From the NCBI RefSeq assembly GCF_963921235.1, contig NC_086105.1, forward strand, positions 95,852,001-95,916,000: a stretch of DNA of 64,000 nucleotides. The letters run 5' to 3'. How positions within the stretch are numbered: position 1 is the stretch's first letter; each line of letters opens with the position of its first letter. Shown in pieces: positions 1 through 64,000 of the stretch. The position numbers and the translations under genes were made by a program. Source of the DNA: Mobula hypostoma. Its lineage: Eukaryota. Below the pieces are notes generated by a model. That model ran no database searches and was not told the DNA's origin. It saw nothing but the letters and a program-made list of their open reading frames with translations.

Positions 1-205
1 AAGGCACTGCACAATAGTGTTAAACAATTAGGGTTACACAGCAATTTCTATGCAAATGTTCAGAACGCCACAATATTAAACACCACCAGAATAGTCCGAA
101 AATTCCGAGCAATTGAGAAATGCGTGTGCTTGGCTATGCTCGAACCTCAGGTGTTACCAGCCTGATCTGAGAACTAACTAACTAACTAACAAACAAACAA
201 ACATT
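1..205 (+). mobile_element. 3' end of R4/Dong-like (restriction-like endonuclease) non-LTR retrotransposon
   Basis: Translates KALHNSVKQLGLHSNFYANVQNATILNTTRIVRKF, a typical R4/Dong C-terminus. Ends in a (CTAA)n(AAAC)n tail and is similar to 888-1050. Confidence 0.6.
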
Positions 206-221
206 ATTATTAAGCAAAAAT

Positions 222-1065
222 TTAACCAGTGGAAGAGCATGACCCTCCATGGAACTTATCCCATAATCTGAGCAGACTAGATGTCGACAAGGAAGTGTTG
301 AACGCTTGACTCACAATTGAGACTTCTTCCAAGAAACAGAGGGATTCCTTGTGGCAATATAGGACCATGTGGTCAATGCAAAAAAAAATCAAAAATGTAT
401 AGTAAAAGAGCAACAAATTCAAGATGATAAATGCACAAAATGCCAATAGAAATCAGAAACAATTCAACGCATTACAGGACCCTGCAGCAGTTTAACTCAA
501 TCTGATTACTTACACAGGCACAATCAATTAGCAAACATCATTCATCAAAATCTTGTTTTAAAATACAAACTCATAAAGGACACCATATTTTACAATAAAT
601 ACAAGCCTGATCCAGTTTTAGAGTCAGTCCTTTGAAATATTTTATGACTGATTCATTATTGAAGATAGCACAATCCATAACAACCATCCAGTTATAATAT
701 TTCTGGATAAACAAGCAAGAACAACTTACTTAATAGATACAGCCATTCCAAACACACATAACGTATAGAAATCAATAAGTGAAAATCACCAGAAATACTG
801 AATTAAAAGAGGAAGTTGAAAGACTATGGGAAATGAACAAGATATACATTGCCCTGACAGTAATACCGACAACTGATATCATCCCAAAGGCACTACACAA
901 TAGCATTAAACAATTAGGCCCACACAACAAGAATTATGAAAATCTCTAGAAAGCCACAATACTAAATACCAATAGAATAGTTCCCAGCCATTGAGAAATG
1001 AGTGTCCTTGGCATTGCCTGTACCTCAGGTTTTACCAGCTTAACCTGAGAAAAAAATTAAAATAA
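222..1065 (+). mobile_element. Degenerate 5'-truncated R4/Dong-like LINE (second, adjacent copy)
   Basis: Frameshifted remnants of a PD-(D/E)xK domain (TIHNNHP.IIFLDKQARTTYLIDTAIPNTHN; KITRKY.ELKEEV..LW). Same 3' region as 1-170. Confidence 0.6.
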
Positions 1066-1067
1066 TA

Positions 1068-1490
1068 ACTTATTTCTAGAGGACTTTTCATGCAGACAAT
1101 GTAGTTCCAAGTGCTTTACAATGGGATAAAGTGCAAAGGTGAAAATACAAGACAAAATTTCAGTTAAAAGCAGGGTTCGATAAATAGCTTTTGAGCTGGT
1201 GTTTATAAGTGTCAACTGAATCTGCATCCGTTAGAGTTTAGGTATTGAATTCTACAATTTAGGAGTGCAATTCAAAATAGCTGACCTGCCAATTATCTTT
1301 TGAGGAGGATTATTTAAATTTAAGAGACTGGTAGAAGAAGACATGAGAGTTCAAGCGAGATTTTAGAACAAAAGCATTAGAACAAAGCCAATGATATCCC
1401 TGGATTGGAGCAATGAACTATGTATTGGAAAAAGTTGATAGTTGCTGTGGTTAAACACCTCAGATGTGATTTATGACATTTTTTCAATGT
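1068..1490 (-). mobile_element. Old L2-like LINE 3' fragment
   Basis: Reverse-strand L2-type terminus (TGTAAAGCACTTGG...AGTCCTCTAGAAATAA) with degenerate coding remnants. Confidence 0.4.
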
Positions 1491-1494
1491 ACGG

Positions 1495-1788
1495 TATATG
1501 TGTTGGTGCGTTTGTCTAGTGATCTGAAGGTCGCTAGTTCGAGCCTTGGCTGAAGCAGCGTGTTGTCCTTGAGCAAGGCACTTAATCACACATTGCCCTG
1601 TGATGACACCGGTGCCAAGCTATATGGGACCTAATGCCCTTTCCTTGGACAACATCGGTGGCATGGAGAGGGGAGACTTGCAGCATAGGCAACTGCTGGT
1701 CTTCCATACAACCTCGCCCAGACCTGCGCCCTGGAAACCTTCCAAGGTGCAAATCCATGGTCTCACGAGACTAATGGATGCCTATAAA
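1495..1788 (+). mobile_element. tRNA-derived SINE with CORE-like domain
   Basis: Box B-like GTTCGAGCC and GTCCTTGAGCAAGGCACTTAA core. Homologous to the inverted copy at 34299-34596. Confidence 0.75.
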
Positions 1789-2609
1789 ATGGTATATAAA
1801 TGCTTAAGTAGTTTAACCCAATTATTCTGTCATCCAGAAACAGTTAATAAAATAAATAACTTTCTTCTACAAGTTAGTCTATAATGACTACAACACAGTC
1901 TCACTTTTTTTCCAAATTTATCATGCAATTTAGGCAGTGCCTGAGGCACAGCCTCCCTTCACAATTCCAAACTGGACCTCGCTGATCAAATGCAAATTTA
2001 AAGGATCTTCAGTCTCTCTAAATATGCTAGAAATTTCTTGATGATAGATGTTTTACTGTCTGGTGTCATTTCTCACTCTATATGTTCCTCAAAATTGCTG
2101 TGTGATGTAATTTTGCAAAATAAATTTTTCCTGAACTGAGAGAACTTGGGACATTACAGAAAAGATACCTGCAATGTTCTTACCAATTTCCTTAAAGTCT
2201 CGGTGACGGACCTTATCGCCACACTGGAAATGTGTAATGAAATGTAGTAGAGGGAGTGTTACTTTGTGTCTACAGGTCCTCCCCAGTATACCCAACTTAT
2301 GTACATACACATGAGTGTTTGGGTGACTGGTGGGTGGAGTTGTTGGCTGCTACAAGGCTGCAGACATCCTTTCTGGGTGCGAACTCTGAGCCAAAATCAT
2401 TGCATCTTGCAGAGAAATCGGAATGTTTGAGTTACACACCTTGTTTAACTATGCACTGGCTTATAATTTTACTTAAGTAACTTACAAATTGCTCTGCTTA
2501 CAAACATTCCTCAGGAACAGAAAAATTCAAAGTTGGGGAGGGCCAGCCTTAGAAGCCCTTTGTTTGGACAATTGGTGTGTAACTCTTGTTTTGGGGCTTA
2601 TTGTTCCAG

Positions 2610-2735
2610 GTCTGATGTTGACTTTCTACAGCGGAGTGTATGGGACATGTATAGGAGCTACCAGAGAGTTTGGAACACAAGCTAAGGGCCTCATTGGACT
2701 TTCAGGGATATTTATTGGCATTGGAGAGATTCTTG
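2610..2735 (+). CDS. MFSD11: MFSD11/UNC93-like MFS transporter, internal exon
   Basis: ttccag|...|gtaag; encodes LMLTFYSGVYGTCIGATREFGTQAKGLIGLSGIFIGIGEIL, matching recalled MFSD11 (LTFFSGVYGTCIGA...LIGLSGIFIGIGEILG). Confidence 0.92.
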
Positions 2736-3680
2736 GTAAGTGTGAAGATATCTATAAGATTCAATGAACATTGGCAACAGCTGCTGACCAGAATCTTCCT
2801 GAGGCACATTCCATAACAAACACTGTCATGGATGTAAGGTGCCTGTCAGAGAAAGGTGTGTTCGAGATGTCTTTTAGAAGAAGGTGTGTGTGACGTATCT
2901 CTCAGAGGAAGGTGTGTTGGGGCCAAAAAGGGTATTAATTAGAACCTGCCACTCTTAGAAAACAGGGATTAGTACAGCCTTGAACCTCCTCCCCATAGAA
3001 ATATACAAATTGCTATTGATTGATGAGTACCGAATTGCCCCCTTGCTGATCTGAAAGGAGACCTTTCAAAACCTTGCTGCCCTGAAAGGGCTCCTTTTAT
3101 TCCTATATAACAGTGTTAAGGTGCTGCATACTCCCTTGTAAGCCTCCTACTTCCACAGCAGGGGTAGGGGTTTACTGGCTGGAGAACAGTGAACTGCTGC
3201 CCTAACTCCCAAACCTTCTGGCGGTAGATTCCTTGCCAGCTTGTAGGTTAAATGACCACTGTAAATTGCCTCCATGTTGGCAGGTGGCAGGAGAATAATG
3301 CAAAAGGAAAAATAAGATTAGAGTAGCTGAGCGTGGCCATGGTGAGCTGGGTGGCTTGGTTGATTCCACGCCCATGTCTCTATCAGTTTATGGGGGCTTG
3401 TGGAGGGACTTTATCTGGCAGGGTTTGAACGAATCAGTGGGTGTCCAGGTGCTCACAGCTAAGTTCTAGAAGCTGCCTTCCTTGCTATGCCATCTCCAGC
3501 TGGAAAGAAGATGGTGCTATGGGATTTGACATCCTGCTGGTTTTTGAAGTGTTGTTTTGGAGCTGGTGTAGGTGGCGTTAAATGGGAAACCTGATGCACT
3601 GGCACATTTGGAGCTCTGGCCAGTGGGTGACTGGGAGGCACAGCCCGGGAATCTGAATCCTGTGCTTCTCTCATTCGCAG

Positions 3681-3855
3681 GGGGTGGGATTTTTGGGTTG
3701 CTCTGCTTCAATAACCATTTCCGACGCACCTCTGCCATCTTACTGGGAGTCATCGTGCATCTCTTGGGATTCTACCTAATTTTCCTCATGATGCCAGATG
3801 ACGCTCCAATCACCAGTGCCGACAGCAGTCACGACAAGCCATACCTGTTTCCCAG
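3681..3855 (+). CDS. MFSD11: MFSD11-like internal exon
   Basis: tcgcag|...|gtaag; GGIFGLLCFNNHFRRTSAILLGVIVHLLGFYLIFLMMPDDAPI; phase matches neighbouring exons. Confidence 0.92.
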
Positions 3856-4149
3856 GTAAGTCACCGTTATGAACCTTTGGTCATGGTGAGGGTCATCCTT
3901 CCCCAGCGCCTCTTCCCAACTCTGTACACCGTGCCCAATTTTTAACCATTCAATTGCACAATAATGCCTCAAGATTCATCTTGCCTGGTGACGTAGACCA
4001 AGGTTTGTCTCAATGTTCAGTGGAGAGGAGCGGAGGTTTGGTGGGGCAGTGCTGTGGGCAGAGCAATGACACAAATAGCAGAGCTGCGGCTCTCCTCCGT
4101 TATGTCCTGTTTAAGTTTAGAGTAAGTAAGAAGTCGGACATTTGATGCA

Positions 4150-4582
4150 TCCTTTAAATTTGAGCAAATCTGGTGACCTTTTATCCAATATTTTCATTTA
4201 ATTCAATTTATTACTCTTCCAATTTTTTTTTTGAAGTTTTAGATTTGATCAAAGTCTTTCTTTTTTTTTTGGTCGTATCCTCAAAGTGGACTGCCCAGTC
4301 CCTTTTTTTTTGTTTCTTTTTTTTATATAATGTCATGTTTTTTTTTCTCTCCATTTAAAACTCAATGTTTTTTCTTTCCTCTTCATGAACTGATAAGAGG
4401 AGAATTGCTGTTTGCATTTTTTTATTAAATATTTTATACTAGCTTAACAATATGTATGATTTTGACAATGTCTATGTTAATCTCAGTTTGTATTGTTACT
4501 GATATATATATTTGAGATAATTCTCCTCTTGATTGTATTTATGTTCCTTTTAAATCAATAAGAAGATTAATAAAGAAAGAAA
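4150..4582 (+). mobile_element. L1-clade LINE 3' end (last codons, T-rich 3'UTR, A-rich tail)
   Basis: KFEQIW.PF-type C-terminus, then a T-rich UTR and AATAAGAAGATTAATAAAGAAAGA tail. Confidence 0.45.
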
Positions 4583-4587
4583 CAAAT

Positions 4588-4800
4588 TGCAGAGCTGCTC
4601 CTTACAGCTCCCGTGAGCCGGGTTCAAAGCTGACCTCCAGTGCTGTCTCTGTGGAGTTCGCACATTCTCCCTGTGTACGGGTTCCCCCAGGTGCTCCTTT
4701 TTCCTCCCACATCCCAAAAACGTGCTGGCTTGTCGGACAATTGGCCACTGTAAATGGCCTCTGATGATAGAATCTGGAGGCAGCTGGTGAGAATGGGGTT
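4588..4800 (+). mobile_element. HE1/V-domain SINE
   Basis: GGGTTCAAAGC box B; V-domain TGTGGAGTTCGCACATTCTCCCTGTG...TTTCCTCCCACATCCCAAA. Confidence 0.7.
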
Positions 4801-5533
4801 AGAACAGTCTACAGGGAAAATTAGTTGGGGAATGGAATTTTACTCTGGGACCTGGATTAAACTCCAAATGGCATCTTTCTGATGCATAGGCGTGGCAATT
4901 TGTTATGGGGTGTGGAATGGTGGCAGGGTTAAGAGAATCAGTTGTGAGGTGGTCAGACTGGTGAGAACTGCAACCGGAGCGAACGGGGGCTAATTCCCTT
5001 ACTGGGCTAGATGTCCACTACAAGTTGATCACAAATCCCTCTGTTTAAAAAAAAATGCTACCTTGTTCACCAATATCGTTCATTAAAGAAAATCTGCAAT
5101 TATTCCAGGGCCTGGGTGCTTATCCGGTTTGTAGCTGAGAGTACGGTCCATTGTGAAGAGGCCGAGGGCAGAAGTCACGTAATCAGACCAGTGTAGTGGG
5201 TCAAGGATACAGCCTAGCGTGGCTATCACAGAGAATGAGCTGGACAGTGTCAGTAAACAGGCCTGTGTTTATAAAAAGAGAAACACAAGACAGCAGATGC
5301 TGCAATCTGGAGCAATTCGAAAGGTGCTGGAGGAATTTAACATGTCGGGCGGCATCTATGGAGATAAAGTGTTGAATCTCTTTTTCCTTCCATATGAGTT
5401 CCTCCAGCACCTCTTGTGTTATAAAAAATTCTAGAAATACTCTGCAGGTCAGCTGGCCTGTGAGTAGGGAAGTTGAATTAGTACTTCAGGTCTGATTATC
5501 TTTCATCGGAGGGAAATGTTGTTGTTTTCACAG

Positions 5534-5669
5534 TCCCGCCGTGGCATTAGTGATCAGCTTCCTGCTAGGCCTGGGTGACAGCTGCTTTAACACTCAGCTC
5601 TACAGCATCATTGGTATCCTGTACTCCGAGGAGAGTGGGCCTGCTTTTGGCATCTTCAAATTTATACAG
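5534..5669 (+). CDS. MFSD11: MFSD11-like penultimate exon
   Basis: tcacag|...|gtagag; PAVALVISFLLGLGDSCFNTQLYSIIGILYSEESGPAFGIFKFIQ. Confidence 0.93.
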
Positions 5670-5771
5670 GTAGAGTGAGTGGAGATATAATCTGTGAGTA
5701 TACAGTTACTGGCTTCATCCTCATTGGTGCATGATGCTAACAACAATGCTGCTACAGCATCTGGCACACAC

Positions 5772-6066
5772 TGTGCCAGGAGATGTAGAGGAGGATTGAC
5801 CGAAAGACAAAACAGCAGCAATGATTTAGCAGTGAGCGATAACTTTAATAATAAACTGCAAAATAATAAGCCATGAGGGGCCACAAAACAGGAGAAAACA
5901 GGTATTAAACACCACAGGCAACCAGGCGAGGAGCAACTGGTAAGGGTTGGCTGATGCGTTGGGTGAACGGGGTTTAAATAGGCTGCAGGTGATGCGTCAG
6001 GAACAAGTGGCAGGTGATTCCTGTTATCTGGATAGAGATTGGGAGGTGCAGGCCTGACCCACGACT
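5772..6066 (-). mobile_element. Possible solo LTR
   Basis: Starts TGT. Reverse strand carries TATTTAA and ATTAAA in LTR-like order. Right end and TSD not resolved. Confidence 0.3.
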
Positions 6067-6112
6067 TGTCAATGTGTGAGTCACATTCATGCTGAGTCAT
6101 GATTTCTATCAC

Positions 6113-9100
6113 ACCAAGCTGAGATGCATATCTGTGGGGAGGTTTGCTATTGCTATGGGGGAGGGTTTAAATTAGATTTCCAGGGCGGTGGGAACTGAAG
6201 CGAAGAGGCAGAGGATGGGACGGTTGGAGCACAAGTAGACAGCTTGTAGAGAGTTTGTGAAGAAGGATAGGCAGATGATAGAGCAAAGATGCACTCAGCC
6301 TGATGGTTTGAGATGTGTTCATTTTAATGCAAGGTGTATTGTAAACAAGGTGGATGAACTTAGAGCGTGGATCAATACGTGGAATTGTGACGTTGTAGCC
6401 ATTACAGAGACTTGGATGTCTCAGGAGCAGGAATGGCTGCTGAGTGTGTCAGGCTTTAGATGTTTCAAAAAGAACAGAGAGGGAGGCAAAAGAGGTGGGA
6501 CGTGGCATTGCTAATTAGAGATAGAGTAGCAACTGCAGAAGAGGAGGAAGTCATGGAGGGATTGTCTACTGAGTCAGCGTGGGTGGAAGTCAGAAAGAGG
6601 AAAGAGGCAATAACTCTACTGGGGGGTTTTTATAGACCCCCCAATAGTAACAAGGATATCAAGGAGCAGATAGGGAGGCAGATTCTGGAACAGTTCAATA
6701 ATAATAGCGTTGTTGTGATGGGAGATTTTAACCTTCCTAATATTGATTAGCATTTCCTTAGCGCGAGGGGTTTAGACGGGGTAGAGTTGGTTAGGTGTGG
6801 TCAGGAAGGTTTCCTGACACAATATGTAGATAAGCCAACTAGAAGAGAAGCTGTACTTGATCTGGTATTGAGAAATGAACCTGGTCAGGTGTCAGATCTC
6901 TCAGTGGGAGAGCATTTTGAAGGTAGTGACCACAACTCTCTCTCCTTCACCATAGTGCTGGAGAGGAATAGGAGCAGACAATTTGGGAAAACATTTAATA
7001 GGGATAGGGGAAAATATCATGCTATTAGGCCGGAACTTGGGAGCATAAATTGGGACCAGATGTTCTTGGGGAAATGCATGGCAGAAATGTGGCAAATGTT
7101 CAGGAAACATTTGAATGGAGCTCTGCATAGGTATGTTTCACTGAGACAGGGAAAGGATGGTAGGGTTAAAGAACCAAAGTATGTAGAAAATCTAGTCAAG
7201 AAGAAAAGAAAAGCTTCCCAAAGGTTCAAGAAACTAGGTATTGTTAGAGCTCTAGAAAATTATGAAGTTTGCTAGGAAGGTGTTTAAGGATGGAATTACG
7301 AGAGCCAGAAGGGGCCATGAGAAGGCCTTGGTGAGCAGGATTAAGGAAAACGCCAAGGCATTCTACAAGTATGTGAAGAACAAGAGGATGAGCTGTGTGA
7401 GAATAGGACCAATCAGGTGCGATAGTGGAAATGTGTACATGGAGATGGGGAGGTAGCGGAGGTACTTAATGAATATTTTGCTTCTGTATTCACCAGGGAA
7501 AAAGACCTTGGCAATTGTAGGGATGACTTACAGTGGACTGAAATGCTTGCGCAAATAGACATTAAGAAAGAGGATGTGCTGGAGCTTTTGAAAAGCATTA
7601 AGTTATATAAGTCACTGGGACTGGATGAAATATACCCCAGGCTACTGTGGGAGGCGAAGGAGGAGATTGCTGAGCCTCTTTCGATGACCTTTGCATCATC
7701 CATAGGGATGGGAGAAGTACCAAAGGATTAGAGGGTTGCAAATGTTGTTCACTTGTTCAAGAAAGGGAGTAGAGATAACCTAGGACATTATAGAGCAGTG
7801 AGTCTGACTTCAGTGGTGGGCAAGTTGTTGGAGAAGATCCTGAAAGGCACAATTTATGAGCACTTGGAGACACATAATCTGATTAGGGATAGTCAGCATG
7901 GCTTTGTCAAGGGCAGGTCGTGCCTTACGAGCCTGATTGAATTCTTTGAGGAAGTAACAAAATACATTAATGAAGGTAGAGCAGTGGATGTAGTGTATAT
8001 GAATTTCAGAAGGCATTTGATAAGGTTCCCCATGCCAGGCTCATTCAGAAAGTAAGGAGGCATAGGATCCAAGGAGACCTTGCTTTGTGGATCCAGAATT
8101 GGCTTGACCACAGAAGACGAAGGGTGGTTGTAGATGGTTCACATTCTGTATGGAGGTCGGTGACCAGTGGTGTTCCACAGGGATCTGTTCTGGGACCCTT
8201 CCTCTTTGTGATTTTTATAAATGACTTGGATGAAGAAGTAGAAGGGTTGGTTAGTAAGTCTGCTGATGATACAAAGGTTGGAGTTGTCGTGGATAGTCTG
8301 GAGGGTTGTCAGAGGTTATAGCAGGACATTGATAGGATGCAGAACTGGGCTGAGAAGTGGCAGATGGACTTCAACCCAAATAAGTCTGAAGTTGTTCATT
8401 TTGGTAGGTCCAGTTTGAAGACAGAATATAATATAAATGGTAAGACTCTAGGCATTGTGGAAGATCTGAGAGATCTTGGGGTCCGTGTTGAAAGGACACT
8501 CAAAGCTGCTGTGCAGGTTGACAGTGTTGTTAAGAAGGCGTATGATGTGTTGGCCTTCATCAACCATGGGATTGAGTTCAAGATCCGTGAGGCAATGTTA
8601 CAGCTATATAAGAGCTTGGTCAGACCCCATTGGAGAACTATGTTCAGTTCTGGTCACCTCACTACAGGAAGGATGTGGATACTATAGAGAGAGTGCAGAG
8701 GAAATTTACAAGAATGTTGCCTGGATTGGAGGGAGTACCTTATGAGAATAGGTTGAGTGTACTTGGCCTTTTCTCCTTGGAGTGACAGAGGATGAAGGAT
8801 GACCTGATAGAGGTGTATAAGATGATGAGAGGCTTTTTCCCAGGTCTGAAATGGCTAACAGGAGGGGGTATAATTTTAAGGTGCTTGGAAATAGGTACCA
8901 GGGGGATGTCAGGGGTAAGTTTTTCACACAGAGTTGTGTGTGCATGGAATGCACTGCTGGCGGTAGTGATGGAAGCGGATACAATGAGGTCTTTTAAGAG
9001 CCTCTTAGATAGGTACATGGAACTTAGAAAAATATAGGGCTATGCACTAGGGAAATTCTAGGCAGCTTCTAGAGTAGGTTACATGGTCAGCACAACATTG

Positions 9101-9141
9101 TGGGCCGAAGGGCCTGTAATGTGCTGTAAATTTCTATGTTC
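6113..9141 (+). mobile_element. CR1 LINE, nearly whole ORF2 (APE+RT), frameshifted
   Basis: ORF pieces [54 protein letters not shown]; 3' tail TTCTATGTT. Confidence 0.92.
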
Positions 9142-9174
9142 ATATCAAAGTGAACTATTACATGATAATATTAC

Positions 9175-9481
9175 TTTTTTTGACGTGTGCCTGCGTGTGT
9201 GAGTCTGTGCGTGTGTGTCTGCGTGTGCGTGCATGCGTCCATGATGATGTCTTTTTCATTACAAGGCACGGAGTGAGAGGGAGAGAGACTGTGTGGCCGC
9301 CACTCCTCACATAGACATTTTTTGCAGTATTTTCCCTGTATTTTACAAGGTCGAGTTGCGATCTCGACACTCAACCTGGCATAGATGGAAAGCGTACTCG
9401 GGAGCGGACCTGACTGGTTTCGAACCCAGGAACCTCTGCTCCTGAGTCCGGCACCGATGCCATTGAGCCACCAGCCGGCCC
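9175..9481 (-). mobile_element. tRNA-derived poly(A)-tailed SINE with 16-bp TSD
   Basis: Minus strand begins GGGCCGGCTGG with box A TGGCTCAATGG and box B GGTTCGAAACC, ends (CA)-rich plus A7. TSD TACATG(A/G)TAATATTAC at 9159-9174 and 9482-9497. Confidence 0.88.
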
Positions 9482-9842
9482 TACATGGTAATATTACATT
9501 GCACACGGGTGATTTTTTTTAAATCACTCAGCTAAAGTATGCAGGACTCTGAGTTTTAATAGATGTCACACCGATGTGTAGCACACTGGGCTGAGCTGGG
9601 AGACTCCCCACAGCGAGGAGACATTTCAGAGCTTAAAAAGGGGCCACGCAGAGCAACAAGACAAGACGCTCTGAGCTAAGCGAGGAATCACACTGAACTA
9701 CGGAAGACAGTGTATCTCAGTATGATCGCTATCAATTCTCCGTTGGTCAGAACACTGAACAAAGGTACAGCTCACAATGCTCGAACATTTGTCACTGAGC
9801 TATCACACATACTACGCTGTGCCACTATTGGTACCATAGTGT

Positions 9843-10410
9843 CACAGAACTACAGAGTAGAGAAACAAGGCCCTTTAGCCAAACTTGTCCATGCCAACCA
9901 AGGTGCCTACCTCAGTGAGTCCCACTTGCTTGCTTTTGGCCAATATCCCTCCAGATATTTCCTACCCATGAACTTGTTCAAATGTATTTTAAATTTTGTA
10001 GCTGTACCTCCCTCCTAATTCCTCTGGCAACTCATTCAATATACCCACCATCCTGTGTTTAAAAACTTGCCCCTCAGATCCCCTTTAAATCTTTCTCCTC
10101 TTTCTTAAACCTATCCCCTCTAGCTTTCACCTCCCCTGCCCTGGGAAAAGACCTGTGACTATCCACCTTACCTCTGTCCCTCAAGACTTTATAAACCGCG
10201 TGAGATCACTTCACAGCCTCCTATGCTTCAGGGAAAACTTATCTCCAGCGTATCTACTGTAGTTTCTCCTTAAATTCTAACAGTCCTGCCAACATCCACG
10301 TCAATCTAGCTTTGTCCTCTCTGGCGGATTCACGTCCTTCCTAGAGCACGGCAACCAGTATTACGTACTCCAACTGCAATCTCACCAGTGTGTTGTACAG
10401 TTGTACTCTA
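9843..10410 (-). mobile_element. Degenerate CR1 3' fragment
   Basis: Reverse-complement similarity to the CR1 3' regions elsewhere in the window. Confidence 0.65.
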
Positions 10411-10694
10411 TGTTCCCATCAAACGCAGTACAAGTTATGATCCCTACCACACTCGACTATGAGTCATGTCCAGTAACTGCTCCCTAGGTTGATATCTTCC
10501 TGCTGTGCCTGGATATGATCTGTTATTATTTAGAATATTTCAGTGACATATCAGAAAGAAGCCATTTTCAGCTTCGTGCCAGAGTGGGTTTATGATTTTA
10601 AGGGTGAATTGCATTTGTAAGGTTTATGCCTCGTTGGAGGATTTTCTGTTTGGATGATGATTTGGCAGTGTTATATCTGGATATCCTACCCTTA

Positions 10695-10956
10695 GGGCAG
10701 CACAGTAGTGCCGTGGCTAGCACAGCACTTTACAGTACCAACGAGCTGGGTTCAATTCCCACCACTGCCTTTAAGGAGTTTGTATGTTCTCCCTGTGACC
10801 GTGTGGATTTTCCTCCCAGAGTCCAAAGGTTGGTAGATTAATTGGGCATTGTAAACTGTCCTGTGACTGGGCTAGAATTAAATCGGGGGATTGCTGGGGA
10901 GCACGGCTCGAAGGGCTGGGAGGGCCTATTCTGCATTGTGTCTCGATAAATAGATA
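10695..10956 (+). mobile_element. HE1/V-domain SINE
   Basis: tRNA-like head (GGGTTCAATTCC), V-domain GGAGTTTGTATGTTCTCCC..., CR1-like tail GAAGGGC...GGGCCTATTCTG. Confidence 0.75.
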
Positions 10957-11049
10957 CACTTTAGTGGATGTGTCGTTAGCTCCGAGATGTGCTTGGCCTA
11001 AATGTAACCACTGTCCTCAGTGTTGTGACTGTGTTTCTTTGACTTTCAG

Positions 11050-11202
11050 TCTGTTTCTGCCGCGGTGGCTTTTGGATACAGTAACTACCTGGTGTTGTCG
11101 CTACAGCTGCTCATCCTCACCATCTTCTGCTTCCTTGGCACAATCTCCTTTTTTATCACAGAGAAAATTGAAGCCAACGCGCCGGACTTGCTAGATTTCT
11201 GA
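11050..11202 (+). CDS. MFSD11: MFSD11-like last coding exon
   Basis: tttcag| SVSAAVAFGYSNYLVLSLQLLILTIFCFLGTISFFITEKIEANAPDLLDF*; TGA at 11200-11202. Confidence 0.9.
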   Translation, partial: SVSAAVAFGYSNYLVLSLQLLILTIFCFLGTISFFITEKIEANAPDLLDF

Positions 11203-11885
11203 CCTTAACTATGCAGCCATGAAGTGCAAGTGAAAGGCACGGCAAGAAAGCAGGGACTTCCAGGGACTAAAATGGGGAAAATTCTCTGAAGCAGATTGTC
11301 AGGATGTATCAGCTCTCTGGCTGTAGTGGGATCACTGACGCCCACTGCTGGCTGAAAGAGCATTTCCATCCAACGTTTTGCAGACGCTGTATTGATCAGC
11401 GGGTCTGGTGTCTCTGTTTATAATGATGAAGACAGAAATAAGCAGTAGTTCAAACCATCTGAACTGTTTTGTTATCTTCCCTATTGCTGGAAGGGTCAGG
11501 GAAACTGAAGGACACAGATTTATGGTGCTTGCTAAACAGCGTGCAACAACAGAAAATGCTGACAACACTCAGCAGGTCGGGCAGTATCTGTGGGAAGAGT
11601 TGTTTCAGGTTGGAGACCCTTTGCCGGAACTGGGGAAGAGAGATAACAAGTTAGTTTTAAATCTTGGAGAATATTGAGGGGCACAAAATAGAGCAAAGGC
11701 AAAGTGAGGGTGAGGTTAGGGCTGCCAAGGTACAGCAACCTTGATTTTGGATTACTCCAGCACACACATAGCTGACAGGCTAACATTGCAGGTTGAAAAC
11801 CCTTCATCAAAACTCTATTTCTATTTCTACAGATGCTAACTGATCTGTTCAATGTTACAGCGCTCTTCTTATTTCAGATTTCAAT

Positions 11886-12043
11886 GTCTTTTAAGAGCCT
11901 CTTAGATAGGTACATGGAGCTTCAAAAAATAGAGGGCTATGCGGTAGGGAAATTCTAGGCAGCTTCTAGAGTAGGTCACACGGTCAGCACAACATTGTGG
12001 GCCGAAGGGCCTGTAATGTGCTGTAGATTTCTATGTTTCTATG
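11886..12043 (+). mobile_element. CR1 3' tail, short truncated copy in or after the MFSD11 3'UTR
   Basis: Near-identical to 8989-9141. Confidence 0.8.
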
Positions 12044-13903
12044 CTTTATTTCCATTATCTGCAGCTTCGTTTTAAATTTTCACTTTAAGCAGTGAGTAGT
12101 TACAATCTGGAACCCTGTCTCTGCAAAGGAGCGAAAAGCAGATCATTAGCAATCTTTTTTAAAAAAACTTTGTTTTTAGAGGGTACAACAAGGAAGATCA
12201 CCATGTTATGCGTTGGAATGATTGTATCGAGATAAATTATAGCCTGGATTGCTACTCCTTTAAAGACAGCAAATAAATATATATTGTTGTAAAAGGTCCA
12301 GATGACCAGGTTTTTACTGTCATGCACAGCTGTATATTGATGGTCATCCTTCCTGTGGATTCAGTGGTTATTATGTGACTTAAATTTAAGTAACAAATTC
12401 AGTTAACTAAATTAGCAAGTAATAAAATAATATTGCACTTGTTTCTGGAATGACCTCCAGGCTCTTACTAGGCAACCCCACAACTTATAAATTCTTACCT
12501 TTAATTCAAATCTCTCCATAGCATTGTTCCTCCCTCTGTCTGTAATCTCCCTCAACCTGACAATCTCTGAAATATATCCTCCACCATTTGTCCTATATCA
12601 CATCAGCTATTGTAATCATGGCGCTATTGTTGCCTCGTTTTACAGAGGAGCTTTTCATCATTATACTACATGGTCACCCAAGAATAAAGTTCATGGTGAC
12701 ATGCTGCAAACTATAGAGAAATTCCCATGACCATAGGTGCCACTTGTCTATGAAACTAAACATCAGCAATGCAATTTGCAATGCTGGCACAGTCTTTGGT
12801 TAATTGAGGAAAAGTCTGTTTAAAGATCAAACCAGTAAAACAAAACACATTGTCTCTCAGGCAGGAGTGATCCTGCTTCTCTGACTGCATCCAAGATATA
12901 GTCTATTCACAGAGCTGCCATCAATGTTTGTTCCTGCATATTTCTCCAAATTCACTGTCAAGTCTGGAAAATCAAAATCAGAGTCCTGTCCCAGGCCAGC
13001 TCACATATTAGGAGCAAGAGTACACTATTATTTATGAGTATCATAAATGGCCTGTTCATAACTTCAACTCTGCATTTGTTAACCCATAGTAACCTTTCAC
13101 CCCCTTACTATTTGTATTTACTTTCTGCATTTTAACACATTGCAAAGACTCTAATTCTGGCTTTCAGGAACAGATTTCAAAAGACTCACAGTCCTCTATT
13201 TTTATGTGGCGGCCCCCATTGTTTCAGACAATGACCCCTAGTTTGCGATTCTCCGACAAAAAAGGAACATTCTCTTCACATGAACCCTCAAAACTTAGAT
13301 GTCTGAATCAAGCTGACTCTCATTCGGAGTCAGGTTTAATATCACTAGCATATGTCATGAAATTTGATTTCTTTGCAGCAGCAGTACAATTCAATACATA
13401 ATAATAGAGAAAAACATGAATTACAGTAAATGTCTGTATGTTTATAACAGTTAGGTTAAATAAGTAGCACAAACATACTTATTTTTTAAAAAGTAGTGAG
13501 GTAGTGCTCATGGTTCAATGTCCATTCAGAAATCGAATCACAGAGGGGAAGAAGCTGTTCCTGAACCGTCGAGTGTGTGCCTCCTCCCTGATGGTAGCAT
13601 TGAGAACACGGTATGTCCTGGGTGATGGGGGTCCTAAATGATGGACACTGCCTTTTTGAGGCATCTCTGCTTGAAGATGTCCTGGATACTATGGAGGTTG
13701 GTGCTCACGATGAAGCTGACTAAGTTTACAAATCTCTGTAGCTTATTTAGATACTGTGCAGTAGTCCCCCCCTGCACCCCCTTCGGTATCAGACAGTGAT
13801 GCAGCTAGTTAAAATGCTCTCCGCGGTACATCTGTGAGTGGATACCAAATCTCCTCAAACTCCGAATGAAATATAGCCACTGTTGTCTGTTTTTTATAAC
13901 TGC

Positions 13904-14282
13904 GGAGGATGAGAAGTGATCTGATAGGGGTGTACAAGATGAGAGGCATTGATCGTGTGGATAGTCAGAGGGTTCTTCCCAGGGCTGAAATGGCTAGCAC
14001 CAGAGGGCTCAGTTTTATGGTGCTTGGAAGTAAGTACAGAGGAGATGTAAGGGGTAGGTTTGTTTGTTTTTTTTTTAAAATACAGAGAGTGGTGAGTGCG
14101 CGGAATGGGCTGCCAGCAACGGTGGTGGAGGCAGATACAATAGGGTCTTTAAGAGACTCCTGGATAGGTACATGGAGCTTAGAAAAATACAGGGCTATGG
14201 GTAACCTGAGGTAATTTCCAATGTTTGGCACAGCATTGTGGGCTGAAGGGCCTGTATTGTGCTGTAGGTTTTCTATGTTACT
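13904..14282 (+). mobile_element. CR1 3' fragment inserted in the Rex1 element
   Basis: MRSDLIGVYK.RGIDRVDSQR...; CR1 tail; Rex1 sequence continues on both sides (CTGC repeated). Confidence 0.82.
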
Positions 14283-14484
14283 CTGCATCCTTTTGTTAGG
14301 CCCAGGATAGATCCTCAGAGATAGTACTGACACCCAGGAAATTGCTCACTCTTTCCCCTTCTGATCCCTCTATAAAAACTGGTGTGTGTTCCCTCATCTT
14401 ATCCTTTCTGAAGTCCACAATCAGATCTTTGATCTTACTGACATTGAGTGCAAGGTTGTTGCTGCGACACCATCCAGCTAGATG

Positions 14485-17400
14485 ATATACCTCACTCCTC
14501 TACGCCCTCTGGTCACCATATACCTCACTACTGTACGCCCTCTGGTCACCATATACCTCACTACTGTACGCCCTCTGGTCACTATATCCCTCACTCCTGT
14601 ACGCGCTCTGGTCACCATATACCTCACTCCTGTACGCCCTCTGGTCACCATATCCCTCACTACTGTACGCCCTCTGGTCACTATATCCCTCACTCCTGTA
14701 CGCGCTCTGGTCACCATATACCTCACTCCTGTATGCCTTCTGGTCACCATATACCTCACTCCTGTACGCCCTCTGGTCACCATATCCCTCACTCCTGTAC
14801 GCCCTCTGGTCACCATATACCTCATTCCTGTACGCCCCCTGGTCACCATATCCCTCACTCCTGTACACCCTCTGGTCACCATATCCCTCACTCCTGTATG
14901 CCCTCTGGTCACCATATTCCTGTACGCCCTCTGGTCATCATATCTCTCATTCCTGTACGCCCTCTGGTGACCATATCCCTCACTCCTCTACGCCCTCTGG
15001 TCACCATATACCTCATTCCTGTACGCCCTAAGTCACCATATCCCTCACTCCTGTACGCCCTCTGCTCACCATAACCCTCATTAATGTATGCCCTCTGGTC
15101 ACCATATACCTCATTCCTGTACGCCCCCTGGTCACCATATCCCTCACTCCTGTACACCCTCTGGTCACCATATCCCTCACTCCTGTATGCCCTCTGGTCA
15201 CCATATTCCTGTACGCCCTCTGGTCATCATATCTCTCATTCCTGTACGCCCTCTGGTGACCATATCCCTCACTCCTCTACGCCCTCTGGTCACCATATAC
15301 CTCATTCCTGTACGCCCTAAGTCACCATATCCCTCACTCCTGTACGCCCTCTGCTCACCATAACCCTCATTAATGTATGCCCTCTGGTCACCATATACCT
15401 CATTCCTGTACGCCCTCTGGTCACCATATCCCTCACTCCTGTACGCCCTCTGGTCACCATATCCCTCACTCCTGTACGCCCTCTGGTCACCATATCCCTC
15501 ATTCCTGTACGCCCTCTGGTCGCCATATCCCTCATTCCTGTACGCCCTCTGGTCGCCATATCCCTCACTCCTGTACGCCCTCTGGTCGCCATATACCTCA
15601 TTCCTGTATGCCCTCTGGTCGCCATATCCCTCATTCCTGTACGCCCTCTGGTCACCATATCCCCTCATTCCTGTACGCCCTCTGGTCAGCATATCCCTCA
15701 TTCCTGTACGCCCTCTGGTCACCATATACCTCACTCCTGTACGCCCTCTGGTGACAATATACCTCACTCCTGTACACCCTAAGTCACCATATCCCTCATT
15801 CCTGTATGCCCTCTGGTCACCATATACCTCATTCCTGTACACCCTCTGGTCACCATATACCTTATTCCTGTACGCCCTCTGGTCGCCATATACCTGTATG
15901 CCCTATAGTCACCATACCTCACTCCTGTACGCCCCCTGGTCACCATATACCTCATTCCTGTACGCCCCCTGGTCACCATATACCTCATTCCTGTACGCCC
16001 CCTGGTCACCATATACCTCATTCCTGTACGCCCCCTGGTCACCATATCCCTCAATCCTGTACGCCCCCTGGTCACCATATCCCTCAATCCTGTACGCCCC
16101 CTGGTCACCATATCGCTCATTCCTGTACGCCCCCTGGTCACCATATCCCTCATTCCTGTACGCCCCCTGGTCACCATATCCCTCGTTCCTGTACGCCCCC
16201 TGGTCACCATATCCCTCGTTCCTGTACGCCCCCTGGTCACCATATCCCTCGTTCCTGTACGCCCCCTGGTCACCATATACCTCGTTCCTGTACGCCCCCT
16301 GGTCACCATATACCTCGTTCCTTTACGCCCCCAATCACCATATCCGTCGTTCCTGTACGCCCCCTGGTCACTATATCCCTCATTCCTGTACGCCCTCTGG
16401 TCACCATATACCTCATTCCTGTACGCCCCCTGGTCACCATATACCTCATTCCTGTACGCCCCCTGGTCACCATATACCTCATTCCTGTACGCCCCCTGGT
16501 CACCATATCCCTCAATCCTGTACGCCCCCTGGTCACCATATCCCTCAATCCTGTACGCCCCCTGGTCACCATATCGCTCATTCCTGTACGCCCCCTGGTC
16601 ACCATATCCCTCATTCCTGTACGCCCCCTGGTCACCATATCCCTCATTCCTGTACGCCCCCTGGTCACCATATCCCTCGTTCCTGTACGCCCCCTGGTCA
16701 CCATATCCCCTCATTCCTGTACGCCCCCTGGTCACCATATCCCTCATTCCTGTACGCCCCCTGGTCTCCATATCCCTCATTCCTGTACGCCCCCTGGTCT
16801 CCATATCCCTCACTCCTGTACGCCCCCTGGTCACCATATCCCTCATTCCTGTACGCCCCCTGGTCACCATATCCCTCATTCTTGTACGCCCCCTGGTCAC
16901 CATATCCCTCACTCCTGTACGCCCCCTGGTCTCCATATCCCTCAGTCTTGTACGCCCCCTGGTCACCATATCCCTCACTCTTGTACGCCCCCTGGTCTCC
17001 ATATCCCTCACTCTTGTACGCTCTCTGGTCACAATATCCCTCATTCCTGTACGCTCTCTGGTCACCATATCCCTCACTCCTGTACGCTCTCTGGTCACCA
17101 TATACCTCGTTCCTGTACGCCCCCTGGTCACCATATCCCTCACTCTTGTACGCCCCCTGGTCTCCATATCCCTCACTCTTGTACGCCCCCTGGTCACCAT
17201 ATCCCTCACTCCTGTACGCCCCCTGGTCACCATATCCCTCACTCTTGTACGCCCTCTGGTCTCCATATCCCTCATTCCTGTACGCCCTCTGGTCTCCATA
17301 TCCCTCACTCCTGTACGCCCCCTGGTCACCATATACCTCATTCCTGTACGCCCCCTGGTCACCATATCCCTCACTCCTGTACGCCCCCTGGTCACCATAT

Positions 17401-17660
17401 ACCTCATTCCTGTACGCCCCCTGGTCACCATATCCCTCATTCCTGTACGCCCCCTGGTCTCCATATCCCTCACTCTTGTACGCCCCCTGGTCACCATATC
17501 CCTCATTCCTGTACGCCCTCTGGTCTCCATATCCCTCACTCCTGTACGCCCCCTGGTCACCATATCCCTCATTCCTGTACGCCCCCTGGTCACCATATCC
17601 CTCATTCCTGTACGCCCCCTGGTCTCCATATCCCTCACTCTTGTACGCCCCCTGGTCACC
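14485..17660. repeat. 33-bp minisatellite, ~96 units, consensus ATAT(A/C)CCTCA(C/T)TCCTGTACGCCC(C/T)CTGGTCACC
   Basis: Directly visible tandem array; 3176 bp / 33 is about 96; the long ORFs here are 11-aa repeats. Confidence 0.98.
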
Positions 17661-18379
17661 ACCTGAAACTCAGCCACCAATAGTTGTATTGTCAGCAAAT
17701 TTATAGATGTCATTTGAGGATACGGACCTAGTTTTTCCAACCTTACCTCACAAGATTACCTGTCCATTCAAAGTATTAGTTCAGTCACCTTTTCTGAACT
17801 GCTTCCATCACATTAACATCCTTCCCTAAATAAGGAGGCAGATATTGCACACAGATGTAATCCCACCTAATGCCATGTATCCATATGTCACATCTAACCT
17901 CTGATATTACCTTCCTACTTTTGGATTCATTTCCCCAGAGCTAAGCAATAACATTTTGTTACTTCTTGTACTTGCCAATGCGTCTTTTGGTGAATCATGC
18001 ACTTGATTATCCTGACCCTCTGCATTTTAGGGATTCGCAGTCTCTCACTGATCACTCTTTTATTTGGTTAGAGATCCCTAGCACCGAGGCCCCAATGGTG
18101 ATCATTCTGTTCCTTGCATTGCGTGATACAAGACTCTCCAAACAGACATTCCATTCCGAGTCCTACCGCAGCAAGAGCTTAGCAGACCTTCTTGAAAAAG
18201 TGCTTGTCCCTGCTGACTCCTAGGAACTCCTGACCCGTGATTCAAAGTGAGTGAGTGGATGTAGATGGGATATTTCCATTAGTGGGGGAGTCTAGGACCA
18301 GAGGGCACAGCCTCAGAATAGCAGGATGTCCCTTTAGAACAGAGGGGGAATTTCTTTAGCCAAATGGTGGTGAATGTCA

Positions 18380-19665
18380 GAGTCATAGACATGTGCAGCA
18401 CAGAAACACATCTTTCTGTGCCAAACCATTTAAACTGCCTAGTCCCATTAACCTGCACCCAGACCATAGACGTCCGTAACTCTCCCATCCAAGTTCCTAT
18501 CGAGCTCACATGCCCCACGTGCACTGTCAGCTTGTTTCACACTCTGAGTGAAGAGGTTTTCCCTCATGTTCCCCTTAAACATCTCACCTTTCACCCTAAA
18601 CCCATGGCCTCTAGTTGTAGTCCCACACAACTTCTATGGAAAAAGCTTGCCTGCATTTACCCTGTCTATACCTCTAATTTGGTATACCTTCATTAAATCT
18701 CCCCCCAGTCATCTACATCCCAAGGTGTAAAGTCCAAACTTATTCAATCTTTCCTTACAGTCAGGTCCTCCAATTCCGGCAACATCCTTGTAAATAAAGT
18801 TGAAAGAGTACAGAGAAAATTTACATCTTTCCAGTAGGTAGGTGACCAAAACTGCACATAGTACTCCAAATCAGGCCTCACTAACATCTCATACAACTTC
18901 AACATAACATCCCAATTCCAGTACTTAAAACCTTAATTTACGAAGGCCATTGTGCCAAAAGTTTTCTTTAACTATCTACCTTTGACACCACTTTTCAATG
19001 ATTTATGGACCTGTATTTCCAGATCCCATTTGTTCTACCACACTCATCACTGCCCTACTTTTCACTGTGTATGTCTACACTGGTTGGTCCTACCAAAGTG
19101 CAACGCCTCACACTTGTCTGCATTAAATTCCATCTATTATTTTTCAGCCCATTTTCCAGCTGGTCCAGATCTTGCTGCAAGCTCTAATAGTCCTCCTCGC
19201 CGTCCACTACACCCCCAGTCTTGGTGTCATCCACAAATCTGCTGATCCAGTTAACCATATTATCATCCAGATCATTGGTATAGAGGACAAACAACAATGG
19301 ACTCAGCACTGATCCCTGCAGCACACCACTAGCCACAGGCCTTCAATCAGAGAGACAGCCATCTGCTACCACTCTCTGACTTCTCCCACAAAGCCAATGT
19401 CTAATCTAATTTACGACCTCATCTTGAATGCCAAGCAACTGAACTTTCCTGACCAACTTCCCATGTGAGACCTTATCAAAGGCCTTGCTAAAGTCCATGT
19501 AGACAATATCCACTGCCTTGCCTTCATCAACTTTCCTGGTAACCTCCTCGAAGAACTCTATAAGATTGGTTAGACATGACCTATCATACACAAAGCCATG
19601 CAGACTATCCCTCATTTGTCCCTGCCTATCCAAATACTCATATATCCTGTCCCTCAGAATACCTT
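18380..19665 (-). mobile_element. CR1 LINE, 3' part (continues at 26172)
   Basis: HGF...SCLTNLIEFFEEVTRKVDEGKAVDIVYMDFSKAFDKV on the minus strand. Confidence 0.85.
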
Positions 19666-21370
19666 ACTTTCTTTTCAAATCTTTTTATGATCTTTTTTCA
19701 AAGTAAACATGAGTACATCGAAGTAAACAACACTTACAATGTCTCAAGAAAAATAAACATTATATCAAGATTGAAAAAATTTTGTGATGAAAAAAACTCT
19801 ACTAAGCAAGAAAAGTGGGAAAAAAGAAAAATCCCATTAGGTGTTCAACCCCAGAACCATGCGTCATACATAAAACTTCTAAAGATAAACGTCAAACCAC
19901 CAGCAAAAAAAAGTATCAAAAAATTTATAATTAGATCATGGAGAATCCACAATTAACTCAAATGAACCCCATCTTTTCTCAAAATCAAACATAGGTTCAA
20001 AGGTTCGACTTCTAATTTTCTCCTAACTAAGACTTGTCTGTTATCAGGGTGTAGATACCTCCGTAATTCAATCAATCCAAAATCAGTCAAAAAGGAGTTG
20101 ATAAGTGACGCAGAATGATTTGGAAGTTGCTGTTGGGTTAAGCTCTTATCCATCAAAGGATTTAAACAACAGCTAAAATCCCCACCCATTATCAACATAT
20201 ATTCATTTAATTCAGGCAGTAAGGCAAATACCTTTTTAAAAAATGAAGGATAATCTAAATTAAGACCATACATTTAACCAAAACAACTTTTCTGTTACAG
20301 ATCACTGCTTTAACAATTAAAAATCTACCATTAGAATCTGACTCAATATCCTCGAGTAAATATATTAGATTTAATAAAGATGGACATGCTTTTAGTCCTA
20401 CTCTGAGAAGTGGAGTGGAACTGCAACCTTTCCACCATCCAAAAAATCTATTTTAATCTCCCGCCCTGGTATGTGTCTCTTGAGCAAAAATTATATCAGG
20501 TTGGAATCGGTTACTAACTTTAAAAGTCTATTTTCGTTTGATAGGATGAGTCCAACCATGTACATTCCTACTTATTAGATTAATCCGTTTAAATACCATA
20601 TTATAATTTTATTCTACTTTACACATGCGAATACAGGATGATCAAAAATGGCGGCGATGAAGAATACAACCACATAAAAAACACGCATGCTCCAGAACCA
20701 CCCAATGGGGAAAAAGATTCCTGACTCTAACCCCTCCCCCTCCCAAAAGCCCGAAAAGGAGAGCAAACTAGATAGAATACAAAGCCAGGGACTGCCCTGT
20801 CTGTTCAGGAGAAACATTTTTAAAAAGGATTATCTCTCCCTCCCCCCAGTTAAAAAAAACCGACTGACCTTGTGAAAGGAACAATAAAGTCTCAGCAAAG
20901 GAGTGTGTTTACATTCCAGCATAACAATGTTATCTCTTAAAGAGAAAAACCAGCGCCATTTTTTTTGGGTTTAATATTATGTCTCCAAAAAAAACTTCAA
21001 ATTCAATTATAAGACGCTATAATAAAGCAGGAAAAATTAATAGCATGTTAAACCATACTAAATTTCCAAAAATACCAATTAATAATAACATAAGTAAATA
21101 AACCCCCCTAGATATATAAAAAAGCCCCATTAGTAGGAAAATCTACTGATTAATTAATTCAGAAAGAAACAAAAAAAAAGACATGAAACCAAATATTAGG
21201 TTAAAGGGACAAGTCCCTTTATCTTCTTTTTCTCAGTCAAATCTCTGAGTAACCATTTAAACAGTCATACTTGAACCATAAATCTTCTTTAAAAAAAACA
21301 ATATGCAATAACGAATGACTCTCCTTATCTTCTTTCATTAGTCGCCCAATTAAAATATCCAAGTCACCTT

Positions 21371-23201
21371 TTTTTAAATTTTATTTTTATTTGGATAAGG
21401 AATTCACAAGTATCATGTACTTTTTCCACACTTATAACCTTTTCCATTTTTTATATGTATAAAACTATAATTATTTATACATTCTTAAGTACACATTGAG
21501 ATGATATAAAAGGAAATTAGACACTTAAATAGATAATTATGTACAGTGGTAATTCTAATCTATTAGGCTAAGTAATGGTATTAGTTGTTAAGAAACATAG
21601 TAACAATAGTTTCCATAAATCTCTTCTGGACCGTTTCTTCTGGTCCAAAATGTTGTATGTAAGCCTATGTAACAACCATTGTAGGTGTTTATATCCTAAC
21701 TTGTTCATGCTTGCTCCTGCCCCCAGACATAATTATCCAATCCCTATGTACTTATTTACTTAATTTTAGCATTTTTTATCCCTTTTCCAAATCTTTTCCT
21801 TTACTTATGTTAATTCTCTATTTTCCAAAAGAAAACAAAAACAGTGAACATTTAGACTAGAGGTGCTTACGTTAGCAATATTACTGTGTTGATGAGAAGA
21901 GCAGCATAAATCATTAGGAGAGTCATTTAAAGTCTGCTGGCATTGGGGTTATATATTCAATCCATTTATTCCAGATTTGATAACATTTTTATTTTTGAAT
22001 TCTCAAGGATTAAGTCAACTTTTCCATTTAAAATATTTCCAAGATAATTTTGTGCCAATCTTCTAATGTAGGTGGTATTGGATTTAGCCACTTTCTAGTG
22101 ATTGATTTCTTACTTGCCGCTAAGAGGGCCTGCAGCAACTTTATATTCTGTTCAAGAAACAATACATGCCCCAAATAGAGAGTCTCAAAGTTCAGAGGTA
22201 TCTGGGACCTAAGTACCTTAACTAATGTTCTATGAATACTTTCCCAATATATACTTAATTTAGGGCAATCCCAGAAAATATGAAAATGATTTGCCTCCTT
22301 GGAGCCGCACCTTCTCCAACACGTCACGTTTGTATCTCTATATTTTTCCTGATATGGGGTCTTGAAGTATCTTATAATATTTTTCCAACAATGTTCTCTC
22401 CACGTCAAAGAATTAGTTGAGGACCACTGAAAGCTGCATATTTTCCCCCAAGCCTCCTCTGAAAGTACCAAACCTGCTTCTTTCTCCCACTTCTCTTTAA
22501 TATACAATGTGTTTACATTTTTAGCATGGGAGAGTGCATTATATAATTGAGAAACTGATTTACTAGGTATTGAACTGCAAGCCGAATTCAGGATCTTGAA
22601 AAATTCTAATTCTACTGTTGATAGGTCTGTATATCTACAACTCTGGTTAACATAGTTTCGTACTTGAAGGTACCTAAAAAAGTCATTGTGTTCTAGGCCA
22701 TGTTTGTCCTGCAGGATTTGGAAACTTTGTAATACTCTTTTATCTATAAATGAGAGGTAGGTTGTAAGACCTTTCTTTATCCATGATTTAAATCTTTTAT
22801 TTCCTCTGTTGGGAAGGAACTCGGTATCATATGCACACCATCTGAAGAGTTTTAACATGTTATTAATTCCACACGAATTAATCACCTTCTGCCATACTTT
22901 TAATGTAAGATTTATCCAACTGTTTTTAAATTTTTTCAATTGGGCCATCAATCCTTTGTCAGCTATTGAGGCCTGTAGAGGAAAACTGTCAACTAATCCA
23001 AATTCTATTTCCTTCCATCTAGCCTTATATTCCCTATTACACCAATATAATAGAGGGGTTATCTGTGAGGCATAAAAATAATTTCTCAGGCAAGGAAGAA
23101 CCATACCTCCTCCTTCCTTCCCTAACTGTAAGGTGTTATATCGAATTCTAGGTTTCTTTCCTTGCCAAATGAAGTGGGAAATCCATTTGTCCCATTCCCT
23201 G
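21371..23201 (-). mobile_element. L1-clade element B (5'-truncated, ORF2 C-terminus) nested in L1-A
   Basis: 12-bp TSD CCAAGTCACCTT at 21359-21370 and 23202-23213. Open 358-aa ORF with zinc knuckle CWRRCGSKEANHFHIFWDC; poly(A) tail. Confidence 0.9.
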
Positions 23202-23454
23202 CCAAGTCACCTTCATAAATCTTCTTTCCGAAATGCCAAGAATATACAAATAACCAATTTCAGACAATTCATTTGGTAACAGCGGCAGGTATAGTTTGAA
23301 CGAACTCCAGTGCAGCTTTTGGATCAAAAAATGTACGAGGAGGAGAGTTAGAAGGAAAAACTTTAATTCTTGTTGGGTAATGCAAGGAAGGAAACAGTTT
23401 CTTATCATATGCCTGTTTCATTACCAGAGCAAATCCTGATCTTTGTTCCATTAC

Positions 23455-25281
23455 GACATCCTGAACGCTAAAAAGAGGGGGTTTAGAGATGGAAATAGAG
23501 AGGAGCTGAGGGCAATACAGAGGGACCTGAAAGCCAGGATCAGGGAGGCTAAAGACAGGTACAGGAGGAAACTTGAGTGGAAACTCCAGCAGAACAACAT
23601 GAGAGAGGTCTGGAGTGGAATGAGGACCATCACTGGGTTCCGGCAAACTAGCAACAGAGGAGCTGAAGGCAGTGTGGACAGGGCCAATGAACTTAACCTG
23701 TTCTTTAACAGACTTGACATTGTGGCCCCTGCCCATCCCCCACATGAGCCATTTGTTGTCGGCCCCCAACCAACACTTATTCCACTCTCCCCTCCTACCC
23801 CTCCTCACAGTCCCCCACCCTGCTCTCATGACTATACCCCTTCCCCACACGAAACCACCACGGTGGGCTTCACAGCTGAACAGGTGAGAAGACAGCTGAA
23901 ACGTCTCAACCCAAGCAAGGCTGCAGGACCGGATGGTGTCAGTACCAGGGTGCTCAAAGCCTGTGCCCTTCAGCTATGTGGAGTACTTCGCCATGTATTC
24001 AACCTGAGCCTGAGGCTCCGGAGGGTTCCTGTACTGTGGAAAACATCCTGCCTCGTCCCTGTGCCGAAGATGCTATGCCCCCACGGCCTCAATGACTACA
24101 GACTGGTGGCATTGACCTCCCTCATCATGAAGACCCTGGAGAGACTTGTTCTGGAGCTGCTCCGGCCTATGGTCAGGCCACACTTAGATCCCCTCCAGTT
24201 CGCCTACCAGCCCCAACTAGGAGTTGACGATGCCATCGTCTACCTGCTGAACCGTGTCTACGCCCACCTGGACAAGCCAGCGAGCACTGTCAGGGTCATG
24301 TTTTTTGACTTCTCCAGTGCATTCAACACCATCCACCCTGCTCTGCTGGGGAAGAAGCTGACAGCGATACAGATGGATGCTTCCCTGGTATCATGGATTC
24401 TTGATTACCTGACTGGCAGACCACAGTACATGTGCTTGCAACACTGTGTGTCCGACAGACTGTTCAGCAGCACTGGGGCTCCACAGGGGACTGCCTTGTC
24501 TCCCTTTCTCTTCACCATTTACACCTCCGACTTCAACTACTGCACAGAGTCTTGTCATCTTCAGAAGTTTTCGGATGACTCTGCCATAGTTGGATGCATC
24601 AGCAAGGGAGATGAGGCTGAGTACAGGGCTACGGTAGGAAACTTTGTCACATGGTGTGAGCAGAATTATCTGCAGCTTAATGTGAAAAAGACTAAGGAGC
24701 TGGTGGTAGACCTGAGGAGAGCTAAGGTACCGGTGACCCCTGTTTCCATCCAGAGGGTCAGTGTGGACATGGTGGAGGATTACAAATACCTGGGGATACG
24801 AATTGACAATAAACTGGACTGGTCAAAGAACACTGAGGCTGTCCACAAGAAGGGTCAGAGCCATCTCTATTTCCTGAGGAGACTGAGGTCCTTTAACATC
24901 TGCCGGACGATGCTGAGGATGTTCTACGAGTCTGTGGTGGCCAGTGCGATCATGTTTGCTGTTGTGTGCTGGGGCAGCAGGCTGAGGGTAGCAGACACCA
25001 ACAGAATCAACAAACTCATTCGTAAGGCCAGTGATGTTCTGGGGATGGAACTGGACTCTCTGACGGTGGTATCTGAAAAGAGGTTGCTGTCCAAGTTGCA
25101 TGCCATCTTGGACAATATCTCCCATCCATTACATAATGTACTGGGTGGGCACAGGAGTACATTCAGCCAGAGACTCATTCCACCGAGATGCAACACAGAG
25201 CGTCATAGGAAGTCATTCCTGCCTGTGGCCATCAAACTTTACAACTCTTCCCTTGGAGGGTCAGACACCCTGAGCCAATAG
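23455..25281 (+). CDS. Rex1/Babar reverse transcriptase, uninterrupted but 5'-truncated ORF
   Basis: About 608 open codons with KAAGPDG, DPLQFAY, FFDFSSAFNTI, GAPQG, KFSDD, YKYLG motifs. Confidence 0.85.
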   Translation, partial: DILNAKKRGFRDGNREELRAIQRDLKARIREAKDRYRRKLEWKLQQNNMREVWSGMRTITGFRQTSNRGAEGSVDRANELNLFFNRLDIVAPAHPPHEPFVVGPQPTLIPLSPPTPPHSPPPCSHDYTPSPHETTTVGFTAEQVRRQLKRLNPSKAAGPDGVSTRVLKACALQLCGVLRHVFNLSLRLRRVPVLWKTSCLVPVPKMLCPHGLNDYRLVALTSLIMKTLERLVLELLRPMVRPHLDPLQFAYQPQLGVDDAIVYLLNRVYAHLDKPASTVRVMFFDFSSAFNTIHPALLGKKLTAIQMDASLVSWILDYLTGRPQYMCLQHCVSDRLFSSTGAPQGTALSPFLFTIYTSDFNYCTESCHLQKFSDDSAIVGCISKGDEAEYRATVGNFVTWCEQNYLQLNVKKTKELVVDLRRAKVPVTPVSIQRVSVDMVEDYKYLGIRIDNKLDWSKNTEAVHKKGQSHLYFLRRLRSFNICRTMLRMFYESVVASAIMFAVVCWGSRLRVADTNRINKLIRKASDVLGMELDSLTVVSEKRLLSKLHAILDNISHPLHNVLGGHRSTFSQRLIPPRCNTERHRKSFLPVAIKLYNSSLGGSDTLSQ

Positions 25282-25424
25282 GCTGGTCCTGGACTTATTT
25301 CCTGGCATAATTTACATATTACTATTTAACTATTCATGGTTTTATTACTATTTAATTATTTATGGTGCAACTGTAACAAAAACCAATTTCCCCCGGGATC
25401 AATAAAGTATGACTATGACTATGA
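23455..25424 (+). mobile_element. Young 5'-truncated Rex1/Babar LINE nested in L1-A ORF1
   Basis: 6-bp TSD CATTAC at 23449-23454 and 25425-25430; tail GGGATCAATAAAG(TATGAC)n. Confidence 0.92.
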
Positions 25425-26171
25425 CATTACCTCCCTAGGATAATCATCATAAAAACAGAGCTCGGATTCCATAAATCTAAAAGCTCTGTTTTCTTGCCTG
25501 TCACATTATTTGATCTTTAATTTTAAAATGATGAAAACAGACCAAAACAGACCTTGGTCTATTTGCATCTTTAAATTTCGATGCAAAAGCTCTGTGTGCT
25601 CTTTCTATAGTAGGCAGCTTTGATAATATAGTAGGAAATAAAGTATGAAAAAGCTTACCAAAGTAAGCAGTTAAATCTCCATCTTCAACTCCTTCTTGGA
25701 GTCCAACAATTCGTACATTTCTCTGGCGAGATCTAGTTTCCAGGCCTACAACGAGTTGTAGCTTCGACAATTTTTGCTTAGTTATCTTCAATTCCTCTTC
25801 GTGTGTAACAACTTGAGTTTCGAAGTCTTTAAGTTTTCCCAGAAATGACTTCATTTCATTACTATTCTTTTCCAGTTGATCTTTAATTGATCCATTCTGA
25901 TCTTTAATTGAATTCAGTGTCCAGACCATATCTTCAGCCCATGGTGGCATTTCATCAGATCTCTCCTTTGACATCTTTCCTTTCCCGTCCCGTTACCTTT
26001 ATCACTAGGTTCAGACAAGTCCTTCCCACTCCTCGTAGACATAGACATATTGTTCCTCCTCAAGAATCAGCAATTAAGAATTTTAAATTTGAAGTTTAAA
26101 CCAGGGGGAGAGAAATGAAACTACGAGCAGCACAAAATTGCAGTTACTCCATTAACAGACAGGCGCAGTCT

Positions 26172-28345
26172 CCTCAGAATACCTTCCAATAACTTGCCAT
26201 TACTGATGTCAGGCTCACCGACCTATAATGTTTAGAGGCTTTCTTAAAGAGCGGAACAGTATTTGCCATTCTCAAATCCTCCTGTACCTTACCTGTCACT
26301 AGGGTTTCTGCACTTGCCTCGCTCTGGGTCTAAGGGAACATCTTGTCGGGCTCTGGGGATTTATCCACCCCAAACTGCCTCAGGAGAGTAAACACCTCAT
26401 CCTCTGTAATCTATATGGGGACCAGGAAGTTGAAGCCACTTTGCCTCACTTCTATAGACTGTGTTTGTTTCCTCAGTAAATACAGATGCAAAAAACACTT
26501 AAAGTCTCCCCCATCTCTTTTGGCTCCACACATGGATTACCATTCCGATCTTCCAGAGGACCAATTCTGTCCCTTTCAATCCTTTTGCTCTTAACATATC
26601 CGTAGAATCCCTTGGGATTCTCCTTCACCTTGTCTGCTCGAGCAACCTCATGCCTTCTTTTAGCCCTTCTGCTTCCTTTCTCAAGTGTCACAACCATGGA
26701 TTCACCATGGATTCAGCAGTGCAGTAGATACGGCAGTTGCACTTGTGAATATGCACATGTCAGCTAATTATTATTTAATTGTGATAGTATTTAACTCCGT
26801 ACTTGTCGTCGTAGTGCTTGTCAAGAATTGGACACAGCACAGCAACACTTTACTGGTTGTTTGCATTCGGCCTTCCCTGAGAAATTGGACTGTCGAGTCA
26901 ACTAACTCTGAGGACTAGCGGTATTTGTTTAATGTTTAGTTCTTTTCAGCTGCAGTGTAGGCTTCATTTCCAATTTGAGGGTTTTAGTTAATGGCCTTGT
27001 TTGGCCTAACATCTATTGTTTTATTTTCCCTTTTGATACTGTTCGCATTAAAGTCAGTGAACTATCGACCTGCTTCAGTGTCTCTCACTCTGCACTTGGG
27101 CCATATCCGAACTGACTAACACTCGCATCTCTTATACTCCATAAGCACCTCATTTTTCTGAGCTGCCTATACCTGCAACATACCTCCTTTTTTTCTTAAC
27201 CAGGGCCTCCATTTCTCTTGAAAACTAAGGTTCCCCTAAACCAGCTATCTTTACCTTTTATTCTGATAGGCTTTGTACTCTCAAAATTTCATTTTTGAAG
27301 GCCTTCCACTTACCAAGTACACCTTTGCCGGAAAACAGCCTGTCCCAAGCCACAGTAGCCCAGATCCTTTCTGATACCATCAAACTTGGCCCTTCTCCAA
27401 TTTAGAATCTCAAACCTTGGACCAGACCTATCTTTTTCTATATTTACTTTGCAACTCCAGTTATTTTCGCAGTTATTTTGTAAATAACACTATTCTTTGC
27501 ATTTCTGGTCAGATGCTAAATGCATTTCATTGGCTTTGTATCTGTATTCAGCACAATGACAATAAAGTTGAATCTAATCTAATCTAATGGCATTGTGATT
27601 ACTCAATGTAAAACGTTCCCTACACAAACTTCTGTCTCCTGCCCTGTCTCATTCCCTAATAACAGATCAAGTAATGCACACTCTCTTGTTGGGACTTTTA
27701 TGTAATGATTAAGAAAGCTTTCCTGAACACATTGAACAAACTCAATCGCATCTAGTTCATTTACAGTATGGGAGTCTCAGTTAATTTGTGGAAAGTTAAA
27801 ACCACCTACTATAATAACCTTACATTTCTTGCAACAGTCTGTGATCGCTCTACAAATTCGTTCCACGAAATCCCACAGACTATTGGTTGGTCTGTAATAT
27901 AGCCCCATTAATGGGGTCATACCTTTTGTTATTTCTCAGTTCCACCCATAAAGCCTCACTAGACAGTTCTCCAGTCTGTCCTGACTGAGCACTGCCATGA
28001 CATTTTCCCAGACTAGTAACACCACCCCTCCTCCTTTAATCCCTCCTGCTCTGTCGAGCCTAAAACAATGGAAACCTGGAATACTGAGCTGCCAGTCCTG
28101 TCCCTCCTGCAACCAAGTCTCACTAATGGCTAAAATATCATAATTTTATGTGTTACTCCATGTCCTGAACTCACCTGCCTTTCCTTCAATACTTCTTGTA
28201 TTGAAATATACGCAGCTCAGGCCATTAGTCATACCATGCTCAACCTTTTGATACCTGATTTTATCTAATGTCTTAGCAACATGTCTCCATTCTGGCACTC
28301 TGGTTCCCACCTCCTGCAACTCTAGTTTAACACCCCTCTGCCCCA
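26172..28345 (-). mobile_element. CR1 LINE, 5' part (same element as 18380-19665), with further insertions
   Basis: ENPKGFYGYVKSKRI..IGPL and LSCVYFNTRSI motifs; resumes exactly at the TSD. Confidence 0.82.
26686..27121 (+). mobile_element. Solo LTR (probably Gypsy-type) inserted in CR1
   Basis: TGTCA...AACA termini, TATTTAA and ATTAAA signals; reverse-complement homolog of 32680-33080; no clear TSD. Confidence 0.72.
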
Positions 28346-28789
28346 GTGAATCTGTGGAATGCCTTGCCATAAACGGCTGTGGAGGTCAAGACATTGGGCA
28401 TACTTAAAGTGGAGAATAACTTCTTGATTAGCAGGGGGGTCAAATGTTACAGGGAGAAGGCAGGAGAATGGGGTTGAGAGGGAAAATAAATCAGTCATGA
28501 GTGAATGCAGCAGATTTGATGGGCCAGATGACTTAATTCTGTCCCTATGTCATATGGTATTATTAAATACCTTGTGTCTGTTTGTTTGGGATATGGAGAA
28601 GGAGAAAAGAACCTCACAAAATGCCCACCCAGACTGCTGGGCTAAGCATCAGAACTGGCACAGTCTGTGAGTCCACGCTGGATTCACTAGCTGCAGTAAA
28701 ACCCACAGAATGGAAATGGAAGCAAGTCATCCTTGACCTCAAGAGACTGCTCAAGAAGAGTAGCCTAAACATAGTAAGCTTCCCACAAG

Positions 28790-29420
28790 CACCCAACAGT
28801 TGTGGTAACAATCAATATCTGCAAATCAAAAGTCTTTTACCAACTTTCCCCAGCTACCGTGCATGCTCCGCTGACAATAATAATTCAGAGTGAGGAAATA
28901 GAAATTATGGACTACTTACCTTATCACGGAAACTACTCCTCAGTGAAGACAGAAATTTATCACAGTTTTCAGTGTACCTACACAGCTGTGGTCAGTTGAG
29001 GAGAAGTGTTTCAAGATCATGACTTCAGATGTGGTTAAAAACTCACAGTCTACCAGGTAGCAGTGATCCCTGCCTTCCTATATACTTCTCAGACCTGAAT
29101 TACCTGCAACAGGCACCTTAAAGAAATGGAAAGATACCACCAATGCTGTCTCTAAAATGTCTTCCACACCCATTGAAAGTGTAAAGAAATTTCCCAAGTA
29201 ATTCCTCCTCGACCAACATCCCTAGTGTTCTGTCCTAGTCCAGCATCATATGAGCATACACATTAGGAGCAAGAATAGAACGCTCGCTCACAGTGTTGAC
29301 GCTCTAGGTACACTCATTTGGCTGTGTAAGGCAGGTATGTCATTCACTTGCTTGACTTCAAACTCCCAAAACCACTTCTTTATTCCAAGTTCTGTCATGG
29401 GAAGAAATACGAGTTGAAAT
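28790..29420 (+). mobile_element. Old RTE-clade LINE fragment
   Basis: Degenerate TINICKSKVFYQ...IEIMDYLPYHG...GQLRRSV.QD post-RT motifs. Confidence 0.5.
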
Positions 29421-29599
29421 GAGGATTCAAGGATGTTCAAAGTAAATTTATCATCTGTCCATATGTGTCACCATATACAACCCTGAGATTTGTAATTTCC
29501 TTTAATTTCCCTTTAAGAAATATACTTTTAAACAGCCTTAATGAATTAGTGATTTCATGATCTTCTGAAGGACTCAGTGGACATGCAGGTACAGCACCT

Positions 29600-30315
29600 T
29601 TAAGGTGATTGAAGATATGTTGCCATGGCTGAAAGAAAGGGAGGCTGAGAGGACTCTGAGCCAGGCTGAAACACAGATGAAAGAGTCTCCCTCTATACAG
29701 CATCTTGTTAGCAAATGTACAGTTGCTGGAGAAGAAAATTAAGGACCTTAAGGGCAGGATTGCTGTATTGGAGGGAAATGAGGAATTGCTGTGTTCTATG
29801 TTTCACAGAGACATGGTTCACTGCAAACACATTGGATGCATCAGTAAGACCCAAAGGTTTCTTGATACACAGAATGGACCAAATGGCTGATTTGGAGAAG
29901 GCAAAAGGTGGGGGCCTGTGTTTCATGATAAACTCCTTCTGATGCTCGAACATAGTGGTTTTGTCATACTCTTGTTCCCCCAACCTGGAACATCTAACAA
30001 TTAAGTGCTGACCATTCTACTTACGAAGAGAGCTCTGGCCGCAGTTTACATACTGCCAAAAGCTGGCATAAATTAAGCACTCAAGATATTGAATGCTGCC
30101 ATTTCCAAATGAAAAACACACCACTCTGACACATTTCAAATCATAGTCGGGGACTTCAGTCAGGCTTGTTTGAAAAAAATCTCTGCCTAATCATCACCAG
30201 AATATAACTGCAGCACCAGGGGTTACAACACACTGGACCACTGCTATACCACAATAAGGAATGCCTATAGTTCTATGTCCAGAATGCACTTCAGGAAATC
30301 TGATCACTTGTCTCT
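29600..30315 (+). mobile_element. Rex1/Babar endonuclease-region fragment
   Basis: SILLANVQLLEKKI, CCVLCFTETW, GGGLCFMIN, VGDF, TLDHCYT motifs. Confidence 0.75.
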
Positions 30316-30914
30316 CCCACACTTCTCGATCTCTCTCTCACCATCTATCTCATTCACAATCTCTTCCTCACTCTTGGTTTGCTTCAAATTCTTTACCTTC
30401 CTTAATTTTTCTCTGTCATAGTATTTGGCTCTCTCTTCTTCTTGTAAAGCTTAATGGTGTTTGACAGACCAATGCAAGGGCATTACCACCACCTACTGAG
30501 CTGGAGTGAGGAACAAACAGGAAATAAACCCATTAAATAATATTAAAAAGTCAAACAATCTTCAGAAAGTCAAATATGCACTGGTATACATTATGTTTAC
30601 AGTGAAAGAAAAACAAACTTTCACGTTAAACACCTCATAGGAACTGCATCCTAATATAGAGTATGCTGCATTGTTTCTTGACAAATGTACTCCCTACAAA
30701 AGCCCAGATCATGAACATTAATTCTGAACGAGGAATTATTCAAACTAGTATGTTCAATTATGTAAACATGTGGATATAATTTGTTTCCTCCTTTGAGTTC
30801 CCACCATCCTCTGAATTTTATATAAATGCTGCCCTTTCTTTTTCTTATCCCAACTTTGTTGCCAAAGTGATTGAAGAGATTTTCACCTCCGCTTATGCAA
30901 AGTCATAACTATAT

Positions 30915-32080
30915 CTACACAAAATGCTGGAGGAACTCAGCGGGCCAGGCAGCATCTGCGGAAGCGTACTGGCGTTTGAGACCGAAACCCTTCGGCAGGG
31001 CAGGAGAGAAAAAAAGAGTAGATTTAAAGGTGGGGTGGCGGGAGTGTGAAACACAAGACGACAGCTGAAACCTGGAGGGGGAGGAATGAAGAGAAGAGCT
31101 GGGAAGTTGATTGGTGAAAGAAAAGGGGGAAGGAGCACCAGAGGGAGTCGATGGGCGAGCGGGGAGATAAGGCGAGAGAGGGACAACGGGATGGGAAATG
31201 GTGAAGGGGGGGGGGCGTATTACTGGAAGTTTGAGAAATCGATGTTCATGCCATCGGGTTGGAGGCTACCCAGACGGAATGTAAGGTGTAGTTCCTTCAG
31301 CCTGAAGCGTAGCCTCATCACAACAGTGGAGGAGGACATGGATGGACATACCGGAATGGGAAAGGAAAATACAATTAAAATGGGTGGCCACTGGGAGATC
31401 CCGCTTTTTCTGGCGGACGGAGCGTAGATGCTCGGCGAGATGCTCTCCCAATGTACGTCGGGTCTCACTGATATACAGGAGGCCACACCGGGAGCACCGG
31501 ACACGGTAAATGACCCCAACAGACTCACAGGTGAAGTGTCGCCTCTCCTGGAAGGACTGTTTGGGGCCCTGGCTGGTAGTGAGGGAGGAGGTGTAGGGGC
31601 AGGTGTAGCACTCGTTCCGCTTGCAAAGATAAGTGCCAGGAGGGAGATCTATGTGGAGGGAAGAATGGATAAGGGAGTCGCGTAGGGAGCGATCCTTGTG
31701 GAAAGCAGGAAGTGTGTGAGGGTGGGGGAAGGGAGAAAGATGTGCTTGGTGGCGGAATCCCGTTGGAGATGGAGGTTTCGGAGAATTATGCGCTGGACGC
31801 TGAGGCTGGTGGGGTGGTGGGTGAGGACAAGCGGACCCCCGTCCCTGGAAGGGTAGCAGGAGGATGGGGCGAGGGCAGACGTCCGTGAAATGGAAGAGAT
31901 GCGATTGAGGGCAGCGTTGATGGTGGAGGAAGGGAAGCCCCTTTCTCTGAAAACGGAGGACATCTCCGTTCAAGAATGAAAAGCCTCATCCCGAGAGCAG
32001 ATGCGGCAGAGATAGAGGAACTGAAAGAAGGGTTATGGCGTATTTACAAGTAACGGGTAGGAAGAGATATAGTCTAGGTA
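30915..32080 (-). mobile_element. Penelope-like element 3' part (GIY-YIG endonuclease)
   Basis: FTCESVGVIYRVRCSRCGLLYISETRRTLGEHLAEH; homologous to 55750-57000. Confidence 0.87.
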
Positions 32081-32679
32081 GTGTGAGAGTGTGAGAATCC
32101 CGATTTTAAGTGATTGCTTGCCGAGAAGGTTTGGCACCTTGTTTCCTTCAACCCCAACATGGGCAGGGACCCATAAGCAATGAATATACATTGCAGCCTC
32201 AACCGATACTGTCCAATCTCAAGAATGTCTGGCTTACGATTTGAAATACCCGTTTCAATTTCAGTAAACTCCTTTGAGCCATCTGCGTGAACCATCGCAG
32301 ATGTCAATGCTGAAACTTCTATTTTTTTTTAAAGTCACCTGAAACGGTGGAACATAAACAGAATTGGATCTTTTGAACCATCCGAGTAGATATGCCAGCA
32401 GCCATAATATTTGCTGTGCATCTATTGCTGAACTGACTGTGCTACTGATATACAGTCGCTCCTCATCTTGATCTTTTCTTAAACGTTTAAGTTACCAATA
32501 AGGGGGAAACCCCTTAGAGGAATGACAGAAAGGGGTACACTGGGATCATATTCCACATTAGACAACCCAAGATTTGTTGCCCATTCATTTTCCATCGACC
32601 CAAAACTGAAAACTTTACGACTGCGGTGTTCCCACCTGTTTCCAATATTGGATGACCGATCTTATGTCCTCTTACATTA

Positions 32680-33080
32680 TGTCACCCGGTTCGGATATGG
32701 CCCAAGGGCGGAGTGAGAAACACTGAAGCAGGTCGATAGATCATAGACTTTAATACGAACAGCGTTAAAGGTAAAGAAAACAATAAGCGTTGGGCCAAAC
32801 AGGGCCGTTAGCTAAAACTCTCAAATGGAAAACGAAGCCTACACTGTGGCTAAAAAGAACTGCTAAGAATTAAACGAATACCACGAAGTCCTCAGATTCA
32901 GTTGACTAGACAGTGCAATTTCTCATGGAAGGACGAATACAGGCAGCAAAATATTACTGTATCCAAGTCTTGGCAAATACTACGATAGAATGAATGGAGT
33001 TAAATACTATCTCAATTAAGTAATAATTAGCTGACACGTGCATATTCACGAGCGCAATGGCCGAATCCGTGGTTCTGACA
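32680..33080 (-). mobile_element. Solo LTR
   Basis: Perfect TGTCA...TGACA termini, 401 bp, 5-bp TSD CATTA/CGTTA; Nimb reading frame joins across it (YWVN|VRGH). Confidence 0.85.
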
Positions 33081-33589
33081 CGTTAACCCAATAAACCTTT
33101 GCTTACAATAACCTGTGTAGGTGTAAAGGAACTTTGCCCATTTCTACCAGTAATGCTGAAATTGGGGATGATTTAAAATACCACAACATAATCTCAATGC
33201 CTGAATTTGACCTTTAGCTTAAAGACCGCTGGTGAGGCTGACCCATAAGCAACACACCCACAATCAAAGACAGACCTGATTAAAGCAGCACACATTTGTT
33301 TAAGTGACCTCCTACTCACATCCCAATCTCACCCATCGAAGCATCTGAGGTTTGATTTACACTTGTCGAGAAATTTATTGACATGTGTCCACCCACATGC
33401 CTAGAAACTTTGCCACTGACTCCTAAGAAATTTACCATATAACCTGAGATCAACTGTGGATGTAATGTTCATTTCAGAAAAAAAAACACAAATAACTTGA
33501 TCCTTTGCAGCAGGAAATGTAACCCCCCACGGACGTCCCATTCCTCTGTTTAATTATTTGGCTCTTTCTCTTCTTCCTCGTCCCCACTC

Positions 33590-33702
33590 ACAGTTCCCCA
33601 GCCGGCCTCCAAGGGGCGCGGCCGGTGACGTAGGCTGCCCGAAGCCCCGCCCACCCCGCGCGCGTGAACCGGAAGTTGCCGCTGCGGACCGTGAGCGCGG
33701 TG
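33590..33702 (+). promoter_or_regulatory. EARS2 CpG-island promoter
   Basis: CpG-rich; GC boxes (CCCCGCCC), CRE-like TGACGT, ETS/GABPA site CCGGAAGT at 33669-33676; no TATA. Confidence 0.7.
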
Positions 33703-33874
33703 ATGGGGCTGAACGGGCTGAGTCGCCGCTGGCGGCTGCTGGGCAATTGGTCCTGTGTTGTCGGGCCCGCGGCGCGGCGGAGAACGGTGTGCAGGCCGGG
33801 CCTGTGCGGGTTGGCCTCCCGTGGGGAGGAAACCGGCAGTGGGGTGAGGGTGCGATTCGGGCCGAGTCCCACAG
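33703..33874 (+). CDS. EARS2: EARS2 exon 1 (mitochondrial transit peptide + VRVRFGPSPTG)
   Basis: ATG at 33703, Arg-rich presequence, donor ACAG|gtaccg. Confidence 0.88.
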
Positions 33875-34298
33875 GTACCGCGATGGGAGGGTAACAACTA
33901 ACAGGGCCCGCTTGGCGTGTGAATGTTTGATGGATACTCACCTTTGACCAGAAATGCTGTGCCTTGTAATGGATGTGCAGTCCTTATTTTCCATATTAAC
34001 ATGGAATCATCCTGGTCTTTGTATAAACCTTTCCCGGGAATTGTCCTTCCAGTATACATACTACATTTCCCTGATTCATCAGCCTTCCTGACTCCATAAC
34101 CCTCTCTGCACATATTTCCTAATTTCCACCTTTCCCTTTGTCTCTTGTATGCTTTTCCATCCCGCCGCCTTCATTTCCGTCAGCTGCTTCCCTTACCACC
34201 GTGCTGTTTTCCCCTCAAATCTCGTTTTTCACCCTGTGAGCTCGTTGAGCCCGATATACAAATCCTTCAGAGAGCACTGCTACTGAAATAAACTGGAT

Positions 34299-34596
34299 TA
34301 ATTGAAGGCAGCCCTTAGTCTTGTGAGACCATGGATCTGCGCCTGGAAAGTCTTCACTCTCCAGGGCACAGGCCTGGGCAAGGTTGTATGGAAGACCAGC
34401 AGTTGCCCATGCTGCAAGTCTCCCCTCTCCGTGAGAGCAATGTTGTGTAAGGGAAGGACATTAGGACCCATACAGCTTGGCACCAGTGTGATTAAGTACC
34501 TTGCTCAAGGACACAATACGTTGCCTCCACTGGGGCTCGAACTCACCTTCAGGTAGCTAGTCCAGTGCCTTAACCACTTGGCCACGTGCCCACACT
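34299..34596 (-). mobile_element. tRNA-derived CORE-like SINE, full length
   Basis: Box A TGGCCAAGTGG, box B GTTCGAGCC; 11-bp TSD ATAAACTGGAT at 34288-34298 and 34597-34607. Confidence 0.85.
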
Positions 34597-34954
34597 ATAA
34601 ACTGGATACAAGTAATCTTAAACACAAACCAGTCTGCACATGCTGATAATCCAGAGTAACACACACACACAATGCAGGAGGAACTCAGCAGGTCAGGTAG
34701 CATCAATGGAGAGGAATAAAGAGTCGATGTTTCAGGCTGAGACTCTACAGCTGGACTGGAAAGGAAGGGAGGTGAAGGTGGAAGAGGGGAGGAGTGCAAG
34801 TTGGAAGCCAGGTGAGGGAGAAGGCGGGTGGGGAAGTGAATAGCTTGAAGGTGATGGGTGGAGAAGGTAAAGGACTGAAGAAGCAAGAATCTGATAGTGG
34901 AGAGTGGACTATGGGAAAGAGGCAGGGGACCAGAGCGAGGTGAAAGGCAGTTTA

Positions 34955-36985
34955 AGGCCATAAGATATAGGAGCAGAATTGGGCCATTTGTCCCGTTGAG
35001 TCTGTTCTGGCATTTCATTGTGGCTGATCCATTGTCCCTTTCAGCCTCAGTTTCCTGCCTTCTCCCTGTAACCCTTCGTCTCCTGATTAATCAAGAATCT
35101 ATCAACCTCTGCCTTAAATATACCCAATGAGTTGGCCTCCACGGTAGTTCATGGCAACAAATTCTGCCGATTCACCACTCAGGCTAAAGAAATTCCTCCT
35201 CATCTGTGGTCTAAATGGATGTCCCCCTAATCTGAGGCTGTATCCTCTGGTCCTAGATTCTCCCACCACAGGAAACATCCTTTCCACATCTGCCCTGTTG
35301 AGGCCTTTCAACCTTCGATACGTTTCAATGAGTTCCCCCCTCATTCTTCTGAATTTCAGTGAGTACAGGCCCAAAGCCATCAAATGCTCCTCATATAATA
35401 AGCCTTTCAATCCCAGAATAATTTTCATGAACCTCCTTTGAACCCTCTCCAATGTCAGCACATCATTCCTTTGATAAGGGGCCCAAAACTCTCAGTACTC
35501 CAGTCAGGCCTCACCAGTGTTTTATAAAACCTTAGCATTGCTTCCTTGCCCTTGTATTCTACTCCTGTTGAAATGAATGCTAATATTGCATTTGCCTTCC
35601 TCACCACCAACTCAACTTGCAAGTTAACCCTTTTGACATGCATTTTCTATCTCCTGTTGCAATTTGTAGCCCACATCTTTACTACTGTTAGGTAGTGTAC
35701 AACTCCCATCAGGGTCTTTTTATCCTTGCAGTTTCTTAGCTCTATCCACAATGATTCTACACCTTCTGATCCTATGTCACCTCTTTCTAAGGATTTGATT
35801 TCATATTTTATCAACAGAGCTACCCCACTCCCTCTGCCGACTTGCCTGTCCTTTTGATACAATGTGTATCCTAGGATGTTAAGCTCCCAGCTATAGTCTT
35901 CTAGCCACGATTCAGTGATGCTCACAATGTTGTACCTGCCAATCTCTGACTGCTATGTTCATTTACCTTATTCCATGTACTGTGTGCATTCAAGTATAAC
36001 ACCTTCATTGTTGTATTCATCACTCTTTTCGATTTTGTCCCCCTTTTGCATTGCAACTCATCCCATTGACTGCACCTTTGCCCCATCATCAGCCCCTCCT
36101 TGCTAGCAGTCTCACCACACACTGCCTTTGTAAACCTACTGCCACGTGCTCAGCCCTCTCGCACTAGTTCCCATCCCCCTGCCAAATTAGTTTTAACAAC
36201 CCCCCCCCCCCCCCCGCCACCGAACAGCTCTAGCAAACCTGCCCACAAGGATATTGGCCTTGGGCCCCCCCCCCCCCGGGTTCAAGTGAACCCATCTCTT
36301 TTATACAGGTCATACCTTTCCCAGAAGAGATCCCAATGATCCAGAAATCTGAACCTCTGTCCCCTGCACCAGTTCTTCAGCCTCGCATTTATCTGCCAAA
36401 TCATCCTCTTCCTACCCTCATTCGCACGTGGCTCAGGCAGCAATCTAGAGATTACTAAACTGGGGTTCTTGCTTTTCAGCTTTCTACCTAGCTCCATAAA
36501 ATCTGTCTTCAGGACCTCCTCACCTTTCCTACCTGTGCCATTGGTGCCAATATGTGCCAAGACTTCTGGCTTCCCATTTAGAATGCTGTGGATCCAATTC
36601 AAGACATCCCTAACCCTGGCACCTGGGAGGGAATGTACCATCTCGGTATCTATCGCGTCCACACAATCTTGTCTCTACTCCCCTAACTGTGGAATCTCCT
36701 ATTGCTTCTGCAGGCCTCTTCACTTCTTTTCTGTTCCGAGCCACTGCACCAGACTCAGTTCCAGAGACCTGGTACGCCATTCCCCTCACCAGTATCCCCA
36801 AATTTGTACACCTGTACTTATTATTGAGGGGAATGGATGCAGGGATACTCTGCTCTGGCTGTGCATTTTCCCTCCTGACAGTCACCCAGTTAGTTGCATT
36901 TTGCGAGATCGGGGTGACTACTTCCCTGTAGCTCCTATCTATCACTTCCTCAGTTTCCCGTATGAGCTGAAGGTCATCCAGGATC
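34955..36985 (-). mobile_element. Internally deleted CR1 with ORF1 SGNH/esterase domain and ORF2 remnants
   Basis: IGDSTVRG, LPGARVRDV, HIGTN (ORF1); ITESWL, LVRP, LERVQRRF (ORF2). Confidence 0.85.
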
Positions 36986-37254
36986 TAGCTAAAATGTAAA
37001 GATAACCATTTTTTCTCCACTGCAGAGTTTCTTCATAATACCTGCCTGATCTCCACTGCTGCTACTGAGAGAGTTCCTGTACTACTGCCTGAATTCTCTT
37101 ACAAATAAACTTTTGACTCTGTTCTTGTTAACCATTGCCTCATCCTTGGTATCCCATTTCTTTTCAAACTATTGTTGTCCCTATCTGTGCAGATCTTTTC
37201 CAGAACTCCATGTTTGAATCTCTGCAATCTAATTTTTTTCCAGTACTTATATAG

Positions 37255-37693
37255 AATCACAGGTGACAGGGTGGAGATACATCTCTACCAAAGGAGGTGT
37301 AAGGCGCTCCTTCCCTCCACTAGCCTGCAGGTCACCTTTGAACAAGGTGTAGAACCTGCTTAACCCCCTGATCGGGGTCACATGAAGCCATGGGAGCAGG
37401 TAGATGATGGTCGTATGAGCAGATGGTGCATATCACAAGTCCTGGTTATGTGACCACTGATGCCAGACAGACAATCTCTGAACTGTTTTGATAACGGCTG
37501 GGGTCACCCGTCTTGTAAAGACACTGCCTAGAAGAAGGCAATGGCAAGCCAGTAGGAAACTTTGCCAGGAACAGTCATGGTCATGGATAGGGCAACGGTG
37601 TGAATGGGTTCTTACCCCACAGTCAGTGATTCCTCACTCGGCAGACAGATGGAAGACCATGATTGCCCACGTCATACGATATGGTGCATAATG
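37255..37693 (+). mobile_element. RTE-tailed SINE-like element
   Basis: 3' part GAAGAAGGCAATGGCAAGCCA...TTTGCCAGGAAC...CACGTCATACGA resembles RTE/BovB-type SINE tails. Confidence 0.45.
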
Positions 37694-38522
37694 AGTACAG
37701 AATCATTTCTCCTGAGACTGTTATATTAGCTAATTCCTTCTCTTCCTTGGCATGGTCATCCATACTGTCATTTATCCAGCTGGGTGGGCAACAATCAATT
37801 ACTATGGTTTCTCTTACCATGAAGGATCTCTCTTTGGTTCCCTATTTAGCAATATCATTTAAAAATAATGAACATCAGTGTGTTGATGATTCATGCCTCT
37901 CTCAGCCCCTCCACACTTTCTAAGTTACTGTCCTGCTGTCTGATGGGAGGTACTGTGCAGTCATAGGTACGACATAGAAACAGGCGCTTTGGGTCTCTGT
38001 GGCAATGAACTGTTCTATCTTCCCCCTGCCCTCAATTTTACAGGCCAATTAACCTACTAGTCTTCATGTCTTTGGTATGTGGGAGGAGACTAGAACATCC
38101 AGAAAAAAACAGTAGTCCAGGGGACTTGCAAACCCCACACAGGCAGCATCATCGGACGTCATTCTGTGGTGCAGTGAGGCAGCAGCTTCACTAACTGCGG
38201 CACTGTGCAGAGAAGTGACTGCCTCTGCAGACCCGGGTTGTCGCAAGTGTCCTTGGAGCCAACGTACTTTTGGAGGATGATCTTATGTCTTTCCTTTCCA
38301 TTGATTCTATCCATCTCACTGGTAATTGTTCATATTCTTTATCCATATCTGACCCTGGAATGAAGTATGAAGCATATATGCTCCCTGATGAAGCACACTT
38401 TGCTTTACTGTGACGAGAGGTTTAATCTAGACTTTCTAACAAGTCCGTGTTCAGAAGGTTGCCCATATGTTACTCAAAGATGAATCAATCAATTAATATG
38501 CTGCTTTTGCTTCCTTGACCAG

Positions 38523-38678
38523 GCTTCGTGCACCTTGGAGGACTCCGCACAGCTCTGTACAATTACTTATTCGCCAAAAAACATAGAGGCCAGTTTATCT
38601 TACGTATAGAAGATACTGATCAGAGCCGTCTTGTACCTGGAGCAGCAGAAAATATTGAGGATGTACTGGAATGGTCAG
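38523..38678 (+). CDS. EARS2: EARS2 exon 2 (HIGH-type motif HLGG)
   Basis: ccag|...|gtattg; [35 protein letters not shown]. Confidence 0.96.
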
Positions 38679-39444
38679 GTATTGTGCATAACTCTGTGGT
38701 TGCTGGGTGTTATAGTCTCCCTTGGTATCAGTTAAATCTCTCTCCCTCTCATATATCCTGAAATAAGCATAAGCCTTTCAATTATATTAGTGTCTCCCAC
38801 CCAGCGAAAGAATTTCAGTTATAACCCATTTTCAGTTTTACTGCCTTAGGCCCTTAGTTATATCACTTTCTTTCTTACAACCTGCATTCAGTTTAATGTC
38901 CCGTTACATATTTGTACTATGTTGCAGTTGACCTTGTGTTATAGGACTCTTGTCAAATTTGTTCTGTTACACACCCTTAGCATCTCACACATAATACTTT
39001 AATATACTCCACCCTCATTGCAATTTAATGGTTATAACGATGCTCTGAAGAACATAAGTAGAAACAGGAGTAGACTGGCATGTGCTCCTGTTCCATCATG
39101 ACTGACCATTTACCACCTTTCTACCCCATCCTCAAGTTCTTTAATATCTAAAAATCTATTAGTCTCTGAATAGGGTCTTGGTATCTGAATCAGATTAATA
39201 TCACCAGTATACATTGTGAAATTTGTTGCTTTGCGGAACCAGTACATTGCAAATCATAGTATTAAAAACTATAAATTACAATAACAAGTATGTATTAACA
39301 ATAAATTAAATAAGTAGTGCAAAAGGAGTGCGTAAATGGGGCAAAAAATACTGAGGAAGGGTTCTCGGGTTCATTGTCCATTCAGAACTTTGATGGCGCA
39401 GGGGAAGAAACTGTTCTTAAAACATTCTATCACTTGTCCTACAG

Positions 39445-39634
39445 GTATCCCCCCTGATGAAAGCCCACGTAAAGGAGGCCCCTGTGGACCATATCAGCAA
39501 TCGGAGCGACTGGATCTGTACCTGAAGGCAGCTGAAACTCTAGTGGAGAGGAATGCTGCTTACTATTGCTTTTGCACTCCCTCCCGTCTGGAAATACTGA
39601 AGAAGGAAGCACTGAGAATGAGGCAAACACCAAA
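39445..39634 (+). CDS. EARS2: EARS2 exon 3
   Basis: tacag|...|gtaagc; [22 protein letters not shown]...[11 protein letters not shown]. Confidence 0.96.
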
Positions 39635-39800
39635 GTAAGCTTAAAATGTGTGTTTACAGGGATGGCATCCATGTTGAAGCATGTGCCTTTCCTCCACATA
39701 ATGGCTTTTAACAGCTTTTATCAGTGCACACAATAGGTATTGTTCCATGTGAACTCTGTCCTTTACTTGCTCAAGAATGTATGACCTGCCCCCTAATACT

Positions 39801-40292
39801 GAAGCCACACTCAGGTTGGAGGAACAACACCTTATATTCCGTCTGGGTAGCCTCCAGCCTGATGGCATGAACATTGACTTCTCTAACTTCCGTTAGGCCC
39901 CACCTCCCCCTCGTACCCCATCTGTTACTTATTTTTATGCACACATTCTTTCTCTCACTCTCCTTTTTCTCCCTCTGTCCCTCTGAATATACCTCTTGCC
40001 CATCCTCTGGGTCACCCCCCCCCCCCCCGTCTTTCTTCCCGGACCTCCTGTCCCATGATCCTCTCGTATCCCCTTTTGCCTATCACCTGTCCAGCTCTCG
40101 GCTCTATCCCTCCCCCTCCTGTCTTCTCCTATCATTTTGCATCTCCCCCTCCCCCCCCCAGCTTTCAAATCCCTTACTCACTCTTCCTTCAGTTAGTCCT
40201 GACGAAGGGTCTCGGCCTGAAACGTCGACTGCGCTTCTTCCTATAGATGCTGCTTGGCCTGCTGCGTTCAACCAGCAACTTTGATGTGTGTT
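39801..40292 (+). mobile_element. 5'-truncated Penelope-like element 3' end in EARS2 intron 3
   Basis: Near-identical to 56512-56996; 10-bp TSD CCCTAATACT at 39791-39800 and 40293-40302. Confidence 0.9.
40195..40230 (+). ncRNA. Minimal type I hammerhead ribozyme motif (PLE-borne)
   Basis: AGTC-CTGACGA-A-GGGTCTCGGCCT-GAAAC-GTC-GACT: stem I AGTC/GACT, CUGANGA and GAAA core, GUC cleavage triplet. Confidence 0.75.
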
Positions 40293-40469
40293 CCCTAATA
40301 CTCCCTCTGCCTTTTATTTCAGAAAGTTAGAGATTCTTATATAGCACCTCCCATTACCCTGAGATGCCTGAAGTTGGTTTACAGCCAGTTGCAGTTACTG
40401 TTAAAATGCAGGAAGCACAACAGCTGATTTGTGCTTAGCAAGCCCCCGAAAACATTCTAGAGGTACTGA

Positions 40470-40617
40470 ACAACAGGAATTCTGCAGATGCTGGAAATTC
40501 AAGCAACATACATCAAAGTTGCTGGTGAACGCAGCAGGCCAAGCAGCATCTATAGGAAGAGGTGCAGTCGACGTTTCAGGCCGAGACCCTTCGTCAGGAC
40601 TGACGAAGGGTCTCGGC
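40470..40617 (-). mobile_element. 148-bp PLE terminal mini-insertion with hammerhead and fold-back
   Basis: TSD TAGAGGTACTGA at 40458-40469 and 40618-40629; matches 56900-57032 in reverse. Confidence 0.85.
40566..40601 (-). ncRNA. Minimal hammerhead ribozyme motif (antisense copy)
   Basis: Exact reverse complement of 40195-40230. Confidence 0.72.
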
Positions 40618-40624
40618 TAGAGGT

Positions 40625-42032
40625 ACTGATACAGTCGAAAGTTTCCACCTGTTTCAAAAGGGCAACAATTGTAGCAGTGCCCAAGAAGAACAGTTTGAGC
40701 TGCGTTAATGTCTGTCGTCCAGTTGAACTCTCATCTACAGTGATGAAGTTCTTTGAGAGGTTGGTCATGGCTAGAATTGACTCCTGCCTCACTGAGGGCC
40801 TGGACCCACTGCAATTTGCCTATCACCATAATAGGTCTACGGCAGATGCCATCTCATTTGCTCTCCACACGGCCTTGGATCACCTGGACAAATCAAATAC
40901 CTATGTCAGGATGCTGTTCATTGATTATAGCTCCGTGTTTAACACCATCATTCTTACAGTCCTGATTGAAAAGCTACAGAGCCTGGGCCTCTGTATTTCC
41001 CTTTGCAACTGGATCCTCGACTTTGTCTGTGTGGATGGGTAATAACATCTCCACCTCGCTGACAATCAACACTGGTGCACCTCAGGGATGAGTGCTTAGC
41101 CCACTCCTCTACTCTCTCTTCTCCCATGACTGTATGGTTGGCCATCGCTCAAATGCCATCTAAAAATGTACTGATGGTACAACCATTGTTGGCAGAATCT
41201 CAGACGGTGACAAGAGGGTGTACAGGAGCGAGATATACCAGCTCATTGAGTGTGTGGCAGCAACAACCTCGCACTCAACATTGGTAAGAAAGAGCTGATT
41301 GTGGACTTCAGAAAGGGTAAGTCGAGGGAACACACACCAATCCTTATAGAGGGATCAGGAGTGGAGAGAGTGAGCAATTTCATGTTCCTGAGTGTTCATA
41401 CCTTTGAGGACTTAACCTGTTCCCAACATATCGATACAGCTATAAAGAAGGCAAGACAGTGGCTATGTGTCATTACAAGTTTGAGGAGATTGGTATGTCA
41501 CCTAAAGCACTCAAAATTTTCTACAGATGTACAGTGGAGAGCATTCTGACTGGCTGCATCACTGTCAAGTATGGGGAGGGGGCTATTGCACAGGATCGAA
41601 GTAAGTTGCACAGAGTTGTAAACTTAGTCAGCTCCATCATGGGTACCAGCCTCCATAGTATCTAAGACATCTACAAGGAGCGGTGCCTCAAAAAGGTGGC
41701 ATCCGTCATTAAGGACCCCAATCACCCAGGATGTGCCCTCTTCTCACTGTTACCATCAGAAAGGAAGTACAGAGGCCTGAAGGCACACACTCAGCACGTC
41801 AGCAACAGCTTCTTCCCCTCTGCCATCCGATTCCTGAATGACCATTGAATCCATGAACAGTACCTCACTACTACTATTATTTCTGATTTTGCATGACTTA
41901 ATTGATTTAACCATTGAATTTACACGCACTGACTGTAATTCAGTTTTTTTTGTGTTATGTATTTCATTGTACTGCTACCACAAAGTTAAGAAATTTCACA
42001 ACACAATGCTGGTGATACTAAACCTGATTCTG
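40625..42032 (+). mobile_element. 5'-truncated Rex1/Babar LINE (frameshifted RT)
   Basis: [51 protein letters not shown]; tail GATACTAAACCTGATTCTGA. Confidence 0.88.
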
Positions 42033-42304
42033 ATAAAGGAATCCAAGTTAGAGATGGCGAAAGATCAATCTTGGTGGAGACATGGGTGATTTCTTTGCAT
42101 GAATAGTGCCACAGAACCTTTTTTATCTACATGAACAGTAATTAACCTAGATTACTATCACATTTGTAAAGTATATAGTGCAGGACTCTGTCGTCAACAC
42201 TGCAGTATCCCTTCAACAGAGGAATGCTCTCGCAGCATCCGTGACAGTGAAGCATTCCTCCAATATTTCTCCTTCATCAGTGCAGTGTTCCCTTCACAAA
42301 ATAA

Positions 42305-42940
42305 AATGAAATGCTGGGTGTCCTGAGAAGAAACCTCCACTCATGTAGTAAATCTGTCAAGAACATGGCATACAAGACACTCGTCCGTCCAAAGCTTGAG
42401 TATTGCACGGCCATATGGGATCCCCATCAAGCTATAAGAACTATATAAGAAGTCCATCAAAAAAATCCAACGCCATGCTGCTCGCTTTGTGTTAAACGAT
42501 TACAGCAGGAAATCCAGTGTCACCAACATGCTCTCTAACCTTCAATGGGACCACTTGAAAACCAACGTATTAAACTATGGTTAATTTTCATTTTCAAGGA
42601 AGTTCACAACATCACTCCATCAAACATCCAAATTCGTCACAGGGTCAGTTCAACACGACAGCAAACTGGATCTCACATATTGGAAACTCCTTCATTCAAT
42701 AAGATTCGCTACCAGTACTCCCTCTACCCAAGATCAACAAGAGAGTGGAATCTTCTGCTGCCAGACCTGCGCAGTATTTCTGACATGAATATTTTTAAAG
42801 ATAGACTCAATCAAATCAATTTAGAGGATCTAGTCAAAAAAGCTCACTTTACCATTTAACTTGCACACCGTTCACACCGACTGCGCGTTATAACAGCCGT
42901 ATGGCAGTGCTTGCACAGTACCAAGCAGAAGAAGAAGAAG
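42305..42940 (+). mobile_element. CR1-group (Daphne/Crack/L2-like) LINE 3' fragment with (GAA)n tail
   Basis: MLGVLRRNLHSCSKSVKNMAYKTLVRPKLEYCTAIWDPHQ, IQRHAARFV, YQYSLYPRSTREWNLL. Confidence 0.7.
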
Positions 42941-43319
42941 CATACTAGCCTTCCACAGCTAACATTTGTTCAGTTCTTGCTCTCTTAATTTATGTATATG
43001 TTATGTTGTATGTTGTCTGAACCTACATGCCTGTGATGCTGTGGCAAGCAAGTCTTACATTGTACCTGTACCTATGTATATTGTATATGGATGTGTACTT
43101 GTGTCATATACTCAACTGTACTTGTGTATTTGATAATAAACTTGACTGAAGAGTGCTGTCTTAGCACTGCCTCTGAAACAGTGATTTCTTCACTAATCAT
43201 CTAACAGTGCAACATTCTCTCGGGGAATGTTGTTTTGGATAATGTGCTCAAGCCTTTAGAATAGGACATAAACCCACAGTCTTCAAATTCTGTGTTAAAT
43301 GAATGTTCTCCATTTTTAG

Positions 43320-43792
43320 GTATGACAATCGCTGCAGGCACCTTACTTCAAAACAGATCGAGGAGAAATTGGTACAAGGGTGCCCATATGTTATCAGATT
43401 CTGCCTGGACAAGGGTACAGTGTCCTTTGAAGATCTGGTGTATGGAACAAACAGGATGGAGCCGGCCAGTGTGGAAGGAGACCCTGTCATCATTAAGGCA
43501 GATGGATTTCCGACCTATCACTTGGCAAATGTTGTTGATGACCATCACATGAATATCAGCCATGTTCTGCGGGGTACTGAGTGGCTAACTTCCACTGCCA
43601 AGCACGTGTTGATGTACAGAGCCTTCGGCTGGGATCCACCAGTTTTTGCTCACCTTCCTCTCCTCTTGAACAAGGACGGCAGCAAGCTGTCTAAGCGTCA
43701 GAGTGATCTGTTCATTCAGAACTTTTCCCAGAATGGGTACCTCCCAGAGGCTTTACTGGACATTGTTACGAACTGTGGTTCAGGCTTCTCAG
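43320..43792 (+). CDS. EARS2: EARS2 exon 4 (KMSKS-type motif KLSKR)
   Basis: tttag|...|gtattg; YDNRCR...[26 protein letters not shown]...KLSKR. Confidence 0.97.
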
Positions 43793-44054
43793 GTATTGTT
43801 CTGTTCTGTTTGGAGTGCCTTATACACGGGACTGCAAATCGGCTGGGCTATGTTGAGGGAGGGTTGTGCGGAGCTTAGAGTGTGTCAGATAGAGGTTGTT
43901 TTAAATTGAGCCTGCAGGCAGGGTTATGTACAGAATGGATTGAGTATTTACAGGTTTGGCATATTATGGACATACTGGGGTATGTTGTATGTAGGATATT
44001 TGGAGTAAAATGATAGCAGCAGGGTCTTGTTCTTCTGGGTGCTCATGAAAAGGA

Positions 44055-44365
44055 TCAGTAAAACGAGTCACAGAGGGCAACTGGAAAACAAGGAATAGGC
44101 TTTAAAGCGAGAGGAAAATATTTAAGAGAGACCTGAGGACTAATGTTTTCACACAAAGGATGGTGGGTGTATTGACTGAGCTGCCAGAGGAATCTGTAGA
44201 GGTGGGTACAATAACTCTGTTTGAAAGATAGTTTGACAATTGGAAAGGTTTGGAGGGATGTGGGCCAAAACGAGACCAATGGGACGAGCTAAGGTAGACA
44301 ATTTGGTCAGCATGGATGGGTTGGGCTGATAGGCCTGTTGTCATGCTGTATAACTCTATGACTCT
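44055..44365 (+). mobile_element. CR1 3' fragment abutting the EARS2 exon 5 acceptor
   Basis: CR1 3' region ending GGCCTG...GCTGTATAACTCTATGACTCT. Confidence 0.75.
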
Positions 44366-44377
44366 TTGTGTTTGTAG

Positions 44378-44486
44378 GAAATCGGCCAGGTCGAACTCTA
44401 GAAGAATTAGTGAGTGAGTTTGATGTGACCAGGATCATAACTCACTCTGCACTCCTGGACCTTGACAAACTGCCAGAGTTCAACAG
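44378..44486 (+). CDS. EARS2: EARS2 exon 5
   Basis: tgtag|...|gtacat; [35 protein letters not shown]. Confidence 0.94.
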
Positions 44487-45185
44487 GTACATAAGGATCC
44501 AAGTGTGAGCACGCATAAGCATAAGTGTGCACATCAGTGTACTTGTACTAATAGTAAAGCCATTTTCTACTGTGGTGAACATAACCTTTACTCTATCAGT
44601 TTACATTTGTAACTTTAAAATTTACAGCCTCTGATAAAGTTCAAATGGCCCTCTCAATGTGGTACATTAAATAGAGTCAAAACAGGAGGGTGTCAAATGT
44701 TTCCAGTGTTTGAGGAAATGCAGGGAAGTTCTCCTGTGTTCTGGTTAGTTGTTTAAGGGATTGACTGAAGTACTTTGATGGTGTGGTAAGATGCAGTGGA
44801 GAAGTAAGTTTCTTGCTGCTGAGCTACTCAGACCTTGACACCCCAAGACAGTCTCAATCTGTTCTGAATTGGTCAGTTTTGCTGGGGCATCATAGGCAGT
44901 ATCAGCATCAGGAGAGTAAAAGTCAGCCAGGCAGAACTGATAGGCATGCAATACTTCTCACTGTAGTTAATAAATAATATGCAGGTAGAGACACAACTAA
45001 TGAATAAGGTGACAAGGAGAGAGGGGATGCTGTTGCTGTTTATTAGTGTTAACCTATGAGGAGGTGCACATAGCATTTTCAGGACTCCAGCTGAGATTAG
45101 GTTGATATGTTACACTGCAGACAAATGATTCACAACAACTGAACCTGCCCACTCAGATCCTGTCCATGCTCTTCTTATTTGGCAG

Positions 45186-45339
45186 AATTCACTTGTTGCG
45201 CTGCATTGAAAATAGTAGCTCACGGCAGCAATTGGTGATGGAGCTGCAAACACTGGTAGAGAAGGTGTACAAGGACAATCTGCCAGAGGGTAAACCCCTG
45301 AGCACAGACTATGTGGAACGGGTGCTGGTACACCGGAAG
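45186..45339 (+). CDS. EARS2: EARS2 exon 6
   Basis: ggcag|...|gtagga; IHLLRCIENSSSRQQLVMELQTLV...YVERVLVHRK. Confidence 0.92.
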
Positions 45340-46003
45340 GTAGGAGCAATACTGAAATTTATTCCTAGTTTCAGCCCCCTCTGAGTCTCAGTAACTATGA
45401 GTTGGGATGGGTTGCCTGTTGTTGAGTAGTGGCTGTGTCAACTTCCCACTGGGAGATTGATACTGTTGCTGAAGAACTGTGTGGTTCGAAAGGAGAAAGC
45501 CGGTGTAGGAGCAAACCGAGAGGCCACACAGAGTTGGTATTTGAAATAACGGGCAATTTGTTAAAAATTGGTCTGCATCATTAGACCAGTCAAAGCTGAT
45601 CTACCCGAACATGAACTGGGTACAACTTAGTTGTATTCTTAGTTGACAACATTACCAGTGAAACTACATTTCGATTTTAATTAAGTAGCAGACTAGGTCC
45701 TGATTACTGAATAACATGATTATCCACAGGTCTAACAGTATATATATATATGTTTTTTTCTGTTACAACAATGGATGCATGCTATAACGTAATTAATGAA
45801 GTCCCTGAACCTTGGGTGTTGTTACTGTTGCATTCCATGTCTCGATTTCTAGGCTTTGTCTGGGATTCCCTGTTACCACATTAGCACAATCCACATCCCT
45901 ATTTCCAGTTATTAGCCCTCACTATTACTCCCCTACAAGCTGAAACCTCAGTTAATGAACTGTAAGACACAGCCATAAAATTATGTATTTGACATACTGG
46001 CAG

Positions 46004-46134
46004 GGGCACATCACTTCTTTGCTGGACTTGCTAAAACCAGACTACTCCTACCTGTGGATCCGCCCTCCTGTGCCACGAGAGCAGATGGAGGATCTGACAA
46101 CAGAGGCAGTGAAAATCTGCAGCATGGTGTTAAG
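46004..46134 (+). CDS. EARS2: EARS2 exon 7
   Basis: ggcag|...|gtaagc; GHITSLLDLLKPDYSYLWIRP. Confidence 0.93.
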
Positions 46135-46825
46135 GTAAGCATCTGCCTCCCCTCCCTATCCTCCTAATCTGTTTTCCCATTCATTCTGTCCTCGCCTTTT
46201 AATCTCACTCTTCCGTCCTCCCCTTTTGTCCTCTCGTTTTGCTATTGCTGTCTGTCCTCCTGTCTCACCCTTTCTCCTTTTACCCCTCCTGCTCTTTCCC
46301 TTTTAGTCTCTCCACACTATTGCCCACACTGACCTTCCAGTTTACTCTTGCACTCCCCCCTCATTGCTTAGCCCTTCCCTCTCAACCCTTAGCTCTTCCC
46401 TATGGTCTCTTGTGGTCCTTCTGTCTCACCTGTACCCCTGCTGCCCTTGGTCCCTGCCTCCCCCCCACCCCCACCAATTCCTTCCATCTTCTTCCTCTAA
46501 GGTTTGGTCTCATCTGGTCTCTCCTTCCAACCCCACTCTCGCCCTCACCCTCTTTCTCAGCTCTCTACTCTTATCTCTGCTGTACCCTTTTCTTCATACA
46601 TCTCCCACCACCTTCTTGTGTTCTGTCACCCTTCCCTAGTGCACTTACCTTTTTCTCCAAACTCTTGCCCTCCTCGAAGTCCACCCTGGCATTTCACATT
46701 TCTTGTACTGCCAACTCTCCTTTCTGCAATCCATTCTCCTCGACCCTCTAGTTTTCTTCAATCTGTCACTTTGAAACTTAATCTTACAAAGAAATCAATT
46801 AACTCTTTGCTGACTTGGATTCCAG

Positions 46826-46964
46826 CCTATACCAGAACTGTTCAAACGTTCATGGGACCCCAGCAGATCTGAATTCAGAGCTGAAATGGTTACAGACACA
46901 GTTGACAACCACCAAATACAGTGCCATGATGAAGCTCCTTCGACTGGCTCTCAGCGGGCAGCAG
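46826..46964 (+). CDS. EARS2: EARS2 exon 8
   Basis: tccag|...|gtaggg; LNSELKWLQ...TKYSAMMKLLRLALSGQQ. Confidence 0.9.
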
Positions 46965-47450
46965 GTAGGGAGCATCAAGATCAGTGGCACTAGTGAAGAG
47001 GGACTAAATACTTGTGAAGACTGAAAAGGCTGCCCTAGTTTTCCTTAACACTGAGCATGCTCACAGGAGATATACATAGGAGATAAATTCTGAGAAGTTT
47101 TCTTAGGCTAGTGATGGAAACACTGCCTTCACTGTTGGCAAGTTAGGTATCCAGATGAGAGCGATTTGTTAATTGGAAAAAGAGCTGAAGGGGAGATGAA
47201 CACAATGTTTTGTTGCTCATGGAATTGGCAGAGCTATCATTGGCAGTCGGTGGTGGGATTGGAGCTCTCTTTCAAAGATATAAATAGCTTGCCTTTCTGC
47301 CACGGTTATTCTAGTGCCTAGTGTTGGTTCTGGGGAGGTAATCTATATCTTTTTGGAGTGTTGTAGAGAGGGGACATAATGAGGGAATTTTAATTGGGTA
47401 AATTTGCTGTTTCTTTTGGAGGATCTGATAGTATTTTGCTTTCTCCACAG

Positions 47451-47534
47451 CAGGGACCAAGTGTAGTTGAAATTATGCTGTCCTTGGGACCTAAAGAGGT
47501 GTGTGAGCGACTGCACCGAGTGATTGTTCAGTGA
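47451..47534 (+). CDS. EARS2: EARS2 exon 9 (last)
   Basis: cacag|QGPSVVEIMLSLGPKEVCERLHRVIVQ*; the nine exons sum to 1608 nt, i.e. 535 aa plus stop. Confidence 0.93.
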   Translation, partial: QGPSVVEIMLSLGPKEVCERLHRVIVQ

Positions 47535-48045
47535 GCGTGGGTGGCCTTCTACCACCTGTACTCTTGACAGGTTGTCCATGATGTATTCTTCAATCTGTAC
47601 GACTGCTGATGGAACATCCAGGAAGGGAAAACGTGAACGTCCGAACATTTTACGCTTCTGGGTGAATCTACCTGGTATAATGAGAAGCTGCATTCACGGC
47701 GCTGCTTTGTGATTACAGCACACTGGTCAGGGACCTGGGCTTCAGCTGCATCGGAGTCCAGCAGAGAAGGGAAAGACTTCCATCCCCACAGGGTAATCCT
47801 TATGTTACTCCTGCTCTTGGAGGAGTCTCAGATCCATGACTTCAGGATCACGTGTTGTTCATGGGACTTTGATCATCTGATAACCAAGAATACCAAATCA
47901 CTTGCTGTGAGGACTATTGGTATCAATGGATTAACAGCAGAGATAAATATCATTTAATGCAGCTGTTCTGTGCTCCACACCAGCCTCCTGCTTCACATTA
48001 TTTTTTATTTATTTCATTCTGTTCTTTTCTCCCTTGTGTCTTCCA

Positions 48046-48051
48046 AATAAA
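48046..48051 (+). terminator. Candidate EARS2 polyadenylation signal
   Basis: AATAAA about 510 nt after the stop, in a U-rich context. Confidence 0.45.
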
Positions 48052-48261
48052 GACATTGGTTCTATTTCTAATGCCCTAAACACCAGCAGCATAACAGGCA
48101 GTAACTAGCTAACTATCTCTAAAGAGAAACACAGACTTACTATGCTTTGAGTTAAATAGGTGTCTGGTGAGTTCTTTACTGGATTTATTATAAATAATTT
48201 ATATTTATTATCTTATGTTTTTCTCCTTTTGTATTGATCTCACCCTTCCCACGAGTAAAAA

Positions 48262-48775
48262 GTTCAAATTTATTGTCATTCAGCTGTACACATGTACACT
48301 GCCAAACAAAACAATGTTCCTCCAGATCAAGGTGCACAACACAGTAATTCACATACAACATATAAAGTAATATTAGCACAAATAAATTAACAAATAATAA
48401 GGTGCAGTTACATCACAAGCTAAAAAGTAACCAGTATAATGCTATTGGTGCTTCCTACGTGGTGACACCTCGGTGTTGGTAGGGAGTTCAGTAGTATTAC
48501 AGCCTAGGGGAAGAAGCTGTTTCCCATCCTAACAGTTCTTGTCCTAATGCTTGTACCTCCTGCCTGATGGAAGGGGGTCAAAGAGATGGTTGGATGGTGG
48601 GATGGATCATTGACAATGCTAAGGGCCTTGCATGAGGAGTGCTCCTGGTAAGTATCTCTGGTGGGTGGAAGAGAGACTCTGATGATCCTCTCAGCAGTCC
48701 TCACAATCCTTTATAGAGTCTTGTGGTCAAACGTCCTGCAATTCACCAGCCGGTGATGCAGCTGGCCAGTACACT
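48262..48775 (-). mobile_element. Rex1-like 3' fragment
   Basis: RTAERIIRVSLP...SIRTRTVRMGNSFFP; tail GACAATAAATTTGAACT. Confidence 0.7.
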
Positions 48776-49799
48776 CGATTTACACAGGCAGTCCTGGGTT
48801 TTTGTAAGTGAGGTCATTTGAAACCTGGGGAGCCCTTGTAATTTCAAGAACTTGAAGAAGGCCATGTTGCAGCTTTCCTTCCATAAAGAGCCTCAGGTTA
48901 ATCAGCATAGCAGATAGTTACATCCTTCCAAACATAGACATGAGAATGAATGAAACTGGAGTAAGTTTTATAGGTAGCCTCTGTTAGCATGGATCAACGA
49001 TTTAAAGATATCCAGAACTATGGAATTAGGAGTAAACTGTGCTGGGGAACATGGAGTGAGTGACTGGAACAGAGGATACCAAAAGGGAGGGGATGAGTGA
49101 AATGGGAAGGAGATGAGAGAGGACTGGAAGAAGGGGAGGGTGCTAAGAGGAGTTAATGAAAATGGAGCTGAGGATTGGGTAGGAAGTGAAGTATAATGAG
49201 AGGGAGGGAATTTGAAGTGAATGAAACAAGGATGGGATAAATGAAAATATCAAGCTGAGAGTAGTTAATGAAGATGAAGCTAAGAGATGTGTGAACTACA
49301 GGGTGCTTAGGAGTGTATGAAGGCAAAAAGAGGGAGAGGGCAAAGGAAAGTGAACTGGAATGAGAGGAACAAGGTGGGGAGGGAAAAATCGTGTAGATAG
49401 GAAGATATTTGTGTGTGTGAGATTAGATGTTTGCTTTAGGGTAAATGGGCATTCATGTATCCCACGTACAGATGCTATGTCTGTGCAGAAAGGATTAGAC
49501 TCAAATCACTTTGGGCTTCCTTGTCATTGAATCTAGCCTCACTTTGTCACGTCCATGTGGACCACTTCTTGCTAAAAGGCTTATGGACACAGGTATCTTC
49601 CACTCGGAACTGGCATAGCAGCAAGACTCTGAAAATACAGTTCACGGGCTGGGTACAGACCAGGTGCCACACAATGGAGTAGAAGCAGATTCATAAGATA
49701 ACTGCCCTGCATTGGGAGTCATCGTTCATGATGAGATCCCAGTGGTAGGATGCCTGAGAATAGGACACAACCTGAGAGGAAACTCCCAGAAATGGAATC

Positions 49800-51425
49800 T
49801 GATGTGTGCTGGAATCCCAGCTAATGCTGTGACCCAGGAGAGAGGTCAGATCCTTGGAATGAAATCCCCAGGAATAGGTCAGATCTTTAGTGAGACTTGG
49901 TTGTGGGAGAAGCAGAACTGGCAGCTCAATATTCTGCGGTTCCGTTTTAGATGTGACAGAGCGGGAGGGGTGGCAATACTAGTCGGGAAATGTCACAACA
50001 GGTCTCAGGACAGACAGTAGAGAACTTGTCTAGTGGGTGGAACTGAGGAATAAGAAAGGTATGACCACGTTAATGCTGTAAAAGGGCTAGATGGGATAGA
50101 GATTGTCAAATGTGTTCAGGAAAGTTCCCTTAATAAGGCCCTGGTTAAGAAAAAAAAAAGCAGGGGCTTAGCGGTAGGAACGTATGGGGCATTTACAGAG
50201 TATAAGAAATGCAAAAGAACACGTAAGAAAAAAAATCAGCATGCCTAATAGAAGACATGAAGTTGCCCTAGCAGACTAGGTGAAGGAGGATCCTAGGGAT
50301 TCTACAAGTATGTTAAGAGCAAAAGGAATACAGGGGACAAATTTGGTCTTCTGGAATAGTGTAGGTATCGTGGTAGGTTGCTTCTAAACAATATTATAGG
50401 GATTTTCAAGGAAGTACCAGGAAAGTTGATAAATAAAGTCTACATGGACTTTAGCAAGACATTTGATAAGGTCTCACATGGGAAGTTGGTCAGGAAGGTT
50501 TAGTTGCTTGGCATTCAAGATGAAGTAGTAAATTAGATTAGACAACACACACAAAATGTTGGTGGAATGCAGCAGGCCAGGCAGCATCTATAGGAAGAAG
50601 TACAGTTGATGTTTCGGGCCGAGACCCTTCATCACGACTAACTGAAAGAAGAGATAGTAAGAGATTTGAAAGTGGGAGGGGAGGGGGAGGGATGAAGCCA
50701 AGAGCTGTAAAGTTGATTGGCAAAAGGGATACAAGGCTGGAGAAGGGAGAGGATCATGGACGGGAGGCCAAGGGAGAAAGAAAGGGGGAGGGCAGCACCA
50801 GAGGAAGATGGAGAGCAGGCAAGGAGTGATTGTGAGAGGGACAGAGAAAGAAAAAAAAGGAAAAAATAATAAATAAATAAGGGATGGGATAAGAATGGGT
50901 GGAGGGGCATTAACGGAAGTTGAAGTTAATGTTCATGCCATCAGGTTGGAGGCTAGCCAGACGCTCAGACGGTGGTGCGAGCTGCCAAAAGAACGGATGA
51001 CTGTAGGTTTAATTGCAACATTTAATAAAGTTTGGTTAAATACATCGATGAGAGGTGTAACGGGTTATGCTCCTTGAACAGAGAAGGCTGAGGGGCGATT
51101 CGACAGAGGCGTACAAAATTATGAGGGGTATAGATAGGGTGAATGCAAGCGGGTGTTTCCCTCGGAAGTCGGGTGGGACTACAACTAGAGGTCATGGGTT
51201 ATTGGTAAAATATTTAAGGGGAACAGGAGGGGAAACTTCTTCACGCAGAGGGTCGTGAGAGTGTGGAAGGAGCTGCCAGTGCAAGTGATACACGTGAGCT
51301 CGATGTCAGCGTTTATGAGAAGTTCGAATCGGCTCTGATCCGGGTGCAGGTCGATGGGACTAGGCAGTTCAAATAGTTCGGCTGGAGGGCCTGTTTATAT
51401 GCTGTGCTTTTTTCCCCTGACTCTG
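49800..51425 (+). mobile_element. Heavily deleted CR1 remnant(s), interrupted by a PLE end
   Basis: Scattered CR1 motifs (ETWL, GFYKYVKSKR, YMDFSKTFDKV, RGIDRV). Confidence 0.65.
50543..50960 (-). mobile_element. PLE 3' end with decayed hammerhead
   Basis: Reverse homolog of 56560-56997; ribozyme core reads GTGATGA...GAAACATC. Confidence 0.8.
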
Positions 51426-51689
51426 TATGGGAATGGGATCAGATCCTAAGACGGAATCGTTGGCAAGAAATCAAACCCCGCGCTGAACTCTCCGGGAATG
51501 GTGTCGGGTCGGGCTTGGTCGGGGAGCTCGGTGACAGGTCGGATTGTGGAGAGGACACCCCACTATGCGGCAATGTTAGGCTCCGGGATGAGGACCTCTG
51601 GGAAGGGGGTAGCCCAGCAAGAGGGTGGGTCAGATCTTGGGGATGGAGCCAAACCTTGAGTCGAGGCCCTCGGGGTGGGGTCTTTAGGC

Positions 51690-51759
51690 CCCACTGTTCT
51701 GTTTTATAAAGGGGGCGGTGCGAGTGCTTTGGGGAGGAGCTGAACAGCGGGTCCGAGAG
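51690..51759 (+). promoter_or_regulatory. GGA gene promoter / 5'UTR (CpG-rich)
   Basis: TATAAA at 51705-51710, GC box GGGGCGG at 51712-51718, CpG-rich about 51440-51990. Confidence 0.5.
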
Positions 51760-51802
51760 ATGGCGGCGGACGAGGAAGGAGAGACGCTGGAGTCGTGGCT
51801 GA
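51760..51802 (+). CDS. GGA2: GGA adaptor (VHS domain) exon 1, probably GGA2
   Basis: AGAATGG-type Kozak (GAGAGATGG); MAADEEGETLESWL; donor A|gtgagt. Lies downstream of EARS2 on the same strand, as GGA2 does in human. Confidence 0.72.
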
Positions 51803-52723
51803 GTGAGTGCGGGGACGGGGAAAAGGTGGCGAGCTTCAGTCCCTGTTTGAGAACCCGGACCTATCGTGGTTGCTGCTCGGTAGTTTGTAACCGCCTACAA
51901 GGGAAGAGGCGGCCGCGTCTCCCAGTACATGCTGCCCACCAACCCCCTCCCCAGTAAGAAAGTGATCGACTTCTCAGCGGCCCGCAATTCTCTTGCCATT
52001 ACACTCCCCGTGGGAGCTGATGATTCCTCGCCCACCTACCCCACCCTTCCCTGTTAGAGTTCCCCGTTGTTGTCACCTTCTCCCATTCTTGGAGCTACTT
52101 GCTGTCCTCCCATCTCTGATTCAAGAGCCTCCCCTTTTAAGTTTCAATAACAAAATTTGATTCTTAAGAATATAAATCTGTCCAAGCTGCCAGTGCCTAT
52201 GCGTTCCCAACTGGACCTGCCTGGTGCCCTTGTCCCGTTTCTTATTACCTTTTTGCTATAATCTATCTGTTGTGCCTAAAATATCATCTCTACGGCTGAT
52301 GGCGATCTCTCTAGCCCACATTGTCCAGAGGGGTTTGTTTAAGGTTTCCTCAGTTGTAATGCCGGGGGCTCGTGAGATACATTGCGATACGTAACCAGAT
52401 GTTGGCTGAAGAATAACTATTCACTAGAGGGAAAAACCCAAGTGCTCTTTTTGAAATGCTAATACTGAATTCTTCAAATCTAATTAGAAGATCACAAATG
52501 AACGCTATATATCTTTCCAACGCCGCTGCCTGGCCTGCTGAGTATTTCCACCTATTTCTGTTCAGTGATGGGTTATTTTTTTATACGCTGGTGGTTTTGG
52601 AGTGGTGGGTTTCACTGAACCACAGCTGACACCAAAACACAGGGAACACCGTGATGTGTACAGGGTGTTAATCCAGCAATGGAGTTCAATAAACTCCACT
52701 TCCTATATAGATATCTTAAAATT

Positions 52724-52789
52724 GGACTGTACCTCTTCCTAGAGATGCTGCCTGGCCTGCTGCGTTCACCAGCAACTTTTATGTGTGTT
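52724..52789 (+). mobile_element. 66-bp PLE terminal micro-insertion
   Basis: 10-bp TSD TCTTAAAATT at 52714-52723 and 52790-52799; sequence matches 56932-56996. Confidence 0.82.
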
Positions 52790-54753
52790 TCTTAAAATTA
52801 TCATAGCTTCAGAATTTACAATTCAGTTCTTTTGTTTTTCACAAAGTACCTAAGCAGGGTCTCAGTTGTTCATGCACTGAATTGGTAATAATAATCAATT
52901 ATATTGCAACGTACAACATCTGAATTAAGCGATCAGTTCAGTCAGCTTGCCGTTGTGCCTTAACTAGGTGGTGCTTTTTGAGTTGGTGCTTATGGCTTGT
53001 TTTAATCTGCTGCTCTAATTGAGTGCGTTATTGATTGTGTGACATAACGAGGAGCCAGATTTGCGGGCTTGATGTGCCTAATTTGAAGTTGTGACTGTTC
53101 AGGGCAACTGAAGTGAGGACAGCAATAGTCGAAATTAGCAATAGTCGAAATTAGCATTTCAGTAAGTCATGGGGAAGTCACAAGACAGACATAATGACTT
53201 GCGACATAACCCCTCCCACACTTCGGCAGCATGGTTGGATCTGGGGAAATGGTTGAATTGACTGTGCAGAAGTGGGTAGATTTTTTTGAAAAAATGACTT
53301 ATGTAATGATTTTGTTTGGCTCTAATGCTCACTGAGTAACTGTGAATGTGGCAGTGGCTATACAGTTTTAGTTATCTGCATTCAAGAGAATAAACATTAC
53401 ACAATAGTTGGAGAGATTAAAAGCAGAAATTGCTGAAAACAGCACGTCAGCCAGTAGCTGTGGAAAGAGTAACAGAGTTAAAGTTTCACTCCATACTCCG
53501 TTTCTCTTTCCACCTATGATGCCAGACATTTTACATGTACCCAACATTTACTGCTTTTAATTCACATTTCCAGATTCTGCATTTTGATTATATTCCACAT
53601 GTTCAACCAATCATGAGATACTGGTGGGGTTCAACAGTAGTGACACAAAACACAACTTTTTCAAAAGTGTCAGGGTCACACTCCATCCAAGTATATAAGT
53701 AGTGTTAAGGATTTAACTCTGAATAATCATGGGGGGGGGGGGGCATCTAGCAGAATTGGTGTCAATAAGCTTCAAAAGACTAAGGGAACCTGGCACCAGG
53801 AACGTTTGCAGCTGGCCTCTGGCAGCTCATGTTAATGAAGGTACAGTACTTTGCTTTGCATGAATTGCCTTCCTCCACCCCACATGACCCACAACATGTG
53901 GAGGCATCAGTAGTGATCTTTCAGGAATCACAGGAGTCAGGAATGGTTGCAGAGGACCAGAAAACCACAGATGTCACTCTACACTTTAGAAACATAGAAA
54001 ATAGGTGCAGGAGTAGGCCATTCGGCCCTTCGAGCCTGCACCACCATTTATTATGATCATGGCTGATCATCCAACTCGGAACCCTGTACCAGCCTTCCCT
54101 CCATACCCCCTGATCCCTTTAGCCACAAGGGCCATCTCTAACTCCCTCTTAAATATAGCCAATGAACTGGCCTCAACTGTTTCCTGTGGCAGAGAATTCC
54201 ACAGATTCACCACTCTCTGTGTGAAGAAGTTTTTCCTCATTTCGGTCCTAAAAGGCTTCCCCTTTATCCTCAAACTGTGACCCCTCGTTCTGGACTTCCC
54301 CAACATTGGGAACAATCTTCCTGCATCTAGCCTGTCCAATCCCTTTAGGATTTTATACGTTTCAAGCAGATCCCCCCCTCAATCTTCTAAATTCCAACGA
54401 GTACAAGCCTAGTTCATCCAGTCTTTCATCATATGGAAGTCCTGCCATTCCAGGAATCAATCTGGTGAACCTTCTTTGTACTCCCTCTATGGCAAAGATG
54501 TTTTTCCTCAGATTAGGGGACCAAAACTGCACACAATACTCCAGGTGTGGTCTCACCAAGGCCTTGTGCAACTGCAGTAGTACCTCCCTGCTCCTGTACT
54601 CAAATCCTCTTGCTGTAAATGCCAGCATACCATTCGCCTTTTTCACCGCCTGCTGTACCTGCATGCCCACTTTCAATGACTGGTGTATAATGACACCCAG
54701 GTCTCGTTGCACCTCCCGTTTTCCTAATCGGCCACCATTCAGATAATAATCTG

Positions 54754-57037
54754 AACCTCACTCCTTCGGAACGCTCTGCTCTCCACTCCCTCCGCACTAA
54801 TCCTAACCTTATTATTAAACCCGCCGATAAGGGGGGTGCTGTTGTAGTCTGGCGTACTGACCACTACCTTGCCGAGGCACAGCGACAACTTGCGGATACC
54901 TCCTCTTATTTACTCCTCGATCGTGACCCCACTAAGGAGCACCAGGCCATTGTCTCCCATACCATCACCAACTTTATCCACTCAGGGGATCTCCCATCCA
55001 CTGCTACCAACCTTATAGTTCCCACACCTCGCACTTCCCGTTTCTACCTCCTACCCAAGATCCACAAACCTGCCTGTCCTGGCCGACCTATTGTCTCAGC
55101 TTGCTCCTGCCCCACCGAACTCGTTTCTGCATACCTCAACACGGTTTTATCACCCCTTGTTCAATCCCTTCCGACCTATGTTCGTGACACTTCTCACGCT
55201 CTTAAACTTTTTGATGATTTTAAGTTCCCTGGCCCCCACCGCTTTATTTTCACCATGGATGTCCAGTCCCTATATACTTCCATCCCCCATCAGGAAGGTC
55301 TCAAAGCTCTACGCTTTTTGGATTCCAGGCCTAATCAGTTCCCCTCTACCACCACTCTGCTCCGTCTAGCGGAATTAGTCCTTACTCTTAATAATTTCTC
55401 CTTTGGCTTCTCCCACTTCCTCCAAACTAAAGGTGTAGCTATGGGCACCTGTATGGGTCCTAGCTATGCCTGCCTTTTTGTTGGCTTTGTGGAACAATCT
55501 ATGTTCTGTGCCTATTCTGGTATCTGTCCCCCACTTTTCCTTCGCTACATCGACGACTGCATTGGCGCTGTTTCCTGCACGCATGCAGAACTCGTTGACT
55601 TTATTAACTTTGCCTCCAACTTTCATCCTGCCCTCAAGTTTACCTGGTCCATTTCCGACACCTCCCTCCCCTTTCTAGATCTTTCTGTCTCTGTCTCTGG
55701 AGACAGCTTATCCACTGATGTCTACTATAAACCTACTGACTCTCTCAGCTATCTGGACTATTCCTCTTCTCACCCTGTCTCTTGCAAAAACGCCATCCCC
55801 TTCTCGCCATTCCCCCGTCTCTGCCGCGTCTGCTCTCAGGATAAGGCTTTTCATTCTAGGACGAGGGAGATGTCTTTTTTTAAAGAAAGGGGCTTCCCTT
55901 CCTCCACTATCAACTCTGCTCTTAAATGCATCTCCCCCATTTCACGTACATCTGCTCTCACTCCATCCTCCCGCCACCCCACTAGGAATAGGGTTCCCCT
56001 GGTCCTCACCTACCACCCCACCAGCTCCGGGTCCAACATATTATTCTCTGTAACTTCCGCCACCTTCTACGGGATCCCACCACTAAGCACATCTTTCCCT
56101 CCCCCCCCCCCGCTTTCCGCAGGGAGATCGCTCCCTACGCAACTCCCTTGTCCATTCATCCCCCCCATCCCTCCCCACTGATCTCCCTCCTGGCACTTAT
56201 CCGTGTAAGCGGAACAAGTGCTACACATGCCCTTACACTTCCTCCCTTACCACCATTCAGGGCCCCAAACAGTCCTTCCAGGTGAGGCAACCCTTCACCT
56301 GTGAGTTGGCTGGGGTGATTTACTGCGTCCGGTGCTCCCGATGTGGCCTTTTATATATTGGCGAGACCCGACGCAGACTGGGAGACCGCTTTGCTGAACA
56401 CCTACGCTCTGTCCGCCAGAGAAAGCAGGATCTCCCAGTGGCCACACATTTTAATTCCACATCCCATTCCCATTCTGACATGTCTATCCACGGCCTCCTC
56501 TACTGTAAAGATGAAGCCACACTCAGGTTGGAGGAACAACACCCTATATTCCGTCTGGGTAGCCTCCAACCTGATGGCATGAACATCGACTTCTCTAACT
56601 TCCGCTAATGCCCCACCTCCCCCTCGTACCCCATCTGTTACTTATTTTTATACACACATTCTTTCTCTCACTCTCCTTTTTCTCCCTCTGTCCCTCTGAA
56701 TACACCCCTTGCCCATCCTCTGGGTCCCCCCCCCTTGTCTTTTTCCTGGACTTCCTGTCCCATGATCCTCTCGTATCCCTTTTGCCTATCACCTGTCCAG
56801 CTCTTGGCTCCATCCCTCCCCCTCCTGTCTTCTCCTATCATTTTGGATCTCCCCCTCCCCCTCCTACTTTCAAATCCCTTACTCACTCTTCCTTCAGTTA
56901 GTCCTGACGAAGGGTCTCGGCCTGAAATGTCGACTGCACCTCTTCCTAGAGATGCTGCCTGGCCTGCTGCGTTCACCAGCAACTTTGATGTGTGTTGCTT
57001 GAATTTCCAGCATCTGCAGAATTCCTGTTGTTTGCGT
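54754..57037 (+). mobile_element. Penelope-like element (RT + GIY-YIG endonuclease), 5'-truncated
   Basis: IIKPADKGGAVVV, MDVQSLYTSIP, GVAMG, RYIDD, VYYKPT, VIYCVRC..YIGET; 17-bp TSD ATTCAGATAATAATCTG at 54737-54753 and 57038-57054. Confidence 0.93.
56900..56935 (+). ncRNA. Hammerhead ribozyme motif in the PLE 3' terminal repeat (one stem III mutation)
   Basis: AGTC-CTGACGA-AGGGTCTCGGCCT-GAAAT-GTC-GACT. Confidence 0.6.
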
Positions 57038-58339
57038 ATTCAGATAATAATCTGTTTTCCTTTTTTTTCCACCAAAGTGGATAATTGCCCACTCACCCAA
57101 CCTATCCAAGTCACCCTGCATCCTCTTAGCATCCTCCTCACAGCTAACACTGCTGCCCGGCTTTGTGTCATTTGCAAACTTGGAGATGCTGCATTTAATT
57201 CCCTCATCCAAGTCATTAATATATATTGTAAGCAACTGGGGTCCCAGCACTGAGCCTTGCGGTATCCCACTAGTCACTGCCTGCCATTCTGAAAAGATCC
57301 CATTTATTCCCACTCTTTGCTTCCTGTCTGCCAACCAATTCTCTATCCACATTAATACCTTACCCCCAATACTGTGTGCTTTAAGTTTGCACACTAATCT
57401 CCTGTGTGGGACCTTGTCAAAAGCCTTTTGAAAATCCAAATATACCACATCCACTGGTTCTCCCCTATCCACTCTAGTAGTTACATCCTCAAAAAATTCT
57501 ATGAGATTCATCAGACATGATTTTCCTTTCACAAATCCATGCTGACTTTGTCCGATAATTTCACCGCTTTCCAAATGTGCTGTTATCACATCTTTGATAA
57601 CTGACTCTAGCAGTTTCCCCACCACCGATGTTAGGCTAACTGGTCTATAATTCCCTGGTTTCTCTCTCCTTTTTTAAAAAGTGGGGTTACATTAGCCACC
57701 CTCCAATTCTCAGGAACTAGTCCAGAATCTAAAGAGTTTTGAAAAATTATCACTAATGCATCCACTATTTCTTGGGCTGCTTCCTTAAGCACTCTGGGAT
57801 GCAGACCATCTGGCCCTGGGGATTTATCTGCCTTTAATCCCTTCAATTTACCTAACACCACTTCCCTACTAACATGTATTTCCCTCAGTTCCTCCATCTC
57901 ACTGGACCCTCTGTCCCCTACTATTTCCAGAAGATTATTTATGTCCTCCTTAGTGAAGACAGAACCAAAGTAATTATTCAATTGGTCTGCCATGTCCTTG
58001 CTCCCCATAATCAATTCACCTGTTTCTGTCTGTAGGGGACCTACATTTGTCTTAACCAATCTTTTTCTTTTCACATATCTGTAAAAGCTTTTACAGTCAG
58101 TTTTTATGTTCCCTGCCAGTTTTCTCTCATAATCTTTTTTTCCCCTTCCTAATTAAGCCCTTTGTCCTCCTCTGCTGAACTCTGAATTTCTCCCAGTCCT
58201 CAGGCGAGTCACTTTTTCTGGCTAATTTGTATGCTTCTTCTTTAGAATTGATACTATCCCTAATTTCTCTTGTCAGCCACGGGTGCACTACCTTCCTTGA
58301 TTTATTCTTTTGCCAAACTGGGATGAACAATTGTTGTCA

Positions 58340-59630
58340 GGGAGAGAGACAAGACTATAGGGTGGTTAGCCTGACAAGTGGTTGGTAAAATTAATAAGGA
58401 TTATTAGTCATTAAATTATTCATCCATTATAAAGAATGAGGTTTCAGACTACTAGGAGGTGCATGATAAATAGCTCAAATCAAAATGGTTTCCTTAATCT
58501 TACCTGACAGTCCTTTGAGGAAGCAACAAAGAAGAGTAAGTGGATATTGTTTGCTTGGATTTTCAGAAGGCCTTTGACAAGGTGCCGCACAAGAGGCTGC
58601 TAACCAATATAGGAGCCCATGTTACTTTTGGAAAGGTACTAGCTTGGATGGAGGGTTGGCTGACTGGCAGAAGGCAAAGAGTGGGCACAAAGGGGGTTGG
58701 CCGCTAGTGCCTCGTGGTGCCCCTCGGGGATTCGTGTTCGGTCTCCTACTTCTCAAGTGATATGCTAATGATCTGAATGGCTTGTGGATGATACAAAAGT
58801 AGATGGAGGGGTAGGTAGGGCAGAGGAAGGAGGGTGTCTGCAGAATTTGGACAGTTTGGGAGAAAGGTGGTAAATGGAATACAACATAGGGAAGTGTATG
58901 GTCATGCATCTTGACAGAAAGAAGAATGGGTAGAGAATTCAGAAATCAGAGGTGCAAAGAGACTTGGGTGTCGTAGTACAGGATTCCCTAACGGTGAACT
59001 TGTAGGTAAGGAAGCCAAATGCAGTGTTAGCATTCATTTCGAAGGACTAGAATATAATGGTGAAGTTTTATAAGGCATTGGTGAGATACATTCGGAGTAT
59101 TGTGAGCAGTTTTGGGCCCTGTATCTAAAGAAGGTTGTGCTAGCGTTGGAGAGGGTTCAGAGGAGGTTTACAGTAATGTTTCTGGGAATGAAAGGATTAA
59201 TGTATAAGGTGCATTTAATGGCTCTGGGCCTGTACTTACTGGAGTCTAGAAGGATGACGAGGGATCTTATTGAAAGCGCTCAAACATTGAAAGGCCTGAC
59301 TAGAGTGGATGTGGAGAGGATGTTTTCTATAGTGTGAGAGTGTAGGACCGGAGGGCACAGCCTTGGAAGAGGAGGGTGTCCATTTAGAACAGGGGTGAGG
59401 AGGAATTTCTTTAGCCAGAGGATGGTGAATGTGTGGAATTCATTGCCACAGACAGCTGTGGAGGCTAAGGTATTTGATACATTTAAAGTGGAGGCTGATA
59501 TGTTCTTGATTAGTAATAATGTCAAAGTCTACAGGGAAAAAGCAGGCGAATGGGATGCGAGGGAATAATTAAATCGGCATTGATGAAATGGCAGGGCAGA
59601 CTTGATGGGCTGAACGGCCTTGTGGTCTAG
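58340..59630 (+). mobile_element. Degenerate CR1 RT/3' region
   Basis: [28 protein letters not shown] remnants. Confidence 0.8.
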
Positions 59631-59875
59631 CGTGCAACGCCTGTGATGCCTAGGAATACCAGACTGAGATGGTGGAACCTAGAGCAAGAAATCAAACATT
59701 GAGGAACACAAGCAGCACCTATGGAGGGAAATCGACAGCGAATGTTTCGGGTTGAGACCCTTTATCTAGGTTTACTAAACATTTCCCTCTGCAGATGCTG
59801 AATTCAACCAGCAACTTTTTTTTGGTGTCTAATTAGATTATTTTACTATTGGGATCCAGTATACTATATGAACCG

Positions 59876-59945
59876 GAAGAGAAATGGACTACATCAAGGG
59901 ATTCTGCTATTTGGTCAATCTACAGTAAGAAAGGGATGGGTTACT
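59876..59945 (+). pseudogene. Decayed duplicate of GGA exon 2 and its donor
   Basis: GAAGAGAAATGGACTACATCAAGGGATTCTGCTATTTGGTCAATCTA..GTAAGAAAGGGATGGGTTACT versus 61846-61926. Confidence 0.8.
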
Positions 59946-59989
59946 TGTTGCTTCTTTCCTTGGTTTCTTGAAACAGTGTTTGGGTTGTA

Positions 59990-60700
59990 AATGAGTTGAA
60001 TGAGTAGGTGGAGGGATGGATTAGTGAATTTGCAGATGACGTGAAGGTTGGAGGTGTTGTGGGAAGCATGGGAGGCTGCTATAGAAGAAATGCGATGCAG
60101 AATTGTGTGGAGAAGTGGCTGATGGATTCAATCTGGATAAGTGTGAAGTGATACACTTGGGAAGATTGAAGTTGAAAGTGGAGTTAAAGCTTAATGGCGG
60201 GATTATTAGCAGTCTAGAGGAATAAAGTTGCCAAGCAAGTTGTTAGGGTGGTTAAGAAGGCATATAATGTGTTGGCCTTCATTAGTTGGGGGGATTGAGT
60301 TTCAGAGATGCGAGGTAATGTAGCAGCTTTATAAAACTCTAGTTAGACCACATTTGGAGTATTGTTTTCAGTTCTGGTTGCCTTATTACAGGAAAATTGT
60401 GGAAGCTTTAGAGAGGGCGCAGAGATGATTCACCGGGATACTGCCTGGATGAGAGGCTGTTACATAAGGAAAGGTTGAGCAAACTTGGGTTTTTTCCTTC
60501 AAAGTGACGAAGGATGAGAGGCGACTTGAGAGAGGTGTATAAGATTATGAGAGGCATAGATGGAGTGGACAGCCAGCACCTTTTACCCAGGGCACCAGTG
60601 GTCATTACCAGAGGTGAGTGGAGAAAAGTTTAGGGGAGATATCGGTCAGCAGAACATCCTGGGCTGAAGGGCCCATACTGTGCTGTGCGGTTCTGTGTTA
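59990..60700 (+). mobile_element. Degenerate CR1 3' half
   Basis: [23 protein letters not shown]1 tail. Confidence 0.75.
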
Positions 60701-61225
60701 GTCATAGAAAAGTATAGCATAAAAATAGGCCCTTCAGCCCATCTAGTCCATGCCAAGCCATTTAAATTCCCTACTCCCATTGACCTGCATTGGGACCAGA
60801 GCCCTCCATACTTCTACCATCCACGTACCTGTCCAAACTTCTCTAAACATTGAGATTGAGCTCGGATTCACCATTTGTGCTGGCAGCTCATTCCACGCTC
60901 TCATAGTCCTTGAGTGAAGTTTAAGGGGGAAGTTTAAGTTCCCTCTAAACTTTTCACCTTTCACCCTTAACCCATGACCCTAGTTGTAGTCCCACCCAAC
61001 CTCAGTGGAGAAAGCCTGCTTGCAGTTACCCTATCTATACCCCTCTTTACTTTGTATACCTCCATCAGATCTCTTCTGCATCTTCTACATTCCAAGGAAT
61101 AAAGCCCTATCCAATCTTTCCTTATAACTCAGGCCCTCTAGACTTGGCAACATCCTTGTAAATCTTCTCTGTACTCTTTCAATCTTATTTGGATCCTTCC
61201 TGTAGGTAGATGACAAAAACTGCAC
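60701..61225 (-). mobile_element. CR1 3' fragment
   Basis: IERVQRRFTRMLP; similar to 18380-18860. Confidence 0.75.
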
Positions 61226-61820
61226 ACGATGTTTGTTCCTGCGTATTCTGGTTGTTGGTGGAAGGTTAGAATATATAGAGAACACACAGCACAGGAACAC
61301 GCCCTTTGGACCATGATACCTCAGACTGATAAAGCTAATGTCAGCTAATTAAACTAATCCCTTCTGCCTGCTCGTGATCGATATCCCCCTGTCCTCTGCA
61401 TGTTCATCCCTAACCAAGAGCCTCGGTCTTAACTTCCTCCGCCACCACCCCGGCAGTATATTTCAGGCACCCACCAGTCTTTTTGAAAAAAAAAACAACA
61501 ACACATTTCTCCCTCATACCCGAAACACATTCCCTCTCGTAATAAACATTTCTACCCTGGGGAAAAATGCCCGCTATTTAATCTGTCCATACCTCCTATA
61601 ATTTTATAAATTAATATAATTTCATAATTTAGCAAATCTTTAATACTTCATCTATAACACAAAGACCAACACCCTTCAGGTGTTGCTGGCCTGAAACAAA
61701 AGCAATACGGCAGAAAGACTTGGTAGGTCAGTCAGTATCTGCCATGGAGGAGACTAGGTAACGTGGCGTTTTGTCAACACACAGTTTCTTCTAATTGTGT
61801 TGTATGTTTTTCTTTTAAAG

Positions 61821-61905
61821 ATAAAGCTACCAATCCTCTAAATACTGAAGAGAAATGGGAATGCATCAAGGGATTCTGCGATCAGGTCAATCTAGAGCTG
61901 GAGGG
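61821..61905 (+). CDS. GGA2: GGA adaptor exon 2
   Basis: ttttaaag|...|gtaag; (N)KATNPLNTEEKWECIKGFCDQVNLELEG, the VHS N-terminus; in phase with exon 1. Confidence 0.78.
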
Positions 61906-62224
61906 GTAAGAAGGGGATGGGTTACTAAAGTGATTTAAGTATCTAAAGAGAATGTCAGTACCCCATGTCTGTTATCTTCTCCGTGATCTCTGTGTGCCGT
62001 TGGTTCTGGCCTCTTGGCCCTCCAAACTGCACCAATAGGAGGCAAAAGCTTTGGTTACTACATTACTTAGCTTTGAACCACTCTCTCTAAAATTCTCAAA
62101 CTCTCTTAAAATAGACCACGTTGTCATCTACTTTATTGGTGCCAAATTTTGTTTAATAATCCTGATGTGAAAACGCCTTGTGTTGATTTCAGCAACATTG
62201 ACATTGCTATAATTCCATCAGATG

Positions 62225-62740
62225 AACCAGGGTAAGACTTTCCCAGTGAATGGTAAGGCCCTGGGCAGTATTGTGGAATGCAGGGTCCTAGGAATTTACA
62301 CACATACTTCACTGAAAGTGGCATTAAAGATAGATAGGCTAGTGAAGAAGACATTTGGCATGTTGGCCTTCATCAGTCAGGACAATGAGTGTAAGAATTG
62401 GGACATAGTTTTGCATTTGTACAAGATGTTGATAAGGCCACGCTTTGAGGATTGTGTACGGTTTTGGTCACCATGTTATAGGAAGGATGTAATTAAACCA
62501 GAGAGAGTGTAAAGAAGATTTACATGGATGTTGCCAAGATTCAAGGGCATAAGGTATAGGGAGGACTATTCCTTTGAATGTTGGAGACTGAGGGGTGACC
62601 TTTTAGAGATGTATTAAATGCTCCATGTTGGATTAAAGGCTGTAAATGAGGGATATGGTTAGGGTGATTACATATGGAAAAGATTTTAAAGGGATCTGTG
62701 GGGCAACCTCATGCAGAATGTGGTCTGTATATGGAGCAAC
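62225..62740 (+). mobile_element. Old CR1 fragment
   Basis: SLKVA..DRLVKK.FGMLAFI..LIRPRFEDCVRFWSP. Confidence 0.7.
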
Positions 62741-63077
62741 CTGCTGCCCGTTACGCCGCTGGCACTTAGGGCAGAGATGAAGGTCCTCCATCTTTTGGCA
62801 GTATTAGGCTTCCCTTCATTGTGTCAGTAGCTTGGTTTTCACTACTGTCAGCCATGCAAGCCCCAGTTGGAGACTCGGGAATACCGTCACACTCAGGTGT
62901 GGAAGAATTCTTCATTGTGGTTTCTGTAACAATTTTGTTTTACAAGTCTGGGTTATTAACCCTGAACTGACCCCTGAACCTAGAGGACCACTCTTAGTCT
63001 GGCCTGTACCCTTTGACCTGTTTGGCATGGGTGACCCTACTAAGAGCCAAGGCATAAAGCCCTGACTACAGCCAGCA

Positions 63078-64000
63078 TAGAATAATACAGCACACTACAG
63101 GCCCTTCGACCCACAATGTTGGGCCGACCCTTAAATCCTGCCTCCCATATAACCCCCCACCTTAAAATTCTCCATATACCTGTCTAGTCTCTTAAATTTC
63201 ACTGGTGTATCTGCCTCCACCACTGACTCAGGCAGTGCATTCCACGCACCAACCACTCTGAGTAAAAAAAAAAAAAAACCTTCCTCTAATATCCCCCTTG
63301 AACTTCCCACCCCTTACCTTAAAGCCATGTCCTCTTGTATTGAGCAGTGGTGCCCTGGGGACGAGGCGCTGGCTATCCACTCTATCTATTCCTCTTAATA
63401 TCTTGTATAACTCTATCATGTCTCCTCTCATCCTCCTTCTCTCCAAAGAGTAAAGCCCTAGCTCCCTTAATCGCTGATCGTAATGCATACTCTCTAAACC
63501 AGGCAGCATCCTGGTAAATCTCCTCTGTACCCTTTCCAATGCTTCCACATCCTTCCTATAGTGAGGCGACCAGAACTGGACACAGTACTCCAAGTGTGGC
63601 CTAACCAGAGTTTTATAGAGCTGCATCATTACATCGCGACTCTTAAACTCTGTCCCTCAACTTATGAAAGCTAACACCCCATAAGCTTTCTTAACTACCC
63701 TATCCACCTGTGAGGCAACTTTCAGGGATCTGTGGACATGTACCCCCAGATCCTTCTGCTCCTCCACACTACCAAGTATCCTGCCATTTACTTTGTACTC
63801 TGCCTTGGAGTTTGTCCTTCCAAAGTGTACCACCTCACACTTCTCTGGGTTGAACTCCATCTGCCATTTCTCAGCCCACTTCTGCATCCTATCAATGTCT
63901 CTCTGCAATCTTTGACAATCCTCTACACGATCTACAACACTGCCAATCTTTGTGTCATCTGCAGACTTGCCAACCCACCTTTCTACCCCCACATCCAGGT
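63078..64000 (-). mobile_element. Young CR1 LINE 3' part, runs off the window
   Basis: [39 protein letters not shown] with few disruptions. Confidence 0.92.

Follow-up and report, generated by a model that had tools for sequence, protein, structure and literature searches.

How a few codons of a retrotransposon come to be repeated nearly a hundred times, and whether this happens as the element inserts or later, in place, is the question raised by a 33-bp tandem array in the ray Mobula hypostoma whose units read as reverse transcriptase (RT) on the minus strand. We analyzed the whole surrounding stretch of 64,000 nucleotides (NC_086105.1, positions 95,852,001 to 95,916,000, forward strand), hereafter the window, and give all coordinates from its first letter. 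An earlier note on this DNA had described the array as an amplified piece of a Rex1 RT, with the parent sequence and the amplified state both visible in the window.

The array and its parent family

The array, its immediate flanks, and a second copy of the same LINE family in the window are as follows.

14485 to 17661, minus strand: minisatellite of 97 units of 33 bp, G-rich on the minus strand (Tandem Repeats Finder and segmentation)
17662 to 17721, minus strand: 5′ remnant of a putative Rex1/Babar-type RT, with a FADN (FADD) box (17699-17688) followed by an in-frame TGA (17672-17670) (alignment to the sister copy and to the relative P0025)
14303 to 14484, minus strand: RT-encoding DNA abutting the 3′ end of the array (HLAGWC..LNVSKIKDLIVDFRK..), with 85% identity to 41252-41384 of the sister copy (alignment to the sister copy and P0025)
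41143 to 42033, plus strand: sister copy from this family, decayed, whose single unit is at 41206-41238 (alignment)

Tandem Repeats Finder reported one array, about 3.2 kb of head-to-tail 33-bp units at 14485-17661 (period 33, 97.0 copies, 90% matches, 1% indels, score 4677). Segmentation by dynamic programming also gave 97 units, of which 87 have the exact 33-bp length and 10 deviate through small indels (26 to 34 bp); 50 distinct unit types are present, and mean identity is 0.907 between pairs and 0.933 between neighbors. A search of the window with a 22-base unit core returned 93 matches against 0 expected from 100 shuffles; 92 lie in the array, and the remaining one is on the plus strand at 41206-41227. 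The G+C content of the array is 55%; G is in excess on the minus strand (GC skew 0.55), where each unit spells 11 RT codons, GDQ(G/R)AYR(N/S)E(G/V)Y. The amplified unit starts 11 codons past the FADD box of the RT, in agreement with the earlier claim of an approximately 96-fold amplification of 11 codons after this box. That claim had also treated flanks and array as one minus-strand RT, and the sequence does read as written (..IYKFADNTTIGG*VSG, then the units, then HLAGWCRSNNLALNVSKIKDLIVDFRK), but the nominal RT frame is closed through the array, with in-frame stops in 3 units and frame shifts in 10.

Five of the six unit frames lack stops and thereby yield ORFs of 625 to 777 aa, and one RNA run (X27) of organism A, the source species, has 16% of the sampled array words. 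A functional array, whether encoding a repeat protein or serving as a transcribed or regulatory element, is nevertheless extremely unlikely: the RT frame is closed by the upstream TGA and by the 3 stop-bearing and 10 frame-shifting units, the 777-aa array ORF has no relatives, five array ORFs are absent from the protein collection, and the sole Pfam match is sub-threshold and of low complexity. As for the words in X27, the array may be transcribed or the library may carry genomic DNA.

When the array was collapsed to its first or last unit, the minus strand and the sister copy (41143-41420) could be aligned through both junctions with no gap, and the 3′ flank (14470-14335) was 85% identical to sister positions 41252-41384. 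The teleost relative P0025 mapped in the same order, amino acids 548 to 576 to 17720-17634, 568 to 640 to 14517-14299, and 641 to 753 to 13915-13583; its first two segments overlap by 9 residues, which are the repeated unit itself, and the array unit aligns with P0025 amino acids 566 to 576 as well as with the lone unit of the sister copy (41206-41238). The flanks are therefore collinear with the family across the array, as had been proposed, and the coordinates that had been given for the unamplified copy proved correct, so that parent and amplified states do stand in one window.

Beyond the window, the motif is present twice in 0 of 51 database relatives that contain the FADD box, and at the place of the window's last unit and its flank, read-derived contigs of the family show ..YRSEIYQLVEWC... 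Words from the Rex1-type flanks are 10^4 to 10^6 deep in all four ray species. Given this depth and these contigs, thousands of family copies are unamplified, and a single unit is the family norm.

The array family is likely a Rex1/Babar-type LINE, judging from its domains, from motif spacing, and from the identities of its teleost relatives. The ORF of the sister copy matches RVT_1, and its nearest database relative is an uncharacterized M. hypostoma protein (70% identity). Teleost relatives (57 to 64% identity) carry RVT_1 and PF09004 together with FSSAFNT..QQRLYFLR motifs, those of the Rex1 primers, spaced 570 bp apart, and the sister copy has YSSVFNT at the Rex1 primer motif; the RTX1-F1/R3 primers target RT motifs about 550 bp apart (PMC4635592). 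The same teleost proteins are 39 to 46% identical to the bona fide Rex1 ORF of the window (below), compared with 23 to 33% for its L2-like copies. Database naming (Atlas and source names) supplied no clade, giving only "reverse transcriptase" or "hypothetical." Rex1/Babar LINEs have a conserved 3′ UTR with oligonucleotide tandem repeats at its end; in the array family the 3′ UTR is common to the sister copy at 72%, and the tails show only degenerate CTGATT-like reiteration. In Rex1/Babar elements an AP endonuclease lies upstream of the RT and is often missing through 5′ truncation (PMC6274825). The relative P0050, possibly a chimeric gene model, combines Exo_endo_phos (AP-endonuclease) with RVT_1 and PF09004, and both copies of the array family in the window are truncated or decayed. 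Four teleost proteins (P0031, P0150, P0151, and P0003) have the RT of this LINE fused to ion channel, ZP/CUB, lectin/BTB, and VWD domains, and look like gene-model chimeras from intronic LINE copies.

The window also contains a Rex1 reading frame of another lineage.

23443 to 25281, plus strand: bona fide Rex1 ORF, open over 612 aa, with RVT_1, PF09004, and an RTX1-F1 site at 24310-24330 (1 mismatch)
24607 to 24636, plus strand: GDEAEYRATV, the equivalent codons within this ORF

This ORF holds the only RTX1-F1 primer site in the window, matching at 20 of 21 bases. Its amino-acid identity to the array family is about 30%, and it is therefore of a different lineage. Hence, the coordinates of GDEAEYRATV in what had been called the intact Rex1 were accurate, but this element is not of the array's family; the label "Rex1" for the array family itself was roughly right in view of RVT_1, the Rex1 motifs, and PF09004 in relatives. 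The ORF looks young and may represent a recently active lineage.

The host insertion and the internal order of the array

The array-bearing copy lies within an older LINE and is itself interrupted.

17722 to 19525, minus strand: older L2/CR1-like LINE that received the insertion (YMDFSKAFDKV..FVDDTK), whose C-terminal coding remnant resumes below about 13305
13903 to 14302, plus strand: nested fragment from the 3′ end of a very high-copy L2-like element, antisense within the Rex1-type fragment (alignment gap and word depth of 10^5 to 10^6); its loose end encodes RGDLIEVYK
13306 to 13902, minus strand: rest of the Rex1-type fragment, comprising decayed C-terminal coding sequence and 3′ UTR, 72% identical to sister positions 41437-42033, with a weak PF09004 match

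Homology to the family begins only at about 17721, leaving just 59 to 60 bp of RT 5′ of the array, and the array-bearing copy is therefore 5′-truncated. On the other side, homology returns beyond the foreign piece of about 400 bp (13903-14302), where 13902-13324 matches 41437-42033 at 72%. Since the L2/CR1-like remnant is found on both sides of the Rex1-type piece, the latter is an ordinary truncated LINE insertion in an older LINE. No target-site duplication was seen for this insertion, and the host LINE seems short by about 40 bp there. The array-bearing copy (17721 to about 13306) is dead, owing to the in-frame TGA at 17672-17670, the stops and frame shifts in its units, and the nested insertion. 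The nested L2-like 3′-end family, with a summed word depth of 10^5 to 10^6 in all four ray species, is among the most abundant repeats here, and many of its copies begin at one point, just past the RGDLIEVYK codons.

To infer ancestral unit states, we used the sister copy together with the consensus of the family. At the three diagnostic unit positions (10 A, 23 G, and 29 T), most ancestral states lie near the 14485 end, and the two-thirds toward 17660 are mainly derived. By array quarter, units carry a mean of 0.92, 0.27, 1.47, and 2.05 ancestral states of the 3, such states becoming commoner as the 14485 end is approached (Spearman 0.58, p = 4e-9). Units diverge on average by 7.0% inside the 5′ domain and by 9.4% inside the 3′ domain, compared with 10.8% from one domain to the other. 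Superimposed on this polarity are perfect duplications of several units, the two longest being the following.

14801 to 15415, minus strand: block of 9 units (289 bp) duplicated exactly in tandem, giving a perfect self-match of 326 bp at an offset of 289 bp (15415-15090 versus 15126-14801)
15936 to 16645, minus strand: perfect self-match of 249 bp at an offset of 461 bp, or 14 units (16645-16397 versus 16184-15936)

Shorter perfect internal duplications occur at 3, 5, and 15 units. The contiguous blocks of variants, together with the perfect multi-unit repeats, argue that the array grew through repeated out-of-register events after mutations had accumulated, and some of these duplications are very recent.

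Read-derived contigs and a second ray species

Read evidence was taken from Logan contigs, of which the best-matching set may come from the window's own sample, making this evidence independent of the assembler and not of the sample; the word-depth sums are rough. Run X1 (organism A) yielded a contig of 662 bp and depth 21.6 that shows 0 differences over 17689-18060 and crosses the L2/Rex1 junction at 17720/17719. Summed depth in the array bins at 17540-17629 was 331 to 2705, or 15 to 125 times single-copy depth, and contigs joining unit to unit in organism A likewise had 0 differences, each at 4 to 11 times single-copy depth. Long, near-identical arrays are error-prone in assembly, and no contig among those listed bridges flank and array on either side. 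Even so, that the assembler created the length or the tandem structure carries almost no weight with us: the read-derived unit-to-unit junctions and the depths to which they sum argue against a gross assembly artifact, and the array is found in a second species too. The depth in organism A is compatible with roughly 100 units, and perhaps with as many as about double this number. Array words in this species are 10^2 to 10^3 deep, compared with 10^4 to 10^6 for words of the flanking family.

The second species, organism B, has the same insertion. In run X5, a contig with a depth of 61.7 covers 17689-18060 with 19 differences in 372 bp (5.1%) and, as a single-copy contig, shows the identical L2/Rex1 junction at 17720/17719. 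Array words in organism B are 10,745 to 111,942 deep, or 174 to 1814 times single copy; once normalized, they are 15 to 30 times as abundant as in organism A, a ratio by depth in which their genomic location in B is not set. No array words were present in the runs of organisms C and E. Across the index, array words occurred only in A (0.39 to 0.44) and B (0.14 to 0.26), with a trace in organism I, while six other species had flank words without array words. The flank contigs of X1 and X5 both depart from the window at 17688 into 48 to 64 common letters that are family-like (17641-17688), probably a de Bruijn path through a 31-mer common to thousands of copies.

Because organisms A and B share the insertion junction, the insertion predates their split. 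The array with its derived G-rich variants very probably predates it as well, its copy number has changed greatly since, and the array of organism B probably counts on the order of 1000 units or more.

Abundance of this kind bears on the suggestion in the earlier note of a hot spot seeding arrays genome-wide. If the 33-bp segment were a recurrent hot spot, or if an array-bearing source element had spread copies, array words far in excess of the yield of one 3-kb array could be expected, as is the case in organism B. In organism A, however, array words 90 to 94% alike add up to about what one or two arrays of the 97-unit size would contribute, and the other copy in the window has a single unit; with no doubled motif among the 51 relatives, a genome-wide hot spot was not borne out, and we regard both forms of this explanation as highly improbable. 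It is also unlikely, if somewhat less so, that coding segments of mobulid LINEs, including the 33-bp stretch after the FADD box, are systematically prone to seed arrays that can pass from minisatellite to satellite size in the time separating two species. Were this true, it would mean a lineage-specific, sequence-dependent process of recombination or replication acting on G-rich LINE DNA.

Mode of growth and known counterparts

We are fairly confident that the array originated in a dead, 5′-truncated Rex1/Babar-type copy, in which a 33-bp stretch of RT was duplicated after insertion and grew stepwise in situ. Under this account, a non-functional, 5′-truncated copy of a high-copy LINE would have inserted into the older L2-like LINE, and 33 bp of its RT coding sequence (11 codons) would then have been duplicated. 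Growth in place, whether through exchange out of register (between homologues or between sister chromatids), through gene conversion, through replication slippage, or through several of these, may have turned the duplicate into a G-rich minisatellite that would have been present in the common ancestor of the two ray species and subject to turnover ever since. The present outcome would be about 97 units in the species of the window, and in organism B probably a number on the order of 1000 or above, in an array presumably without coding function. Growth in steps, as opposed to a single burst, is favored by the ancestral variants at one end, the 289- and 461-bp block duplications, and the difference in copy number between the species; the molecular mechanism and the cause of the first duplication are inferred.

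The array, or its first units, might instead have been made at retrotransposition, the RT repeatedly slipping or jumping back on its RNA template near the end of cDNA synthesis. The position of the array agrees with this, being only 59 to 60 bp from the point of 5′ truncation, where reverse transcription ended, as does a first duplication that flanking direct repeats do not explain. Yet template jumping, which the earlier note had offered as a possible cause, would not account for shared variants in contiguous domains with ancestral states at one end, for perfect duplications of multi-unit blocks, or for a 15- to 30-fold gap in abundance between two species with a common junction, and a two-unit state is found in none of the 51 relatives. 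The variant domains, block duplications, and species difference show that growth continued long after insertion. Template jumping is accordingly disfavored as the main cause and very unlikely overall; at most, such an event could have supplied the seed for stepwise growth in place.

Regarding the first duplication, we looked for the signatures of the classical models. Direct repeats flanking the junction amount to at most 1 nt (a T) in common, GGTG(A/T/G)C recurring at 17 and 45 bp and not at 33, and no truncated terminal unit was found, the array comprising 96 whole units plus 1 nt. Neither classical model of first duplication is therefore evidenced at this locus. Hairpin-driven slippage was considered and rejected, as DNA of three units and of the single-copy site folds no better than shuffles (z of 0.55 to 1.46; -1.2 for the 3′ units). 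Canonical G4 motifs are absent from the array, in which only long-loop or two-tetrad patterns occur, enriched in the derived 5′ domain; these non-canonical patterns are a weak lead.

Comparable origins are known elsewhere. In humans, at least 23% of minisatellites and satellites are TE-derived, some TE regions being hot spots, and 94% of the TE-derived repeats lack signatures of the two classical initiation models (Ahmed & Liang 2012, PMC3389668). The array in the window resembles those repeats in having an internal piece of a TE as its unit, in its gradual local duplication, and in lacking the classical signatures that are mostly missing there as well. Unlike in the human survey, the host is a ray and the source likely a Rex1/Babar-type LINE, and the parent state, the junction, and a larger version in a second species are all visible. 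Satellites derived from LINE ORF2 include Pvc20 (harbor seal, L1 ORF2) and PROsat (Phodopus, L1 ORF2), and chicken HinfI/SCR1 consists of CR1 3′ UTR and partial ORF2 (all listed in PMC9659126). By their descriptions, these three share with the array a monomer from RT-encoding LINE ORF2. They differ from it in LINE clade and host; the unit in the window has a length of just 33 bp, and its array is still embedded in the parent copy, the flanks being intact on either side.

Polar variant maps are a feature of G-rich hypervariable minisatellites in vertebrates. The array is similar to them in its strand asymmetry, its unit of tens of base pairs, its ancestral-like units at one end, and its multi-unit register shifts, whereas variation is seen here only as a difference in word depth between species. 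Variant polarity in minisatellites has also been noted in the human survey (PMC3389668). Since tandem repeats derived from TEs and from LINE ORF2 are documented, the array adds a case of a known process without changing current knowledge. It nonetheless offers a clean locus for minisatellite birth, with parent sequence, junction, array, polarity, and recent block duplications in one window, and the far larger version in a related species turns it into a natural experiment, on a small scale, in how elasmobranch minisatellites become satellites. Elasmobranch repeats have been little studied, and the array locus is usable as a marker.

Just beyond the sister LINE copy, an uninterrupted ORF of 191 aa (43303-43878, plus strand) matches the catalytic domain of bacterial/mitochondrial-type glutamate--tRNA ligase (Pfam tRNA-synt_1c, E = 3.5e-42; PDB GluRS, E = 1e-45). 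An exon of an EARS2-like gene and a retrocopy are both possible identities for this ORF.
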